Assembly: GCA_965261395.1 (NCBI GenBank)
Contig: OZ253462.1
Location: forward strand, 2,272,001 to 2,336,000
Direction of reading: 5' to 3'
From: Candidatus Latescibacterota bacterium
GTDB taxonomy: Bacteria; Latescibacterota; UBA2968; UBA8231
Length of the DNA stretch: 64,000 nt
Shown here: piece by piece, positions 1-64,000 of the stretch
Layout: each line of letters starts with the position of its first letter
Numbering within the stretch: the first letter of the stretch is position 1
The notes under the pieces: generated by a model
Seen by the model: the letters and a program-made list of their open reading frames with translations, nothing else
Databases searched by the model: none
Told to the model about the DNA's origin: nothing
Program-made: the position numbers and the translations under genes

Positions 1-489
1 GAGGCTGTAGGAGTCCTTCATGGTGAACTCGCGCACCCGGATAAGGCCCGAGCGGGGGCGGGGATCGTCGCGCCACTTGGTCTGGATATGATAGACTAAC
101 TGGGGCAGTTGCTTATAGGATTTGATCTCGCGGCTGACTAAGTCGGCTACGACTTCCTCATGGGTCATCGCCAGCACCATGTCGCGCTCGTTTTTGTCTT
201 GGAAGCGACCCATCTCCGTGCCGACCGCGTACCAGCGCCCCGTCCGCTGCCAGAGTTCGGCCGGATGCACCACCGGCATGGTGAGTTCCTGGCCGCCGAT
301 GGCGTCTATCTCGCGGCGGATAATGTCCTCGATTTTGCGCATGGACCGCTGCGCCAGGGGCAAATAGCTGAAGATGCCGCTGGCCAATGGGCGGATAAAG
401 CCGGCCCGTAACAAGAGCTGGTGGCTGGCGACCTCCACGTCGGCAGTAACTTCGCGCAAGGTCTGGCTAAAAAGCCGACTCATTCGCAT
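1..489 (-). CDS. proS: Proline--tRNA ligase, N-terminal part (runs off window start)
   Basis: Manual translation [13 protein letters not shown]...[11 protein letters not shown]...THEE...[31 protein letters not shown] matches class II ProRS motifs 1/2. Not in the ORF track because it is truncated. Confidence 0.95.
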
Positions 490-592
490 TTCACAATCCT
501 CTCTGTCTATTCTGTGTGCTAGTTGGTAACGTAGCGCATCGGGCCGTTGCACTCAATTGCCATAAGAAATCTGCTGGGAGTCGTTTCAATGC

Positions 593-1294
593 TTAAAGTC
601 CCCGATTGAGGACCACCGCACGCATCGCCCGATACATGCACGACAGCGACACCAGCACCCAAATCAAGGCAATCAAATACGCCAGATAGGGCACCTGCAA
701 CGGATCCAGCCCCCAATAGGCCGACAGTATCCCGGCGTCCGTCCGCTCTGTATAGTACCACAGGTCGGTGCGGAAATCGTAGAGACTGTACAGGCAGAGC
801 ATCACTCCCATCCACACCGCGCCGATGCTCGCCATTCGCTTCGACTTGCAGGCCATGATGCACAAGACTAGCCCGCCGCCGATCCCCAACACGGAATCGA
901 TCCCCCCCCACGGCGTGTAGTACAGGGTCATCCCCGCGCAGGCCGCGCCAATGCACAGCAACACCAACCGCTGCGCCTGCGGATAAAGCGCGGTGTACAT
1001 CAGCAACGCCCCCCACAGCGCCGACCCCACGTAGCCTGCCGCGCTAATCAGCGGGAAAAAACCACCCTTGGTCAGGGTGTGCCCGGACTCGTTCCAATGG
1101 GTGCGGATTTCGAGGACCTCGCCGCCGGTGAGCAGAGCCGCTGCCGCGTGATTGACCTCGTGTACCAACACCACAAAGAAGCGGAACGGCTTAATCAGCG
1201 CGGTATCCCAAAAGGCCAGCGCCAGCCCTGTGCAAAGGAGATAGTAGCGAAATTGCCAGAAGACCCCGGCGATGTAGTGGATGCGGCGGAACAT
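593..1294 (-). CDS. M50B-like membrane metallopeptidase
   Basis: HEVNH zinc motif, AGYVG, multiple TM segments, TDA motif; starts 5 bp after the thrS stop. Confidence 0.8.
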   Translation of the reverse strand: MFRRIHYIAGVFWQFRYYLLCTGLALAFWDTALIKPFRFFVVLVHEVNHAAAALLTGGEVLEIRTHWNESGHTLTKGGFFPLISAAGYVGSALWGALLMYTALYPQAQRLVLLCIGAACAGMTLYYTPWGGIDSVLGIGGGLVLCIMACKSKRMASIGAVWMGVMLCLYSLYDFRTDLWYYTERTDAGILSAYWGLDPLQVPYLAYLIALIWVLVSLSCMYRAMRAVVLNRGL

Positions 1295-1299
1295 CGCCG

Positions 1300-3213
1300 C
1301 TAGGCACTAATCTCAGCGCCGATCAGCGCTACGGCCTCGGCTACTGGGAGCGGGTCGAGCTGCTCGCCGGATCGCTGCCGGATTGCCACCTTACCTTCTT
1401 CGACTTCGCGGTCTCCGGCGATTAGCATATAGGGAACCTTCTGCGTCTGCGCTTGGCGGATGCGCTTGTTGAGGGTCTCGCTGGCCGCGTCGAGTTCGGC
1501 CCGGACCCCGGTGGCGAAAAGCTGCTGGTGGAGTTGGCTCCCGTACTCGGCGTGGCGCTCGGCAATGGGCAGTACCACCGCTTGCACGGGTGCCAACCAC
1601 ACCGGGAACGCGCCAGCGTAGTGTTCGATCAAAAAGCCGATAAAGCGCTCGTGCGTGCCCAGCGGTGCCCGGTGGATGCAGATGGGTGTCTCTTCTTCGC
1701 CCGCCGCGCTGGTGTAGGTCAAGCCAAAGCGACCGGGCACGGCGAAATCTACTTGGTTGGTGGCAATCGTAAACTGCCGCCCGATGGCGCTCCAAACCTC
1801 GACGTCGATCTTGGGGCCATAGAAGGCGGCCTCGTCGGGCACCTCCTCGTAGTTGATCCCTCCCTTCGCCATTGCGCCGCGCACCATGTCCTCAGTGCGG
1901 AGCCACTTCTCGCGGTCATCAACGTACTTTGCCCCTAGGCCCGAGGATGCGTGAGTGCTCAGACGCATCAGGTAATTCTCCAAGCCGAACAGCTCGAAAT
2001 AGCGCAGATACATCTGGCAGACGGCGAGGAATTCCTCCTCGAATTGGTCGAGGGTGCAGTAGATGTGCGCGTCGTTCATCTGCAACGAGCGCACTCGCAT
2101 CAAGCCGAACAACTCGCCCGACTGCTCGTAGCGATAGCACGTGCCATACTCGGCCAGCCGCAGGGGCAGGTCGCGGTACGAGCGCGGGGCAGCGGCGAAA
2201 ATTTTGTGGTGGTGGGGACAGTTCATGGGCTTGAGGTAGTACTTGACCCCCTCCAACTCCATGGGCGGAAACATCGACGCGGCATAGTACGGCAAGTGCC
2301 CGCTGCGCTTATACATGGATTCCTTGCAGATATGCGGCGTGCGCACCCGCTGATAGCCGGCCTCGCGCTCGGTCTTGCGGGCCAAGTCCTCCAGTTCGTC
2401 GATGAGTACCGTTCCCTTGGGAAGCCACAGGGGCAAACCCGGCCCCACTTCGTCGTCAAAAGTGAACAACTCCAGTTGCTTGCCCAGCGTGCGGTGGTCG
2501 CGCTTTTTGGCCTCCTCCAGCATCGCCAGATGGTGGTCGAGGGCTTCGCGGGTGGCAAAGGCCGTGCCGTAGATCCGCTGTAACATCTTGCGGCTCTCGT
2601 CGCCGCGCCAATAGGCCCCAGCCACGCTCAGGAGCTTGAAGTGTTTGATTTGGCCGGTGCCGAGCATGTGCGGCCCCCGGCACAAGTCGATGAACTCGCC
2701 GTCTTTGTAAAAGGACAAGGTCTGGCCTTCTTCCAAGTCGGCGAGGATCTCTTGTTTGTAGGGAGCGTTGGCGACCATCTCTTTCGCTTCTTGGCGCGCA
2801 ACATCGATCCGCTCGAACCGGTGATTTTGTTTGACGACCCGCTTCATCTCCCGTTCGATCTTCTGCAAGTCTTCGGGCGTAAAAGGCGCGGCAACGTCGA
2901 AGTCGTAGTAGAAGCCGTCGTCAATGGCCGGGCCGATTGCCAGTTGTGCGTCCGGGAAGAGGCGCAACACCGCTTGCGCCAACACGTGCGACATGCTGTG
3001 GCGGTAGATCCAAGCCGCCTCGTCCGCATCCCAGGGAATAAGCTCGACTTCCGCCTCGCTGCCGAGCCGGGTGTGGAAGTCCACGCGCTCGTCATCGGCG
3101 CGGGCGGCAATGTATTGCTTCAACAGCGCCTTGTCCTCTTGGACGAGGATCTCCTTGAGCGTGCCCTCGCCGGGGTATTCGATGGCTTGTCCTTGGGGGA
3201 CCTTGATCAGCAT
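1300..3213 (-). CDS. thrS: Threonine--tRNA ligase
   Basis: HSMSH editing motif, DLCRGPH, KPMNCPHH, FYGPKID, anticodon domain; start moved to MLIKV, which follows AAGGAG. Confidence 0.97.
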   Translation of the reverse strand: MLIKVPQGQAIEYPGEGTLKEILVQEDKALLKQYIAARADDERVDFHTRLGSEAEVELIPWDADEAAWIYRHSMSHVLAQAVLRLFPDAQLAIGPAIDDGFYYDFDVAAPFTPEDLQKIEREMKRVVKQNHRFERIDVARQEAKEMVANAPYKQEILADLEEGQTLSFYKDGEFIDLCRGPHMLGTGQIKHFKLLSVAGAYWRGDESRKMLQRIYGTAFATREALDHHLAMLEEAKKRDHRTLGKQLELFTFDDEVGPGLPLWLPKGTVLIDELEDLARKTEREAGYQRVRTPHICKESMYKRSGHLPYYAASMFPPMELEGVKYYLKPMNCPHHHKIFAAAPRSYRDLPLRLAEYGTCYRYEQSGELFGLMRVRSLQMNDAHIYCTLDQFEEEFLAVCQMYLRYFELFGLENYLMRLSTHASSGLGAKYVDDREKWLRTEDMVRGAMAKGGINYEEVPDEAAFYGPKIDVEVWSAIGRQFTIATNQVDFAVPGRFGLTYTSAAGEEETPICIHRAPLGTHERFIGFLIEHYAGAFPVWLAPVQAVVLPIAERHAEYGSQLHQQLFATGVRAELDAASETLNKRIRQAQTQKVPYMLIAGDREVEEGKVAIRQRSGEQLDPLPVAEAVALIGAEISA

Positions 3214-3231
3214 GACGTGCTCCTTGGCATG

Positions 3232-3264
3232 AAAAAACCCGCTGTCATCACGGCCGACAGCGGG
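3232..3264 (-). terminator. Intrinsic terminator (attenuator) upstream of thrS
   Basis: On the minus strand: CCCGCTGTC-N9-GACAGCGGG followed by TTTTTT, ending ~19 bp before the thrS start. Confidence 0.88.
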
Positions 3265-3295
3265 GAGAGGTTGCAAAACAAACTTTAGTCCGTCG

Positions 3296-3403
3296 CTATC
3301 CGGCGCACATGGTCGTCGTAGTCGTAGCAGTGGTAGGAGTCGGCCCCGACGGGAAACCGCTGAGGCGCTGTGCGGATGCGACTGTAAGCATAGCGGAAAT
3401 CAT
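3296..3403 (-). CDS. Thr-rich leader peptide (35 aa; alternative start 3391)
   Basis: MISAMLTVASAQRLSGFPSGPTPTTATTTTTMCAG*; 8 Thr in 10 consecutive codons; stop lies 31 bp before the terminator stem. Confidence 0.85.
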   Translation of the reverse strand: MISAMLTVASAQRLSGFPSGPTPTTATTTTTMCAG

Positions 3404-3445
3404 GTTTTATAAAATACCGGCAGGGTTTCGATTGTGCAAGAGCCG

Positions 3446-4936
3446 TTAGGCCAGCTCGTAGTGGGTGCGATCGGGTAGGAGCACTGGCTGTCCATCCTCG
3501 GTGTTGATGCTCCAGTCTGCTAGCCGCAGGCGCATGTCTGCGAGGGCGTCGCGGTGTTGCTCCTCGTCGATCACATTGACCAATTCGTTTGGATCGGCGA
3601 CGAGGTCGTAGAGTTCGTCGCGGTCTCCCATGGGGTCGTGGACGTACTTCCACTGGCGGGTGCGGACCATCTTGCACCGGCCGGCCGCCTCGCGCCACTG
3701 CAAAGTGTCGATCAGGGTTTTGCGACCATAGGGTTGAGGCAGCTTTTCCAAGTCGGCCATGGTAAAGAGCGGCCCTCCGCTGCCGTATTCGGAAAAGGTC
3801 GCGTCCCGGGGCGCGGCGTCGGTCGCGGTGGGTAGTGGCATTCCGTGCATGGCGCGCGGCTGCTCCAATCCCTGCAAGTGCAATAGCGTCGGCACCACGT
3901 CGATCAGATTGGCCATGCTTTGGTCGCGCACTCCGGCGGCGACCTGCCCAGGCCAAGAGACGATCAGCGGCACCCGCGTCAGGCTGTCGTAGAAGACCCC
4001 GCCCTTGCACTGCATGGCGTGTTCGCCCATGAAGTCGCCGTGGTCCGAACAAAAGACCACAATCGTCTGCTCCCGCAGCCCCAGTTCGTCGAGCTTGTCG
4101 AGTATCTGGCCGAGCGCGTCGTCGATAAAACGCACCATGCCAAAGTACGAGGCCATGACGCCGTAGAGGTCTTCGGGCGGATCGCGGCGCACCCCCAGCA
4201 TTTGGTAGAGTGCCCGATTGCGTTCGGGGGCGCGCTCGTCGTCGAATTCGTCGTCGCGCCAGGGAGGCAGGTCAATGGCCGTCGGCGGAAATAGGGACGC
4301 GTACTCGGCTGGGCACAGCCACGGCTCGTGCGGGTCGGGAAAGGAAACCCACAGGGCAAAGGGCTGGTCTTGGTGCTTTTCGAGAAAGCGCGTCGTCTGT
4401 CCGGCGATTAGCCCGGTGGAGTGGTCCTCTAACGGCAGCTCGGAGGTGCCGTAGCTAAAGCGGGGGTTCTGGTGAGCGAGTTGGCGATGCTCGGCGGCGA
4501 CTTTGCGGCGACCTTCTTCTGGCCGGAACCAGTCCATGCCCCGCGTCTGTGGCCCTTCGTCGCGCCCGCCGTGGGTAAAGGCATTCCACACGTCGAAGAG
4601 CGCCAAATCCTCTTCCCGCTGGAAGCAGTGGTTTTTGCCGATTAGGCCCGTGGCGTAGCCGGCTGCTTTCCAAAGCTGCCAGGCGTGCTCGGCACCGGCC
4701 GGCATCAAGGTCTGGTTGCGCCGGCCGCCGTGCGAGTGGGGAAATTGCGAGGTCCAAAACGAAATGCGCGCTGGCACGCAGAGCGGGTGCGGGGTGATTG
4801 CGTTCTCAAAGAGCACTCCGTCGGCGGCTAGACGTTCCATTGACGGGGTTTGGCAGAAGGTGTTGCCGTAGAGGTGGCTGGCCGTGGCGCGCTGTTGGTC
4901 GGTCATTATGACGAGGATGTTGGGGCGGTCGGTCAT
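3446..4936 (-). CDS. Sulfatase (FGly type, choline-sulfatase-like)
   Basis: PNILVIMTDQ, CVPAR (CxPxR), GKNH, DPHEP, SDHG. Confidence 0.9.
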   Translation of the reverse strand: MTDRPNILVIMTDQQRATASHLYGNTFCQTPSMERLAADGVLFENAITPHPLCVPARISFWTSQFPHSHGGRRNQTLMPAGAEHAWQLWKAAGYATGLIGKNHCFQREEDLALFDVWNAFTHGGRDEGPQTRGMDWFRPEEGRRKVAAEHRQLAHQNPRFSYGTSELPLEDHSTGLIAGQTTRFLEKHQDQPFALWVSFPDPHEPWLCPAEYASLFPPTAIDLPPWRDDEFDDERAPERNRALYQMLGVRRDPPEDLYGVMASYFGMVRFIDDALGQILDKLDELGLREQTIVVFCSDHGDFMGEHAMQCKGGVFYDSLTRVPLIVSWPGQVAAGVRDQSMANLIDVVPTLLHLQGLEQPRAMHGMPLPTATDAAPRDATFSEYGSGGPLFTMADLEKLPQPYGRKTLIDTLQWREAAGRCKMVRTRQWKYVHDPMGDRDELYDLVADPNELVNVIDEEQHRDALADMRLRLADWSINTEDGQPVLLPDRTHYELA

Positions 4937-4955
4937 GGAGGGTTCCTTTGTGTGG

Positions 4956-5011
4956 ATTGGACGCAGGAAGTAAGAGGGCGATTGCTCATAGCGGCGTCCA
5001 TTTGTCGATTA
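4956..5011. repeat. Hairpin boundary element A (TGGACGC...GCGTCCA-TTTGTCGATTA)
   Basis: 7-bp inverted arms at 4958-4964 and 4994-5000; the right arm plus tail matches 8158-8175 at 16/18. Confidence 0.5.
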
Positions 5012-6026
5012 TACTAGCGGCTATTTCATTGAATTCAATCAAGTGAAGCCCGTTGTTCAATAGCCCAGCCTTGATAACTCGGAATGACTAACCAACGCGT
5101 CACCTCATCACCGCGAGGGGTGAGCTCCCCGGATTCATCAACACAATTCATGGTAAAAACGAACTGGTCATTACGTTTTTCACCGTCCACGCAAAAAATG
5201 AGATCGACCGTAATATTTGTTATGGCGGATGTATTATCTATAATGCGAATGATGGCCGCATCAATCAGTGTCAGATCTTGCATCGTCTCACGAATTTCTC
5301 CGGCACGTCGGCTAATCGCGCGGTTGTCAAAGTAAACCGTCAACGCGCCCATACATCCAAAGTTGTTCTTCTTCCAAGCCCGCAAGAATTCAACGAGCGC
5401 TGCTTCCGGCTCACCCGAGTTGAAGGAGGCAATCTCAGACTCCGCAAGCACATTGATCCATCCCTCGAAAACCGGCCGAGGCGTCCATGCCTCAATACGC
5501 TCGCTTAGTTCTTTCGTCTGGACGTAGTTGGTGAATGTTTCGGAAAGAGATGGATTAGATGGAGGGTTCAGAGCCTCTTCCGCTTCACGAGCACGAATGA
5601 CGTCGGCAATATTGCTTAAGAAAGACCAGCATTTCGCGGTGACCAGTCGGTTGCCATATCCAAGGTCGCGGCCATGGAGGATACCATTTCGATAGGGAAA
5701 GCTGATGTGTTTTCTTGTCGTTTTGCGTCGGGTGCGGCACATCTCGCGGATCAGTTTCGGTAAAGCGTCTGGCTGTCCAGCGAGGGAATGAAGTTCTTCG
5801 AGGTTTACGCCCTCGCTGAATATTGATTTCTGGAACACATCCTCTCCGACCCCATCCGCAACGATGAACAACAAAGGCGCTGCGGCAAGATAACGAGTCT
5901 CTTGGGTCAACGTAAGCGCTTCCTGAAGTTGCTCTCTGCGAAGCTCGAACCCTTTCGTCTGACAAAGATGCTTTACAACAAAATGTAGCCTCTCACCTTC
6001 ATAATCAGTTGCTAATAGATCTTCGG

Positions 6027-7211
6027 GGCTTTGGTGCATGAATTGGTGTTTTTTTCGGTTGATCGGTTGAATAAAAACAGGCTCCTCAGTAGATTGAGCA
6101 CGACTTTCGCCAAAAAACCCATGCTTTCTCGTCCAAGGAACCTGTCATGGCCAACCTATCGTCTTGCCCCTCTTCCGTCAAGCCTGGTCGCTCGCCTCGC
6201 CGTCGCTCCAACGTCGTGTACCGGGTACGTAATTGGGCCGACTATGAGGCCGGGCTGCAACAGCGCGGTAGTCTGACGGTGTGGTTCACGCCCCAGGCCG
6301 TCGAAGCTTGGTATTATCAAGGGCCGCCTCAGCGGGGGGCGCAATATACCTTTTCGGAGGTCGCCATCCAAACGGCGTTGACGCTGCGTCTTTTGTATCA
6401 CTTGCCCCTACGCCAAACCGAGGGGTTTGTCGCTTCGGTGTTGGCCCTGATGGGCTTGGATCTGCGGGTGCCCGATCACACGACCCTGTCGCGCCGTCAG
6501 GCGGGTTTAGCCGTGGCGTGGCCGCCCCAGCGGGGAGACCAACCGATGCACTTGGTGGTGGATTCGACCGGGCTGAAAGTGTATGGCGAAGGCGAATGGA
6601 AGGTGCGTCAGCACGGCTGGAGCAAGCGGCGCACGTGGCGCAAATTGCACCTCGGGGTTAATGAAGCCACCGGCGAGATCGTCGCGCAGACCTTGACGAC
6701 GAATAGCCACGATGATGCGGGGCAGGTGGAGCCGTTGCTGGCACAGATCGAGGCCCCCGTGGAGGCGTTGGGCGGCGATGGGGCCTATGACAAACGCAAG
6801 GTGTTCAAGGCGTTGGCCGCGCCCGAGCAGGGGGCACCTATTCATCCGATCATTCCGCCGCGCAAGGACGCCAAAATCGAGCAACATGGCAACACCAACG
6901 CCGAGCCGTTGCCCCGCGATGAGACGATTCGAGCCATCCGCAAACGGGGCCGTCGAGGTTGGAAACACGAGAGCGGCTATCATCGACGCTCGGTAGCCGA
7001 AACGCAGATAGGCCGCTACAAACAGATACTTGGTGACACCTTGCGCACCCGAACCCTAACCAACCAACAGACCGAAGCGCGGTTGGGCTGTGCCTTGCTC
7101 AACCGGATGCGGGCGTTGGCGAAACCTGAGTCCTATCCGCTAACCAAAAAAGCGTAAATCACACGCGAAAGAAGCCAACACGGCCCCGACCGGTTTTCAT
7201 GCAACAAAGCC
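6027..7211 (+). mobile_element. IS5-family (IS903-group) insertion sequence, 1185 bp
   Basis: TIRs GGCTTTGGTGCATGAA (6027-6042) and TTCATGCAACAAAGCC (7196-7211), 15/16 match; 9-bp TSD GATCTTCGG at 6018-6026 and 7212-7220. Confidence 0.95.
6147..7157 (+). CDS. IS5/IS903-group DDE transposase
   Basis: NWADYEAGLQQRGSLTVW, DSTGLKVYGEGEW, WRKLHL, GDGAYD, YHRRSVAET. Confidence 0.95.
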   Translation: MANLSSCPSSVKPGRSPRRRSNVVYRVRNWADYEAGLQQRGSLTVWFTPQAVEAWYYQGPPQRGAQYTFSEVAIQTALTLRLLYHLPLRQTEGFVASVLALMGLDLRVPDHTTLSRRQAGLAVAWPPQRGDQPMHLVVDSTGLKVYGEGEWKVRQHGWSKRRTWRKLHLGVNEATGEIVAQTLTTNSHDDAGQVEPLLAQIEAPVEALGGDGAYDKRKVFKALAAPEQGAPIHPIIPPRKDAKIEQHGNTNAEPLPRDETIRAIRKRGRRGWKHESGYHRRSVAETQIGRYKQILGDTLRTRTLTNQQTEARLGCALLNRMRALAKPESYPLTKKA

Positions 7212-7554
7212 GATCTTCGGCATCGTCAACGCGGCAGTCCTTGTGGGCGGCAAGTGCCGCCTTTGCCGTCTCAATATTTGTGGACTCAGAAATGAGCCAG
7301 CCGAGTTCAGAGAAGGCTTCATGGAATTCCTCAATCAATTTGGCAAGCTTGGTCGCTTGCTGCTTCGAATCCTTCAAATCAGCAACGATGGTCTTTAGGT
7401 GATCACCGCCTATGCCAAATCGCGAAAGCAGTGCCAGGAATGGTTCGAGATGTCCGATTGCGCGGACTAGGTTGATCTGTTCTTGAAACGCTGGAGGGAG
7501 TGGAAGCTTACGATTTCGTGACATCAATTCTCAGCAGAAGGTAATGTTTGATAC

Positions 7555-7785
7555 TCATGCGCTAGGCAGTGGAACTTCCCGTTCTCCGACCCGCCATGCT
7601 GCGTAGGCTAGCGCCTGATCGATGTCTTCCTGTTCAAGATAAGGGTAGGCGCTCAGGATTTCCTCGGAGGACCGGCCGGCTGCCAAGAGACCCACGATGG
7701 TTCCAACCGTCACGCGTAGCCCCCGGATACATGCCTTGCCGCCCATAACGGCAGGGTCGAGCGTGATTCTCGATAGTCCTTCCAT
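7555..7785 (-). CDS. DUF433 domain protein (antitoxin-like, orphan)
   Basis: RITLDPAVMGGKACIRGLRVTV...EEILSAYPYLEQEDIDQALAYAA is the DUF433 pattern; no cognate PIN gene downstream. Confidence 0.9.
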   Translation of the reverse strand: MEGLSRITLDPAVMGGKACIRGLRVTVGTIVGLLAAGRSSEEILSAYPYLEQEDIDQALAYAAWRVGEREVPLPSA

Positions 7786-7890
7786 GATCCGTTTCTCCTA
7801 TTCAATCGCGCTCCAATTAATCCGAACCGCATCGACCCTATTAGTTACGCCTAGGGACTTTTCCCAGTCAACAGCCTCTTTGGAAGTGCC

Positions 7891-8103
7891 CTACCGCTCC
7901 CACAATTCGCTCAACGGCATGGTGAGTATGCGCTCGTCGGCCAATGGGAGCTTGTCGCGACCGGCGTAGAGTAGCACCCCAGACTCGAAATCCTCGCCGC
8001 AGCGATCAGCCAGCCGCACAAGCCCTTGCCCGTCTTTGGAGGTGAGCGCATTGGCGGCTTTGACCTCAATGCCCCAAGTCTTCCGGCCCCGAGTAAGGAC
8101 TAG
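7891..8103 (-). pseudogene. C-terminal remnant of an AAA+/DUF4143 ATP-binding protein
   Basis: Manual translation LVLTRGRKTWGIEVKAANALTSKDGQGLVRLADRCGEDFESGVLLYAG...MPLSELWER*; no start codon, 5' part missing. Confidence 0.75.
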
Positions 8104-8195
8104 ACTAAAGCCTCCCGTAGGACGGGTGCCAGCGAGCGGGGAAACAGGGAGCGACCAGCGTCCAATTGTCGGTTAGAGGAGCGTCCAATTGTCGA
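8103..8195. repeat. Hairpin boundary element B plus a tandem 15-bp direct repeat
   Basis: AGCGTCCAATTGTCG at 8157-8171 and 8180-8194; GGACG (8120-8124) can pair with CGTCC (8159-8163). Confidence 0.6.
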
Positions 8196-8206
8196 ATGTT
8201 ACTGTC

Positions 8207-9547
8207 TCAGGTAAACATAATCCTGCCGTCTTGGAGGGGCATGTAGATGGAGTGCGCAGCGTGAACTTGCCAAGCTGCATGCGCTGCAAGACGCTGCACA
8301 GTCTCCGGGGACAAGGCAGTGAATCCAGTCTTCACTGTGTTCATCCTGTGAGCAGCATTATCTCCTCCTAGTTGCGCGTGGTACTCTTTCGCAGCAGTGA
8401 AGTCGCAGCCAACTCCTTCCAAGTAGGCGACGATACGTGCGGGATCGTCATTCGAAGGAATCGTGGCTTCGGACTCCCCAGCATGCTCGCCGAGCTCCAC
8501 GAGCCTCCATCTCGGAATTGAACTAAAGAAGGAGTTCCAACTCTGTGCCACGCGAACAAACAAGAGTGCTCGCCGTCTGCGTTTCGGCTCTTGGTCCAAG
8601 TAGCTCGCTATCCCCTTGTTCGGCACGATTGAGCCACGTCGCAACTCTTCGGCGAGCCAAGAGTGAATCAATTGATCGTGGATCTCCTGTCTTGCCCAGC
8701 GGTTCTGCTTGTCGTTCATCACTAGCATGAGCCGATCAAGGGTCCGTCCACTTAAGAGCCACATGAAGAAACCCCTGACCGAACCAACAAGCCCTCGATT
8801 CTGCCAAGGTCGGTCATGGACACCCGCATCGCTCACAACAAGGTTCCATGAGGCATAGCGTCGGCTCTTCAAAAGAGTCTGAATGCCGAGATTCTCAAGC
8901 ACACCACCGTCGGTAAGGTAAATTTTCTTCGCTCCAGCCAATGAGTCCCTAAATTGCGTTCCGGGTGGGAAGTCTCTCAGTTGCAAGGTTAGCGGTGGAA
9001 GGCCGATTGGGAACGCAGCGGAGGCAGCGACAGCACGCGCTAAGGGAAAATTGCTCCAAGGCACTACATGGGATGGTCTAGCTCCGGGGACAGTAATTCC
9101 CCAGGCAGAGAATCCGTCCCGTGAAAACTTAGCTATCTGACCGTTGTTCAATACCGTCGTGTTTATACACAAAGCCGGGCGTTCAGGCAGACGCTCTAGC
9201 GTAACTCCCTGTAACAAAACGCGATCGAAGGTATCCGCGAGCAAATGAGTTCGCGAGTACGGTACTTTAGGGATCAGCACGCGGAGCAGAGACGGCCTGA
9301 TCGACCTAGCAATGAACCCGCACAAAAGTTCTTTCTGGATACTATCAGTGAACTCCCTTACACTCTGTCCATCTACCTTTGCTGCCATCCAAGCAGCACC
9401 AAAGAGTGATCCGCCAGATACCGTAGAAACAACATCTATCTTGTCAATTAGATTCAGTTCCGAAAGCGCAGAGATCGTTCCACAATGAAATGCTGCGGCG
9501 CGAGACCCGCCTCCAGACAACGCAAGTCCGAGATCGTACATGAGCAC
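8207..9547 (-). CDS. Patatin-like phospholipase
   Basis: ALSGGGSRAA oxyanion loop, STVSGGS nucleophile elbow, AASAAFP, TDGGVLEN. Confidence 0.92.
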   Translation of the reverse strand: MLMYDLGLALSGGGSRAAAFHCGTISALSELNLIDKIDVVSTVSGGSLFGAAWMAAKVDGQSVREFTDSIQKELLCGFIARSIRPSLLRVLIPKVPYSRTHLLADTFDRVLLQGVTLERLPERPALCINTTVLNNGQIAKFSRDGFSAWGITVPGARPSHVVPWSNFPLARAVAASAAFPIGLPPLTLQLRDFPPGTQFRDSLAGAKKIYLTDGGVLENLGIQTLLKSRRYASWNLVVSDAGVHDRPWQNRGLVGSVRGFFMWLLSGRTLDRLMLVMNDKQNRWARQEIHDQLIHSWLAEELRRGSIVPNKGIASYLDQEPKRRRRALLFVRVAQSWNSFFSSIPRWRLVELGEHAGESEATIPSNDDPARIVAYLEGVGCDFTAAKEYHAQLGGDNAAHRMNTVKTGFTALSPETVQRLAAHAAWQVHAAHSIYMPLQDGRIMFT

Positions 9548-9562
9548 TTACCGATGGACCTT

Positions 9563-11776
9563 TTAATGAGCTTTGATGTGACACTGAATCTCTGTTTCCC
9601 CAACGATCAGTACAATTCCCGGAAGTCCCTCCGACCGCATGTGCTTGGTAACGAATTCTAGAACTTGCTTATCGTCAGAACTCATTTTCAACGATATACC
9701 TGAAGGATGTGAGTGCCATTCCCCTATGTAGTGTACGGCTTGACCTGTCCATTTTTCGATTTTCTCTACGTCCTTGCGAAGTCCCACTGAGCCTCGGATG
9801 AATGCCGTTGGCCATTCTTCGCTATCGGGGGGAGCAGGTAGTGCATCCACAAGAAGAATACTCTTGCGGTGCGCGTCCACTGTCCCGACCAAGACACCGC
9901 CAGTCTCACATGGTAAAGCGCTAGAACGAAGATCGAGAAGGTGGGTCTTAAGACGGGAGTTGATGCCTATTTTCCAGTCCGATCCCTCAAACCATTGGCA
10001 GGCCGTTGCCGGTGAGCAGTGGTGCTCTACTGCTAGTTCGTCTGTCAAGCGCCAGATGGATACGAACCCCTCTTCTGTGAGTCGCTGCACTGCGCCCGCC
10101 GTGATTGCCGCATGGAGCGCCACGCGATCTTGGGGTATGTGCATCGAGATATCGGCGCACGAGCCGCCGTATCGAAGTGATGCGGGATTTTCTTGGTAGA
10201 ACTCTTGGAGGTCTTTCGTTCGAATAAGAAGCCGATGGAACTGGGCTTCCAGTTCATAAATCGTGAAAGCCCGGTCGGCGTCTTCGACAAGCATCACAAG
10301 GTATCTGCCGCTTGGACTTAAAAAAGCCGATATTCGCCGTGCCTTCGAAAAAGTGTCATCCGCGAGATGCCGCGCCACCGCGGTAGACGCGGAGAAATCG
10401 AAGACGATCTCCGCCTCATTAAGAGCCGCGGCGAGATTCCTCGCCTTGTCTCTTGGATTAAGCACATCGCAGACGAGGGCTTGTACCTTCGAGTCCTGGA
10501 CCGTGTCCATCAGCGCCGCTGCCATATACTGAGCCTTCGGGAAGCCCAAGCTCCGACTGAGCAACGCGTGTCGTGTCAGGTTATGGGGCAAAAGCACATC
10601 GTGATCAATAAGCGTCCATGAACCGAACCCCGTCCGGATCAGGTTGGACACTACTTGCGAGCCGAGAGCTCCTTGTCCCACTGCCACCGCCTTGCGCAGA
10701 TCGGGATCTCGTCCGGCAGCGCGGGCCGCTATTCGCATCGAGAGCTCAGACACCGGGTGAAGGCATACTAGCCTGACTTCTTCAGGGGTTGGATTTTCTT
10801 GAGGGATCAGAGTGCAGGCGTGTCCCTCTCTCATTTGCCATAGACCGAGGTTTTCTCCAAGTGTAGCGACTGTCTCGTCAATAGAGAACGCAAAAATGTC
10901 CGTCGCCTCTACGGCTCTACCGCTCTTTCGGAGCTTGGGCAGAACCGTTATCAGGATCGGTTTTCGGTCTAGGAGTTCCTTGTTCTCTCTCCACTTCTCG
11001 AGTCGAGACACGAGTTCCGTAACGAGGTCGATCTCCGCGGCCGAAAGCAGATCGCGAAGGTCTGCGAGCGTAAGAGGCGTATGTGCGATGATGCCATGCT
11101 CCTGCGCTTGACCGACGAAGACCGTCGCCACGGAGTGTACGACGTGCTCTTGCCCAAGATCCTCGATGTCCTCCGGATGCCGAGCTACCAGAACGGGCCG
11201 TTTCATTTCAGGCGTTTGGACGTGGATCACGTCGAGGCGGACTGGTCCATTTTCCTCCCCGAAATTCGCTGGCACGATAAGCGGAATACCTGTACCCAAT
11301 AGCAGTGGCTCCAAGGGCTGATCGTCGGCATGCAACTCATCTCGCGCCGTTGCGGCGAGCCAATTGCGAAGGACTTCTATGAAGCGCCCAGGCGTCCACC
11401 AGAGCTGGGTTTCATGCCAGGGCTCTTCAAAGAGACAAAGACTGCGAGGAACTGCCGTATCGCGTAGGTTCAAATGGGGTACGAAGGGGAAACAACGGCG
11501 CAGTGCGAAGACCTCTGGTGTCCATCTGTCATCACGCGAGAATTCGGTCGATAGCCGCTCTTGCAGACGGATATCGTGAATGCGATCTTGGGCAAGCTCA
11601 ACGTCGACCTCAAACGTGACAATATCTGTATCCTCGGTCTTGGAGAGTGATACGAGGCGGGCAAAAGGAATCTCACCTGCTCGCAGGAGCTCTGCCAACT
11701 CGCGAGCACGGGATACAAACGAAGTGCTATCGTCACACAACTCGCCTTTTGCCGCGATCCAGAGATCCTCTGTCAT
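9563..11776 (-). CDS. E2-E1(ThiF)-JAB fusion protein (Cap2/Cap3-like)
   Basis: N-terminal E2-like region with PHLN...SLCLFEEPW; ThiF GQGALGS and DHDVLLPHNLTRH with candidate Cys in YGGSCAD; JAB ETGGVLVG...YIGEWHSHP...SSDD. Confidence 0.92.
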   Translation of the reverse strand: MTEDLWIAAKGELCDDSTSFVSRARELAELLRAGEIPFARLVSLSKTEDTDIVTFEVDVELAQDRIHDIRLQERLSTEFSRDDRWTPEVFALRRCFPFVPHLNLRDTAVPRSLCLFEEPWHETQLWWTPGRFIEVLRNWLAATARDELHADDQPLEPLLLGTGIPLIVPANFGEENGPVRLDVIHVQTPEMKRPVLVARHPEDIEDLGQEHVVHSVATVFVGQAQEHGIIAHTPLTLADLRDLLSAAEIDLVTELVSRLEKWRENKELLDRKPILITVLPKLRKSGRAVEATDIFAFSIDETVATLGENLGLWQMREGHACTLIPQENPTPEEVRLVCLHPVSELSMRIAARAAGRDPDLRKAVAVGQGALGSQVVSNLIRTGFGSWTLIDHDVLLPHNLTRHALLSRSLGFPKAQYMAAALMDTVQDSKVQALVCDVLNPRDKARNLAAALNEAEIVFDFSASTAVARHLADDTFSKARRISAFLSPSGRYLVMLVEDADRAFTIYELEAQFHRLLIRTKDLQEFYQENPASLRYGGSCADISMHIPQDRVALHAAITAGAVQRLTEEGFVSIWRLTDELAVEHHCSPATACQWFEGSDWKIGINSRLKTHLLDLRSSALPCETGGVLVGTVDAHRKSILLVDALPAPPDSEEWPTAFIRGSVGLRKDVEKIEKWTGQAVHYIGEWHSHPSGISLKMSSDDKQVLEFVTKHMRSEGLPGIVLIVGETEIQCHIKAH

Positions 11777-12882
11777 CAGCCCGCTCGCGGTGCCGTGCGA
11801 TTCACGAGCGGAGCACCCACCATGACCTTCTTCTTCAGGGACGCGCCCGAACTTCCGATCTCGATGATGAGCCGCTCTGGGGCGCTCTTTTTGGTGTGCT
11901 CCATCGTCACGACAAACTCTCCCTGGAGACCTTTGGCAACTTTATCGTAGTAATTAGCTGCCTGCTGGTGAGGAGGATCATTCGTCTCCTCGGGCGGAAC
12001 GGGGTCGCTGGACGACACCAAGATCGCTCTGGATTGACCTTGGTTCTCGTAGAGCCATTCGACCTCTGGAACAGGCTCCGTCGAGGTCTTTCCCTTCTCG
12101 GGTCCGAGTGAGAGATAGCTGCAATGATGAGGCAACTTCACGACATCGTATTCTAGGCGGCTCTCGTTTCCGTGTGCTTTGGTCACGGTGACGATTCCAG
12201 CGAGATCTTCGTGGTCTAGGTCGGCACCTAAGAAGACACGGGTCAATCGCCCGCCAACCTTGAACATTGCTTGCAACGCAAGCGAAGTGGAATTTCTCAC
12301 GATCGCGCGGCCGTCAGAGGCCGACTCCGCAAACGGCGAGTGAACAAAGAGCTCTACTCCACCGGATGCGAACGAGAATCCCGGTACGAGGCGTCCTGCG
12401 TCGGTGATGAGGTGCGCTCGGTCGCTGAGCTTCAAGCCCTGCTGGTTGAGCCACTCCTCAAGGGATTCGGGACGCGAAAAGACACGGATGCCCTTACCCT
12501 CCTTGAGCCTGTGCCGTGCCTCGGCCCGGATAATCTTGGCCTCCTTCGCTTCGAGTGCCTCCTCCACGATAACGGCGGCGGGCACCCAAAGTTCTCCGAT
12601 CTTGATGCGGTCGTTGCTCTGATACTTGGCGGCATGGTCTAAAAAGAAAACGTCGCTGACCCCCTTATAATGATCTTCGTCGAGGTGCGATATGGCCAGC
12701 ACGTCGACATCATCGCGTGTGCCAAGGTCTTCACGCAGGGCTTTCGGAAGGTCGATACGGAGGTCATTTTCCTCATCTCCTCTGGTTGCCGCGAAATCCA
12801 TAACGAGAACGCGGCCGTCGGTCAGTTCGACTAGACAGCAATCGGCATTGCCGAGCGGATAAAATGTTAATTTTGGTGTCAT
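11776..12882 (-). CDS. Metallo-beta-lactamase-fold (ComEC-like) hydrolase with C-terminal Gly
   Basis: LGNADC, SHLDEDH (HxDxDH), NSTS, GAD, KLPHHCS; ends ...TAPRAG*; stop overlaps the next start by 1 bp. Confidence 0.9.
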   Translation of the reverse strand: MTPKLTFYPLGNADCCLVELTDGRVLVMDFAATRGDEENDLRIDLPKALREDLGTRDDVDVLAISHLDEDHYKGVSDVFFLDHAAKYQSNDRIKIGELWVPAAVIVEEALEAKEAKIIRAEARHRLKEGKGIRVFSRPESLEEWLNQQGLKLSDRAHLITDAGRLVPGFSFASGGVELFVHSPFAESASDGRAIVRNSTSLALQAMFKVGGRLTRVFLGADLDHEDLAGIVTVTKAHGNESRLEYDVVKLPHHCSYLSLGPEKGKTSTEPVPEVEWLYENQGQSRAILVSSSDPVPPEETNDPPHQQAANYYDKVAKGLQGEFVVTMEHTKKSAPERLIIEIGSSGASLKKKVMVGAPLVNRTAPRAG

Positions 12883-12970
12883 ATCTTGTCCTCCCTTATC
12901 ATATTTGATTCTTTGTTCATCGGCGGAACTCTACTGGCCTCGATCCTAGTCTCTCCAGGACTGCACCAAG

Positions 12971-13015
12971 AAAGTATCATTTGTTAAAAATTAGAAAAGA
13001 TGATAACTTTGTCAA
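12971..13015. promoter_or_regulatory. Overlapping divergent sigma70-like promoters with a palindromic operator
   Basis: Minus: TTGACA(13015-13010)-16-TAATTT(12993-12988). Plus: TTGTTA(12981-12986)-17-TAACTT(13004-13009) with an extended TG. Imperfect inverted repeat AAAGTATCAT...ATGATAACTTT. Confidence 0.6.
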
Positions 13016-13047
13016 GAGATCAATCAAATGCCCCACGAGGAGAAACA

Positions 13048-14181
13048 ATGGCTGGTGAAGAGCACATTGCCGCGAATATCGCCCGGCTACGGCTGGATCG
13101 GCAGTTGACCCAAGAGGAACTCGCCCGCAAGGCGGGACTCTCAAGGGTCGCGCTCGGAAAGATCGAACGAGGTATCGTCGTCCCACGTGCCCGGACCCTC
13201 ACCGCTATAGGAAAAGCATTAGGCGTTCCGCTCGGCGATCTCGCGACGCCTGTTCGGCCCCTTGAGACCGTGCGATTCCGCGTCCAGGCACGAGTCCACG
13301 CTCGGGCGCAGATCTTGGCCGAGGTCGCAAAGTGGCTTGACGCCTACACCCAAGTCGAAGCCGATCTCGGCCAGTCGTGTCTCTTCCGATTCAAGGCTGT
13401 TCGCACTCAGCACAGGAACCCAATGAAGGCCGCTCAGGCCGCGCGCAAAGCCATCGGGCTTAGGCCGGAAGAGCCGGTGCGCGACATCTGCGGACTACTC
13501 GAAGGCAACGGGGTGAAGCTCCTGCTCATCGAGAGGAAAAGCGACTCCTTCTTCGGACTGAGCGTCGGTGCAAGGGACGGCGGTCCTGCCGTGGTGGTCA
13601 ATACTTGGGAGCGGATCTCAGTGGAGCGCTGGATCTTCACCGCGGCACACGAACTCGGCCATTTGTTGCTCCACCCCACCGAGTATCGACGCGATGCCAC
13701 CGAACTCCCCGTGCAGACAGAGCGCGAGGCCGACGCCTTTGCGAGCCACTTCCTGATGCCAGAAGCCGCGTTCGCCTCGGAGTGGGACGAGACCCGGGGA
13801 CACCCGCTCCTCGTCCGCGTCCTCAAGGTCAAGCGCATCTTCCGAGTGAGTTACAAAACCGTGCTCTATCGGCTGGTCGAGTCTGGTCGTGAAACCTCGG
13901 ATATCTGGCGTGCATTCCAGCTCCAGCATCGCGGTTACTTCGGCAAGACGCTTCGCAGGACCGACGAACCCGAAGCACTTGAAAGAAGCGAGTTCGCCTG
14001 GAACTGGAGTCGCTCCGGCGAGCCCGAGGGCCTCTCCCGGCACGACTTTGTCGAGGGTCGCCTCTCGCGGCTCGTGCGACAGGCGCTCGAACAGGAGCAC
14101 ATCTCACTCGGGCGTGCCGCCGAGATTCTGGGGCTGGCCCGGGAGGAGATGAGGAGGCAGGCACGTGAGTGGGTGGGGTAG
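13048..14181 (+). CDS. XRE HTH + M78 (ImmA/IrrE-like) metallopeptidase fusion
   Basis: LTQEELARKAGLSRVALGKIERG HTH; FTAAHELGH, EREADAFASHFLMP; ATG at 13048 follows GAGGAG. Confidence 0.92.
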   Translation: MAGEEHIAANIARLRLDRQLTQEELARKAGLSRVALGKIERGIVVPRARTLTAIGKALGVPLGDLATPVRPLETVRFRVQARVHARAQILAEVAKWLDAYTQVEADLGQSCLFRFKAVRTQHRNPMKAAQAARKAIGLRPEEPVRDICGLLEGNGVKLLLIERKSDSFFGLSVGARDGGPAVVVNTWERISVERWIFTAAHELGHLLLHPTEYRRDATELPVQTEREADAFASHFLMPEAAFASEWDETRGHPLLVRVLKVKRIFRVSYKTVLYRLVESGRETSDIWRAFQLQHRGYFGKTLRRTDEPEALERSEFAWNWSRSGEPEGLSRHDFVEGRLSRLVRQALEQEHISLGRAAEILGLAREEMRRQAREWVG

Positions 14182-14683
14182 ATGGCGATGGCCCAGACCG
14201 TGCTGCTCGCCGACGCAGATGTGCTCATTGACTACCGCGAGTCGGAGATCAAGATCCTTGAACTCGTGGTGCAGCATATAGGGAGAGTGGTCGTTTTGGC
14301 TCCCGTGCTTGATGAGGTGCAGGGCGTGACGCCGGCGCAATGTGCACAACTCGGGATTGAGGTCGTCGAGGTCGAGACAGAGCAGTTGGTACGGGCTTCA
14401 GAGGTCGAGTCCCGCGTGTCCTTCAATGATCGCCTCTGCTTGGTCACGTGTCGCGAAGAGGGTTAGGACATGCGTCACAAACGACGGTGCGCTCCGACGG
14501 CTCTGCGAGCGCCACGGCGTGGCGACGCGATTCGGCCTCGGTCTTATGGTAGATCTGGTCGCTGCCGGTGCCCTCACCCGGCAGCGTGCCATGGCTGTCG
14601 CCCGCCAAATCCAAGCGTCGAACCCGCTCCACATCAACGAGCGCGTAATTCAGCGGTTCTTGGAAGCCCTTGGGGAGACTTGA
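14182..14683 (+). pseudogene. PIN-domain protein with a +1 frameshift
   Basis: VLLADADVLID...SFNDRLCL...EEG then TCVTNDGALRRLC in the next frame; deleting A14465 restores GGT TGG ACA (G-W-T). Confidence 0.8.
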
Positions 14684-14790
14684 CATCTAGTCCTAGCGCA
14701 CCGGCTCTTCCAGCCCGTCTCGCCACGACATGTACTTGGCCGGTCGCACGACCTCACGCCGCACGATGCGATCATCTATCATAACGACCT

Positions 14791-16002
14791 ATGAACCGAC
14801 CGTCGCGTTTTGCGCGCACCACCGCTGGCCTGGACCTCAAGGCCCTGCTCAGCCCACTGCGCAAAGTTTTCTGGCTGTCGCTGGGAATCGCCGTGCTGCT
14901 GAACGCGATCTTGGTTCTGCTCAACCCCTTCCAGCAGCAGGCTGAAAAAGCACCTCGGCCGCTAACCACCAAATTCGTCAAACGCCAACCGCGCCTGACT
15001 AAGGCGCTGGAGCTGCGCAAGATTCCCCAACGCAAACGCCCGATGATCCGTCGCCAAGTACGCGCCGCCGCCGCCCGCATGGATCAGGTGCAAGCTACCG
15101 CGGCTTTCTCCACGCGCGCCATCATCGCTCGTTCGGTTGGCATAGCGAATATGCTCCAAGTCGGCCAGAGCAACCCACAGACGCTCCAAGCGGCACTGGA
15201 ACCGGTCGTGGGGCTAGCAGCGAACGTGGAGATCAGCCGCACACCCGAGCATAAAATCGACATGGGCTTGGAGATGCTGGATGTCGATGCCATGGACACC
15301 GGCCGCTACCGCGCCTTGGTGATACAGGATCCCAACGACAAGCAGGGGATCAAAGGCTTTGTCAAATTCGCCCGCGTGGTCTCGGCCACTTATATGACTG
15401 AGACCCGGACCAATGTCGTCGATGGCGGGCTTAACAATCGGGAAATCGACGTCCTGCGCGATATGCTCAACGAGTGGACCGGCTTGCGAGCTGAGTTCGT
15501 CGGCAGCTTTACCTTTGATGACAACCGCTTTCTATCAGTGCCGATCGTCATCCCCCAAGGCGAGCCCAATGAAAACGAGTTGGAGAATCTGGCGCGCTAC
15601 CTGCTGGCGGGGGGCTTTGTCATGGCCGAGCAATTCGACTTCGAGGGGTTTTGGACCGAGGCTCTAGAAAAATACGGGGGACTGGTCAAGGGACGCGATT
15701 TTTACACCGAACGCCTGCGGGAAGACCATCCGATATTCACGGCCTATTTTGACTTGGGGGATGGCGTCGCGCAGGGTGCCACGCGTTTTAACGATCCGTA
15801 CTACTGGAATGCGGTGAAGGGCTTGTTCGTCAAGGGACGGCTGGTGGCCGTGCCTCGGGCCAACTCGGGTATCGGGGGGTATCTGGGCTTTGCCGCCGAC
15901 CGCGATGCGACCCGCATCCTACAGTTTGCAATCAACACCGTGATCTACGCGCTGACCCAAGAAGGGTCCATGACGCAGCGGTTAATGCAGATTGTACACT
16001 GA
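14791..16002 (+). CDS. Membrane-anchored DUF4159-like protein
   Basis: N-terminal TM helix; C-terminal ELENLARYLLAGGF, DHPIFTAYFD, QFAINTVIYALT pattern. Confidence 0.65.
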   Translation: MNRPSRFARTTAGLDLKALLSPLRKVFWLSLGIAVLLNAILVLLNPFQQQAEKAPRPLTTKFVKRQPRLTKALELRKIPQRKRPMIRRQVRAAAARMDQVQATAAFSTRAIIARSVGIANMLQVGQSNPQTLQAALEPVVGLAANVEISRTPEHKIDMGLEMLDVDAMDTGRYRALVIQDPNDKQGIKGFVKFARVVSATYMTETRTNVVDGGLNNREIDVLRDMLNEWTGLRAEFVGSFTFDDNRFLSVPIVIPQGEPNENELENLARYLLAGGFVMAEQFDFEGFWTEALEKYGGLVKGRDFYTERLREDHPIFTAYFDLGDGVAQGATRFNDPYYWNAVKGLFVKGRLVAVPRANSGIGGYLGFAADRDATRILQFAINTVIYALTQEGSMTQRLMQIVH

Positions 16003-16048
16003 GGAGGCCAGTTTCTTTTCGAGGATTTCCTGACCACTAGGAGGTGAT

Positions 16049-16996
16049 ATGCCGACGATTCAGGACCACATCTCTCTCGACGCACTCACCGACAGCACCT
16101 TGAGCACGCTGAAGGCGATCGGCGTCGACGACATTGCCATCATGCATCCGACGCCGCCCGGTCCCGGAGAGGACCAGGCCCCGCTGTGGCGCGATGTGCG
16201 CCGCACGGTGGAGGCCCACGATATGCGGTTCTTCAACATCGGCTTGCGGCCGCACCCCTCGATCACGCTGGGCCGCGATGACCGGGACGAGCATATCGAA
16301 AGGTGGTGCGCTCTCATCCGTAGCATAGGCGCGGCGGGTGTGCCGAGCCTGACGTACAATTTCCGCGGCATTGGCAACTTCCGTACGGAGTCGGCCGTGG
16401 GGCGCGGGGGCGCCCGGTACAGCACGTTTGACTTTGCTGAGTTCCAGACCAATCCCCAGCTACATCCCGATCAGCGGATTTCGGAGCGCGACCTGCGCGC
16501 CAATTTGCGCCACTTCATGGAGCGCATCACGCCGGTGGCCGAGGAGTGCGAGGTGCGTCTGATGATGCATCCCGACGACCCGCCGCGCCTCGATCCACTG
16601 GGCGGGGCCGCGCGCGTGCTGTCGTCGCTGGCCGACTTCGAGCGCCTCTTTGAACTGGTGCCGAGCCAAGCCAATGCGATGTTGTTCTGTCAGGGGTGCG
16701 TGGCCGAGATGGGCGAGGACATCCCGGCGGCCATCCGCCGCATAGCTGGCCTCGGCAAGATCGGCACAGTGCACTTCCGCAATATCCGCGGCGGACCAGC
16801 GCGCTTTGAAGAGGTATTCCTCGACGAGGGCGACGCGGATATGTACGCCATGATGCGGGTCTACGCCGAAGTCGGGTACGACGGGCCGTTCATGCTCGAC
16901 CACACGCCGAGTTTGCAGGATGCGTCGGCGGCCTGGGCTGGCCGGGCCTACGCCATTGGTTTCATTCGGGCTACGATGCAGGCGGCGTACCGCTGA
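16049..16996 (+). CDS. Mannonate dehydratase (UxuA)-like protein
   Basis: MHPDDPP, FCQGC, VHFRN, FLDEGD, DHTP, AYAIGF. Confidence 0.85.
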   Translation: MPTIQDHISLDALTDSTLSTLKAIGVDDIAIMHPTPPGPGEDQAPLWRDVRRTVEAHDMRFFNIGLRPHPSITLGRDDRDEHIERWCALIRSIGAAGVPSLTYNFRGIGNFRTESAVGRGGARYSTFDFAEFQTNPQLHPDQRISERDLRANLRHFMERITPVAEECEVRLMMHPDDPPRLDPLGGAARVLSSLADFERLFELVPSQANAMLFCQGCVAEMGEDIPAAIRRIAGLGKIGTVHFRNIRGGPARFEEVFLDEGDADMYAMMRVYAEVGYDGPFMLDHTPSLQDASAAWAGRAYAIGFIRATMQAAYR

Positions 16997-17075
16997 GGTC
17001 GAGCAGCCGGGGTTGGGGTGCCCCGATCCCGACAACGCCCGCGTACATCCCCATTTGGTCGTGGGCAGATATTCT

Positions 17076-19040
17076 TCACATGATCGACACTTCGTTGCCC
17101 CGCACACCGGGATCAATTAGCGCGTAGATGATGATCCACAGGCCGGCCACCATCGCCTCGCCGAGAATCAGGCCCAAAAAGAACGGCCGCAGCGTCTTGA
17201 ACAGCGCAATCCCTCCATATTTCAAGATGAAGGACTTGAGCAGCCAGGTCAGAAACACCGCGAACCAGATGTGACTCGTCAGCCACCCGATGCTGATGAC
17301 GTAGCCGACCGGGTGCAGGGGCCACCAGTAGAACCGATGCTGGCCGAGCACGAGGACGGCCTCGATCACGCCGCCGATGCCGGTAAACACCAAGCCGCGC
17401 ACATCGGGCAAGGTCGGGTTGAGCAAGGGTCGCGCCATGTCCGTAAAGGTGCGCACCGCCTGCTTTGTCATGAAGAAGGAATTGAGATTGATGCCGCCGT
17501 GCTCGTAGCACAAGTAGAGGATGACCCACGTCGCGCCGGCGAGACTGCAAAGCAAGGCGACGATCATTCCCCAGAACAGGCGGCGCTTCGATCCAGGCAC
17601 GATCTCGGCCAGCTTGAGGGCGTTGGCGCAGGCGATCATTGGAAACACCCGCATCTCCGACTGCCACACATAAGTGAAGGTCAAGGCCACCAGTCCCTGG
17701 GTGCCAATGGCGGACGTCCCAACCGTGGAGATCGCAAAGAAAGCCGCCACCATCGGGGCTCTCGCCGTGGCCACGCCGGCGGTGGCCACCACCCGGGTGA
17801 TCATGAGGTAAAAGATCAGGCAGGCCGCCAGGAACAGCGGCAGTACGACGAGGGGAATACCTGAGTACCACAGCCAAGCACCGGCGAAGGTCAAGCTGCC
17901 GACGAACCCGAAGAAAGCGACGCGGTAGGAGAGCAACTCCTCGGTGTCGTCCACGCGCGGGTCGTTGTGCCAAGCGCGGTGCCACACGTCCTTGAAGTGA
18001 CGGCGGCCGGCCCACAGCGCAAACAGCACAAAGACGATGCAGGCTCCCATTTGCTGGTGGGTCAAGTCTGCACTTTGCGACAGAGAGTAGAGGCTTAGCT
18101 GCTCGGTGCTGTCAATACCGACGGTGGTGAACAAACCTTCCTGCACCTTGCCCAGCAGGTAGAAGAACCAGATGCTGAACAGGATCTCCAGGCTGACCAG
18201 ATAGAAAAACCCCACCCAGGCGAAGTCGAACCAGAACGGGACGTAGACCGCGTCGCGGAAGAAGTGGATCACCGAGAAGAAATAGGGCATCCGCGGGATG
18301 AAGGGAAAGTAGGTATTGAGTCCCGACAGACTGAGCAAGGCAAAGGGCACGAAAAACCCCAGCCACATGACGCGGCTCCTGAAAAACGGACCGAGGAGTC
18401 GCCGCGCCCCGCTATTGCTTTCGATCAGCTGCAGGGGTAGCTGTACCATCGGATAGGCGAGCCGCTCGTTGACCGACCACTGGCGGTGCAGCATCGTACT
18501 CAGGCAGATCATCATGAAGCTGATCGCCATGAAGAACAAGTACCAGGCTCCGAGTGGCTCGATCCACGCCTCCCACGGAATCGGTGCCCCCGCGGGCAAG
18601 CCCTCGTGGAGATCCTTCACCATCTGGAAATCCTTGGGTGCCACCCAGTTGGGGGTGTGAATTGCGAAGAGTTCGAGCCAGTCGTTCTCGGGCGTGGCGT
18701 AGTAGACCAGCCCGCTGATGACGGGGATCAGGTAGCCGACAAAGGCCTGGGTGGGCACGGTGGCGGCCAGCAGGGCCATGATGTAGGCCATGACGAGGTC
18801 GGCCTTGCTCAGCGCTAGTTGCCGCCCGATTGCGCCCAGCAGTGCGTTGACAAAAATCGCCAAGATGAACAGCAGGAAGATGGCCGCCGGCAGGGAACTG
18901 TTGCGCGCCAGATCGGCGCCACCGACGAGCAGTACGGCGTAGGGCACGCCGGTCCCCACCAAGAGCGACAGCGAGATGCCGGCCACCAGTCCCTTCCAGG
19001 TGAACGGGCTCGGGCTCTTGTGCGACGTGGAGTTGGACAT
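17076..19040 (-). CDS. Polytopic membrane protein, DUF6785/DUF6784-like putative transporter
   Basis: Many TM helices; QWSVNERLAYP, WWPLHPVGY, PFFLGLILGE. Confidence 0.7.
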   Translation of the reverse strand: MSNSTSHKSPSPFTWKGLVAGISLSLLVGTGVPYAVLLVGGADLARNSSLPAAIFLLFILAIFVNALLGAIGRQLALSKADLVMAYIMALLAATVPTQAFVGYLIPVISGLVYYATPENDWLELFAIHTPNWVAPKDFQMVKDLHEGLPAGAPIPWEAWIEPLGAWYLFFMAISFMMICLSTMLHRQWSVNERLAYPMVQLPLQLIESNSGARRLLGPFFRSRVMWLGFFVPFALLSLSGLNTYFPFIPRMPYFFSVIHFFRDAVYVPFWFDFAWVGFFYLVSLEILFSIWFFYLLGKVQEGLFTTVGIDSTEQLSLYSLSQSADLTHQQMGACIVFVLFALWAGRRHFKDVWHRAWHNDPRVDDTEELLSYRVAFFGFVGSLTFAGAWLWYSGIPLVVLPLFLAACLIFYLMITRVVATAGVATARAPMVAAFFAISTVGTSAIGTQGLVALTFTYVWQSEMRVFPMIACANALKLAEIVPGSKRRLFWGMIVALLCSLAGATWVILYLCYEHGGINLNSFFMTKQAVRTFTDMARPLLNPTLPDVRGLVFTGIGGVIEAVLVLGQHRFYWWPLHPVGYVISIGWLTSHIWFAVFLTWLLKSFILKYGGIALFKTLRPFFLGLILGEAMVAGLWIIIYALIDPGVRGNEVSIM

Positions 19041-19112
19041 CCTTCTACGGACCTTGGTTACCTAGCGCCTGAAGTGTTGGCCGTCAGGTCAAACAACCCA
19101 TGCGCTACTCGC

Positions 19113-20747
19113 TCATGCCGGACAGACCAACTCCTTTTCGAGGAGGCCCTGATTGCCCGAATAATCAACCGGCACCTCGATCAAATGCACCCCTCGCGCG
19201 TCGAGGCAGGTGCGCAGCGTCGGCAGCAACTCGGCGGTGGCACCGATGCGGTGGCCGTGCGCTCCGTAGCTGGCGGCGTATTGAACGAAATCCGGGTTGC
19301 CGTAATCGAGACCCCAATCTGCAAAGCCCATGTCGGCCTGCTTCCACTTGATCATGCCGTAGCCGTCGTCGCGTAGAATGAGGACCACGAGGTTCATCCC
19401 GAGGCGCACCGCGGTCTCCAACTCTTGGGAATTCATCATAAAGCCGCCATCGCCGCAGATGGCCATGACCTGTTTGTCCGGCTCCACCAGCCGCGCCGCC
19501 ATGGCCGAAGGCAGCCCGGCCCCCATGGTCGCCAAGGCATTGTCCAACAGCACGGTATTGGGTTCGTGGGCGCGATAGTTGAGGGCGAACCAGATCTTAT
19601 AGACGCCGTTGTCGAGACATATAATGCCGTCGTCGCGCATCGCTCGCCGCACGTCGGCGACCAGCCGCTGGGGCGCGACCGGAAATCCGGGATCGTCGTT
19701 GCCGACCGCGCGGATTTCGTCGATCCACTCTTTGACCTTGGCAAAATAGCTGAAGTCCCAGGTCTTTTGCCGGTTGATCCGCAGCAGCAACTGCCAGATG
19801 CTGTTGCCGATGTCGCCGATGACCTCTAGCTGGGGGAAATAGACCGGATCGACCGAGGCCGAAGAGAAGTTGACGTGAATGACCTGTAAGCCGTTAGGCT
19901 CCATGAAAAACGGCGGCTTTTCGACCACGTCGTGGCCGACGTTGATGATGAGGTCGGCGCGGTCGATGGCGCAGTGCAACGGGTCGTGGGCCGACAGCGC
20001 GGCGTTGCCCAAAAAGAGCGGGTCGCGCTCGTCGACGACGCCCTTGCCCATCTGGGTGGTGAAGAACGGGATGCCGGTGTCGCGGATGAAGTTGAACAGC
20101 ATCTTGGAGGTGCGCTTGCGGTTAGCCCCGGCCCCGATGAGCAAGAGGGGGCTTTGCGCCGCTTCGATTAGGTCGGCGGCTTGGGCGATGGCCTTTTCTT
20201 CGGGGATGGGGCGCCGCACGCGGTCCCTGGGGAAGAGCGGCGTGTCGGTGTCTTCGCAGGCGATGTCTTCGGGCAGCTCTAAATGCACGGCCCCGGGCCG
20301 CTCCTCCTCGGCTAAACGGAACGCCTCACGGACGCGGGAGGGCACACTGTCGCCGCTGACAATCTGGTGGGTGTACTTGGTTAGGGGCCGCATCATCTCG
20401 ACGATATCGACGATTTGGAATTGCCCTTGCTTGCTCGACTTGATGGGCTTTTGGCCGGTGATCATCAGCATGGGCATGGCGCCGAGTTGGGCGTAGGCTG
20501 CGGAGGTGACGAAGTTGGTCGCCCCCGGTCCCAAGGTAGATAGGCACACGCCGGTCTTGCCGGTGAGGCGGCCGTACGTGGCGGCCATGAAGCCTGCGGC
20601 TTGCTCGTGGCGGTTGAGAATCAATTGGATCTGCTCGGAGCCGCGCAGCGATTCGAGCAAGTCGAGGTTTTCCTCGCCCGGAATGCCGAAGAGAAATTCC
20701 ACGCCCTCGTGCTCCAAGGCGCGGACGAAGAGGTCAGATGCTTTCAT
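19113..20747 (-). CDS. Acetolactate synthase large-subunit-like ThDP enzyme
   Basis: MKASDLFV start after AAGGAG; FGIPGEEN, RHEQAA, TLGPGATN, GDGGF ThDP motif. Confidence 0.92.
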   Translation of the reverse strand: MKASDLFVRALEHEGVEFLFGIPGEENLDLLESLRGSEQIQLILNRHEQAAGFMAATYGRLTGKTGVCLSTLGPGATNFVTSAAYAQLGAMPMLMITGQKPIKSSKQGQFQIVDIVEMMRPLTKYTHQIVSGDSVPSRVREAFRLAEEERPGAVHLELPEDIACEDTDTPLFPRDRVRRPIPEEKAIAQAADLIEAAQSPLLLIGAGANRKRTSKMLFNFIRDTGIPFFTTQMGKGVVDERDPLFLGNAALSAHDPLHCAIDRADLIINVGHDVVEKPPFFMEPNGLQVIHVNFSSASVDPVYFPQLEVIGDIGNSIWQLLLRINRQKTWDFSYFAKVKEWIDEIRAVGNDDPGFPVAPQRLVADVRRAMRDDGIICLDNGVYKIWFALNYRAHEPNTVLLDNALATMGAGLPSAMAARLVEPDKQVMAICGDGGFMMNSQELETAVRLGMNLVVLILRDDGYGMIKWKQADMGFADWGLDYGNPDFVQYAASYGAHGHRIGATAELLPTLRTCLDARGVHLIEVPVDYSGNQGLLEKELVCPA

Positions 20748-20761
20748 TAATGCTCCTTGTG

Positions 20762-21811
20762 CTAAACGATTGGTAGGACGGCACCGACCCGGTGAGCGCA
20801 ATCTAGGATTTGCCGCCAAGTTTCTTCTTCGACAGCCACGCCGGCCTGGCGCCGCTGTCGCTCGCGCTTTTCTAACTCTCCGGGCAACAGGATGGCATCG
20901 ACGCCCGCGGCCTTGGGCGAGGCCCGCAGATAGGCTACAAACGCCCGCACTTGAGCCGCGTACTCGGCTAGCGGCTGAAAGCGCCCAATGTCGATGACCA
21001 GCAAGAAGCAGCCATTGCCGATCCGCGCCTTCCGGCCCCGCGCACAACCCGCCCCGCTCAGCGCCCCGCCCAACAGCTCCACCACCACCCCAAGTCCGTA
21101 GCCCTTGTGGCCCATGACGCCGCCAAAGGGCAAGAGGCTGCCGCGCGGCTCGTCGTAAAAGTCCGCGGGATCCGTCGATGGCCGGCCAGCCGCGTCGATG
21201 ATCCATCCCTCGGGAACTGGCTCGCCGCGGTTGCGCTTGACCCGCACCTTGCCCTCGGCCACCACGCTGGTCGTAATGTCCAGCACGAGTGCTCCGCCCT
21301 CTCCGTCGGGCCAACCGCCCGCCAGCGGATTGGTGCCCAAGCGCCCGGCGATGCCGCCCCAAGGGGCCACGCTGGCTCCGCCGCCGTGCGAGTTGGCGCA
21401 GAGCAGGCCGATCATATTCGCCTCGGCGACGCGCTCCACATAGCTGCCGAGGCGACCGATGTGGTTGGAGTTTTTGACGGTTATGGCGGCGACTCCGCAG
21501 TTGCCAGCGCGCTCTAAGCCCATCTCCACCGCTTGGTTCATCACGACTTGACCAAATCCCCAGTGCCCGTCGAGCACGGCCGCCGCCGCGGTCTGGCGCA
21601 CGACTTCGACCTCGGCGTGGGGAACGATCTCCCCCTTTTCGATGGTGCTTATGTATTGGGGAATGCGGATGACGCCGTGCGAGTCGTGCCCCACGGCATT
21701 GGCATCGGCCAGCAGCTTGGCGACGACATCGGCGGCGGCAGGCGGCGCGCCGGCTGCCGCGAAAATGGCTGCGCCGACTTGGCTCAAGTGTTCGATGGAA
21801 AGTACAGGCAT
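20762..21811 (-). CDS. Ldh_2-family 2-hydroxyacid dehydrogenase
   Basis: GHDSHGVIR, HIGRLG, LGTNP, LDITTS, GHKGYGL. Confidence 0.9.
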   Translation of the reverse strand: MPVLSIEHLSQVGAAIFAAAGAPPAAADVVAKLLADANAVGHDSHGVIRIPQYISTIEKGEIVPHAEVEVVRQTAAAAVLDGHWGFGQVVMNQAVEMGLERAGNCGVAAITVKNSNHIGRLGSYVERVAEANMIGLLCANSHGGGASVAPWGGIAGRLGTNPLAGGWPDGEGGALVLDITTSVVAEGKVRVKRNRGEPVPEGWIIDAAGRPSTDPADFYDEPRGSLLPFGGVMGHKGYGLGVVVELLGGALSGAGCARGRKARIGNGCFLLVIDIGRFQPLAEYAAQVRAFVAYLRASPKAAGVDAILLPGELEKRERQRRQAGVAVEEETWRQILDCAHRVGAVLPIV

Positions 21812-21815
21812 AAAG

Positions 21816-23273
21816 TTATCGGGTAATAGACGCGGCTAGCACCGCGAGTAGGTCTTGCGCCTGCTCCTCGGAGAGTTTGACTCGCCGTCGCGCTTTGTCG
21901 ATTAGGGCTTCGGAACGAGCGACCTTGCCCTCGGCGTAGATCTTTAGGGTCTCGCGGCAGAGCGATTGTACTAAGCGGGTGGCTTTGTCGCCATCTACGC
22001 CGACCTCGGCGGCGGCACCCGCGATCTGCTCCTGTAGCCGCCCCTGCTCTAGGTCGGCGAGTGTCTTGGCCAGCAGTTTTTGCAAGAGATGTTGCGCCTG
22101 CGTCCGCCAAGTCCCCGCGTATTCCGCTATGTCTATGACCAACCCGTCGGTGCGAACATTAATGCGATCCGCGCTCAAGCGCGCCAGCGATTGGGTCAAT
22201 CTATAATAGAGGGAATCGACTTGGCCCAGTGATACCTCCTCGTCGTCATTGAGCGCCCGCACCCAAGCTGGTGCTGGATGCCTCTTTGCCAACAACGACC
22301 TGTTCAGCCGCGACCTAAGTGTTGGCACCGCCGCAGTTTGCACGGCTTCTTGGGACCTGCTTGCGGTCTTTATTGTGCCAGCATCGCCGCGGTCCGTTTC
22401 AGCCGGAATTTCCCGCTGTGCGACCGGACTTTCCTCAACGACAACCGAGTCCCGCTCCTCCCGAACCTTTGCTTCGTCCGGTTTCTTCTGGGCCACCTTC
22501 GGCACGGTAATCTCCCGCGTCTTCTCCGCGATCTCCGCGATGACCTGCTGCTTGGGCAGTTGGCGCAACCCGGGTGGCTGCCCCTTGAGCTGCACCTTGC
22601 CCTGCCACCAGATCCACTTGTTGCTCTGCCGCACCTTGTTGCGCAGTGCCTCGGCGGGCCGGTCGGAATCCGGCAGCAGAAAGAGCGCGTCGAGCACCAT
22701 GTCGGGCTGGGGATAGAGGCCCAACCAGCTCCAGGGAATGCCCACTTCAAAGGTGTAGAGCTGATCGCGCCTCGCCCCTCCAGCCTCTACGGGCACGCGC
22801 TCTGTAGGCTGCTCGCGCTGTAGTCCCCCCCACAGATAGGGCGCGCCGTCGGCCGGACTCAGCCAGATGGTATGCCCCAAGGGCTGCTCTGGGCCGCGCA
22901 AGAAAATTTTCAGGTGATCGTAGTAAAACATCGCGTCCTTGCGCTCCCCGGATGGGCCGCGCCATTCGCTTTTGTCAGGGGGAATCTGTTGGGCATCTAC
23001 GGTATCGTCAACTACTGCGGCCGCCACGTACACGTAGTCGGCGTCCCACATCAGGTAGAGGTCGGCCTCGTGATCGGCCGAGCCAGCAAAGGCTCCGCGC
23101 ACGCCCACGCGCTCCCCCCCGGGGACTAGACCGATGTGCTCGGGTGCCCCCCACTCGACCAATATGCCATCGAGCGTTGGCTTGGAGGCCACCGGCACCA
23201 CGGCGACCGGCTCTGCGCTGACGGCCTCCACGGCCATCAGACTCGCCCACGCGGCCCAGGCAGCTCGTCTCAT
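21816..23273 (-). CDS. Secreted protein with a CBM9/DOMON-like domain
   Basis: Signal peptide; PTLDGILVEW, YLMWDADYVYVAAAVVDD, FEVGIPWSWL; low-complexity linker and helical C-terminus. Confidence 0.6.
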   Translation of the reverse strand: MRRAAWAAWASLMAVEAVSAEPVAVVPVASKPTLDGILVEWGAPEHIGLVPGGERVGVRGAFAGSADHEADLYLMWDADYVYVAAAVVDDTVDAQQIPPDKSEWRGPSGERKDAMFYYDHLKIFLRGPEQPLGHTIWLSPADGAPYLWGGLQREQPTERVPVEAGGARRDQLYTFEVGIPWSWLGLYPQPDMVLDALFLLPDSDRPAEALRNKVRQSNKWIWWQGKVQLKGQPPGLRQLPKQQVIAEIAEKTREITVPKVAQKKPDEAKVREERDSVVVEESPVAQREIPAETDRGDAGTIKTASRSQEAVQTAAVPTLRSRLNRSLLAKRHPAPAWVRALNDDEEVSLGQVDSLYYRLTQSLARLSADRINVRTDGLVIDIAEYAGTWRTQAQHLLQKLLAKTLADLEQGRLQEQIAGAAAEVGVDGDKATRLVQSLCRETLKIYAEGKVARSEALIDKARRRVKLSEEQAQDLLAVLAASITR

Positions 23274-23275
23274 CC

Positions 23276-23797
23276 TCACTCGTCTTGGCGCAAGGAGGAA
23301 ACGGCCCAAACAGCGTCCGGGTCATCCATGGCCACAGCCCGCACGCCTCCGGGTACAAACGACAATAGCCCTTCGTAGCTGACCTGTCGCTCGGCATCGG
23401 GATAGATCCAATCGTGCAAGTAATACACCGCGTGTATCTTGGCTTGGAGGATTTCTTTGGCACAGCCAAAACAAGGCCGCATCGTCGAATACAGCACCGC
23501 TCCTTCGGTGGCGATCCCAAAGCGGGCCGCCGACAACAGTGCGTTTTGCTCGGCGTGGACGCAGATGCACAAATCGTAGTCCTTGCCCGAAGCGTACTGG
23601 TCGCGGCGGTCGCAGCGGTCGCACCCCCCGTCGAGGCAGTTGACCATGTTGTGCGGGGTGCCGTTGTAGCCGGTCGAAATGATCCGGTCGTTCTGCACCA
23701 AGATAGCTCCAATGCGGTTGCCCGTGCAGTTGGCACGCGCTCGGACGGCCATGGCGATCCGCATGTAGTACTCGTCCCAATCGGGCCGCTCGAACAT
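23276..23797 (-). CDS. dCMP deaminase (ComEB-like)
   Basis: RPDWDEYYM, TGYNG, HAEQNA, PCFGC. Confidence 0.92.
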   Translation of the reverse strand: MFERPDWDEYYMRIAMAVRARANCTGNRIGAILVQNDRIISTGYNGTPHNMVNCLDGGCDRCDRRDQYASGKDYDLCICVHAEQNALLSAARFGIATEGAVLYSTMRPCFGCAKEILQAKIHAVYYLHDWIYPDAERQVSYEGLLSFVPGGVRAVAMDDPDAVWAVSSLRQDE

Positions 23798-23880
23798 AGT
23801 GCTTCCCTTCCTCGACATAATTGCTCAGTCGCCTGCTAGCTGTTTTGTGCGGATCGTGCGGAATATGGGTTGGTCGGGGA

Positions 23881-23909
23881 ATAATATGCCCGCTGCTGCA
23901 AGGGGTCAA
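23881..23909 (-). promoter_or_regulatory. Sigma70-like promoter for the dCMP deaminase operon
   Basis: TTGACC-17-TATTAT on the minus strand. Confidence 0.6.
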
Positions 23910-23923
23910 CCGCGACCTAGTAG

Positions 23924-25210
23924 CTATTCCTGCGCCGTTTTTGGATCCCGCACGAACGCGATCGACACCAGTAAGGCGACGACGGTCAGGCCAAAGACGA
24001 GCAGAAACGGAGTCGCCGGGCTCCAAGCGTAGAGGAAGCCGCCGCAGAGCGCTGCCGCCATCAGCGGCAGGGTGGTCAAAAATCCGGTCCCAGGGCCGCC
24101 CGTCCCTCCAGAGGCACTGCCGATCGACACGGATCCTCGGCCAATGGCGGCCATCACGCGTCCGCGGATTGCGCTGGGCACGGTGTCGGCTAGCAGGGCA
24201 CCCATAGCGGGGCTGAAAAAGGCTGAGGCCACGGCGATGACACAGCGGATCGCCAGCACGAACCCAAAGGAGCCAGCCAGCAGATACAGTGGAGTCGCAG
24301 CGGAGAGCAGCAAAGCGGCGATGAGAAACCGCGTGCGTCCAAAGCGGTCGGTGAGGAACCCCGCCGGAACCGTCGTCAGGTTCCGCAAGCCGAACTCTAC
24401 CAGCAAGATCAGCCCCCACTGCGAAGCCGTTAGCCCAAGGTGGGTCTTCGCGTACACCACCCAGAAGGGGCCGGCCACGCCGTTGGCGATGAAACACAGA
24501 ATGATCACCACGGACACGGCCCGCAGCGAGCGCGGGAAACCCCGCAGCAGCGCCGGGATGCCAGTATAGGAACGGCCTAGCGCCTGTCCGAGGTTGGCGG
24601 CACTCACCGCTTCCGCTGGTGGCTGCCGGGTCTCGCGGATGAAGATCAGGTTGATCGTAGCTCCCGCGGCGTAGGCCGAGCCCATCACCACGTAGAGGAT
24701 CCGCATCCCCGCCTCAACTCCCCAGGCGTCGATGGCCACGCCGGCGACAAACGGAGCGAACAGCGCCAAGCCCCCGGTCAAGCCGGCCATCGTCGCCATT
24801 CCGCGACCCCGGTTTCTAGCGGACAGAGAGTCGGCGATGAGCGCCGATGTGGCCGGGAAGTGGAACACGGCAAAGCCCCGCATCAGCATGGCCGCGGCCA
24901 CCCATTCCCAACTCGGCGCTACGGCGTTCACCAGCACGGCTATAGCGGAGAAGTAGCCGGCCGCCGCGATCAACCAAGCCCGGTTCATGTGGTCGGCGAG
25001 ATAGCCGGCGATCGGAAACGCGATCAGCCCGCCGAGCGGTCCTAGGGCGTAAACGATCCCGATCTGCTCCGGCTCGCCGCCGAGGGCCAGGATGTAGAGG
25101 GGGACGTACGGGAATACCATGGCCCGACAGAACATGCCCAGACTTCCCGACACGATGAGCACGAGGACATTGCCACGGAGAAATCCGAAGGACTCGGACA
25201 GAGGCCGCAC
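23924..25210 (-). CDS. MFS transporter
   Basis: ~12 TM segments; GYLADHMNR and GFLTDRFGR MFS motifs. Confidence 0.9.
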   Translation of the reverse strand: MRPLSESFGFLRGNVLVLIVSGSLGMFCRAMVFPYVPLYILALGGEPEQIGIVYALGPLGGLIAFPIAGYLADHMNRAWLIAAAGYFSAIAVLVNAVAPSWEWVAAAMLMRGFAVFHFPATSALIADSLSARNRGRGMATMAGLTGGLALFAPFVAGVAIDAWGVEAGMRILYVVMGSAYAAGATINLIFIRETRQPPAEAVSAANLGQALGRSYTGIPALLRGFPRSLRAVSVVIILCFIANGVAGPFWVVYAKTHLGLTASQWGLILLVEFGLRNLTTVPAGFLTDRFGRTRFLIAALLLSAATPLYLLAGSFGFVLAIRCVIAVASAFFSPAMGALLADTVPSAIRGRVMAAIGRGSVSIGSASGGTGGPGTGFLTTLPLMAAALCGGFLYAWSPATPFLLVFGLTVVALLVSIAFVRDPKTAQE

Positions 25211-25298
25211 TATCGCTCCCTCATCCCCTCACTACGCCTGAGCAGCGAAGGGCGGTGAAAACAGAAGCAGGTCAAGGCTAGGGTCATGGCCGCGGTGG

Positions 25299-27305
25299 TC
25301 AATAAGCCAACCCCACCGGGATGAGCCGCTTGATTACCGCGGCTTCCCCCTCGACTTCCAGCCCGAGCAGGTAGAGACCAGTCGGCAAAAGTGCCCCGCT
25401 GTCGTCGCGGCCGTCCCAACGAATGCGCTGTAGGCCCGACTTCTGTCCACCTGCTGCCAGCGTGGCGACTTTGCGGCCATCGAGTGCGTGGATATTCAGC
25501 CGGGCTGCCACGGTGCGGGGTAGTCCTAGGAGGGTATACTCGATTTCTAGCAGGTCGTTGACTCCGTCGTCGTTGGGCGTGACGACGGCGGTAGAGAGGC
25601 GCAGATCGCGGATTTTCTCGGCTTGGGTGGTCGAAGAGGCCAGGACACGCAGGGTACCGGTGGCGATGTCGCCGCCGACATCGCCACCCCGCACGGGCTG
25701 AGGCAGATTCTGGCTCTGGCTGTCGAGTACTTCGCCGTCGAAGGTCCAGGCAAAGTCGAAGACCTCGGCGGCGAAGACGACGCGGATCAACTCGTTGCGC
25801 CCGGCGTTTAGTCGCTCCGGCAAACGTATCGTCAACTCGTCTGCTCTTTCGACCACTTCGCTGGCCACCACCTGTCGCAAAGGGGAGCCCATTTCGAGGT
25901 GCTTGAACGCGGGCTGGCCGCCGGTGCGGATACGCAGCGCGTCGAAGCCCGCGTCGCCGGCGTTAACCTCGGCTTTGACAGCATAGACGAACTCCGTCAT
26001 CGCGCCCATCTCCACCTCAGCAACGCCGCGCAGGGGCTGCGGATCGTCCAACCGGGCCACTTCGCCGATGACCGAGGTGGCCAAAGTCGGCGAGGTTTCG
26101 ATCCACAGGGAATCAAGCCGCACGAAGGCGTCGAACTCCTCACTATTCAGGACGATTTTTAGCTGCAAATGGGAGCCGGACCGCAGGCCGAGCGTTTGGC
26201 CTGACTCGAACGCTGGGACCGACCAGAAGGTCCAGTTGTCTTGGTCGTATTCGATTCCAGCGCGAATCCCCGGCTTGGGGCGCGTCGTCAGCGTCAGCGT
26301 CCCCCCCTGTCCGTCGTCGGCATTGACCGCCCCGCTCGGGTTTTTGAGCACTTCTTGGTAGCGTTGCTGCGGCACCGGGACGCGAGTGCCCATGTCGGTG
26401 AACTCGTAGTAGATATCCGGCTTGGGGTCGGTGCCGGTGCGCGCCTCGACTTGGATTGAGACTGGGGCGTCGGCGGTCTCCACCAGCTCGCCGTCCACCA
26501 TTCGCAGCGCTGTCGCCGACCAAGAGAAGCGCCCGAAGTTGACCTTCCGCTCCAAGTCGAATATTCGGGTCTTGTACACCGCACGCAGGGGAACACCCTC
26601 GCCGAAGAGCTCGAAATCGCCGATGGTGCCCCGATGGGCTTGGCCCTTGGCAAAGGTTGCCTGGGACGATTTTTGCAGCGCCTCGATCTGGGCGGCTTCG
26701 AGCGAGCGCGAGAGCCGACGGATATAGCGGGTGAAGCGCACGTACTGGCGGGGAAACTGGTGCTGCACGTCGGCGCGGAAATTCTCCTGCACATCGGCGA
26801 TCTGCCGCCATTCGCTCGTGTTGTGGGCGGCGACATAGAGTTCATAGGCGGGCACTACGTCTTCGCGCAGGCTCTTGCCGTCCGAGCGGTATCCCTGCGA
26901 GGGCGTATAGAACCCAAAGGAAAAGATGGGCACTGGCACGGCCAAGTCGAAGGTGAAAGTGCGGCCGTCGGGACTGCCGCCCGAAGAGGGCGCGAGATAG
27001 GACGTGCTGTCGCCGTCCACTAGGCGCAAGTTGCCAGATACTCGCGCTCTTTCGCCGTCCACGTAGCCTAGTTCGCGGGGATTCCAGTCGCCCCAGTTGG
27101 TCAGATAGGAGAAGACGGAGCGGTCGGGCTGTATATAGACGGGCTGGATCGCTCCGGGCGTGGTAGTCTCATCGATGAGAATGGCGACCGAGTCGTGCTC
27201 GGCCCACTCCAAGCCGCTACCGCCGATCTGCCACAAGACAATGTCAGCCTCCGCCGTGGTGATCCACGACGCGGCCAGCCACATCAAGATGCGCGCGTAG
27301 GTCAT
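25299..27305 (-). CDS. Secreted protein with a C-terminal FlgD-type Ig domain
   Basis: Start after AGGAGG; signal peptide; TPNDDGVND...WDGRDDSGALLPTGLYL. Confidence 0.8.
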   Translation of the reverse strand: MTYARILMWLAASWITTAEADIVLWQIGGSGLEWAEHDSVAILIDETTTPGAIQPVYIQPDRSVFSYLTNWGDWNPRELGYVDGERARVSGNLRLVDGDSTSYLAPSSGGSPDGRTFTFDLAVPVPIFSFGFYTPSQGYRSDGKSLREDVVPAYELYVAAHNTSEWRQIADVQENFRADVQHQFPRQYVRFTRYIRRLSRSLEAAQIEALQKSSQATFAKGQAHRGTIGDFELFGEGVPLRAVYKTRIFDLERKVNFGRFSWSATALRMVDGELVETADAPVSIQVEARTGTDPKPDIYYEFTDMGTRVPVPQQRYQEVLKNPSGAVNADDGQGGTLTLTTRPKPGIRAGIEYDQDNWTFWSVPAFESGQTLGLRSGSHLQLKIVLNSEEFDAFVRLDSLWIETSPTLATSVIGEVARLDDPQPLRGVAEVEMGAMTEFVYAVKAEVNAGDAGFDALRIRTGGQPAFKHLEMGSPLRQVVASEVVERADELTIRLPERLNAGRNELIRVVFAAEVFDFAWTFDGEVLDSQSQNLPQPVRGGDVGGDIATGTLRVLASSTTQAEKIRDLRLSTAVVTPNDDGVNDLLEIEYTLLGLPRTVAARLNIHALDGRKVATLAAGGQKSGLQRIRWDGRDDSGALLPTGLYLLGLEVEGEAAVIKRLIPVGLAY

Positions 27306-27409
27306 ATGCCTCCTATTGCCGAGTGCACTGCGGAGTCGGGTTGGTCTCGATTTCGCCTTGGCAGCTATGGGCCTTGGCGCGGGCGATTGGTCGGTGAGGA
27401 ACTCGTCCA

Positions 27410-29716
27410 TCAGTAGACTACCGAGATCAGGCGGTTCTCGCTGCGGGTCAGCGCGTCGCCTTCAGCCGTGACGCGGAGGATGTAGATCCCAGGCGCGACG
27501 GTGCGGCCCTGGCTGTCGCGGCCGTCCCATTGATAGGTCTGGTGACCGGCCGTAGTGGCCGCGTCGCTGATGAGGGCGACCCGATGGCCAGTTAAGTTAT
27601 AGACGCCGATGATGACCGGTCGGGGGTCGAGCATTTTGAACAGGTCGAGATCAATTTGCAACTGGTCTGAGATGCCGTCGCCATTGGGAGTCAGTACCCG
27701 GTTCGATAGCGAGAGGTCCGCAAAGAGTCGTCCGTCGGTGGGCAAGGAGATAAAGGTCCGGTCGCTGGCAATGGCGGCCTCGGCGTCGCCGGGGTCAACC
27801 TGTTGCCGCAAAGTGGTTGACAGGGCGCTGTTGAAGAGGAAGGCTTCGAAGCGGGTCTGGTTGAGATAAAGGGTACTCTCGAAGTCGATTTCGATTAGGG
27901 CCGAGCGTCGCACTGGCTCAGCGAGGAGAACCTTGAAGCCATTTTCGGTTTCTTCGACCGGGGCGGTGACCGGCTCGCCGGCGAGCCGCAGCGCACGGAA
28001 GGTGGCCCCAGCGGTGGAGGCCAGTTGGATCTGATCAAAGCCCCGACTGGACGAGACGAAGTCGGAGCGAAGATAGTAGGTAAATTGGCTCATTTCGCCG
28101 GGGGAAACCTCAATGGGAAAGACTTCGGCGCGCGTCTGTTGAGCCAGTGGATTATTGAATTCGAGGACGATATCGTCTAAGGTCGCGGTGGCGAAAGGGT
28201 CTTCGGAGAGGAAGTGGATGTCCAACTGCACGTAGCGCCGAGGGCCGGGCGAGAGGAAGACCTGTCCGGAGGTCGCGTAGGCCCGGCTCCAGTTGCTCCA
28301 GTCGGCCCCAGCGATGCGGACGGTGTCGATGGCCCCTTTGAAGCTGGGGATCAGCTTATTGTATTGTCTCTCGGTGACTTGCTTGCCGTTTTTGTTGTAG
28401 AAGGTGTACTGACTGTCGAGGAGGTTGCCGGTGCGGCTGCGGATTTCGACGTGAGTCCCCGGCGGTGTGTCGATCGCCCAGCCTATTTCCGCAATATGCT
28501 GGATGGAGCCCAGGTCGTAAATCGGCGAGCGCGCCATCACCGCGGCCGGGTGGCCCTCGCCGAAGACCTGCCACTCGGCCGTGGTGCCGATGCGGCCGTT
28601 AAAGGCTTCGAAGCCCTCGGACATGGGGAAGATCAGCCGCACATGGCGGACCTTGCGCAGCGGGAAGCGCTCCTGAAAATGGCGGACTTCTGTTAGGTTG
28701 CGGCGATCCGAGGGCAATTCGCCCAGCAGTTCCCAACTCAACGAGCCATCCGGTGCCTTCGATCCGTCCGACGCGAAGAATTGGTACCAGAGGTAGTTGA
28801 ATTGACGCTGCCGGCCACAATCGCCGCACGCCGCCTTAGGCGCGATGCCACTGGGATCACCGAGCATTCGCACCCTGTCCACCCAATACAGCGCCCCTAG
28901 GTCAATCTCGAACTGTCCGATCTGCTGTTCGGGCTGCGTGCCGGAGCCGCCGCGATGTACCGTGCCCCAATAGGTGGTGATATCGCCATCGACGAGGGTA
29001 TTGCTGATCCCCTTCGACTCGGTGAGGGTGCGGCCGATCTTAGAGGTGGCCTCAGAGACGATTTCGACGCTGCCTCCCCGGCCCCAGATCCCCAGCGAAA
29101 GGTTGTCGCCGATGCTCTCGACCACCACCTCGCTCAGGCGGATATGCTCCGTGGGTAGGTCGGCCTCGATGCGGATATTCTTGAGTGGATTGAGCTGGTA
29201 GTCAATCTCGATGAGGGGTGCTTCGTTGAAGCTATAGCGCCAGCGCTTGTTGTAGCGCAGCGTGCCGGGAAGAACGGAATTGGCATTGCTGAAGAAAGGC
29301 TCGCCGTCGGAGGTGAGGACTTTGAAAAACTCCAGCGGGGTGCTGTTGGCGGCGAAGTGGAGCTCAATTTTGCGCGCCGATACGACGCGCCCCAGATCGA
29401 CTTCGATCCACCAGTCCTCTACGCTGGCGCTCGGATCGGGAGCCCAGTAGGTCGCCGGATCGCCGTCGATCAAATTGAGGGCGTCGCCGGGGTTGGAGCC
29501 CACTTTGCGGATGCCGCCGCTGGCAAAGTCAAAGGCGTTGGCGACGGCGTTGATATTGCGGCGGACAAAGGAGGGTTTGAGCGTACCGCGTGCGACCTCG
29601 ACGGCGTCGCCGGGCAGTTGCCATTGGCGCCAGTCGTCCGACGACGCGATGCGAAGTTGGTCGCCCGCGAGGGGCGTGGCGAGCACTAGGGCACTCACGA
29701 GGATGGCGTTGCGCAT
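27410..29716 (-). CDS. Secreted protein with discoidin-like repeats and a C-terminal FlgD-type Ig domain
   Basis: Signal peptide MRNAILVSALVLATPLAG; LIDGDPATYW...WIEVDLG twice; TPNGDGISD...WDGRDSQGRTVAPGIYIL. Confidence 0.8.
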   Translation of the reverse strand: MRNAILVSALVLATPLAGDQLRIASSDDWRQWQLPGDAVEVARGTLKPSFVRRNINAVANAFDFASGGIRKVGSNPGDALNLIDGDPATYWAPDPSASVEDWWIEVDLGRVVSARKIELHFAANSTPLEFFKVLTSDGEPFFSNANSVLPGTLRYNKRWRYSFNEAPLIEIDYQLNPLKNIRIEADLPTEHIRLSEVVVESIGDNLSLGIWGRGGSVEIVSEATSKIGRTLTESKGISNTLVDGDITTYWGTVHRGGSGTQPEQQIGQFEIDLGALYWVDRVRMLGDPSGIAPKAACGDCGRQRQFNYLWYQFFASDGSKAPDGSLSWELLGELPSDRRNLTEVRHFQERFPLRKVRHVRLIFPMSEGFEAFNGRIGTTAEWQVFGEGHPAAVMARSPIYDLGSIQHIAEIGWAIDTPPGTHVEIRSRTGNLLDSQYTFYNKNGKQVTERQYNKLIPSFKGAIDTVRIAGADWSNWSRAYATSGQVFLSPGPRRYVQLDIHFLSEDPFATATLDDIVLEFNNPLAQQTRAEVFPIEVSPGEMSQFTYYLRSDFVSSSRGFDQIQLASTAGATFRALRLAGEPVTAPVEETENGFKVLLAEPVRRSALIEIDFESTLYLNQTRFEAFLFNSALSTTLRQQVDPGDAEAAIASDRTFISLPTDGRLFADLSLSNRVLTPNGDGISDQLQIDLDLFKMLDPRPVIIGVYNLTGHRVALISDAATTAGHQTYQWDGRDSQGRTVAPGIYILRVTAEGDALTRSENRLISVVY

Positions 29717-29817
29717 AGGATTTATCCGGTTGAGCCAAGCCAATAACCCAATATAGGACGCGCAAAAGGAGCCTAACAAGTAAGGGAGCGTTTTCCCATC
29801 GGCGGCGCAAGTTCCCG

Positions 29818-30195
29818 CTAGGCCACCCCTATGGAAGCGTGGATCTGCGCGAACTTCCACTCGCCCGCTTCCCGCTCCAATACGCCCGTCAAACGCAGGG
29901 CTAGTTCCTCGTCCTGGCCTTGCCATTTGAGCCGCCACTGCTGTCGGGTGTAGAACCAAGCCACCGAATCGCGCTCCTGCACGTCGAGGTGCTCGGTGTC
30001 GATGGTAAAATCCCGGGTGCTGGCGACGTGGTGGTAGTAGTACTGGGCAGCGCGCCCACCGCCCTCGATGTGTTCCCCCGGCTCTGTGCCGATCTTGACA
30101 AAGTGATCGGCTGGGGAGATGAGATCGATGAGCTGGTCGGCATCGCCTGTTGTCAACGCGGCGAAGTAGGCCTCGACCGTCTGGCGGGCGTTCAC
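29818..30195 (-). CDS. SnoaL/NTF2-like protein
   Basis: IGTEPGE, RLTGVLEREAGEWKFAQIHAS. Confidence 0.8.
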   Translation of the reverse strand: MNARQTVEAYFAALTTGDADQLIDLISPADHFVKIGTEPGEHIEGGGRAAQYYYHHVASTRDFTIDTEHLDVQERDSVAWFYTRQQWRLKWQGQDEELALRLTGVLEREAGEWKFAQIHASIGVA

Positions 30196-30276
30196 GTCGC
30201 AGGCTCCTTCCTGCTAGGGGTAACGTAACTTCTTGCGGTCCACAGCCATCCGCAAGCTAGCGATCCGGGGAGCCGT

Positions 30277-30304
30277 TTGACATCCAACGGTTCCCTTGTA
30301 TAAT
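30277..30304 (+). promoter_or_regulatory. Consensus sigma70 promoter
   Basis: TTGACA(30277-30282)-16-TATAAT(30299-30304), 35 bp before the DUF3179 start. Confidence 0.75.
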
Positions 30305-30339
30305 TGAGCCTCCGCATCGCTTTCCCAGTGTCCGACGCC

Positions 30340-31440
30340 ATGGCCCGCATCCTGCTTGCCCTCTTCATTGCCGCTCCTCTCCACGCCGACATCTACAACC
30401 TCCTCGGCGAGCTGACCCACCACCTGCGCTCGGGCGGAGTGCCCCGCGACGGCATCCCGGCCATGACTAACCCCCAGAGCGTTGCGCCGGCAGACGCGCA
30501 CTATCTCGCGGATTCGGACCTAGTCCTCGGCGTGGTCGCAAACGGTGCCGCGCGGGCCTATCCGCATCGCCTCGGCTGGAAGCACGAAGTCATCAACGAC
30601 CAGCTAGGCGACCAGTACATCTGCGTCACTTTCTGCCCGCTGACCGGCACCGGGCTAGTTTTTGACGCGACGGCTCCGGACTCAGCCCAAATCGAATTCG
30701 GCGTCTCCGGCATGGTACTCAACAGCAACTTGGTGCTGTACGACCGCCGCGACGAGAAAACCCTGTACCCGCAGATGATCTACGTTGGTATTAGTGGCGA
30801 GTACAGAGGGCGGCGCCTCCAGCTCTTGCCCGTGGTCGAGACGACTTGGGGCCTGTGGCGCACGCTGTATCCGCATACCACGGTCGCCCAAGCGGCGACC
30901 GGTCTAGACCGCTACCCGGACTATATCCGCGCACTATATCCACTAGATGGGTACGGCCACTACCCTTATGGCAACTATCGCAGCAACCAACGGATGATTA
31001 TTTTTCCGCTTACTACCGCTCGGCCCAGCGACCGCTTGTCGGCCAAGGAAATGGTCTTGGGGTTGCGAGCCGCTGGCGAGAGCAGGGCCTATCCTTTCAG
31101 CAGGATGCCCAATAAGGCCGTCATCAACGATCGCGTTGGCGACCGCGCCGTGCTCGTGCTCTACGACAGAGAGACTTCCACCGCCATTCCCTACAGCCGG
31201 GTTGTCGGTGATCAGCTTTTGACCTTTCGCATACTCAGCCGCACCGGCGATCTGCCTTTGGCCTTTGCCGACGTGGAGACCGGCAGCGAGTGGAACATGC
31301 TCGGCGAGGCTCTTTCCGGGCCGCTCAAGGGCGCGCGGCTAGAGCAAATCCCAGCCTATAATTCGATGTGGTTTGGATGGTCGGCCTACTGGCCGCAGAC
31401 CCGCTTGTGGAACGGCGATGGCATCTTGCCCTCGCCCTGA
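30340..31440 (+). CDS. DUF3179 domain protein (secreted)
   Basis: GGVPRDGIPA, RAYP, HEVIND, TFCPLTG, FGVSG...NLVLYDR. Confidence 0.85.
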   Translation: MARILLALFIAAPLHADIYNLLGELTHHLRSGGVPRDGIPAMTNPQSVAPADAHYLADSDLVLGVVANGAARAYPHRLGWKHEVINDQLGDQYICVTFCPLTGTGLVFDATAPDSAQIEFGVSGMVLNSNLVLYDRRDEKTLYPQMIYVGISGEYRGRRLQLLPVVETTWGLWRTLYPHTTVAQAATGLDRYPDYIRALYPLDGYGHYPYGNYRSNQRMIIFPLTTARPSDRLSAKEMVLGLRAAGESRAYPFSRMPNKAVINDRVGDRAVLVLYDRETSTAIPYSRVVGDQLLTFRILSRTGDLPLAFADVETGSEWNMLGEALSGPLKGARLEQIPAYNSMWFGWSAYWPQTRLWNGDGILPSP

Positions 31441-31454
31441 TAAGGAGCTTGGCC

Positions 31455-32588
31455 ATGCACGAAGTCCCCAAAGGGAAGATTACTTGTATTGAAAAATGCG
31501 TTCTGCGCGGCACCCGGCCGCGCTACATCGGCTTCAATGCCCGCATTCCCGCCCACGGCACGCAGATCACGGACCCGGTCGTCAGGGTGCGCACGGACGG
31601 CGGGGCTTGGGGCTTGGGGTGGTCTCGCATTGGCGAGACCGAAGCGCGCGCGCTGCTCGGCAAGGAGATCGGCGATCTCTTCCAACTCCCCGACGGCTGC
31701 CTGCCCGCGGGCCGCAACCTCGACCTGCCGCTGTGGGATTTGGTGGCGCGGATGATGGATTTGCCGCTGTACCGCCTGCTCGGTGCTCGCGGCAAACGCG
31801 AGGTTGAAGTGTACGACGGCTCGGTCTATATCGACGATTTGGAAGCCGCAGATGAGGAACAAGTCAAAGACATCTTCCGCGGCGAAGTCGCCACCGGCCA
31901 CGAGCACGGCTATTTGCACTTCAAGATCAAGGTCGGTCGCGGTGCGCGCTGGATGCCCACGGACGCAGGTCTGAAGCGCGACGAGCTGGTCATTCGCACG
32001 GTGCGCGAAGCCGCTGGCTCGCACGCCAAGGTGCTCATCGACGCCAACATGGGCAATACACTCAACACGGCCATAGCCCTGTTGGATGCCTGTGCGGATG
32101 TGGGCATCTATTGGTTTGAGGAGCCTTTTGCCGAAGACGCCCCGCTCAATCAAGCGCTCAAGGAGCACATCGTCGAAAATGACTGGGACACGCTGGTAGC
32201 CGATGGGGAATTTTCGCCGCCGCCGTACTTTTTTGACTTGGTAGAACAGGGTTTTATCGACGTGGTGCAGCACGATTTCCGCGCCATGGGGCTGACGTGG
32301 TGGCGGAGCACGTCGGCGCGGCTAGAGCAGTGGAACGCGCTCTGCGCCCCCCATTGCTGGGGGTCTTACGTCGAGCGCTTTCACCACGCCCATTTCGCCG
32401 CTTCGATCCCCAACTTCTGCCTGCTCGAAGCCGCACCGGCTGCCATGCCTGGGCTAATCACCGATGGCTGGCGGCTCGCCGACTCCATCCTCCACGTGCC
32501 CGCCACGCCCGGTGCGGGCCTCGACATCGATCCGCGCATCTTCGCGCAAGGAATGGAAGATCGAGAGGGGTTTAGGGTGGTGTTTTGA
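31455..32588 (+). CDS. Mandelate racemase/enolase superfamily protein
   Basis: KIKVG, DAN, WFEEP, ADGE, PGAG; start after AAGGAG. Confidence 0.85.
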   Translation: MHEVPKGKITCIEKCVLRGTRPRYIGFNARIPAHGTQITDPVVRVRTDGGAWGLGWSRIGETEARALLGKEIGDLFQLPDGCLPAGRNLDLPLWDLVARMMDLPLYRLLGARGKREVEVYDGSVYIDDLEAADEEQVKDIFRGEVATGHEHGYLHFKIKVGRGARWMPTDAGLKRDELVIRTVREAAGSHAKVLIDANMGNTLNTAIALLDACADVGIYWFEEPFAEDAPLNQALKEHIVENDWDTLVADGEFSPPPYFFDLVEQGFIDVVQHDFRAMGLTWWRSTSARLEQWNALCAPHCWGSYVERFHHAHFAASIPNFCLLEAAPAAMPGLITDGWRLADSILHVPATPGAGLDIDPRIFAQGMEDREGFRVVF

Positions 32589-32713
32589 GGGATAAAAACA
32601 AAGAATAGGGAGGCGAAAATCGCAGTTATGCATATCTTTAATACAATCCCCTCAATCCCCTGTCGTTTTTTATTTTCAGTCCCAAAGACGTTGTAAATGA
32701 GGAGGAGTGTGCG

Positions 32714-34123
32714 ATGACAGACGATCTTCATACCAACCCGTTTGAGAAGATCGACACCAATAGGGTCGCGGAAGATCTGCATATAGTCGAAGATAGCCAA
32801 CGGAACGCGAGGCGGGGGCGGCCGGCACTAGACAGTGCGGAAGACGACCTCGATCCCACAGAACGCAAGGTTATCGGGCTAATTGAGAGCTCTCAAGCAC
32901 AGGCACAGAATACGTGCGAGAGCGAGCTAAAGACATACAGAGAACGACTCGTCGGGCTAGATTTCCGGGAACAACTAAGTTCCATTGAGATTGAAACGGC
33001 CAAGCAACGTGCGGAGTTCGATCAGAATGTCGATAAGGCCATAGTGGAGTTGAGCAGAGAGCAACAGGATCTGCGCCGAAAAAAAGAAGACTTGCAGCAG
33101 TTTAAGGAGCAAAATGGCCTTAGCCGCGAGCCGCAGCCCCGTAGCTGGGACGATAAGATATTTAACATAGGCCTCATCGCCGTGCTCTTTCTCATTGAGA
33201 CCTTTGGCAATGCCTCCTTTCTGGCCAAGGGCAACGAGTTTGGGCTGTTCGGCGCGTACACCGAGGCCGTTGTCATCTCGTTCGTCAACCTCGGCATTGC
33301 CTTTTTGCTCGGCATCCTGGTCACCAATTTCAACCACATCCATTGGAGCAGAAGGTCCGTGGGCATCGCCGGCGCGGTGGTGTTTATGGCCTTTGCGTTG
33401 TTTTTCAACCTGATGGTGGCGCACTATCGGGAGACAACGGGCACGATGCTCGACGAAGGGGGGAAACTCGCCATCGCCGCTTTCGGCGACAATCCATTGG
33501 GTCTAGGGGACTTCCAATCGTGGATCCTGTTCTTCATGGGATTCCTCTTTGCGATCATTAGCTTTATCGATGGAATCCTGTGGGATGATCGCTATCCGGG
33601 TTACGCGAAATGTGCCCGCGTCTTCGCGGAGGCCGACGAAGCGTACAACGTGCTCTATCAGGTCTGCCTAAAGGGATTGAAGGAAACGTCGGATGAGGCG
33701 GTGCAAGCGTTGGAGAACATCAAGCAAAACATTTTGCTCGCTGGACGACAACACGATTCTGTCATCGACGACCATCGACGCCTCATTAAATTGTTCGACG
33801 ACCATCTAGACCACTTAGAGCACGCGGGAAATCACTTGCTCAAGCTCTACCGCGATACCAACCGGGCGATGCGAGACGGAAAAGCGCCAGAGCGATTCAA
33901 GAAGCCTTGGCGAATCGTGAAAACGCCAATAGACACCAGCTTGCCGAAGGCCATGCTGACGCGCGAGGAGATCTTGAAGATCACCAGCGCGGCGGAGATA
34001 AAAATTGATAACGGCGTGAAGGAGCTGCACTATCAGTACGATATGGGCAGCGAGGAATTGAGACCGTTGGCGCCGCATCGGAGGCAGCCAGATAGTCCGA
34101 GGGGCGATCAGGAAGAGAGTTAA
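32714..34123 (+). CDS. Uncharacterised 4-TM protein with flanking coiled-coil regions
   Basis: 469 aa ORF with GGAGGAG SD; four hydrophobic segments between charged helical regions. Confidence 0.8.
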   Translation: MTDDLHTNPFEKIDTNRVAEDLHIVEDSQRNARRGRPALDSAEDDLDPTERKVIGLIESSQAQAQNTCESELKTYRERLVGLDFREQLSSIEIETAKQRAEFDQNVDKAIVELSREQQDLRRKKEDLQQFKEQNGLSREPQPRSWDDKIFNIGLIAVLFLIETFGNASFLAKGNEFGLFGAYTEAVVISFVNLGIAFLLGILVTNFNHIHWSRRSVGIAGAVVFMAFALFFNLMVAHYRETTGTMLDEGGKLAIAAFGDNPLGLGDFQSWILFFMGFLFAIISFIDGILWDDRYPGYAKCARVFAEADEAYNVLYQVCLKGLKETSDEAVQALENIKQNILLAGRQHDSVIDDHRRLIKLFDDHLDHLEHAGNHLLKLYRDTNRAMRDGKAPERFKKPWRIVKTPIDTSLPKAMLTREEILKITSAAEIKIDNGVKELHYQYDMGSEELRPLAPHRRQPDSPRGDQEES

Positions 34124-34923
34124 TGAGTAAAAGTAAGCTATCGAATAAAACGATAGCAGGCGGTGCGATGATCGCGGGGGTCATCGTTATCTTGCTCGTT
34201 TTTGTGTTGCTAAAACCGCCGTCGGTCGAGCGCGATCCAAAGACCCTTTGCCGGTCGGAGGGCCCCTCGGCGATTACGGCGATCCTGCTCGATCGCACGG
34301 ATTCGTTCATGCCCACTACCAAATCCGATCTGGAAACTCGGATCTGGAACCTACTCGATAAGATTGAGGAAAATCACGAGATCAGTCTTTTTGCGGTGGA
34401 CCCTACGCATGGCGGGAGCCTCGACCCGATTATCAAGGTCTGTAGCCCCGGCGACCCGGAAAACGTCGATCACCTCACGCAATCCGAAGCGATCATTCGG
34501 CGCAACTGGCAGCAAAAATTTCGCGCACCTTTAGAAGAGGAGCTGAGAAAGCTGCTCACCAATAAAGAGGCGAAATCGTCGCCGATCATGGAATCGGTAC
34601 AGTTGGTTGCCATAAAGCATTTTCAGAGTACCAAGCGGCGCGAGGTGCCGCGTCGTCTCATCATCGTTTCAGATCTCCTACAAAACAGCGACGCGATTTC
34701 GTTCTACAAGAATCAGCCGGATTTCAAGCGCTTCCACGGCAGCCCCCAAGCTCGAGGGCTAAACCCGGACCTGCGGGACGTCGAGATCGAGCTATGGCTC
34801 ATTCAGCGAAAGCAACGACAGCAGGGAGACGGCGCAGCCGTGTTGCAATTCTTCCGCTCTTGGCTCGTGGAACATGGGGGCCAAGTTCGCGCGTCCGTGC
34901 GAACTTCGGGGATAAACAACTGA
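34123..34923 (+). CDS. Membrane-anchored vWA-like protein
   Basis: N-terminal TM; ILLDRTDS, SSPIMESV, LIIVSDLLQNS resemble MIDAS elements; TAATG coupling with the upstream gene. Confidence 0.65.
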   Translation: MSKSKLSNKTIAGGAMIAGVIVILLVFVLLKPPSVERDPKTLCRSEGPSAITAILLDRTDSFMPTTKSDLETRIWNLLDKIEENHEISLFAVDPTHGGSLDPIIKVCSPGDPENVDHLTQSEAIIRRNWQQKFRAPLEEELRKLLTNKEAKSSPIMESVQLVAIKHFQSTKRREVPRRLIIVSDLLQNSDAISFYKNQPDFKRFHGSPQARGLNPDLRDVEIELWLIQRKQRQQGDGAAVLQFFRSWLVEHGGQVRASVRTSGINN

Positions 34924-34993
34924 GGCAAACCGCCCCGGCAAGCAAAGTCAATCGGCGATTCTGCTGCATGTGGGTCGGGTGCCCGCCGCCCGC

Positions 34994-35854
34994 TCAGCGC
35001 TGTAACCACCCCGGCAAGCGAATTTCAGCAGACTGGTGCCAGGCCGTCAGGTAGAGCGAGGCCGTAAAGCGCACGGACGTCCGGGCCAACTCTAGGGCCA
35101 AGGCACGCACGCGGGCGTCACTTTTGTCTTCCCAATGGCCCAGCAGCGCGTACACCTCTTCCACTCGCCCGTTGCTTTTTTTGATCTGGTCGGTGATGGC
35201 CTTCATCAGCGAATCAGAGGCTACAATGTCCTGCTCGGCCGCCAAATCCTCGGCCGCAAAGCCGAGCCGCTCCACCGCTGAATCCACCTGTTCGTGGATG
35301 CCCTTGCCGATAACCGTGCCGTCCGCTTGCTTCTTGCCGTCGTAGTCCCGGGTCGCGTGCAGAGGCTGACAGATGTCTTCGGCGTAGTGGGCGAGCATAC
35401 CCGCATAGACGAGGCACTTCTGCTGAATCGCCTCGTTCTCCGGCCACTTGCGATGCTCGGCAAAGGCCACGGCCAACCGTCCGGTCCACTCGGCGATGGC
35501 GTATGGGGCCATCCCGACCTTGGTCGGATCCAGTTCTAGCTCGAAGCACAAGGCGATAAAGTCAAAGCGCTGCGGCGGAATCTCTCGTCCCTCAAGGTAC
35601 TCTAGATCGAAATAGTGCTCTCCGTGCTCGGCATGGCTCAGCAAGGGGGCGCCCCGATTCTTAAACAGATCTGGATCGAAGACCGTATGGCTGGCGATGT
35701 TGCCGCCTTGGCGGAAGAAGGCCGGCACGTCCTCTGGCAGGGCCAGCACGGCTCCCTCGGTCAGAATCCCGTGCCCATCCCCCCACCAAGCTTGGGCTGG
35801 AACGGCCACCAAGCCAGCGACGACTGCAATCCACATTGCGCGGATCGTTCTCAT
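34994..35854 (-). CDS. S1/P1 nuclease / Zn-phospholipase C-like secreted protein
   Basis: Signal peptide followed by WWGDGH; PD, HYFD, HYAEDICQPLH, IHE. Confidence 0.8.
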   Translation of the reverse strand: MRTIRAMWIAVVAGLVAVPAQAWWGDGHGILTEGAVLALPEDVPAFFRQGGNIASHTVFDPDLFKNRGAPLLSHAEHGEHYFDLEYLEGREIPPQRFDFIALCFELELDPTKVGMAPYAIAEWTGRLAVAFAEHRKWPENEAIQQKCLVYAGMLAHYAEDICQPLHATRDYDGKKQADGTVIGKGIHEQVDSAVERLGFAAEDLAAEQDIVASDSLMKAITDQIKKSNGRVEEVYALLGHWEDKSDARVRALALELARTSVRFTASLYLTAWHQSAEIRLPGWLQR

Positions 35855-35937
35855 TAGTTTGCATCCTTTCTTTGTGCAAATTACCTAAAAGTTTCTAAGA
35901 AGCAGTCCGCCAACAACCCTCAACCGCGAGGATCCCG

Positions 35938-36765
35938 ATGAAACTCTCGCTCTCGGTCCGCGTCGCCGAAAAATTTCACGCCAAACGCGAAGCCAATATG
36001 ACGCTCGAGCAATTGGCCGCCCTGGCCACCCGCCACGGGTACCGCGGGCTGTGTATGCGCGCCTCGCAAGTGGGCGTTCACAGCCCGCCAGAGACGGTTG
36101 CCGCTGCTCATGCCCTGCTCGGCCGCTACTCGCTGGCCGTCTCCATGCTCACCGGCGACTTCCCCATCCCGGAAAACTCCGACCAAGGGCCGGATGCCCT
36201 CCGCAATATAACGCCCTATCTCGATCTAGCCGAACAGCTCGGTGCTCCACTGCTGCGCGTCTGCCTGAAAAAGGACGCAGATATCGCTTGGGCGCGCCGT
36301 GCCGCCGACGAAGCTGCCGAGCGCGATATGCGCCTAGCACACCAGTGTCACACCCGCAGCCTCTTCGAGGAAATCGACCGCTCGCTGCACGTTTTGGCGA
36401 GCATTGGCCGCTCCAACTTTGGCTTGATCTACGAACCGGCCAACTTAGAGCTATGTGGCGAGCCTTATGGGCTGAATGCCATCCGCCGTCTGGTGCCGCA
36501 CCTATTCAATGTGTATCTGCAAAATCAGGTCTTGACCGCCGATGGTCCAGACGCGCTTGAGACGTGGTGCCGCGGCGAGGTGCGGTTCCGCCAGATCCCC
36601 TTGTGGGAGGAAGGGGGCATTAGCTTCCCGCCGCTGATGGACGCGCTGCGCGTGGTCGGCTACGAGGGCTATGTAACGGTTCATCAGGCTTCGGCCGAGC
36701 TGGGTACAGAAGCCGCGGTCCGCGAGAGCGCTCGCTATCTCAAGCGGCTGTTGGCGACCAATTGA
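35938..36765 (+). CDS. Sugar phosphate isomerase/epimerase (xylose-isomerase-like TIM barrel)
   Basis: LAHQCH, FGLIYEPANL, LWEEGGISF, GYEGYVTVH. Confidence 0.75.
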   Translation: MKLSLSVRVAEKFHAKREANMTLEQLAALATRHGYRGLCMRASQVGVHSPPETVAAAHALLGRYSLAVSMLTGDFPIPENSDQGPDALRNITPYLDLAEQLGAPLLRVCLKKDADIAWARRAADEAAERDMRLAHQCHTRSLFEEIDRSLHVLASIGRSNFGLIYEPANLELCGEPYGLNAIRRLVPHLFNVYLQNQVLTADGPDALETWCRGEVRFRQIPLWEEGGISFPPLMDALRVVGYEGYVTVHQASAELGTEAAVRESARYLKRLLATN

Positions 36766-36840
36766 CGACCGCTATGCGTACCTTGATATTTAATCGTTTG
36801 TTCGCAAACCCTTTCACAAGTAGAAAAAAGGAGAACCATC

Positions 36841-37476
36841 ATGGCTATCCGACTCGGCGACGAAGCCCCGGATTTCAGCGCGGCAACCACCGCAGGCCCG
36901 ATCAACTTTCACGAATGGCTCGGCGATTCTTGGGGAGTGCTCTTTTCCCACCCCGCCGACTTCACCCCGGTCTGCACCACGGAGTTAGGTGCAGTGGCCA
37001 ACATCGAAGAGGAGTTCAAAAAGCGCGACGTCAAGATCATCGCCTTGAGCGTCAACTCGGTTGACGATCACGCGGACTGGATCGCCGACATCAACGAGAC
37101 CCAAAACGCCAATGTCGGCTTCCCGTTGATCGCCGATCCCGAGCGCAAGGTCGCCGAGCTCTACGACATGATCCACCCCAACGCGCTCGACAATATGACC
37201 GTGCGTTCGGTTTTCGTCATCGGCCCGGACAAAAAGGTCAAGCTGACGCTGACTTATCCGGCCGCAACCGGCCGCAACTTCGACGAAATTTTGCGCGTGA
37301 TTGACTCGCTGCAACTGACGGCTAATTACTCGGTGGCTACCCCGGCCAACTGGCAAGACGGCGACGACTGCATCGTGGTGCCGGCCGTCTCGGACGAGGA
37401 AGCCACCGAGAAATTTCCCCGGGGCTTCACGGCGATTAAGCCCTACCTGCGCGTCACGCCACAGCCCAATAAGTAA
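36841..37476 (+). CDS. 1-Cys peroxiredoxin (Prx6)
   Basis: FSHPADFTPVCTTE, YPAATGRNFDE, ATPANW. Confidence 0.95.
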   Translation: MAIRLGDEAPDFSAATTAGPINFHEWLGDSWGVLFSHPADFTPVCTTELGAVANIEEEFKKRDVKIIALSVNSVDDHADWIADINETQNANVGFPLIADPERKVAELYDMIHPNALDNMTVRSVFVIGPDKKVKLTLTYPAATGRNFDEILRVIDSLQLTANYSVATPANWQDGDDCIVVPAVSDEEATEKFPRGFTAIKPYLRVTPQPNK

Positions 37477-37481
37477 GCGCT

Positions 37482-38578
37482 ATGAATTTAACTTGGGCTG
37501 GTAGGCGGGTTTGGGCGGGTGGGTTGGCCGCGCTGATGTGGTGTGCGGCGGCCAACGCGGAATCCCTGACCGTGGTGTCTTGGGGCGGTTCGTATGCGCG
37601 CGCCTGCGTAAAAGGCTATTACGAGGCGTTTACGGCCGAGACGGGCATTGAAGTCCATCTGGACGACTACAACGGCGGCCTCGCCCAATTGTGCGCCCAA
37701 GTGGATGCGGGGGCCGTGTATTGGGACGTGGTGGATATGGAACTCGCCGATGCCATGACCGGCTGCGACGAGGGCCTCCTCGAAGTGCTGGACTTTGAGC
37801 TGCCTCCCGGGGCGAATGGCGAATCGCCCGAGGACGATTTTTACCCGGAAACTGTGAGCGAATGCGGCCTCGGCATGTTGTTCTACTCGACCATCTATGC
37901 GTACCACGCGGACCACTATAAGGAATAAGGAGCGCAAACCAGAGACCATCGCCGACTTTTTCGACCTTGAGACGTTTCCGGGCCGGCGCGGGATGCGGCG
38001 CGTACCGGCTGTAAACCTGGAGTTCGCCTTGATGGCCGACGGAGTGCCTCGGGACGAGGTGTACGCCACCCTCGACACGCCCGAAGGGGGTCAGTCGCGC
38101 ATTCCGCAAGCTCGACACCATTAAGGATCAGGTGGTTTGGTGGGAGGCCGGCGCGCAGCCGCCGCAGATGCTCGCCGATGGCGAAGTGGTGATGACCACG
38201 GCGTACAACGGGCGCATATTCAACGCGCAGGTTTTGGAGAAGCAGTCGTTTACTATCGTCTGGGACGGCCAGGTGCTGGACATAGACCAGCTCGTCATCG
38301 CGGCTGGTGCGCCGAATTTGGAGGCCGCGCGCCAGTTTCTCGCCTTTGCGGCGCGGCCGTCGTCTATGGCCGGCGTGGGCCGCTACATCGCCTATGCGCC
38401 GGCGCGTCGCTCGGGCATGGATCTGATTTCGCTACACGCTGAGACCGGCGAGGAAATGGCCCCGCACATGCCGACGTATCCAGCCAACGCGGCGGGCGCC
38501 CTGCGCAACGACTGGCGTTGGTGGAGCGACAACATGGACGAGATGAACGAGCGCTTCAGCGCTTGGCTGGCGCGCTAG
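37482..38578 (+). pseudogene. Polyamine-type ABC substrate-binding protein with two frameshifts
   Basis: LTVVSWGGSY...; tandem duplication ATAAGGA at 37918-37931 and an extra G in 38086-38090. Correcting both gives one continuous ORF ending ERFSAWLAR. Confidence 0.85.
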
Positions 38579-38602
38579 CAGCGGGAAAAGCTGTTTGATA
38601 GT

Positions 38603-38639
38603 GGGCCGGGGCGTCTGTATTTGCCTCGGCCCGTTTTTT
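38603..38639 (+). terminator. Intrinsic terminator
   Basis: GGGCCGGGGC-N10-GCCTCGGCCC followed by GTTTTTT. Confidence 0.6.
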
Positions 38640-39474
38640 ATAATTCGGCGAAAATAGCCTCTATGTCAGCCGTTTCTTTCCACTTGGCGAATTCTTTGTC
38701 CATCTTGGGCGACCACTTGCGATCCACCTCCCCGGGCGTGTAGCGGCCGTCGGCAATGCTCTTCTTGCCCCAATAGTCGCGCAGGCGGGTGTTTTCGGAA
38801 GACTCCACGACCTCGCGGGCGTATTGCGGTGGCACGAAAATCACGCCCGTGGGGGTCGCCAGCACGATATCGCCCGGCATACAGGTCGCTGCCCCCACCC
38901 GCACCGGGCCGTTGATCTCGGCCATGGTCACCTCGCCGATTGCCGAGGGATGTAGCCCCTTACAGAGCACGTTAATGGGCAACTGGCGCACGCGGTGATC
39001 GTCGCGGATGCCGCCATCGACGACCAGGCCCGTACCACCGGTGTTGGTCGCGATCGCCGTGCCGAGATTGTCGCCGATAAAGGTCCCGCGCAGCACCTTG
39101 CCGAACAGGTCGACGACCAACACGTCGTTGGCGACTAAGGCGTCGATGACCCAGCTATTCTGACCGCCGATCCGGCCGTGCCGCTCGCCTTCGGCCTGCA
39201 CGACGCCGTCGAAGTCGGGCCGGTGCGGGATATAGCGGGCCGTCACCGCGCGGCCGACTAGCACGCGGCTTGGATGCAGGTTGATCCAGTCGCCTTCGAA
39301 CTGAAACGAATGCCCCTTGCCCATCAGCACCCCCCAGGCTTCCTCAATGGTCACCCGCTGCATCCGCTCGACGATATCACCACCGACTTTGGGCCGCCCG
39401 TCGCGAAAGCGCGGGCCTGAGTACGCGCTCGTTATGCTCTTTATTTTGCTTGGCGCGTTGAGTTCAAATGCCAT
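38638..39474 (-). CDS. RraA/HMG-aldolase family protein
   Basis: LVGRAVT, IGDNL, VDGGIRD, PGDIVLA...GVIFVP. Confidence 0.85.
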   Translation of the reverse strand: MAFELNAPSKIKSITSAYSGPRFRDGRPKVGGDIVERMQRVTIEEAWGVLMGKGHSFQFEGDWINLHPSRVLVGRAVTARYIPHRPDFDGVVQAEGERHGRIGGQNSWVIDALVANDVLVVDLFGKVLRGTFIGDNLGTAIATNTGGTGLVVDGGIRDDHRVRQLPINVLCKGLHPSAIGEVTMAEINGPVRVGAATCMPGDIVLATPTGVIFVPPQYAREVVESSENTRLRDYWGKKSIADGRYTPGEVDRKWSPKMDKEFAKWKETADIEAIFAEL

Positions 39475-39581
39475 GGTCGCTCCTTCGAGAAGATGAAAAA
39501 ATGGCCGCGCATCCTTTGCGGACCGCGACCAAGCTAATACATCTCGTCCGAGCGTCAACCCGGCGGAGTGGTGGAACGGGG

Positions 39582-39947
39582 TTAAAAGGGCAGATCGTCG
39601 CGGTTGGGGCCGGCCGCAGGGGTACCGGCGAGTGCATGACCGTTGCTCTCAGTGGCCTCGACGGCCTCGGCGGCCCGTTCGTCACCGAGCATTTTCATGG
39701 TGTTGGCGACGATTTCGGTGGTCTGGCGCTTGTGACCTTGCTGATCTTCCCAAGAGCGCGTTTGCAGCTTGCCCTCGATGTAGATTTTGCTGCCCTTTTT
39801 TAGGTACTGACCAGCGATTTCGGCGAGCCGTTGCCACAAGACGATGCGGTGCCATTCGGTGCGCTCTTGGCGCTGCCCGTTCTTGTCGTTCCACGACTCG
39901 CTGGTGGCCAAGTTGAAGTTGGCGACCTGAGCGCCGCTGGGGGTAAA
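39582..39947 (-). CDS. ssb: Single-stranded DNA-binding protein, exon 2
   Basis: [19 protein letters not shown]...TEWHRIV...[10 protein letters not shown]...DDLPF*; in frame with exon 1 (141 aa when spliced). Confidence 0.93.
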
Positions 39948-40917
39948 GTAGGGTAGGCAGCAGGCGAGTTGCTGGTATCAGCACTTTTCCTACTACCCCC
40001 CTCCGAACCGGACTTGCGGCTTTCACCGCATCCGGCTCTCCAGTGTGTTCTTCCAGAAATCCCATTCATTTCTGTGCTGGCCTGCATGTATTGCCTTGTG
40101 ACAAGTAGTGCAGGTCATCAGAGTTTTACGTCTGAGGGCAGCCATGCGATGTATCCAAACAGGTTTTGTTTTCCTACCTGGCATGTCTACATCTTTTAAC
40201 TTCCGCACATGATGAACTTGGATTGCCCCTTGTTCCCCGCACATTTCGCACTCTTCTTTCATCATCCGAGTCAGGATTTCACTTCTGTTAGTCCCTATTC
40301 GTGTGATGGTGTCCGAGATAGTGCTGGGTTGAGGGTTTCTTTTCAGGGGTATAGCCCCAAAGTGGGAGATAAGTGGTTTCTTTCCCTCTCTCTCCACAAC
40401 AGCTTGAAATACACGGTAAATTTTCCCGTTTAGTCTTTTGGTATCCTTATACTTCTTTGCGACCTTGGACACCGTAGACTTATATTTATTCGCCAGTGTT
40501 TTGAGGAGGGACGTTACTACCACCCATTCCAATCTGTTGAGGTTGTGCACGTTGTGAGCCATGATATAATACTGTGCGATACCTCTGTATTCTGCCTGAT
40601 AATGAGCGATTATGTCGTAATCGCTATTGAGCAGAAGTTCAGAGCGGTGTATTGGCTTACCGTTTTGCATGTATTTTCTCATGGATTTCACTATGACCTC
40701 TTTGGGAACCCCATACCAAATTTGTCCGTTTGCCGTTCTTCTCTCATTTCTCTGCATTACGCAGAGGTCATACCCGAGGAATCTGGCTTTTTCGGTCTTG
40801 GCGTGGGTTATTAAGGTCTTTTCGACAGACAACTCAAGACTGAGTTCCCTTTCTAAAAACCCTTTGATGTGTTCCCTGATTTCCTCAGCCTCTCCTTTAT
40901 TACCTGAGAAGCTGAGT

Positions 40918-42495
40918 GGGCACCTTAGCCGATTGTTATGGCACGATTTCGGTACGTATGTGTATATTTTACAGTAACTTGTTCTATTCTTTTGCCGCCT
41001 CCCCCGCGGCACGCTCCCCTCGATTGAGAAAGAAGGGGAGCAATGCCTGCGATTCTCTCTCTGGCGCCCTTTCAGCAGCGGCAGCAGTGGGCGCGCTTTC
41101 GAAGTAGAGCGCATGAAGCCCTGGACGAGTTGCTGGATCGGGTGGAGACGCAAATGAGCGAGCACGGATCTACTCCGCCGACGTTGATGGAGATTACCGA
41201 GGCGGTGTCGCAAGAGCGCTCCGGGCTTACCGCGGCGGTGGTGGAAGCCTTCATCGAACGCCGCCACGGCCAGTTCCTGGCGCAAGAAGAGGCGGCCTGC
41301 CCGAAGTGTGAGCGCGTCCTGCGTGCGCGACCGTCGCGCTCGCGCACGGTGGAGACGCTGCTCGGGCCGGTGCCCTTGGAGCGGCCCTATTTCTACTGCG
41401 TTTCCTGTGAGCACGGCTTTTATCCGCTGGACGAGGCCCTGGGCCTGTCGGGGCACCGCAAGCAGTGGGACGTTCAAAACGCCGGGGTCAAGCTGGCGCT
41501 GGAGATGCCCCACCAGCGCGCCGCGAAGCTGCTGGACGAGCTGACCGACGCGTCGATGAGCGACTGTGTGATTCACGAGGTGCTGCAACAGACCGGGTCG
41601 TTGGACGTGCTGCAGGTGTGTCCGGACGCGGCCGACATCCAGGATCGCATTGCTCAAGCCGCCGCCGCTCGCAAGTGGCGGCCCATCGTGGTGTTGGCCA
41701 TCGACGCGGCCGACGTGCCCAGTCGTCCCGAGACCGCCAAAGGGACTCGTCCGGGGCGCAAGAAGAGCCGGGCTCGGCGAAGGCGTTGGCAGGGTGAATA
41801 CCACGAAGCCAAGGGCTTTCGCTTCTACTTGGTAGACGATGAGCGCATCGAGCAGCTGATCTCCTGGCACCAGATGGGCGACGAACAGGCCTTCGGCTCG
41901 GCCTTGCGCCAGGTCAAGGAGGCGGGGCTGATCCCGGAGGAGCAGGTGCGCTTGTGTGCCATCGGGGACGGAGCCCCGTGGATCTGGAAATGGGTGGAGG
42001 AACTGTTCCCGAGCGCCCGTCAGATCCTCGACTACTACCATTGTAGCCGCTACCTGCACGCGGTGGCCGAGGCTCAATACGGCACCGATGCGGCGCGCGC
42101 CAGCCATTGGCTGGAAGCGACTCTGGCGCGCCTGTTCTGCGGTGAGGGCACCGGCGTGGTTTGGGGTCTGCAGCGCATGCAGGCGGTCTCGGAAGAGGCC
42201 GAAGAAGCGATCGGCACGGCCTTGACGTACCTGCAAAAGCGATTGCATCAAGTCGATTTCGGCAGCCATCGCAAGGGCGGATACCCGATCGGGTCGGGTG
42301 CGATCGAATCGGCGCATCGCTTCATCGGCCATGTTCGTCTGAAACGCTCGGGCGCTTGGTGGTATAAGGAAAACAGCAACGCCATTCTTGCCCTGCGTTG
42401 CGCCTTGTACAATGGAACGCTTGACCGGGTCTTTCAGCAGTACCGAGACAACCTAAAAACAACCACCAAAACCGTAACAATCACCTAATGCACCC
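40918..42495 (+). mobile_element. ISKra4/ISLre2-like (Mutator-type) IS, 1578 bp
   Basis: 24-bp imperfect TIRs (18/24); 8-bp TSD AGCTGAGT at 40910-40917 and 42496-42503. Confidence 0.92.
41043..42488 (+). CDS. Mutator-type DDE transposase
   Basis: CPKC and CVSC zinc ribbon, IGDGAPWIW, LDYYHC, IGSGAIESAHR. Confidence 0.92.
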   Translation: MPAILSLAPFQQRQQWARFRSRAHEALDELLDRVETQMSEHGSTPPTLMEITEAVSQERSGLTAAVVEAFIERRHGQFLAQEEAACPKCERVLRARPSRSRTVETLLGPVPLERPYFYCVSCEHGFYPLDEALGLSGHRKQWDVQNAGVKLALEMPHQRAAKLLDELTDASMSDCVIHEVLQQTGSLDVLQVCPDAADIQDRIAQAAAARKWRPIVVLAIDAADVPSRPETAKGTRPGRKKSRARRRRWQGEYHEAKGFRFYLVDDERIEQLISWHQMGDEQAFGSALRQVKEAGLIPEEQVRLCAIGDGAPWIWKWVEELFPSARQILDYYHCSRYLHAVAEAQYGTDAARASHWLEATLARLFCGEGTGVVWGLQRMQAVSEEAEEAIGTALTYLQKRLHQVDFGSHRKGGYPIGSGAIESAHRFIGHVRLKRSGAWWYKENSNAILALRCALYNGTLDRVFQQYRDNLKTTTKTVTIT

Positions 42496-43970
42496 AGCTG
42501 AGTAGGAAGTCATCGGCGTATCTGATGTATTCCAATTTTCTATAACTTTCGTCATCTATTATAGACGGAATAGATTTCATCAGCTCACCGTAGTGCTTAT
42601 AGGCATCCATATCCCTGCTTTTCTTTGCTTTTGAGCGTAAGTGCTCATAGCGCCGATATTCAGGGTTACGGCTACGGCCTCCATTTTCTTGTCGGCCATA
42701 GTTGTATAGAGGCAACAGTTCCTTTTCAATCCATTTATCGAACGCATCCAAGTATATATTGGACAGTAATGGACTGATTATTCCGCCTTGTGGTGTCCCA
42801 CTATGCGTTTGGTTATGTTGCCAATCTTCAACATACCCAGCTTTCATCAAGTTTTTAACCAGTCGTAAAAATCTCTGGTCATGGATGTTTTGACCTAATA
42901 TGTCCAACATTATATCGTGGTCGATGTTATCGAAACATCCCTTGATGTCACCTTCTATGAACCAGCTAATGTTCCTGTGAGATTGTCCAATCTGCTGTAA
43001 GGCAGTGTGGCAACCCCGTTGGGAGCGGAAGCCGTGACTTCGGTTACTGAAAGTCGGTTCATAGTAGGTTTCCAGCAGGATTTTCATGGTAGCTTGTAGT
43101 AACTTGTCATCTCCTGTTGGGATGCCAAGCGGCCTACTTTTACCATTACTTTTGGGGATGTATGTTCGGCGCACTGGTTGCCAACGGTAGGTCTCGCTTT
43201 TGATTTTCTGGATTATTCTGTCCATCCTTGCGGTTGACATATTATCCATTGTCTCATCGTCGATGCCTGGTGTCGTTGCACCTTTGTTGGCGTAAATCTC
43301 CGCGTATACCATCTTATACATCTCGATATTGAAGAGTTGTCTATACATCCTGTCCAAAGGTTTCCCTTCGATACCCCTCTTCTGGATGACATTTAAAACA
43401 GTTTCGGCAGTCTGCATTTCGCATACCTCCTTGTTTGAATGTCTAACATACCTGTCTCCCTTCGCCATGTAAGGGTCTTTCTCCCTCGCTGACTACTATG
43501 GAGACTCCGTGACCATGTGCCTCTCGGCATGTAGGCCATCCCTGCTTCCGTGCATAATCACTGGCAGTATCCCTTAGATTCCTCGTTCGTCCCCTTAGTC
43601 TTGCTCTTTGCAAGCTGTCTCCTCGTTGGCAGGTAGTCTTGGCAACTCGCTTATGCCAAAGACCGTTTGACGGGTATACTAGATTAATACACGTCCGGAG
43701 GATTTGGGTTTCAGCCATATTTCCCAAAGATGCCCGATTTACACCGACTGGGAACTGAGGTTCAGGCAGTTTAGCTTTAATCATAGGATACAGGTCTTGA
43801 CGGACTGAAGTTCATTATGGCTATCCCGTCATCCGCTTTTACCACCATGCTGTGTTCCCCTCCCCTTTTCAGGTTTGGGTAAGGTGGTTGACCTATGGGG
43901 TGCCCTGCTCCCCATGTCTGCTCCCCATGTCTGCTTTACAGACAGGTGATTATGCCGTGAACAGGCGCAC

Positions 43971-44030
43971 GCGCGTCTCGGGATCAGACCCTAAGTTGCC
44001 GATGAGTAAAACCTTGTTGAGACTCGACAT
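43971..44030 (-). CDS. ssb: Single-stranded DNA-binding protein, exon 1
   Basis: MSSLNKVLLIGNLGSDPETR, preceded by AAGGAG. Confidence 0.93.
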
Positions 44031-44031
44031 A

Positions 44032-44265
44032 TTATTGCTCCTTGTCTTGCCCGTTGGGCTTGGTGAACCGGTTGGGGATGCTGAGATAATCCTGCTTCCA
44101 CTCGCTGCGCTTGCGGCGCTTGCGTGCCTGGGGTGTCTCGATGCCGTAGCGGCGGCAGAGGCGGCTGAAGCTGCCCGGGGCAATGCCCAAGGCCGAGCCG
44201 GCGTCGTGATTGCTGGCATACATCCGCGCGGCGCGTTCGATGCGATCTTTTGCGATAGGCGGCAT
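44032..44265 (-). CDS. Small basic HTH-like protein (77 aa)
   Basis: AAAAGGAG SD; SNHDAGSALGIAPGSFSRLCRRYGI resembles a Fis-type HTH; basic tail; stop 1 bp before ssb. Confidence 0.7.
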   Translation of the reverse strand: MPPIAKDRIERAARMYASNHDAGSALGIAPGSFSRLCRRYGIETPQARKRRKRSEWKQDYLSIPNRFTKPNGQDKEQ

Positions 44266-44287
44266 GAGTTTCTCCTTTTGTGCCAGA

Positions 44288-44431
44288 TTAAGCTAGGTAG
44301 CGAAAAACGGGAAAGCTCCAGACGACGAAGATTGCTCCTGTACACATCGGCCCTAGCCTGCTTACTTGGCGCTGGGCGTGCTTGTTTTTGCTCAACTCGC
44401 GTAAGGCGTGAAACGCAAAAATTGGGTTCAT
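44288..44431 (-). CDS. Putative 47-aa small protein
   Basis: MNPIFAFHALRELSKNKHAQRQVSRLGPMCTGAIFVVWSFPVFRYLA*; AGGAG SD; hydrophobic C-terminus. Confidence 0.55.
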   Translation of the reverse strand: MNPIFAFHALRELSKNKHAQRQVSRLGPMCTGAIFVVWSFPVFRYLA

Positions 44432-44456
44432 TGTTCTGCTCTCCTATGGCCAGCTA

Positions 44457-44540
44457 TTAGTTGAGAAGCGGCTTCACCGCAAATACGAAGAGGCTGACGA
44501 GGGCGTACATTAGGCCCTGGCTGATGATCTCGCGTCGCAT
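44457..44540 (-). CDS. Putative 27-aa hydrophobic peptide
   Basis: MRREIISQGLMYALVSLFVFAVKPLLN followed by TAA TAG; AAGGAG SD. Confidence 0.55.
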   Translation of the reverse strand: MRREIISQGLMYALVSLFVFAVKPLLN

Positions 44541-44625
44541 GTGGTTTTGCTCCTTGCGATGAGGTGCTTAGTGCTCAGTTTTCCAACGCAAAAAAGGCCC
44601 TTTTTACTTCGATTACCTGCACAAA

Positions 44626-44654
44626 AAGATAGTAAACATTTGTATATAAGTCAA
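44626..44654 (-). promoter_or_regulatory. Sigma70-like promoter of the micro-ORF/ssb operon
   Basis: TTGACT-17-TATCTT inside an AT-rich tract; the spacer contains an imperfect palindrome. Confidence 0.65.
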
Positions 44655-44886
44655 GAAATTTGCTCCCTTTTTTTACCTCGTTTTACAAGGGTTTTTCCAT
44701 CTGACCAAAAAACAATAACTTATTGATATAAAAAAACTTTTTCAGCTTAATAAATTTCCGTTAATATATAAAAAAACAAAGATTGCCCTGCCCTGCAAAC
44801 GCGGTAGTGCTGCGCAGAGCTTCGTTTGTTACATTATGGGCACTAATGGCGCAACGGCTGCGAATCTACGAGAAAGGAGAAAAGCC

Positions 44887-45300
44887 ATGAGTACGGTACT
44901 CGTCCACATTGGCGTCCGAGCCACCGACCTCGAAAAGACCATCCGCTTTTGGCGCGACGGCCTCGGCCTGCCCGTGGTCTCGACCCACGAGAATTGCTAC
45001 GACCTCAGCGACGGCCACCACAACTTCCGAGTTTTCCAGCACAACGGCCCGGCCCGCCCGGACCACGTCAGCGGGATGCTCGACTACCTGCACATCGGCG
45101 TGCGGGTGCCCGACCTCGCAGCCGCCGGCAGCCGCCTATTGGCCATGGGCTATGAAATTTTTTCCGATGGTTTAGGAGGCAAAGAGCCGGTTGATGTCCA
45201 CAACATCCACGAAGGGGCCTTCAAGGTCGAAGACCCAGATGGCATTACCGTGGACGTGACGGCCAGCGACGGTCAATGGCCTGGTGCGGTGCTCAAATAG
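44887..45300 (+). CDS. VOC/glyoxalase family protein
   Basis: HIGVRATDLEKTIRFW, HIGVRVPDL, EDPDG. Confidence 0.85.
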   Translation: MSTVLVHIGVRATDLEKTIRFWRDGLGLPVVSTHENCYDLSDGHHNFRVFQHNGPARPDHVSGMLDYLHIGVRVPDLAAAGSRLLAMGYEIFSDGLGGKEPVDVHNIHEGAFKVEDPDGITVDVTASDGQWPGAVLK

Positions 45301-45342
45301 CCCAACTCCATTCCAATCCTTACCCCTAATCGAGAGGATCTA

Positions 45343-46746
45343 ATGCCAGCCAAAAAGACCAACGTCATTATCTTCGGCATCGACAGCCTGCGCGCCGATC
45401 GCATGAGTTGTTATGGCTACCACCGCCAGACCACGCCCCATATCGACCGCTTTGCCGCAGACGCCGTGCTCTTTGAAAAGAACTACTCGGCCCACATTCC
45501 CACGACCTCGGCCTACGCCTCCATGCTCACCGGCCTCGACTGCTTCGGCACCAGCGTCGTGGCCCTGCGCCACCGCGGCGGCCTGCCCAAAAAGATCAGC
45601 ACCCTACCCGAGATCCTGCGCAGCAGCGGCTACAACACCTCGTGCGTTGGGTTCACGGGCAACCCCAGTTCGCGCGGCTTCAGCCGCTATTTGGACTATC
45701 CGGGTTGGGGTTCCTTTGCCGAAGGCCGCAGCCCCAAGGCCGAAAACCTCAACCAAGTCGCCATCCCCGAGCTGGAACGGCTCGCGCGCTCGAAGAAACC
45801 CTTCTTCCTGTTCTTGCGCCACATGGACCCACACGCCCCCTATCTGCCGCCGGCCCCCTTTGAGCGGATGTTTTACAGCGGCAACGAATTCGACCCCAAA
45901 AACAAGAGCATGGAGCCGGTGTTTAGCTTCAAGCCCTTCTGCGACTTCTTCGCCGATTGGATGCCGCCCGGAGTGCGCGACCGCCACTATGTGGATGCCC
46001 AGTACGACGGTGCCGTCGCCTATATGGACGCCTGCATTCAGCGCATCCTCACCCGCGTCGAAGAGCTGGGCTTGGGCGACAATACCTTGATCGTCATCAA
46101 CGGCGACCACGGCGAGACCCTGTACGAGCACGACTGCTGGTACGACCACCACGGCATGTACGAAAACACGCTACACGTGCCGCAGATCATCCGCCTGCCC
46201 GGCAAGTTGCCCGCGGGCAAGCGCGTCGCGGGGACCGCCCTGCACCAAGACTTGGTGCCCACCGTACTCAGGCTCCTCAACATCCGCGCGGACATCGCAT
46301 TCGACGGTCAGTCGCTACTGCCGCTGATCGCGGGTCAAAGGGCCTCCAACTACTCGGATTTTTACATCACGGAATGCACTTGGATGCGCAAGCACGGCTG
46401 GCGCACCCCGGAGTGGAAGCTGATCGTCGCGCTAGAGCCGGACTTCCACTTTAAGCCCGAAGTCGAGCTATACAACTTGGTCGCCGACCCGCTGGAGCTG
46501 AAAAACTTGGCGAAAAAAGAGCCGGGGATCGTTGCCACTCTGAAGGAGCGGATGGAGGCGTGGATCGCCAAACGCGAGCGGGAAACGGGCGAGATTAACC
46601 CGATGTACACCAATTTGCAGTGGCACGGCTCAAAGACACACGAGGGACCGTTCGAGACTTCGCAACAGGCGTACGACACCTTGCATATCGGCTCGGTGGG
46701 TGCGGCAAACAGATTGCAGGCGGGGAAAAAGAAAAAGGGGTCGTAG
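45343..46746 (+). CDS. Sulfatase-like alkaline-phosphatase-superfamily hydrolase (no CxPxR)
   Basis: IDSLRAD, HIPTTSAYASMLTG, DPHAPY, GDHGE. Confidence 0.85.
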   Translation: MPAKKTNVIIFGIDSLRADRMSCYGYHRQTTPHIDRFAADAVLFEKNYSAHIPTTSAYASMLTGLDCFGTSVVALRHRGGLPKKISTLPEILRSSGYNTSCVGFTGNPSSRGFSRYLDYPGWGSFAEGRSPKAENLNQVAIPELERLARSKKPFFLFLRHMDPHAPYLPPAPFERMFYSGNEFDPKNKSMEPVFSFKPFCDFFADWMPPGVRDRHYVDAQYDGAVAYMDACIQRILTRVEELGLGDNTLIVINGDHGETLYEHDCWYDHHGMYENTLHVPQIIRLPGKLPAGKRVAGTALHQDLVPTVLRLLNIRADIAFDGQSLLPLIAGQRASNYSDFYITECTWMRKHGWRTPEWKLIVALEPDFHFKPEVELYNLVADPLELKNLAKKEPGIVATLKERMEAWIAKRERETGEINPMYTNLQWHGSKTHEGPFETSQQAYDTLHIGSVGAANRLQAGKKKKGS

Positions 46747-46833
46747 CGAAACCACGCGCCCTTGCGCAGGTTACGGTCGGTCCTATATTGCCGAAAACCG
46801 GGCGCAATGTCGCAATGTAAGGGGAAATGCACT

Positions 46834-47400
46834 ATGACCACACAGCCGCAAAACCGCGCCTTCACGGTCGGCGAATACTACCGCATGGTCGAGGCGGACA
46901 TCCTCACCGAGGAGGATCGCGTTGAGCTTATCGCCGGGCAGATCGTCGCCATGAGCCCCATTGGCAGCCGCCACGCCGCTTGTGTTGATCGACTCAACGG
47001 CTTATTGCATCGCCAGCCAGAACAGGCCTTCATCGTGCGAGTGCAAAGCCCCATCGCTCTCGACGCGTACTCCGAGCCGGAGCCGGACCTGGTGCTACTC
47101 CGTCCCCGCGTCGACTTCTACGCAGAGGCCCATCCGTCGGCGGCCGATGTGCTACTGGCCGTCGAAGTCGCCGATACGTCGGTCGACTACGACCGCGAGG
47201 TCAAGCGGCCCCTCTACGCTCAAGCCGGCCTTCCCGAAGTGTGGCTGATCGACCCCCGCGTACGCGGGGGCCGCATCGAAGTGTACGCCCGGCCCCAAGG
47301 CGGCGCGTACCAACAGCGCGTCAAAGTCACAGCCGACACCACCCTCACCTCGCCGACGATCCCCCAGCTCGCATTGGCCGCCGCTGACTTGTTAGGCTGA
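46834..47400 (+). CDS. Uma2 (DUF820) family endonuclease-like protein
   Basis: RVELIAGQIVAMSP, EPEPD, LAVEVADTS, KRPLYAQAGLPEVWLID. Confidence 0.92.
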   Translation: MTTQPQNRAFTVGEYYRMVEADILTEEDRVELIAGQIVAMSPIGSRHAACVDRLNGLLHRQPEQAFIVRVQSPIALDAYSEPEPDLVLLRPRVDFYAEAHPSAADVLLAVEVADTSVDYDREVKRPLYAQAGLPEVWLIDPRVRGGRIEVYARPQGGAYQQRVKVTADTTLTSPTIPQLALAAADLLG

Positions 47401-47402
47401 CG

Positions 47403-47460
47403 TTACTCACCCTCCGTCCACGCCCAATCTAGCCACGAGACTAGCGCTTCGATGTCGCTG
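47403..47460 (-). repeat. Displaced duplicate of the serC 3' end
   Basis: 47420-47460 matches 49673-49713 at 37/41; encodes SDIEALVSWLDWAWTEGE*. Confidence 0.85.
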
Positions 47461-47473
47461 TCTTGAAATACCT

Positions 47474-49579
47474 ATGATCAATACGGATCAAATCAAAACA
47501 GTACGAGCGGCTCGAGAACTGCTTGAAGAAGTAGCCCGTTCTGACAGAAGACTTGTCTATTGGGTTGGCGCAGGAGCAAGTGCATGGGCTGGTTATCCGC
47601 TTTGGAATGATCTCTCTGAGATAGTCCATAGAGCTTTCTCACGTTATGAATCGGGATACGATGCCCAATATGGATTGGAGCTTCTCCAGACTGGTAATTA
47701 TCCAACTTTCTTTGAGAAAATAAAATCTGCTTCTCCTCAGAGATACAACCGACTAATCAAGGAGCAATTTACAATACAGCAACCTACACCTGTTTATAGT
47801 AGATTTTTATCAGCCATCTCTTCTATTCAACCAATCCGTCTTATTACCACAAATGTTGATGAGATGCTGGAAAAAGGTTTGGAAGGTGTACAGACAGTAC
47901 AACGAGATGATATTGAGCAAATTTTAGATCTTAATGCTTCAGATAAGTCATACCTGCTCAAGTTGCATGGTAGTGTTTCAGATATTGAATCAGTAGTTTT
48001 TACCAAGTCTGATTACGATGCTGTTTGGTCCAGTTATCGTGTTCCTGATATCCTCTCTAAGGTGATCGTCGAGTCCTCGTTAGTATTTATCGGGTACAGC
48101 TTGCAAGACCAGTCGGTAGTAGAGCTTCTTGAGCGGTCAGATCAACTTCGTAGTCTTCTTGGCGATGGCCCCCACTTCGCAATACTTCCTCAAGATAACA
48201 CTCAGTTACCTCCAAGTGTAAGGATAATCGAATACAAACCGATACCTTACAAAGATCACCGAACCTCAATAACCGTAATCGAGGAAGTAACTGCATCACG
48301 AAAAGGCCAAGATCCCGATTATATACCACAAGAGGCAGCTTCAAATCTAATAAGTGCACATCTACTTTTTGATATATTCCCTCCAGGAACTTGGAGCACT
48401 TCATATACTGCGGAGGCAACTTCTAGCTCTGGGGATGAAGTTTCTGTAACTGCTGGACTAGGATTTAAAAGTGATGAATTGGCTACTCGACAATCAACTG
48501 CTCTGAATGACTTGCTTGTTGGTCTCACTTGTTTTGATATTGTTTACGCTCCGTTCACTGCAGCCGCAAGATTAATTAAATTACTTGGTGAGCCGCTTTT
48601 TATGTACCTCGTGAAGAATGATGAACTTCGTTTTATTCATTGGGAACGAGAGTTGGTTTTGATATTCAGGTCTAAAGATGTCTTGAGACGAGGTGAACTC
48701 AATCCAATTACGGTATACGATCGCAAAGATGGCCCTCCTCTTCAAGCCATAGATCACTTACGACGTTGGATTACTCCTCAAACTGGAAAGGAAGCTCAAG
48801 CAGAAGAAAACGTCGGAATCATAGCAACACAAACTATAACTATTAAACAAGATCAAGAACAAGATATTGTTGGTCGTACTAGATCATTACTTATCAGTCC
48901 ACGTATTAGGAATATGCTTGGCGTGAGCGGAGGAGCTCCTTTAGATCAAATTACACAGTGGAACACATTTCCAGTTCTTCGCCTTGGTCATGTAGTTAAA
49001 ATTGGTACTGCATGTAATTTATTAGGCCTCGCTTCTGCCAAATTAGATTTTGGTTCTAGTGGTTTAGCAGGGCCAGCTTTTGCCACATCTTTTGGTCAAG
49101 AATGGTCTGATTCAGTTGCGAGTTATGTTTTGTGTGGCACTTTCTCAGAGGATCTTGGTAGATTAGCAGAATCCGATCCAGCGCTCATTGCAGCAGTGCT
49201 CAAATTCCGCGAATCCGCTGCAGGCTTACGCCTACGCGAGGAGGTGATGAGGCAAATTGCGGCTTCTGAGGGGGCTGAGGTTCGCGCTTCTGTGAATGCA
49301 GGTCTTAGGCAACTTTTGCCAAGTAGTGTCATGGATCAGGCACGGCGTCAGTTCGTCAATCTATATGTCAGTCCTACAAATCTTCAACAACCGAGAGCGA
49401 TGCTTTGGAATGATGCACGTTCAGCGGACCAAGCGTTGCGTTTATGGCGCGAACGAAGTCTACGCGAATTGAATGAAATATGCAGTAAAGCCGGTATTTC
49501 TCAATATGATCCATGTCCTTGTGGTTCTGGAGAGAAGTTAAAATTCTGCTGCGAAGAGTCATTGAGATCTAATTTATAG
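47474..49579 (+). CDS. Sir2-like (SIR2_2) protein with a C-terminal SEC-C motif
   Basis: WVGAGASAWAGYPLW, TTNVD, KLHGS, FIGYSLQD; YDPCPCGSGEKLKFCC; strongly AT-rich relative to the flanks. Confidence 0.88.
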   Translation: MINTDQIKTVRAARELLEEVARSDRRLVYWVGAGASAWAGYPLWNDLSEIVHRAFSRYESGYDAQYGLELLQTGNYPTFFEKIKSASPQRYNRLIKEQFTIQQPTPVYSRFLSAISSIQPIRLITTNVDEMLEKGLEGVQTVQRDDIEQILDLNASDKSYLLKLHGSVSDIESVVFTKSDYDAVWSSYRVPDILSKVIVESSLVFIGYSLQDQSVVELLERSDQLRSLLGDGPHFAILPQDNTQLPPSVRIIEYKPIPYKDHRTSITVIEEVTASRKGQDPDYIPQEAASNLISAHLLFDIFPPGTWSTSYTAEATSSSGDEVSVTAGLGFKSDELATRQSTALNDLLVGLTCFDIVYAPFTAAARLIKLLGEPLFMYLVKNDELRFIHWERELVLIFRSKDVLRRGELNPITVYDRKDGPPLQAIDHLRRWITPQTGKEAQAEENVGIIATQTITIKQDQEQDIVGRTRSLLISPRIRNMLGVSGGAPLDQITQWNTFPVLRLGHVVKIGTACNLLGLASAKLDFGSSGLAGPAFATSFGQEWSDSVASYVLCGTFSEDLGRLAESDPALIAAVLKFRESAAGLRLREEVMRQIAASEGAEVRASVNAGLRQLLPSSVMDQARRQFVNLYVSPTNLQQPRAMLWNDARSADQALRLWRERSLRELNEICSKAGISQYDPCPCGSGEKLKFCCEESLRSNL

Positions 49580-49583
49580 AATT

Positions 49584-49630
49584 AACAGCTTTCGAAGGCT
49601 ACAGACGGCAGCCTTCGAAAGCTGTTTTTA
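49584..49630 (+). terminator. Long perfect hairpin terminator between the convergent Sir2 gene and serC
   Basis: AACAGCTTTCGAAGGCT-N9-AGCCTTCGAAAGCTGTT followed by TTT. Confidence 0.85.
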
Positions 49631-49646
49631 TTATAGTTACCAATTT

Positions 49647-50801
49647 TCATCCCTCGCCTTTTATTTCCGCAAACGCCCAATCCAGCCACGGGACTAGCCC
49701 TTCGATGTCACTGGTTTCCACCGTCGCTCCTCCCCAGATCCGCAGGCCGGGGGGTGCGGCGCGGTAGCCGTTGATGTCGTAGGCGACGCCCTCGTCTTCC
49801 AGCTTAGCGACGAGGGCTTTGACCTTTGCCCGTTGCGCGTCCTCGGTTAAGCCGGTAAACCACGCATCGGCGATCCGCAGGCAAATCGACGTACTAGAGC
49901 GAATCGCTCGGCGCGCGGGCAAAAATGCGATCCACTCGCTTGCGGCTTCCCACTGCTCCAGCACCGCGAGGTTGGCCTGCGTGCGCCGCACGAGTTCGGG
50001 CAAGCCGCCGCTGCGTTCGGCCCAGCGCAGTCCGTCGAGTGCGTCTTCCACGCACAGCAGGGAGGGCGTGTTGATGGTGTCGCCTTTGAACAGGGCCTCG
50101 TTGAGCTGGTCGCCTTGGGTCATGCGGAAGAGTTTGGGCACGGGCCAAGGCGGCGTGAAGCTGAGGAGCCGCTCGACCGCTCGCGGGCTGAGGATGAGCA
50201 TCCCGTGCGCGGCCTCGCCGCCCATGACCTTTTGCCAAGAGTAGGTAACTACGTCGAGCTTTTCCCAGGGCAGGTCCACGGCGAAGACCGCAGACGTCGC
50301 ATCGCAAATCACTAGGCCCTCGCGGTCAGCGTCGATCCACTCGCCATCGGGCACCTTCACCCCGGAGGTCGTGCCGTTCCACGCAAAGACCACGTCGCGG
50401 TCGCAGTCGATCAAGGACAGGTCGGGTAGCTGCCCGAAGTCGGCGTCGAAGACGCGCACGTCCTCCAGCCGCAGGTGCCGGGTAATGTCTGTCACCCAGC
50501 CCTTGCTGAAGCTCTCCCAGGATAGGACATCCACGCCGCGCGCCCCGAGCATGGACCACAGGCACATCTCCACGGCACCCGTATCCGAACCCGGCACTAC
50601 GGCTATGCGATAATCGGCCGGTACGCCCAGCAGTACACGCGACCGCTCGATGACTTCTTGTAGCTTGGCCCGTCCGACTGCGGCGCGGTGCGAGCGCCCC
50701 ACGGCCGCGTCTTTTAGAGCCGCAAGATTCCACCCAGGGCGCTTGGCGCAGGGACCAGAGGAAAAGCAGGGATTTTGCGGTTTGACTGCTGGCTTGGTCA
50801 T
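49647..50801 (-). CDS. serC: Phosphoserine aminotransferase
   Basis: [37 protein letters not shown] (PLP lysine), INTPS. Confidence 0.92.
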
Positions 50802-51563
50802 CTACTCGGTCCGCGCCAGCATTCCGCCATCTACGGTCAACGCAGTTCCGGTGATAAAAGACGCCTCATCCGAGGCGAGAAACAGCACGGCGTTGGCGAT
50901 GTCCTCGCCCGTGCCCAAGCGCTGGGCCGGCACCATCTTGGCGTAGCGCACTCGTTCCTCTTCCGGCACTTGTAGATCGTCCCACAGGGGCGTCAGAATT
51001 GCCCCAGGGAGCACCGCGCAGACGCGGATGTCCGGTCCGTAGTCAATGGCGAGGGTCCGCGTCAGGCCCAAAACTCCGGCCTTGGCCGCGTCGTAGGCCG
51101 TGGCCGTGGCAAAGCTGACCAGCGAATGCACCGAGCCGGTGTTGATGATCACCCCGCCCCCAGTCTTGCGCATGACTGGGATGCCGTATTTGGCGGCGAG
51201 GAAAATCGCCTTCAAGCCGATGTTTAAGGTGCCGTCCCAATCCTTTTCGTCGAGCTCGGTCGCCGAGCCGTGGCGAAACCATATTGCGTTGTTGTGGACG
51301 ATGTCCACGCGGCCAAAGGCTTCTTCGGTGCGCGCGAACATTTCGATGACCTCGGCGGACTCGCCCACGTCGGTGCGGACGAAAATGGCTTCGCCGCCGT
51401 CGGCGTTGATTTTATCGACGACCCGCTGGCCGCCGTCGGCGTTGACATCGGCTACGCAGACGGACGCGCCTTCGCGCGCCAGCACCTGTGCGGTGACTTC
51501 CCCGATTCCCGAAGCCGCGCCTGTTACAATGGCCGCCTTACCGGCGATTCGACCTTTGTTCAT
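50802..51563 (-). CDS. SDR family oxidoreductase
   Basis: TGAASGIG, NNA, YDAAK. Confidence 0.92.
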   Translation of the reverse strand: MNKGRIAGKAAIVTGAASGIGEVTAQVLAREGASVCVADVNADGGQRVVDKINADGGEAIFVRTDVGESAEVIEMFARTEEAFGRVDIVHNNAIWFRHGSATELDEKDWDGTLNIGLKAIFLAAKYGIPVMRKTGGGVIINTGSVHSLVSFATATAYDAAKAGVLGLTRTLAIDYGPDIRVCAVLPGAILTPLWDDLQVPEEERVRYAKMVPAQRLGTGEDIANAVLFLASDEASFITGTALTVDGGMLARTE

Positions 51564-51925
51564 AGTTGATCTCCTGTGTCAGAAGGTTCTTCGTCAACAA
51601 TGGCTTTTAGTTGTTCAATGAGCGGTGGCAAGTCGTTCTGAATAATTTTCCACAGAATGTCGAGATTAACGTCATCATAACCGTGAACCAGCCGGTTGCG
51701 CAGACCGATAATCTGGGGCCAAGGAATCGCCGTATGTTTCTGCTGCGTCTCCTCAGAAACGCGATTGGCTGCTTCGCCCACAATCTCCACCAATTTCTGC
51801 AGTGCGAGCTGCATCACTCGGTCTTCTACCACGTCATCTAGGCTTGTCCCACTGGACAAAGCGACAGCTTCCTTGGCGTAGATGAGCATATCCACGAGGC
51901 TTACGCGGTCATCACGCCTGCTCAT
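51560..51925 (-). CDS. HepT-like (DUF86) HEPN toxin
   Basis: EIVGEAA, IPW...RNRLVHGY. Confidence 0.9.
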   Translation of the reverse strand: MSRRDDRVSLVDMLIYAKEAVALSSGTSLDDVVEDRVMQLALQKLVEIVGEAANRVSEETQQKHTAIPWPQIIGLRNRLVHGYDDVNLDILWKIIQNDLPPLIEQLKAIVDEEPSDTGDQL

Positions 51926-52223
51926 ACTGGACCTCCGCCGAATTGAGTATCTCCTCTCGGAGCAACCAGTTGCGGCTTCTTTCGACTCCTCTGAAGGTGT
52001 GTAAATCCACTTGCCGGCCGAATATTTCCGACAGCTCGTCCTGCATGGTGATGAACTCCAGTCCCGGCGTCTGGCCTAGCTCAAAGTCCACGAGCACATC
52101 CACGTCGCTTTCGGGCGTGAAGTCGTCGCGCAGGACCGAGCCGAACAGGGCCATGCGCCGGATGTGATTGCGCCGACAGAAGGCGGCGATCTCGTCTTTG
52201 GGGATGTCGATTCTCGCGCTCAT
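51912..52223 (-). CDS. MntA-like minimal nucleotidyltransferase antitoxin
   Basis: LFGSVLRDDFTPESDVDVLV (GSx10DxD), GRQVDL. Confidence 0.9.
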   Translation of the reverse strand: MSARIDIPKDEIAAFCRRNHIRRMALFGSVLRDDFTPESDVDVLVDFELGQTPGLEFITMQDELSEIFGRQVDLHTFRGVERSRNWLLREEILNSAEVQYEQA

Positions 52224-52229
52224 GGCCTC

Positions 52230-52574
52230 TCAGATGTGCAGTTTCAAGTCAAACACGAGTTCCATATTGGCCCACCACTCGCCCTCTTTGGCCTCGGGCA
52301 CCTGCTGCTGAAAGGTCCGCATCAGTTCGTCCCACTCCTTCGCTTTGGGGTTTTGCTCGACGTAGCGCGGGAAGTCGCGGGCTGGATCGAACTCGTCGGT
52401 GGCGGTCATGTACATGAACATCCGCTGCCCCAAGAGAAAAATTTTCATGTCGGTGATACCGACCTCGCCTAGGCCCTGAAGCGGCTCGGGCCAGGGATCG
52501 GCGTGGTATGCCTTGTACTGGGCGATCAGTTCGGGATCGTCCTTCAACTCAATGGTTAGACCGAAGTGCTGCAT
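52230..52574 (-). CDS. L-rhamnose mutarotase-like (DUF718) protein
   Basis: LKDDPELIAQYKAYH...WPE, WWANMELVFDL. Confidence 0.85.
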   Translation of the reverse strand: MQHFGLTIELKDDPELIAQYKAYHADPWPEPLQGLGEVGITDMKIFLLGQRMFMYMTATDEFDPARDFPRYVEQNPKAKEWDELMRTFQQQVPEAKEGEWWANMELVFDLKLHI

Positions 52575-53896
52575 TGCGTTTCTCCTTGGTTTTCAGCGCG
52601 ATAGGCTGCGGCCAAAAGCGACACGGGGTGGACGACGTCCACGGCGGCTTGTGCGCGGCGGACGCCGTACTGGAGCTGGATGGCACAGCCCGTGTTGCCC
52701 GTGGCTACTGCGGTCGCACCGGTCGCGCACACGTGCGCCATCTTGCGGTCGAGTAGCTGCATGGACAGCTCGGGCTGGGTGATGTTGTAGATGCCGGCGC
52801 TGCCGCAGCACCAGTCGGCCTCTGCCAGTGGCACGAGCTCCAAATTGGGCACGGCTTGGAGCACCTCGCGCGGGGCGGCGGAAACCCGCTGCCCGTGCTT
52901 GAGGTGGCACGACTCGTGGTAGGCGACCTGCTGTGGGGGCAGTGCGGCGCGGGGCTGGCGCAAGCCGATGTCGGCAAGCCACTCGTGTACGTCCTTTACT
53001 TTTTTGCTCCACGCCGCGGCCCGCTCCGCGTAGGCGGAGTCATCGGCCAGCAGGCGGTCGTAGTGCTTGCAGTGCAAGCCGCAGCCACCGGCATTGACGA
53101 CGATCGCGTCCAGATTTTCAGCATCAAAAGCGTCGATGTTAAGCCGCGCCTGCTGCCGCGCCTGTTCGACCGCGCCGTTGTGCGCGTGTAGCGAGCCGCA
53201 ACACGCCTGTCCTTCCGGCAGCAGCACTTGGCAGCCATTGTGCTGCAAGACGCATATCGTGTCGGCGTTTACCTCGGCAAAGGATATGTCTTGGACGCAG
53301 CCGGCCAACAGCGCGACCCGGTAGCGCGGTGCGGACGGATTCGCCTGCTGCAAACCTCGGCGATACAACTGGTCGGTAAAACGCCGGGAAATCTGCGGTG
53401 CCAGCGGCTCCAGTGCCCCCAAGCCAAAGGGCAGCAGCTTCAGGAGGCCGCTGCGGCGCGCCAGTGTTTGCAGACCGCTGCGCTGGAATATGCGCATCAA
53501 GCGCGCTACTGCCCGCAGGCGCGTCTGTTTGGCAAAGAGCCAGCCGAGGACCCAACGGCGCACAAAATTCCGCACTGTGCCGTCGAGCAAGCCCTGCCGC
53601 TCCACTTCGGCGCGGGCATTTTCAAATAGCGCGGCGTAATCCACGCCAGCCGGGCACGCGGTCTGACAGGCGAGGCAGCCGAGGCAGAAGTACATCTCTT
53701 CGGCAAAGATCGTACTCACCTCCAGCTCGCCATCGGCGATGGCCCGCATCATGGCGATCCGCCCCCTCGGCGAAGAGCGCTCGCTCAGAGTCGCGTCGTA
53801 CGTCGGGCAGGTCGGCAGGCAGAGGCCGCAGTGCATGCACTGCTGGAGCGCGGAGTAATCCAGACCGCTAAGTAGGTTGAGGCCGTCGTCGCTCAA
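52556..53896 (-). CDS. glcF: Glycolate oxidase Fe-S subunit
   Basis: CMHCGLCLPTC, CLGCLACQTACP, two CCG domains; TTG start overlaps the glcD stop. Confidence 0.88.
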   Translation of the reverse strand: MSDDGLNLLSGLDYSALQQCMHCGLCLPTCPTYDATLSERSSPRGRIAMMRAIADGELEVSTIFAEEMYFCLGCLACQTACPAGVDYAALFENARAEVERQGLLDGTVRNFVRRWVLGWLFAKQTRLRAVARLMRIFQRSGLQTLARRSGLLKLLPFGLGALEPLAPQISRRFTDQLYRRGLQQANPSAPRYRVALLAGCVQDISFAEVNADTICVLQHNGCQVLLPEGQACCGSLHAHNGAVEQARQQARLNIDAFDAENLDAIVVNAGGCGLHCKHYDRLLADDSAYAERAAAWSKKVKDVHEWLADIGLRQPRAALPPQQVAYHESCHLKHGQRVSAAPREVLQAVPNLELVPLAEADWCCGSAGIYNITQPELSMQLLDRKMAHVCATGATAVATGNTGCAIQLQYGVRRAQAAVDVVHPVSLLAAAYRAENQGETQCSTSV

Positions 53897-55272
53897 TCGA
53901 ACATGTTCCCTGGGTTTAGGATGCCCTTGGGGTCGAAGGCGGTCTTGACCCGCTTGAGAATTTCTATCCCCACCGGCCCGAGTTGCCCGGGCAAGTAAGG
54001 CTTTTTGGCCAAGCCGACCCCGTGCTCGCCCGTGATGGTGCCGCCCAATTCCACAGCGTAGGCAAAAACCTCGGCCATGGCCTTTTCGACGCGGGCCATT
54101 TCTTCGGTGTCGCGCTCGTCGCACAGGAAGGTGGGGTGCAGGTTGCCGTCGCCGAAGTGGCCGAAGGTACCCACCCGCACTTGGTGCCGCTGGCCGACCT
54201 CCTGCACGTAGGCGACCATGGCCGCCAGCTCGCTGCGCGGCACGGTGACGTCCTCCAGCACGACCGTCGGCGCCAGCCGCGCCAGCGCACTAAAGGCCGT
54301 GCGTCGGGCTGCGGCAAGCTGTTGGGCCTCTGCTTCTGAAGCGGCTAGCCGCACCGAACGAGCGCCGCCCTCCCGGGCAATGGCCTCGATCTGGGCGGCC
54401 TGCTCGGCGACCTGCGCCGGGTGCCCATCTACTTCCATCAGCAGCACGGCCGCGCAATCCGTCGGCAGGCCAATACCGGCGTGAGCCTCCACGCATTCGA
54501 TGGTAGTACGGTCGAGGAATTCGAGGGTGCAGGGGATGATTTTGCGCGCGATAATCGCCGAGACTGTGGCCGCTGCCTGCGTCATCTCGTCGTAAAGGCC
54601 GAGCAAGGTCTTCTTGCTCGCAGGTGCCGGGACCAGCTTCAGCACGATCTTGGTAATGACCCCCAGCATCCCCTGAGAGCCGACGAAGAGATCTTTGAGC
54701 GTGAACCCCGCCACGTCCTTGACGCATTTGTTGCCAGTTTCCAACACCTGCCCGTCGGCGAGGACCACTTCCAGCCCCATCACGTAGTCGCGCGTCACGC
54801 CGTATTTTAATCCGCGCAGCCCCCCGGAATTATTGGCCACATTGCCGCCGATAGTCGAGATCTTGATCGAGCCGGGATCTGGGGGATAAAATAGGCCGGC
54901 GGCTTGGGCCGCGTCGGCGATCTGCTGAGTTAGAACGCCCGGTTGGACGACCATGACTAGGTTGGCTGCGTCTATCTCTAGTATCTGGTTGAGCCGGACC
55001 AAGCAGAGCACAACCCCTCCTTGCGAGGGCACCGACCCCCCGGCCAACCCAGTGCCCGAACCGCGCGGCACCACGGGTACCTCTCGCTGGTTGCACAGGG
55101 CCAAAAGCTGGGCGACCTCTTCCCGACTTTCCGGCAACGCCACGCAAGCGGGTCGCTGGTGCAGCAGGGCAGTCCCGTCGAAGGCATAGACGCTGCAATC
55201 CTCGGCCGAGGTCAACAATTGGTCTGGGCGCAAGAAGGTGCCGAGATCGCTTATCAGGGCGGCGTGATCCAT
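53893..55272 (-). CDS. glcD: Glycolate oxidase FAD subunit
   Basis: PRGSGTGLAGG, YPPDPGS, KYGVT, GHFGDGNLH, GEHGVG. Confidence 0.9.
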   Translation of the reverse strand: MDHAALISDLGTFLRPDQLLTSAEDCSVYAFDGTALLHQRPACVALPESREEVAQLLALCNQREVPVVPRGSGTGLAGGSVPSQGGVVLCLVRLNQILEIDAANLVMVVQPGVLTQQIADAAQAAGLFYPPDPGSIKISTIGGNVANNSGGLRGLKYGVTRDYVMGLEVVLADGQVLETGNKCVKDVAGFTLKDLFVGSQGMLGVITKIVLKLVPAPASKKTLLGLYDEMTQAAATVSAIIARKIIPCTLEFLDRTTIECVEAHAGIGLPTDCAAVLLMEVDGHPAQVAEQAAQIEAIAREGGARSVRLAASEAEAQQLAAARRTAFSALARLAPTVVLEDVTVPRSELAAMVAYVQEVGQRHQVRVGTFGHFGDGNLHPTFLCDERDTEEMARVEKAMAEVFAYAVELGGTITGEHGVGLAKKPYLPGQLGPVGIEILKRVKTAFDPKGILNPGNMFD

Positions 55273-55292
55273 TGCAGGCCTGGACGCAGTAG

Positions 55293-55985
55293 CTACAACT
55301 CGTCGGACAGGTGCTCGGTGCGGTTGAGATATTTGACGACTGTGGTGCCGCCGGGCGCGAGCGCGATGCGGGTAATCGCCGTGTTGTCGTGTTCGTAATA
55401 GGTGCCGTCGTCCAGTACCTGGTTACCTAGGGCCGAAAGCAACAGGCTCATAAAGCCGCCGTGGGTCACGAAGCCAATGCGCGTCTCTTCCCCTGCCCGC
55501 GCTAGCAAGTCTGCGGCTACGCCGATAGCACGGCGCTGGGCCTGCTGATCCGTTTCCTTGCCCGCGTCCCACCATCCGTCTTCGCCGACTTCCGCTGACG
55601 CGACGCTGGTGGGAAAACGCGCGGCAATTTCCGCCCGCGTCAGGCCGGGATAGCCAACGGCTCCCCGCTTGCCGCCGTGGTCGAGGTAAATGCCTCCCAT
55701 CTCGTGAATAGCTACCCAGATCTCCGACCTCAATTCCATTGCCTGTCCGATCGCTTGCGCTGTGTGCAGGGTGCGAATCATTGGACTGCAATAAAGCCGA
55801 TCGAAAAAGGGCCGATCCTCTGCGCGCTCGGCCGGGGCGAGGTGCAACCCTTCTGCTAGATACGCAGCTACCCGCTCGGCCTGTGCCCGGCCGTTAGCGG
55901 TTAATTCGGGATCGGCGACGCGCTGGCTGACATCGGCTAGCGCGTTGTTGGTGGACTCGCCGTGGCGAATCAGAAATAGGTCCAT
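55293..55985 (-). CDS. Histidine phosphatase (PGM-like) family protein
   Basis: LIRHGES, SPMIRT, VTHGG. Confidence 0.9.
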   Translation of the reverse strand: MDLFLIRHGESTNNALADVSQRVADPELTANGRAQAERVAAYLAEGLHLAPAERAEDRPFFDRLYCSPMIRTLHTAQAIGQAMELRSEIWVAIHEMGGIYLDHGGKRGAVGYPGLTRAEIAARFPTSVASAEVGEDGWWDAGKETDQQAQRRAIGVAADLLARAGEETRIGFVTHGGFMSLLLSALGNQVLDDGTYYEHDNTAITRIALAPGGTTVVKYLNRTEHLSDEL

Positions 55986-56004
55986 GGCATTCTTGACAGT
56001 AGTA

Positions 56005-56025
56005 TGGTTAGTGGTTAGTGGTTAA
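56005..56025. repeat. Heptamer tandem repeat (TGGTTAG)x3
   Basis: TGGTTAG TGGTTAG TGGTTAA in a divergent intergenic region. Confidence 0.7.
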
Positions 56026-56058
56026 TGACCGCTTACTTCTCACTCTAATGTTAATGTT

Positions 56059-57546
56059 ATGGATATTAAAGTAATTCAAGGAGCTATTCAAAAACAGGAC
56101 GCGGACGTCCTCGTGGTCAACCTCTTTGCCGGAGCGCGTCCAGGCGGCGCTACGGGCGCGGTTGACCAAGCCCTTAGCGGCCAAATCTCGGCGGCGATTG
56201 ACCTCGGCGACTTCGAGGGCAAGGCTGGCCAAACCTTGCTGCTGTACACGCACGGCCAGATCCCAGCACCGCGCGTCCTCGTCGTTGGCTTGGGCGAGCA
56301 GGAGGGCTTTGACCTCGAAAGGGAGCGCCGTGCCGCGGGCACGGCCATCGGCACCCTCGGCGGCTTGGGTGCTAAGAGTGCAGCCACCATTCTCCACGGC
56401 ACAGGCGCGGGCAATCTGCCCGTCGAGCCAGCCGCTCAAGCTGTGGCCGAAGCCTCGCTGTTGGCGGCCTATCGCTTTGACGAGTACCGCTCGCAGCCCC
56501 GCCCACAGCCGCTGGCCAAGCTGCACATCGTAGAGTTTGACTCGACTAAGCTCAAAGAGGCGCGCCGCGGAGTTCGTCGGGGCTGCGCCCTCGCCGAGGC
56601 CACCTGCCTCGCCCGCGACTTGGTCAATCACCCCGGCGGCGAAGTGACGCCGGCCTACTTGGCCCGCACGGCCCGCCGCCTAGCCAAAACCCACGATTTG
56701 CGCTGCCGGATTTTCGGCGCAAAAAGCTTGGCCGAGCTAGGCATGGAAGCCTTGGTGGCCGTTGGTCAGGGCAGTGCCAATAAGCCGCGTTTCATTGTCC
56801 TTGAACACGGCCCCCGCGAGGGTGATCCACTAGTGTTTGTCGGCAAGGGCATCACCTTTGACAGCGGCGGCCTCTCGCTCAAGACCGTCGAGGGCATCCG
56901 CACGATGAAGACCGACATGTCCGGTGCCGCTGCCGTCTTGGGCGCTATGCAGGCGGTGGCCGCGCTCGGCCTCAAGCGGCGGGTCGTCGGCCTGATTGCC
57001 GCTGCTGAGAACATGCCCTCCAGCACCGCCTTCCGCCCCGACGACGTGCTGCGCACTCTCGCTGGCAAGACCATCGAGATCATCAGCACGGACGCCGAAG
57101 GCCGCCTCGTCTTGGCCGATGCCCTCGCCTACGCCAGCCGCTACGAGCCAGCCGCGGTCGTCGATCTGGCCACCCTCACCGGCGCTTGCGTAACCGCGCT
57201 GGGGCACCATGCGTCGGGTCTGTTTGCCAACGACGACGACTTGGCGGATCGGCTGATCGCGGCCGGGGAGCAGACTGGCGAGCGGCTCTGGCGTCTGCCG
57301 CTGTGGCCCGAGTATCGCGATCAGATCGACAGCGACATCGCCGACATGAAAAACTCAGGCGGTCGGCCGGCAGGTGCCAGTACGGCCGCGGCGCTTTTGG
57401 CGGAGTTCGCCGACTATTCTTGGGCGCACCTCGACATTGCCGGCACCGCTTGGTGCGAAAAGGCCAAACCCTACGTGCCACGAGGCGGCGTCGGCATCGG
57501 CGTGCGCCTATTGACCCAACTTGCCCTCGATTGGAGCCCATCATGA
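56059..57546 (+). CDS. pepA: Leucyl aminopeptidase (M17)
   Basis: VGKGITFDSGG, MKTDMSGAA, STDAEGRL, ATLTG, HLDIAG. Confidence 0.93.
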   Translation: MDIKVIQGAIQKQDADVLVVNLFAGARPGGATGAVDQALSGQISAAIDLGDFEGKAGQTLLLYTHGQIPAPRVLVVGLGEQEGFDLERERRAAGTAIGTLGGLGAKSAATILHGTGAGNLPVEPAAQAVAEASLLAAYRFDEYRSQPRPQPLAKLHIVEFDSTKLKEARRGVRRGCALAEATCLARDLVNHPGGEVTPAYLARTARRLAKTHDLRCRIFGAKSLAELGMEALVAVGQGSANKPRFIVLEHGPREGDPLVFVGKGITFDSGGLSLKTVEGIRTMKTDMSGAAAVLGAMQAVAALGLKRRVVGLIAAAENMPSSTAFRPDDVLRTLAGKTIEIISTDAEGRLVLADALAYASRYEPAAVVDLATLTGACVTALGHHASGLFANDDDLADRLIAAGEQTGERLWRLPLWPEYRDQIDSDIADMKNSGGRPAGASTAAALLAEFADYSWAHLDIAGTAWCEKAKPYVPRGGVGIGVRLLTQLALDWSPS

Positions 57547-58535
57547 CCATTCGCACGATCCACGTAGGAGCCGGTGGCCGCGGCCGCTGGCCCCTGAACC
57601 GCTTCCGCGACCGCACCGACTTCGAGTCCGTCGCCTTGGTCGATGTTAGCGAGGAGAACCTCGCCACGGCGCGGGAGATTACCGGCCTAGGCGAGGAAGC
57701 GTGTTTTTCTTCGCTAGCTGAGGCTTTGCAAGCCGTCGAAGCCGACGCCGTGGTCGTCATTACGCCGCCCGACCTGCACGCCGGTCAATGTATAGAGGCA
57801 GTCCGTGCCGGTAAGCACGTACTGGTCGAAAAGCCCTTCACCAAAGACCTCGGTCACGCTCGGCAAATCGTCGCTGAGGCAGCCGAGCGTGGCCTCAAGG
57901 TCGCCGTCACCCAGAACGCTCGCTACTATCCGCCGGTCTTGACCATCCGCCGCTTGCTGCAAAGCGGCGAATTGGGCCATCCTTCCTTTGGCCTGATGAC
58001 CAAATACGGCTGGCGTCCGCGGGTCCACCATTCAGGCGCGGATCAACACGCCTATTTGTGGGAGCGCGGCATCCACGACTTCGACCAATTGCGCCACCTG
58101 CTCGACTCCGAGCCCAAGCGGCTCTTTTGCAATAGCTTCAACCCGCCTTGGAGCCCGTACAGCGGCGGTGCGGCCATCGACGGCTGGATCGAGTTCCACA
58201 ACGGCACCACCTTCAACTTCCAATGCACTTTCGCCACCCACAAAGGCGGCTCAAGCTGGCGGCTGGACTGCGAGAAGGGCACGGTCGAAGAGGTCTCCGG
58301 CGGCTTGGCGCTCCGGCGGCCCGGAGCCGATGCGGACGAGATCATACCTATGGACGAAAACCCCCATCCCGAGGAAGTCCTCTTAGACGGCTTCCGCGAC
58401 TACGTGCTCAACGACGTGGAGCCGTCCTTCTCCGGCCCGCGCAACCTAGCCACGGTGGGCCTTATCAACGCCTTAGGGGCCTCGTCAGAGCAAGGCGTGG
58501 TAATCGACTTCGACGAGTACATGGCCGCCGAATAG
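57543..58535 (+). CDS. Gfo/Idh/MocA family oxidoreductase
   Basis: VGAGGRG, HVLVEKP, IHDFD. Confidence 0.88.
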   Translation: MTIRTIHVGAGGRGRWPLNRFRDRTDFESVALVDVSEENLATAREITGLGEEACFSSLAEALQAVEADAVVVITPPDLHAGQCIEAVRAGKHVLVEKPFTKDLGHARQIVAEAAERGLKVAVTQNARYYPPVLTIRRLLQSGELGHPSFGLMTKYGWRPRVHHSGADQHAYLWERGIHDFDQLRHLLDSEPKRLFCNSFNPPWSPYSGGAAIDGWIEFHNGTTFNFQCTFATHKGGSSWRLDCEKGTVEEVSGGLALRRPGADADEIIPMDENPHPEEVLLDGFRDYVLNDVEPSFSGPRNLATVGLINALGASSEQGVVIDFDEYMAAE

Positions 58536-58558
58536 AGGGCGTGCCACTGGATAAAGCA

Positions 58559-59581
58559 ATGGACGAACAAACCGCCCGTCGCCTGCACCAAGACTCCTTG
58601 GTCATTGACGCTCATAACGACAGCATCGTCGCGCTGATCCGTCGGGGTATGTCCCTAAATGGCACACAGCGCACTGACTTTCACCAGCGCGAGGGGGCTG
58701 TCGCGTATTTGCGCCAGTACCAGTCGTCGGACGACGGCGTTCAGCTCGACTTGCCCAAGGCGCGCGAGGGAGGGATAGACGCGGCGTTTTTCGCCGTTGA
58801 CTGCACCCGCCCTTGGGGCAATCACTTGCTTTACTGCATGGACGCCTTGGGCTGTTTTTTACAGGAGGTGGAAGAGCACAGCGGGAGCATTGCCGTGGCG
58901 CGCTGCGCGGCGGACATTGAGCGCGCCCGCGCCGAGGGCCGACTGGCGGCCATACTGGCGGTGGAAAACAGCGATGCGCTGGAGAAAAGCCTCCACGTCC
59001 TGCCGCTGCTCTACCAACTGGGCGTCCGCGCCATGACCTTCACCCACAGCACCCGCTCTTGGGCCGGAGACGGCTGTGAAGTCGAGGGGGGAGGCGGCCT
59101 GACCGGCTTTGGCCGCCAGCTACTAGCGCAGATGAACGAGCTGGGCATGGTCGTCGATGTGTCCCATCTCAACGAACCGGGCTTTTGGGACGTGGCCCGA
59201 GCGGCCCAAGCTCCTTTTATGGCCACCCATAGCTGCTGCCGCGCCCTCTGCGACCATCCGCGCAACCTCCGCGACGAGCAACTGCGCGCCCTCGCCGAAA
59301 AGGGCGGGGTCGTGAGCATCACCTTTGTCCCGCCCTTTATCGACGCGCACAATCCCACCTTTGACGGCCTGCTCGACCACATTGAGCACGCGGTCGCCGT
59401 TGCTGGCATCGACCACGTCGGCTTGGGATCGGATTTTGACGGTGGCGGCTTGCTCTTAGAAGATGTGACCTGCCTCCCGGACATTGCGGTGGGCTTGGCC
59501 GCTCGCGGCTATGCCGAGGCCGATGTCCGCAAGATCCTCGGCGCGAACCAACTGCGGTTCCTGCAACAGGTCATCGGCTGA
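58559..59581 (+). CDS. Membrane dipeptidase (M19)
   Basis: IDAHND, DVSH, ATHS, HPRN, GLGSDFDG. Confidence 0.9.
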   Translation: MDEQTARRLHQDSLVIDAHNDSIVALIRRGMSLNGTQRTDFHQREGAVAYLRQYQSSDDGVQLDLPKAREGGIDAAFFAVDCTRPWGNHLLYCMDALGCFLQEVEEHSGSIAVARCAADIERARAEGRLAAILAVENSDALEKSLHVLPLLYQLGVRAMTFTHSTRSWAGDGCEVEGGGGLTGFGRQLLAQMNELGMVVDVSHLNEPGFWDVARAAQAPFMATHSCCRALCDHPRNLRDEQLRALAEKGGVVSITFVPPFIDAHNPTFDGLLDHIEHAVAVAGIDHVGLGSDFDGGGLLLEDVTCLPDIAVGLAARGYAEADVRKILGANQLRFLQQVIG

Positions 59582-61070
59582 GGCCGTAGAGCGCTCCGAA
59601 CTTCTCCTGCAAATAGGCGATGAAGTAATCGGCACTCAGCTTCGCGCCCGTCACCTCCTCGACCAATTCGCTGGCCGTCGCCCGTGAGCCACGGGTGTGG
59701 ATTTTCTCGTTGAGCCAAGTTTTGAGCGGCTCGAGTACGCCCTGCGCGATCTGTGCTTCGAGGTCGGGTAAGTCTTGGTGGGCTTGGTGAAAAAACTGGG
59801 CCGCGTACAAGTTGCCTAGCGCGTAGGTAGGGAAATAGCCCATCAGGCCGCAAGACCAGTGAATGTCTTGCAGCACGCCGCGAGCGTCGTCGGGCGGGCG
59901 GATGCCCAAGTATTGCTCCATCCGCTCGTTCCACACCGCGGGCAATTCAGCCACGGCAACCCGCTCCTCAATCAGGTCGCACTCCAGTTCAAAACGCAGC
60001 AGGATGTGGAGGTTGTACGTCACCTCGTCGGCCTCGACCCGGATCAGCGACGGCTCGACTTGATTGACCGCTGCGTAAAAGGCGTCTAGATCGACCGCGC
60101 TGAACTGCTGGGGAAAAAGCGCTCGTAGCTTGGGCAGGTAATGAGTCCAAAAGGCTTTGCTGCGGCCGACCATGTTCTCCCATAGCCGTGACTGCGACTC
60201 GTGGATCCCCAGCGAAATGCTCGCGCCGGCCGGGGTGCCGCTGGCGGCGGCGGGCAGACCCTGTTCGTACAGTCCGTGCCCGCCCTCGTGGATGGTGCCG
60301 AAAAGCGAGCCGGGCAGCCAATCGGCACTGTAGCGCGTCGTTAGCCGCACATCGTCGCGGGACGTGCCCGAGCAAAACGGATGCACCGCCAAGTCGAGCC
60401 GTCCGGCCTGCATGTCGAAGCCCATGTCCGCCAGCACCTGCCGTCCCAAAAGCTCCTGTTGCTCGATGGGGTATTCCTGGTCGAGTACGCCCCGCGCCGG
60501 GTACTGCCCGGTGGCGGCGATCTGCTCGACTAGCGGCACGAGCTGGGCTTTGAGTTGGGCAAAGACTGGGGCGATCTCCTCGGCCCGCGCATAAGGCTCG
60601 TACTCGTCGAGCAGCGCGTTGTACATCGCGCCTTCGTAGCCGACCCGCTCGGCCACTTCCCTTTTGAGCGCGATTATTTTTTCTAACCAAGGCTGGAAGA
60701 GGGCAAAGTCCGATTTTTTTCGCGCCTCGACCCAAGCCTCGTGTCCCAAGGACTCGGTCTGGCTCAGCTCGACGACTAGCTCTTTGGGCAACTTGAGCGA
60801 CCGGCTCTGCTGGCGGTCAATTTCGCGGACGTTGACGGCCGCGTCGCCTGTTAGCTCGGCATCCTTGAGGTCGGCTACGAGTGCTACGAGTTCCGGTGCG
60901 GTGAGCCGCTCGTGGTACAGACCGGCCAAGGTCCCCAACGATCTAGCCCGCATGGCCGCGCCCCGCGGCGGCATATAGGTCTCTTGGTCCCAGCTCATCA
61001 GCCCTTGCGCGTGGCTTAGATCGGCCAGCTCGTGGAGGCGTTCTACAAAGGTTTCATACGTTTTGCTCAT
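59571..61070 (-). CDS. Carboxypeptidase M32 (Taq-type)
   Basis: HPF, DVRLTT, HEGGH, HESQ, IRVEAD, QDIHW, GYFPTY. Confidence 0.95.
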   Translation of the reverse strand: MSKTYETFVERLHELADLSHAQGLMSWDQETYMPPRGAAMRARSLGTLAGLYHERLTAPELVALVADLKDAELTGDAAVNVREIDRQQSRSLKLPKELVVELSQTESLGHEAWVEARKKSDFALFQPWLEKIIALKREVAERVGYEGAMYNALLDEYEPYARAEEIAPVFAQLKAQLVPLVEQIAATGQYPARGVLDQEYPIEQQELLGRQVLADMGFDMQAGRLDLAVHPFCSGTSRDDVRLTTRYSADWLPGSLFGTIHEGGHGLYEQGLPAAASGTPAGASISLGIHESQSRLWENMVGRSKAFWTHYLPKLRALFPQQFSAVDLDAFYAAVNQVEPSLIRVEADEVTYNLHILLRFELECDLIEERVAVAELPAVWNERMEQYLGIRPPDDARGVLQDIHWSCGLMGYFPTYALGNLYAAQFFHQAHQDLPDLEAQIAQGVLEPLKTWLNEKIHTRGSRATASELVEEVTGAKLSADYFIAYLQEKFGALYGLSR

Positions 61071-61176
61071 GGCGTTGCCTTTCCTTGGATTGGATTAAAT
61101 TAATGGTTGCTCGTCTGCGAATTTTTGCGTGTCTTCTGTCCATTCGCCTGTGACCCCATCATCCGCGGAGGCTCCC

Positions 61177-62406
61177 ATGAAGATCACCCACGCTGAAGCC
61201 ATTGCCCTCAACATCCCCTTCTATGCCGAGCACGTCACTCGCGCCATGCAGCGCGCCTCGACCCACGACGAGCGCGTGTGGGTCGTGCGCTTGGAGACGG
61301 ACAACGGCCTCGTGGGCTGGGCCGACAACCACGGCCAGCCATCGGTCGATGGCCTCGTCGGGCAAAACCCAGCCAGCCTGATAAACCGCGACGATATTGG
61401 CTTTGGCCCGCAAGTCGCCTGTCTCGACCTAGTGGGCCAAGACAACGGCGTGCCCGTACACGAGCTGCTCGGCGTCAAGCTCCGCGACCGCTGCCCCATA
61501 TCTTGGTGGGACATAGATATGCCGCCCCAAGACTGGGTCGCCGAGGCCGAGGAATCGCTAAAGCGCGGGTACACCTGCATTAAGATGAAGGCCCGCCCTT
61601 GGCGCGACATCATCGCCCAAACTGATGCAGTCGCCAAGGTCGTCCCGGCCGATTACAAATTCGACGTGGACTTCAACGGCTTCTTGCTCAACCAAGCTAA
61701 GGCCGAAATCATCCTGCAAAAACTCGACGAAAACCCCAATGTCGGCATGTACGAAAGCCCGTTTTACTTGCACTCGGACGTAGATGGCGCGCGGATTTTG
61801 CGCGAGCGGGTGCGCAAACCCATTGTCGAGCACTACCAAGACCAATATCTGCGCAACAACTGCTGCGATGGTTTCGTCATCGGCAGCGGCGCGACTGAGA
61901 CCCGGCGGGCGGCAACCCTCGCGGCCGCCCACAACAAGCCCTTTTGGCTCCAGCTCGTCGGCGCTGGCTTAACCACTGCTTATGCGGCGCACCTCGGCTC
62001 GGTACTCTCGCACGCCCAACTGCCCTATATCACCTGCCACGAGCTGTGGGAGGACGACCTGCTGCAAGAGCCTATCGAGGTTCGCGATGGCTATATGCCG
62101 GTTCCAGACGCGCCCGGCTTGGGCGTTTCCGTGGATGAAGAGGCGATTGCAAAGTACCGAGTGGATCCCGCAGAGCCTACGCCCACGCACCGCTACATGG
62201 CCCAAAAGCGGATTCTCCGCGTGTACTGGCCGGGTGACGGCAAAGAGCGAGAGTGGGAATTTACCGCTGAAGACCGCTATCAGCGGGCCTTCTATGCCGG
62301 CAACATTCCCGGCTTTGAGCAAGGCGTCGATTTGGAGGTGATTGAGGACGACAACAGCGCGGCCTTCCAAAAGCGACACGAGGCTCTGGTGGCGCAAGAG
62401 CGCTAG
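61177..62406 (+). CDS. Mandelate racemase/enolase superfamily protein
   Basis: KMKARPW, DFN, YESP, PDAPGLG; GGAGG SD. Confidence 0.85.
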   Translation: MKITHAEAIALNIPFYAEHVTRAMQRASTHDERVWVVRLETDNGLVGWADNHGQPSVDGLVGQNPASLINRDDIGFGPQVACLDLVGQDNGVPVHELLGVKLRDRCPISWWDIDMPPQDWVAEAEESLKRGYTCIKMKARPWRDIIAQTDAVAKVVPADYKFDVDFNGFLLNQAKAEIILQKLDENPNVGMYESPFYLHSDVDGARILRERVRKPIVEHYQDQYLRNNCCDGFVIGSGATETRRAATLAAAHNKPFWLQLVGAGLTTAYAAHLGSVLSHAQLPYITCHELWEDDLLQEPIEVRDGYMPVPDAPGLGVSVDEEAIAKYRVDPAEPTPTHRYMAQKRILRVYWPGDGKEREWEFTAEDRYQRAFYAGNIPGFEQGVDLEVIEDDNSAAFQKRHEALVAQER

Positions 62407-63413
62407 TCCCGCTGCTGAGCGATGGCCTCGTAATCCGTCAGTGCATAGCCGATGCCCACGTAATCGAGCAGGTTGAGCAGCGCCCGCAGCGCGACCCCAA
62501 ACCCATCGACGCCGCTGAAGCCGCCAAACTGTCCGCCGCCCTTTAGGTGCGGCTCTAGGTCGAGGAACACGCCGGGAACTCCCTTCTGCTTCAGCTCGTG
62601 CTCCAAGGCCGGGATGCGGGTGCGGAAGTCGCGCAATATGGCTTCGTGCCCGGAGCCGCCTCGGTCAGCGGGCACAAAGTTTTTGAGCCGCTCCTCGTCC
62701 ACGACACCCTCCCATTGGAGAGCTGGGTCAATCTTGTAGTCCTTGATGTGCATCCAGCCAATCCCCTCGCGCATCGCATGATACTCGGCTAAGGTTTCGA
62801 CCGGAGTGAAGTTTTGGCTCGACAGATTGCCGCCGTCGAAAATCAGGCACAGGTTGGGGTGGTCCACCATCTCGTAGAGCTTTTGCAGCAGCCGCCCGTT
62901 CTGACCGACGAGGTTGGCCTCGACCTCTAAGCCAAAAATGGCCCCGCCCCGGCTGCAGACCTCGGCGATTTGCGCCAGCCGCTCGGCCGCCGGCTCCACG
63001 TAATTGGCTGGGTCCTCGCCCTGAGGATGGTAAAACGAGAACCCGCGAATTAGCCGCGTCTCGAACTCGCCGGCTAGATCCACGGCCCGCTGCACGTCCT
63101 GTTGCAAGTACTGGTCGAATGGGATGTAGGCATTGGCTGAGCCGTCTTCCACATCAAGCAGCTTGACCTTGCCAATCGGCGAGCCGATCGAGGCTATTGC
63201 AATCCCGAATTCGCCGTGCAATTGGCGCAGCCGCGCTATCTCGGGCTGCGTTAGCTGCATCGCGTTTTTGACGCCCTGCCCCACATCGACAAAGCGCAAG
63301 CTGTAGTGCGACATGCCCAGCGTCGCGAGCATGGTTAGCTGGGCTTCGGCCTTTTTGTCCGCCGGCCCCTCGTCGGCAAAGCCGCTGATGATCACCTTGG
63401 GTGTTTCGCTCAT
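62403..63413 (-). CDS. Sugar phosphate isomerase/epimerase (TIM barrel)
   Basis: ISGFADE, GSPIGK, IRGFSFY, FDGGN, MHIKD, LEPHL. Confidence 0.85.
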   Translation of the reverse strand: MSETPKVIISGFADEGPADKKAEAQLTMLATLGMSHYSLRFVDVGQGVKNAMQLTQPEIARLRQLHGEFGIAIASIGSPIGKVKLLDVEDGSANAYIPFDQYLQQDVQRAVDLAGEFETRLIRGFSFYHPQGEDPANYVEPAAERLAQIAEVCSRGGAIFGLEVEANLVGQNGRLLQKLYEMVDHPNLCLIFDGGNLSSQNFTPVETLAEYHAMREGIGWMHIKDYKIDPALQWEGVVDEERLKNFVPADRGGSGHEAILRDFRTRIPALEHELKQKGVPGVFLDLEPHLKGGGQFGGFSGVDGFGVALRALLNLLDYVGIGYALTDYEAIAQQRD

Positions 63414-63524
63414 AAGGCTCTCCTAAGATTTTCCTAAGTATAGAGTTTGGACAAACCTTGACAAAACGCGCCCTCGCTGCTGTCTTAGGGCGTCCTGCCG
63501 ACTCAATTACAGAAGAAACTAAGA

Positions 63525-64000
63525 GTCAACCACCGCCCCCTGAAGGAGGCGACTTGTCCCTAGCTCACCCGGCCGCCGCAGCGGTAGGCAGGCCGAAACT
63601 ATAGGCTCGTTGACACAGAGCCCTGGCTCGGATATTCCGAGCCGCGTTGATATCGGCATGGGCTTGCTGCCCACACCGACGACAACAAAACCGAGATTGA
63701 GATAAGCGATTGGCCCGCTCGACATGACCACACTCGGCACACCTCTGACTAGTATGCTTGGGATCGACCATCTCGACCGACATGCCAGCGACTTGCGCCT
63801 TGTAGGCGATAAACTGCCTCAGTTGGTCAAAAGCCCATCCCGTCATGCGAGCGCGTTGAGGCTTGCGAAACCGGATGCTATCCCGGATACCCTTGAGGTC
63901 TTCGAGGGCAATACCCCGGATAGTGCCTTTAGCCTGCTCAACGATGCGCTTGGAGAGGACGTGATTGGTATTTCTACGGAAGTTGGCTTCTTTGCGCGCG
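63525..64000 (-). mobile_element. IS200/IS605-type element, right end (partial)
   Basis: tnpB followed by the subterminal hairpin CGCCTCCTTCAGGGGGCG and a terminal GGTTGAC. Confidence 0.8.
63565..63999 (-). CDS. tnpB: TnpB RNA-guided nuclease, C-terminal part
   Basis: ALEDL (RuvC II), TSQRCAECG...CRRCG zinc finger, HADINAARNI (RuvC III). Confidence 0.93.
   Translation of the reverse strand, partial: ARKEANFRRNTNHVLSKRIVEQAKGTIRGIALEDLKGIRDSIRFRKPQRARMTGWAFDQLRQFIAYKAQVAGMSVEMVDPKHTSQRCAECGHVERANRLSQSRFCCRRCGQQAHADINAARNIRARALCQRAYSFGLPTAAAAG

Follow-up and report, generated by a model that had tools for sequence, protein, structure and literature searches.

A patatin gene as the probable third component of a 6A-MBL conjugation operon in a Latescibacterota bacterium

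Three genes on the minus strand of a 64,000-nucleotide stretch of a Candidatus Latescibacterota genome (the whole analyzed stretch is called the window below) raise the question of whether a patatin gene at the end of a ubiquitin-like conjugation operon is part of the system that the operon encodes, and whether that system is new. The genes encode, in order, an MBL-fold protein (ORF1, 11776..12882, 368 aa), a single-chain E2-E1-JAB enzyme, cap2_3 (ORF2, 9563..11776, 737 aa), and the patatin (ORF3, 8207..9547, 446 aa, probable start ATG at 9541). The original prediction described them as tightly linked, with a 1-bp overlap and a 15-bp gap, in agreement with the minus-strand ORF coordinates: the MBL and cap2_3 frames have base 11776 in common (a 1-bp ATGA overlap) and 15 bp (9548-9562) separate cap2_3 from the GTG start of the patatin ORF. 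Because the patatin homologues begin at a Met two codons inward, the true gap could be 21 bp. As also predicted, no CD-NTase or beta-grasp gene was detected by Pfam among the ORFs scanned at 5035-16002, a set that takes in only some of the ORFs shorter than 60 aa.

Operon type 6a was defined by Iyer, Burroughs and Aravind in 2006 and is described there as "usually two genes" (PMC1779556). The naming of 6A-MBL and its testing against phage are credited to van den Berg et al. 2024 in three later sources (PMC13276650, PMC11601596 and bioRxiv 10.1101/2025.09.30.679545). Judged by sequence, the MBL and cap2_3 are an ordinary member of this named, phage-tested system, because both exceed the NCBIfam equivalog cut-offs (371.5 bits against NF058524, cut-off 220, for the MBL; 611 bits against NF058523, cut-off 320, for cap2_3). 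Like other members, the locus has a PRAG-tailed MBL directly upstream of a single-chain E2-E1-JAB, and the catalytic residues are conserved; it differs from the usual two-gene description in having the patatin as a third gene. The NCBIfam 6A-MBL models match the MBL and cap2_3 only, and none matches the patatin. Thus, the earlier assignment to a cyclase-free operon of class 6a/6A-MBL holds, whereas the suggestion of a new system does not, the core being one already named and tested. No text linking a patatin with 6A-MBL was retrieved by our literature search, which was confined to main texts other than van den Berg 2024; third genes of 6A-MBL may already be described in that study.

The domains of cap2_3 follow one another along the minus strand. 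Pfam places the E2 domain (Prok-E2_A, with Cys114) at residues 50-171 (nt 11264-11629), the E1 domain (ThiF) at residues 364-470 (nt 10367-10687), with the E1 cysteine Cys540, and the JAB isopeptidase (Prok-JAB, with His688 and His690) at residues 610-703 (nt 9668-9949). Cys114, Cys540 and His688/His690/Asp702 are invariant among 20 homologues (alignment A2) and present in the window. PADLOC models for E1-E2 and JAB match with 103 and 76 bits, and the match to the Cap3 model NF050170 is weak (23.7 bits). Together with the invariant residues of the MBL and the patatin given below, this confirms the earlier reading of intact motifs in all three genes.

The MBL has no Pfam match, and a search of the PDB with the single sequence also returned none. 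Its metal ligands (His66, Asp70, His71, His181, Asp221, His252, His253 and His305) are invariant across 39 sequences. The AF2 model has a pLDDT of 89.2, with the tail (residues 353-368, nt 11779-11826) below 50, and Foldseek ranks the ComEC beta-lactamase-like domain 9ic4 first (E 8.9e-15); phosphodiesterases are also among the relatives of MBL fold (Pce and a protein of this fold with bound cAMP). The protein ends in ...NRTAPRAG, and 52 of 53 MBLs of the family have a P-R-A/V-G motif in their C-terminal 16 residues, with 26 stopping exactly at the Gly. The MBL is therefore likely to be the conjugated moiety, as the original prediction had it: the tail is conserved, disordered and of PRAG type, and this role for the MBL is already given in the literature (PMC11601596).

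The third gene encodes a patatin catalytic domain at residues 8-225 (PF01734, 79.3 bits), followed by a conserved helical C-terminal domain at residues 252-435, both on the minus strand. The SGGGSR motif (residues 11-16), Ser44 within STVSGGS (nt 9416-9418) and Asp213 within Asp-Gly-Gly (nt 8909-8911) are invariant in 81 homologues, and across the window's patatin family the first Gly of the G-x-S-x-G motif is replaced by Thr, Ser or Ala. The three elements correspond to the G-G-G-x-R/K oxyanion loop, the nucleophilic serine and the D-G-G aspartate that mark a patatin-like phospholipase. The AF2 model (pLDDT 91.4) is matched best by the CBASS lipases AbCapV and CapE and then by PlpD; the similarity to the CapV/CapE-type structure 9jeh (E 4.2e-10, about 15% identity, TM 0.42/0.52) is a likeness of fold only. 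While a PDB search with the single sequence found no match, a profile search based on alignment A3 matched ExoU alone, over the N-terminal 60 residues, and the ExoU serine of the G-x-S-x-G motif is aligned to Ser44. We infer that the window's patatin has lipase activity and acts on the membrane. The 6A-linked patatins have no PADLOC match (the window's patatin has none at E <= 0.01), so nothing ties this patatin to a known family of gated effectors.

To place the patatin in the context of the wider family, we surveyed 67 metagenome 6A-MBL loci whose cap2_3 is 35-42% identical to that of the window; genes were called as longest ORFs, transmembrane (TM) segments were counted with a simple hydropathy window, and 57 loci could be evaluated downstream. 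In 13 of these, a patatin abuts cap2_3 at its 3' end, on the same strand in eight and convergent in five; the five are thus not co-transcribed with cap2_3. All 13 overlap the cap2_3 stop or sit within about 160 bp of it. The same slot holds a multi-TM protein of roughly 250 aa (cluster k2) in 28 loci, another small TM protein in three, and something else or nothing in the remaining 13. Of the 14 loci with a patatin match, 13 have the patatin in this position; L094 is the sole exception. On a cap2_3 tree of 60 rows, the distribution of patatin and non-patatin loci requires at least 10 changes; as far as this tree goes, such repeated switching is the pattern of a modular effector. Eleven database clusters in which cap2_3 and patatin are linked indirectly hint that the clade of cap2_3 proteins more than 50% identical is always accompanied by a patatin.

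The order MBL, cap2_3, patatin is the same in L007 and L009. It also occurs on plasmid pGOX1 of Gluconobacter oxydans, where an annotated patatin overlaps by 14 bp; this genome is among those of the original 6a list (PMC1779556). The one Klebsiella plasmid copy of 6A-MBL that was examined has no membrane gene. Within the Latescibacterota, cap2_3 was found in 10 of 168 genomes, and the next gene is a patatin in four of them (three separate, one fused) and a multi-TM protein in six.

The fused case is found in a genome of the window's genus (L115:1279-4830), where one 1183-aa ORF contains Prok-E2_A, ThiF, Prok-JAB and Patatin. The fusion (390 bits) and the MBL upstream of it (313.5 bits) both exceed the NCBIfam 6A-MBL cut-offs. 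Among the matches listed, 120 of 120 relatives of this protein (P0244-P0363; 994-1228 aa) have all four Pfam domains. These E2-E1-JAB-patatin proteins (about 1160 aa) have the same four activities as the window's operon, a 6A-type MBL upstream (L115, L121) and the same serine motif, x-V-S-G-G-S/A. They differ in that the patatin is joined to the JAB domain and is not a separate gene, shares only about 24% identity with the window's patatin over the catalytic domain and is without the latter's type of C-terminal domain. We found no name for the fusion family, which is known as database entries. A further 1167-aa ORF, in L041, was rejected as a cap2_3-patatin fusion: its middle is Arg/Pro-rich out-of-frame text. 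We take it for a cap2_3 gene with a frameshift and a separate patatin behind it, and it was left out of the fusion count; this ORF had merged the cap2_3, E1 and patatin clusters into a single cluster, k0.

The patatin association is therefore conserved, recurrent and in places fused. The original prediction had made its case depend on conservation of the patatin beside such operons elsewhere; this was checked, and distant loci, loci of the same phylum and fusions all speak for a real, conserved partner. The view of the patatin extension as a rarity of one island has to be given up in favor of a common, recurrent and sometimes fused variant.

The patatins of the window's own family are not confined to 6A-MBL. 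On the patatin tree, a clade of six rows from four phyla (the window, L007, L009, L008, L027 and L010) adjoins MBL genes throughout. In four loci (L008, L011, L012 and L031; L031 was left off the tree), genes for E2, Phd-E2, E1, JAB and MBL directly precede a patatin of this family (41-68% identical), with no called MBL in L012. These split operons have the same list of enzymatic parts as the window, but the enzymes are separate genes, and their MBL, which belongs to a different type (cluster c2/k4, PDC-M48B-like), follows the JAB gene and has Ala or some other residue at its C-terminus, unlike the PRAG-ended MBL of the window. Our literature search returned no description of split E2/Phd-E2/E1/JAB/MBL/patatin operons. 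Over the whole tree, 15 of the 24 loci with judgeable surroundings have no MBL, E1 or JAB neighbor among the called ORFs, so a patatin of the window's family can do without the system.

Upstream of the operon, an AT-rich divergent intergenic region of 117 bp (12883..12999) contains the ribosome-binding site of the MBL gene, the Shine-Dalgarno-like AAGGGAGG 7 nt upstream of its start ATG, as read from the sequence. It presumably also contains promoters and an operator; a scan for promoters and terminators gave no more matches than shuffled sequences, including a single sigma-70-like match on the minus strand (13027-13000). The divergent gene (13000..14181, plus strand) encodes a regulator in which an N-terminal HTH (HTH_3, residues 27-81) is fused to an ImmA/IrrE metallopeptidase (Peptidase_M78, residues 206-292), an architecture like CapH plus CapP or like RmrA (PADLOC scores of 129 bits for RmrA, 62.7 for capP and 27 for capH). 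A homologue is at the same position in L007 and L009, and of the 67 metagenome loci, 11 have homologues (cluster k3) close by. The G+C content of the island is 0.51-0.57 compared to 0.60-0.64, and an IS5 transposase and other cargo are present.

We consider it probable that the locus is a three-gene 6A-MBL member with a swappable effector slot, occupied in the window by a patatin phospholipase. If conjugation proceeds as in type II CBASS, the fused E2-E1-JAB would adenylate the ComEC-like MBL at its exposed C-terminal glycine and hand it via Cys540 and Cys114 to an amine of the target; trimming or reversing the conjugation would fall to the JAB domain. The third gene would be the occupant of the slot at the 3' end of cap2_3, which elsewhere holds a protein of 3-4 TM segments or a patatin, in some cases fused to cap2_3. 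With Ser44 and Asp213, the window's patatin would hydrolyze membrane phospholipids, and the infected cell would be killed or arrested (abortive infection). The divergent HTH-M78 protein would govern expression. That MBL conjugation is coupled to the patatin is our inference. The patatin may, as the original prediction suggested, be turned on by conjugation or by JAB cleavage rather than by a small molecule. A more specific version, which we put forward tentatively and regard as rather less than probable, is that 6A-MBL is a three-part system whose killing module is the membrane protein of the slot (patatin or 4-TM), switched on directly, without a nucleotide second messenger, by conjugation of the MBL either to the effector or, in the manner of Atg8, to an amine of a membrane lipid.

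Alternatively, the two genes of the core may suffice, with the MBL itself as effector and the patatin as an add-on, since 6a operons usually have two genes and neither the 13 loci without a membrane gene, out of 57, nor the Klebsiella plasmid copy has a third component of this kind. In its strong form, this means that the MBL is the real effector, a ComEC-like nuclease freed by conjugation, and that the patatins and TM proteins are independent or co-travelling defense or toxin genes. The ComEC nuclease-type domain as the nearest fold, the invariant metal ligands, the convergent orientation of five of the 13 slot patatins and the occurrence of window-family patatins alone are consistent with this. 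We nevertheless consider it unlikely, given the occupation of one slot by membrane-directed proteins, the position of the patatin directly at the cap2_3 3' end in all but one of the loci with a match, and the large family of single-chain E2-E1-JAB-patatin fusions, which mere co-travel would not yield. A predicted complex of MBL and patatin scored 0.00, its controls were not folded, and it bears on neither reading.

A second alternative is a messenger as in CBASS: an MBL phosphodiesterase primed by conjugation would make or destroy a small molecule that gates the patatin or TM effector. The layout indeed mirrors type II CBASS, with the MBL in place of the cyclase and patatin or TM proteins in place of the effector. 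Homologous E1-E2 and JAB enzymes (fused into one chain in the window), an enzyme whose free C-terminus is, or in the window would be, conjugated, a lipase of patatin fold as the last gene of the operon and a CapH/CapP-like regulator are present in both, CapV and CapE, the folds closest to the patatin, are gated by cGAMP and cUA, and phosphodiesterases are among the relatives of the MBL. However, the window differs in that no CD-NTase was found in the three genes or the scanned neighbors (5035-16002) and no source of cyclic nucleotides is evident. The patatin itself differs from CapV in sequence (about 15% identity) and in its helical C-terminal domain (about 190 aa), does not belong to the CapV/CapE sequence family by either identity or PADLOC match, and has no nucleotide-binding domain recognized by Pfam, which reports Patatin only. 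In addition, a hydrolase would be an unusual signal maker, and a covalent fusion of effector and ligase better suits control within a complex than a diffusible signal. We regard a messenger as improbable. Finally, it is very improbable that the genes are chance neighbors in a defense island and the patatin part of no system here: low island G+C, the IS5 transposase and other cargo would fit, but the comparative data contradict it (L007 and L009 keep the order, distant members repeat the association, and fusions exist).

Returning to the three-gene system with an effector slot, 6A-MBL belongs to the bacterial systems that join ubiquitin-like conjugation to antiviral immunity, and our literature search returned no statement of its effect on the cell or of the substrate of the conjugated MBL. 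If the slot effector is a regular component, the two-model NCBIfam definition omits a part present in most examined loci, and the killing enzyme may be other than the MBL. The fusion and its MBL would then constitute a two-gene system from which to purify ligase and effector together, and it could be used to probe the gating of an effector by conjugation without a cyclase. If the direct three-part version is true, a ubiquitin-like ligase would be coupled to a death effector in a manner new to bacterial immunity, with the natural E2-E1-JAB-patatin fusions as the minimal form of such a system.

The operon of three − strand ORFs at 8207–12882 encodes a metallo-beta-lactamase-fold (MBL) protein (P0001, 368 aa, 11776–12882), the single-chain E2-E1-JAB enzyme cap2_3 (P0002, 737 aa, 9563–11776; Pfam domains Prok-E2_A, ThiF and Prok-JAB) and a protein with a Pfam patatin domain (P0003, 446 aa, 8207–9547). 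P0001 and P0002 overlap by 1 base and 15 bases separate P0002 from the GTG start of P0003, whose homologues start at a Met two codons inside that GTG. Based on sequence, the first two genes belong to a known family, the 6A-MBL system. P0001, for which there is no Pfam match, scores 371.5 bits on NCBIfam NF058524 (‘anti-phage 6A-MBL system MBL-fold protein’, cut-off 220) and P0002 scores 611 bits on NF058523 (‘6A-MBL system cap2_3 protein’, cut-off 320). Unlike these two, the patatin matches no NCBIfam 6A-MBL model. The operon type was defined as 6a by Iyer, Burroughs and Aravind in 2006 (PMC1779556); it was later named 6A-MBL and counted among tested defences, jumbo phages included, in two sources that attribute the work to van den Berg et al. 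2024 (PMC13276650; bioRxiv 10.1101/2025.09.30.679545). According to another source, the signalling enzyme itself is the protein conjugated by the fused E2-E1 in a group of pathways termed ‘Type II CBASS/Pycsar/MBL’ (PMC11601596).

The active sites of the operon are intact. Within the family, the E2 Cys114, E1 Cys540 and JAB His-x-His/Asp residues of cap2_3 are invariant, as are the MBL metal ligands. The structure model of the MBL has high confidence (pLDDT 89.2) outside residues 353–368, which form a disordered tail. Among solved structures, the fold of the MBL comes closest to the ComEC beta-lactamase-like domain, with the phosphocholine esterase Pce next. Of 53 family members, 52 have the sequence P-R-A/V-G in this tail, within their C-terminal 16 residues. 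In 26 members the protein ends exactly at the Gly and the others carry 1–10 residues beyond it, as ubiquitin precursors likewise do.

The G+C content of the block is 0.51–0.57 versus 0.60–0.64 in its flanks. Divergent from the operon is a gene for an HTH domain fused to an M78 (ImmA/IrrE) peptidase (13000–14181; PADLOC matches RmrA, capP and capH), and the order regulator, MBL, cap2_3, patatin is kept in L007 and L009, the two closest relatives, which come from MAGs labelled Candidatus Latescibacterota. Downstream cargo includes a + strand IS5-family transposase (6147–7157, 312.7 bits) and, on the − strand, a DUF433 gene (7555–7785) and the 122-aa ORF behind it (7159–7527), which may form a toxin-antitoxin pair. 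Between the patatin and a sulfatase gene there is also an orphan 334-aa − strand ORF (5035–6039, G+C ~0.50) with no match in Pfam, NCBIfam or PADLOC. Two copies of the 15-bp word CGACAATTGGACGCT (− strand) lie 8 bp apart at 8157–8194, the first beginning 13 bp past the patatin stop codon; the repeat could serve as an operator or recombination site, or mark where a mobile element ends. Outside the window, the same genome encodes a second, separate pair of proteins resembling E1 (76 bits) and JAB (55 bits) (G000:C1:6228921-6229966; L002, L003), which might represent a further module of the ubiquitin-like or CBASS type.

Using the cap2_3 alignment, 67 metagenome loci were fetched whose cap2_3 proteins are 35–42% identical to that of the window. 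Ten stop too soon past cap2_3, and the downstream gene was judged in the other 57. The gene abutting the cap2_3 3′ end encodes a patatin in 13 of the 57, on the same strand in eight (L041, L043, L044, L049, L069, L076, L080 and L091) and convergent in five (L042, L058, L067, L078 and L083). Seven of these patatins were scanned with Pfam and all are PF01734; the other six were recognized by tblastn matches and motifs. A protein of cluster k2 (~250 aa, 2–4 predicted TM helices) occupies the position in 28 loci, another small TM protein in three, and something else in 13 (an integrase, Wadjet JetA, an AAA ATPase, or nothing). Without the duplicate loci (L043/L044 and L060/L064) the counts are 12 of 55 for patatin and 28 of 55 for k2. 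The sole patatin match elsewhere in these loci lies 3 kb upstream (L094). A second ComEC-like MBL, similar to PADLOC PDC-M48B (cluster k4; for example, L059:4653-5645), is present in 12 of the 67 loci, mostly directly after the TM gene, and many systems therefore consist of four genes. The similarity of the TM protein to Csx27 of type VI-B CRISPR loci is weak and does not reach the cut-off (42.5 bits).

Within the phylum of the window, cap2_3 scores above the cut-off in 10 of 168 genomes, including only two of 30 other genomes of its genus; the spread is patchy, as for a defence gene. In all ten, the next gene encodes a patatin (G000, the window's own genome; G141, with L007; G164, with L009; and G134) or a multi-TM protein (G056, G058, G072, G073, G079 and G104). 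A match was present in 276 plasmid records, of which three were examined. Plasmid pGOX1 of Gluconobacter oxydans 621H, a strain in the 6a genome list of Iyer et al. (PMC1779556), encodes the MBL (394 bits) and cap2_3 (606.7 bits), and has an annotated patatin gene that shares 14 bp with cap2_3. In the Klebsiella copy no patatin or membrane gene follows cap2_3, and in the Hymenobacter example a convergent AAA ATPase gene does.

On a FastTree phylogeny of 60 cap2_3 proteins, the patatin versus non-patatin label changes at least 10 times and the TM label at least eight times, and both are more clustered than in shuffles. The placement of the two plasmid rows is unsure because of their long branches. 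Judged from these sequences, the position after cap2_3 is modular. Its patatins are of at least three kinds: that of the window (family A, ~440 aa, whose helical C-terminal domain is conserved), shorter or TM-anchored proteins with 26–33% identity, and patatins fused to E2-E1-JAB. The STVSGGS motif pointed out in the original prediction is an instance of the unusual x-V/I-S-G-G-S/A nucleophile turn that replaces G-x-S-x-G in all of these kinds.

The fusion is exemplified by L115:1279-4830 (G134, from the window's genus), an unbroken 1183-aa ORF encoding the domains Prok-E2_A, ThiF, Prok-JAB and Patatin, preceded by a 6A-type MBL; the two proteins pass the NCBIfam cut-offs with 390 and 313.5 bits, respectively. 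Among the matches listed to this fusion (at least 120 clusters, 994–1228 aa, P0244–P0363), 120 of 120 have all four Pfam domains, and Acidobacteria, Deltaproteobacteria and Candidatus Peribacteria are among the taxa named as their sources. Searching a 401-genome sample of another phylum (that of the MAG behind L013, labelled Acidobacteriota) gave matches in four genomes: in the first the gene is now split, with a 6A-type MBL ahead of its N-terminal part; in another the match is near-full length with an internal TAG; and two have only the patatin part. An apparent fusion at L041:4011-7514 was rejected, as its cap2_3 appears frameshifted and out-of-frame Arg/Pro-rich text runs into the patatin frame; this ORF had merged separate protein clusters in our clustering.

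The 6A-MBL system itself is already known, and databases show its patatin variant to be widespread. In the literature searched (a scope without van den Berg et al. 2024 and supplements), no text links a patatin with 6A-MBL and E2-E1-JAB-patatin fusions are not mentioned; PADLOC-DB 2.0 holds no model matching the 6A-linked patatins.

Scanning with the patatin alignment yielded 30 loci, and a quick IQ-TREE phylogeny was built with 29 rows. The window falls in a clade (SH-aLRT 99) with L007, L009, L008 (Myxococcota), L027 (Rubritalea) and L010, and MBL-fold genes neighbour all six. Separate E2, Phd-E2, E1 and JAB genes lie directly upstream of the patatin in L008, L011, L012 and L031, with a ComEC-like MBL gene between JAB and patatin in L008, L011 and L031; no MBL gene was called in L012. 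In the scanned locus (L011:4390-9287), which encodes an E2, a Phd/YefM-antitoxin-domain-E2 fusion, a ThiF-type E1, a JAB protein, a ComEC-like MBL and a family A patatin, the E2, E1 and JAB assignments are confirmed by PADLOC E2, E1-E2 and JAB models and by NCBIfam. The MBL of these split operons ends in Ala or another residue, not PRAG, and the arrangement looks like an unfused cousin of 6A-MBL. The Rubritalea sp. MAG (L027:4301-11499) has a 6A-type MBL (400 aa, 346 bits, tail ...WGFGGN), then a CBASS-type protein with E2 alone (187 bits on PADLOC E2) and the patatin, but neither E1 nor JAB. The opposite strand carries two further MBL-fold genes, and a patatin fragment lies upstream. L029 has an MBL and a patatin. 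As evidence against this linkage, 15 of 24 judged loci of the tree have no MBL, E1 or JAB neighbour among called ORFs, and such family A loci are mostly from Acidobacteriota and Myxococcota (40–48% identity). The patatin is therefore a general enzyme that was recruited.

The conjugation chemistry of type II CBASS provides a model for 6A-MBL. By this analogy, cap2_3 would activate the terminal Gly of the MBL and ligate the MBL to a target, and the JAB domain would trim MBL precursors and reverse conjugates. Two weaker explanations are retained because 13 of the 57 loci and the examined Klebsiella copy have no membrane gene after cap2_3. Acting as a phosphodiesterase, the MBL could make or remove a CBASS-like messenger that couples it to the effector, or the ComEC-like MBL could be a sufficient nuclease effector, with the patatin as an add-on. 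Elsewhere the position is filled by a patatin or by small multi-TM proteins, and the membrane is therefore the common denominator. The patatin structure model (pLDDT 91.4) has the Ser44/Asp213 dyad, and its closest folds are the CBASS lipases AbCapV and CapE, then PlpD, cPLA2 and patatin. We consider it reasonably likely that the patatin is a membrane-degrading effector of abortive infection. The existence of E2-E1-JAB-patatin fusions speaks for control of this predicted effector within one complex, which may operate through conjugation to the effector itself or through allostery.
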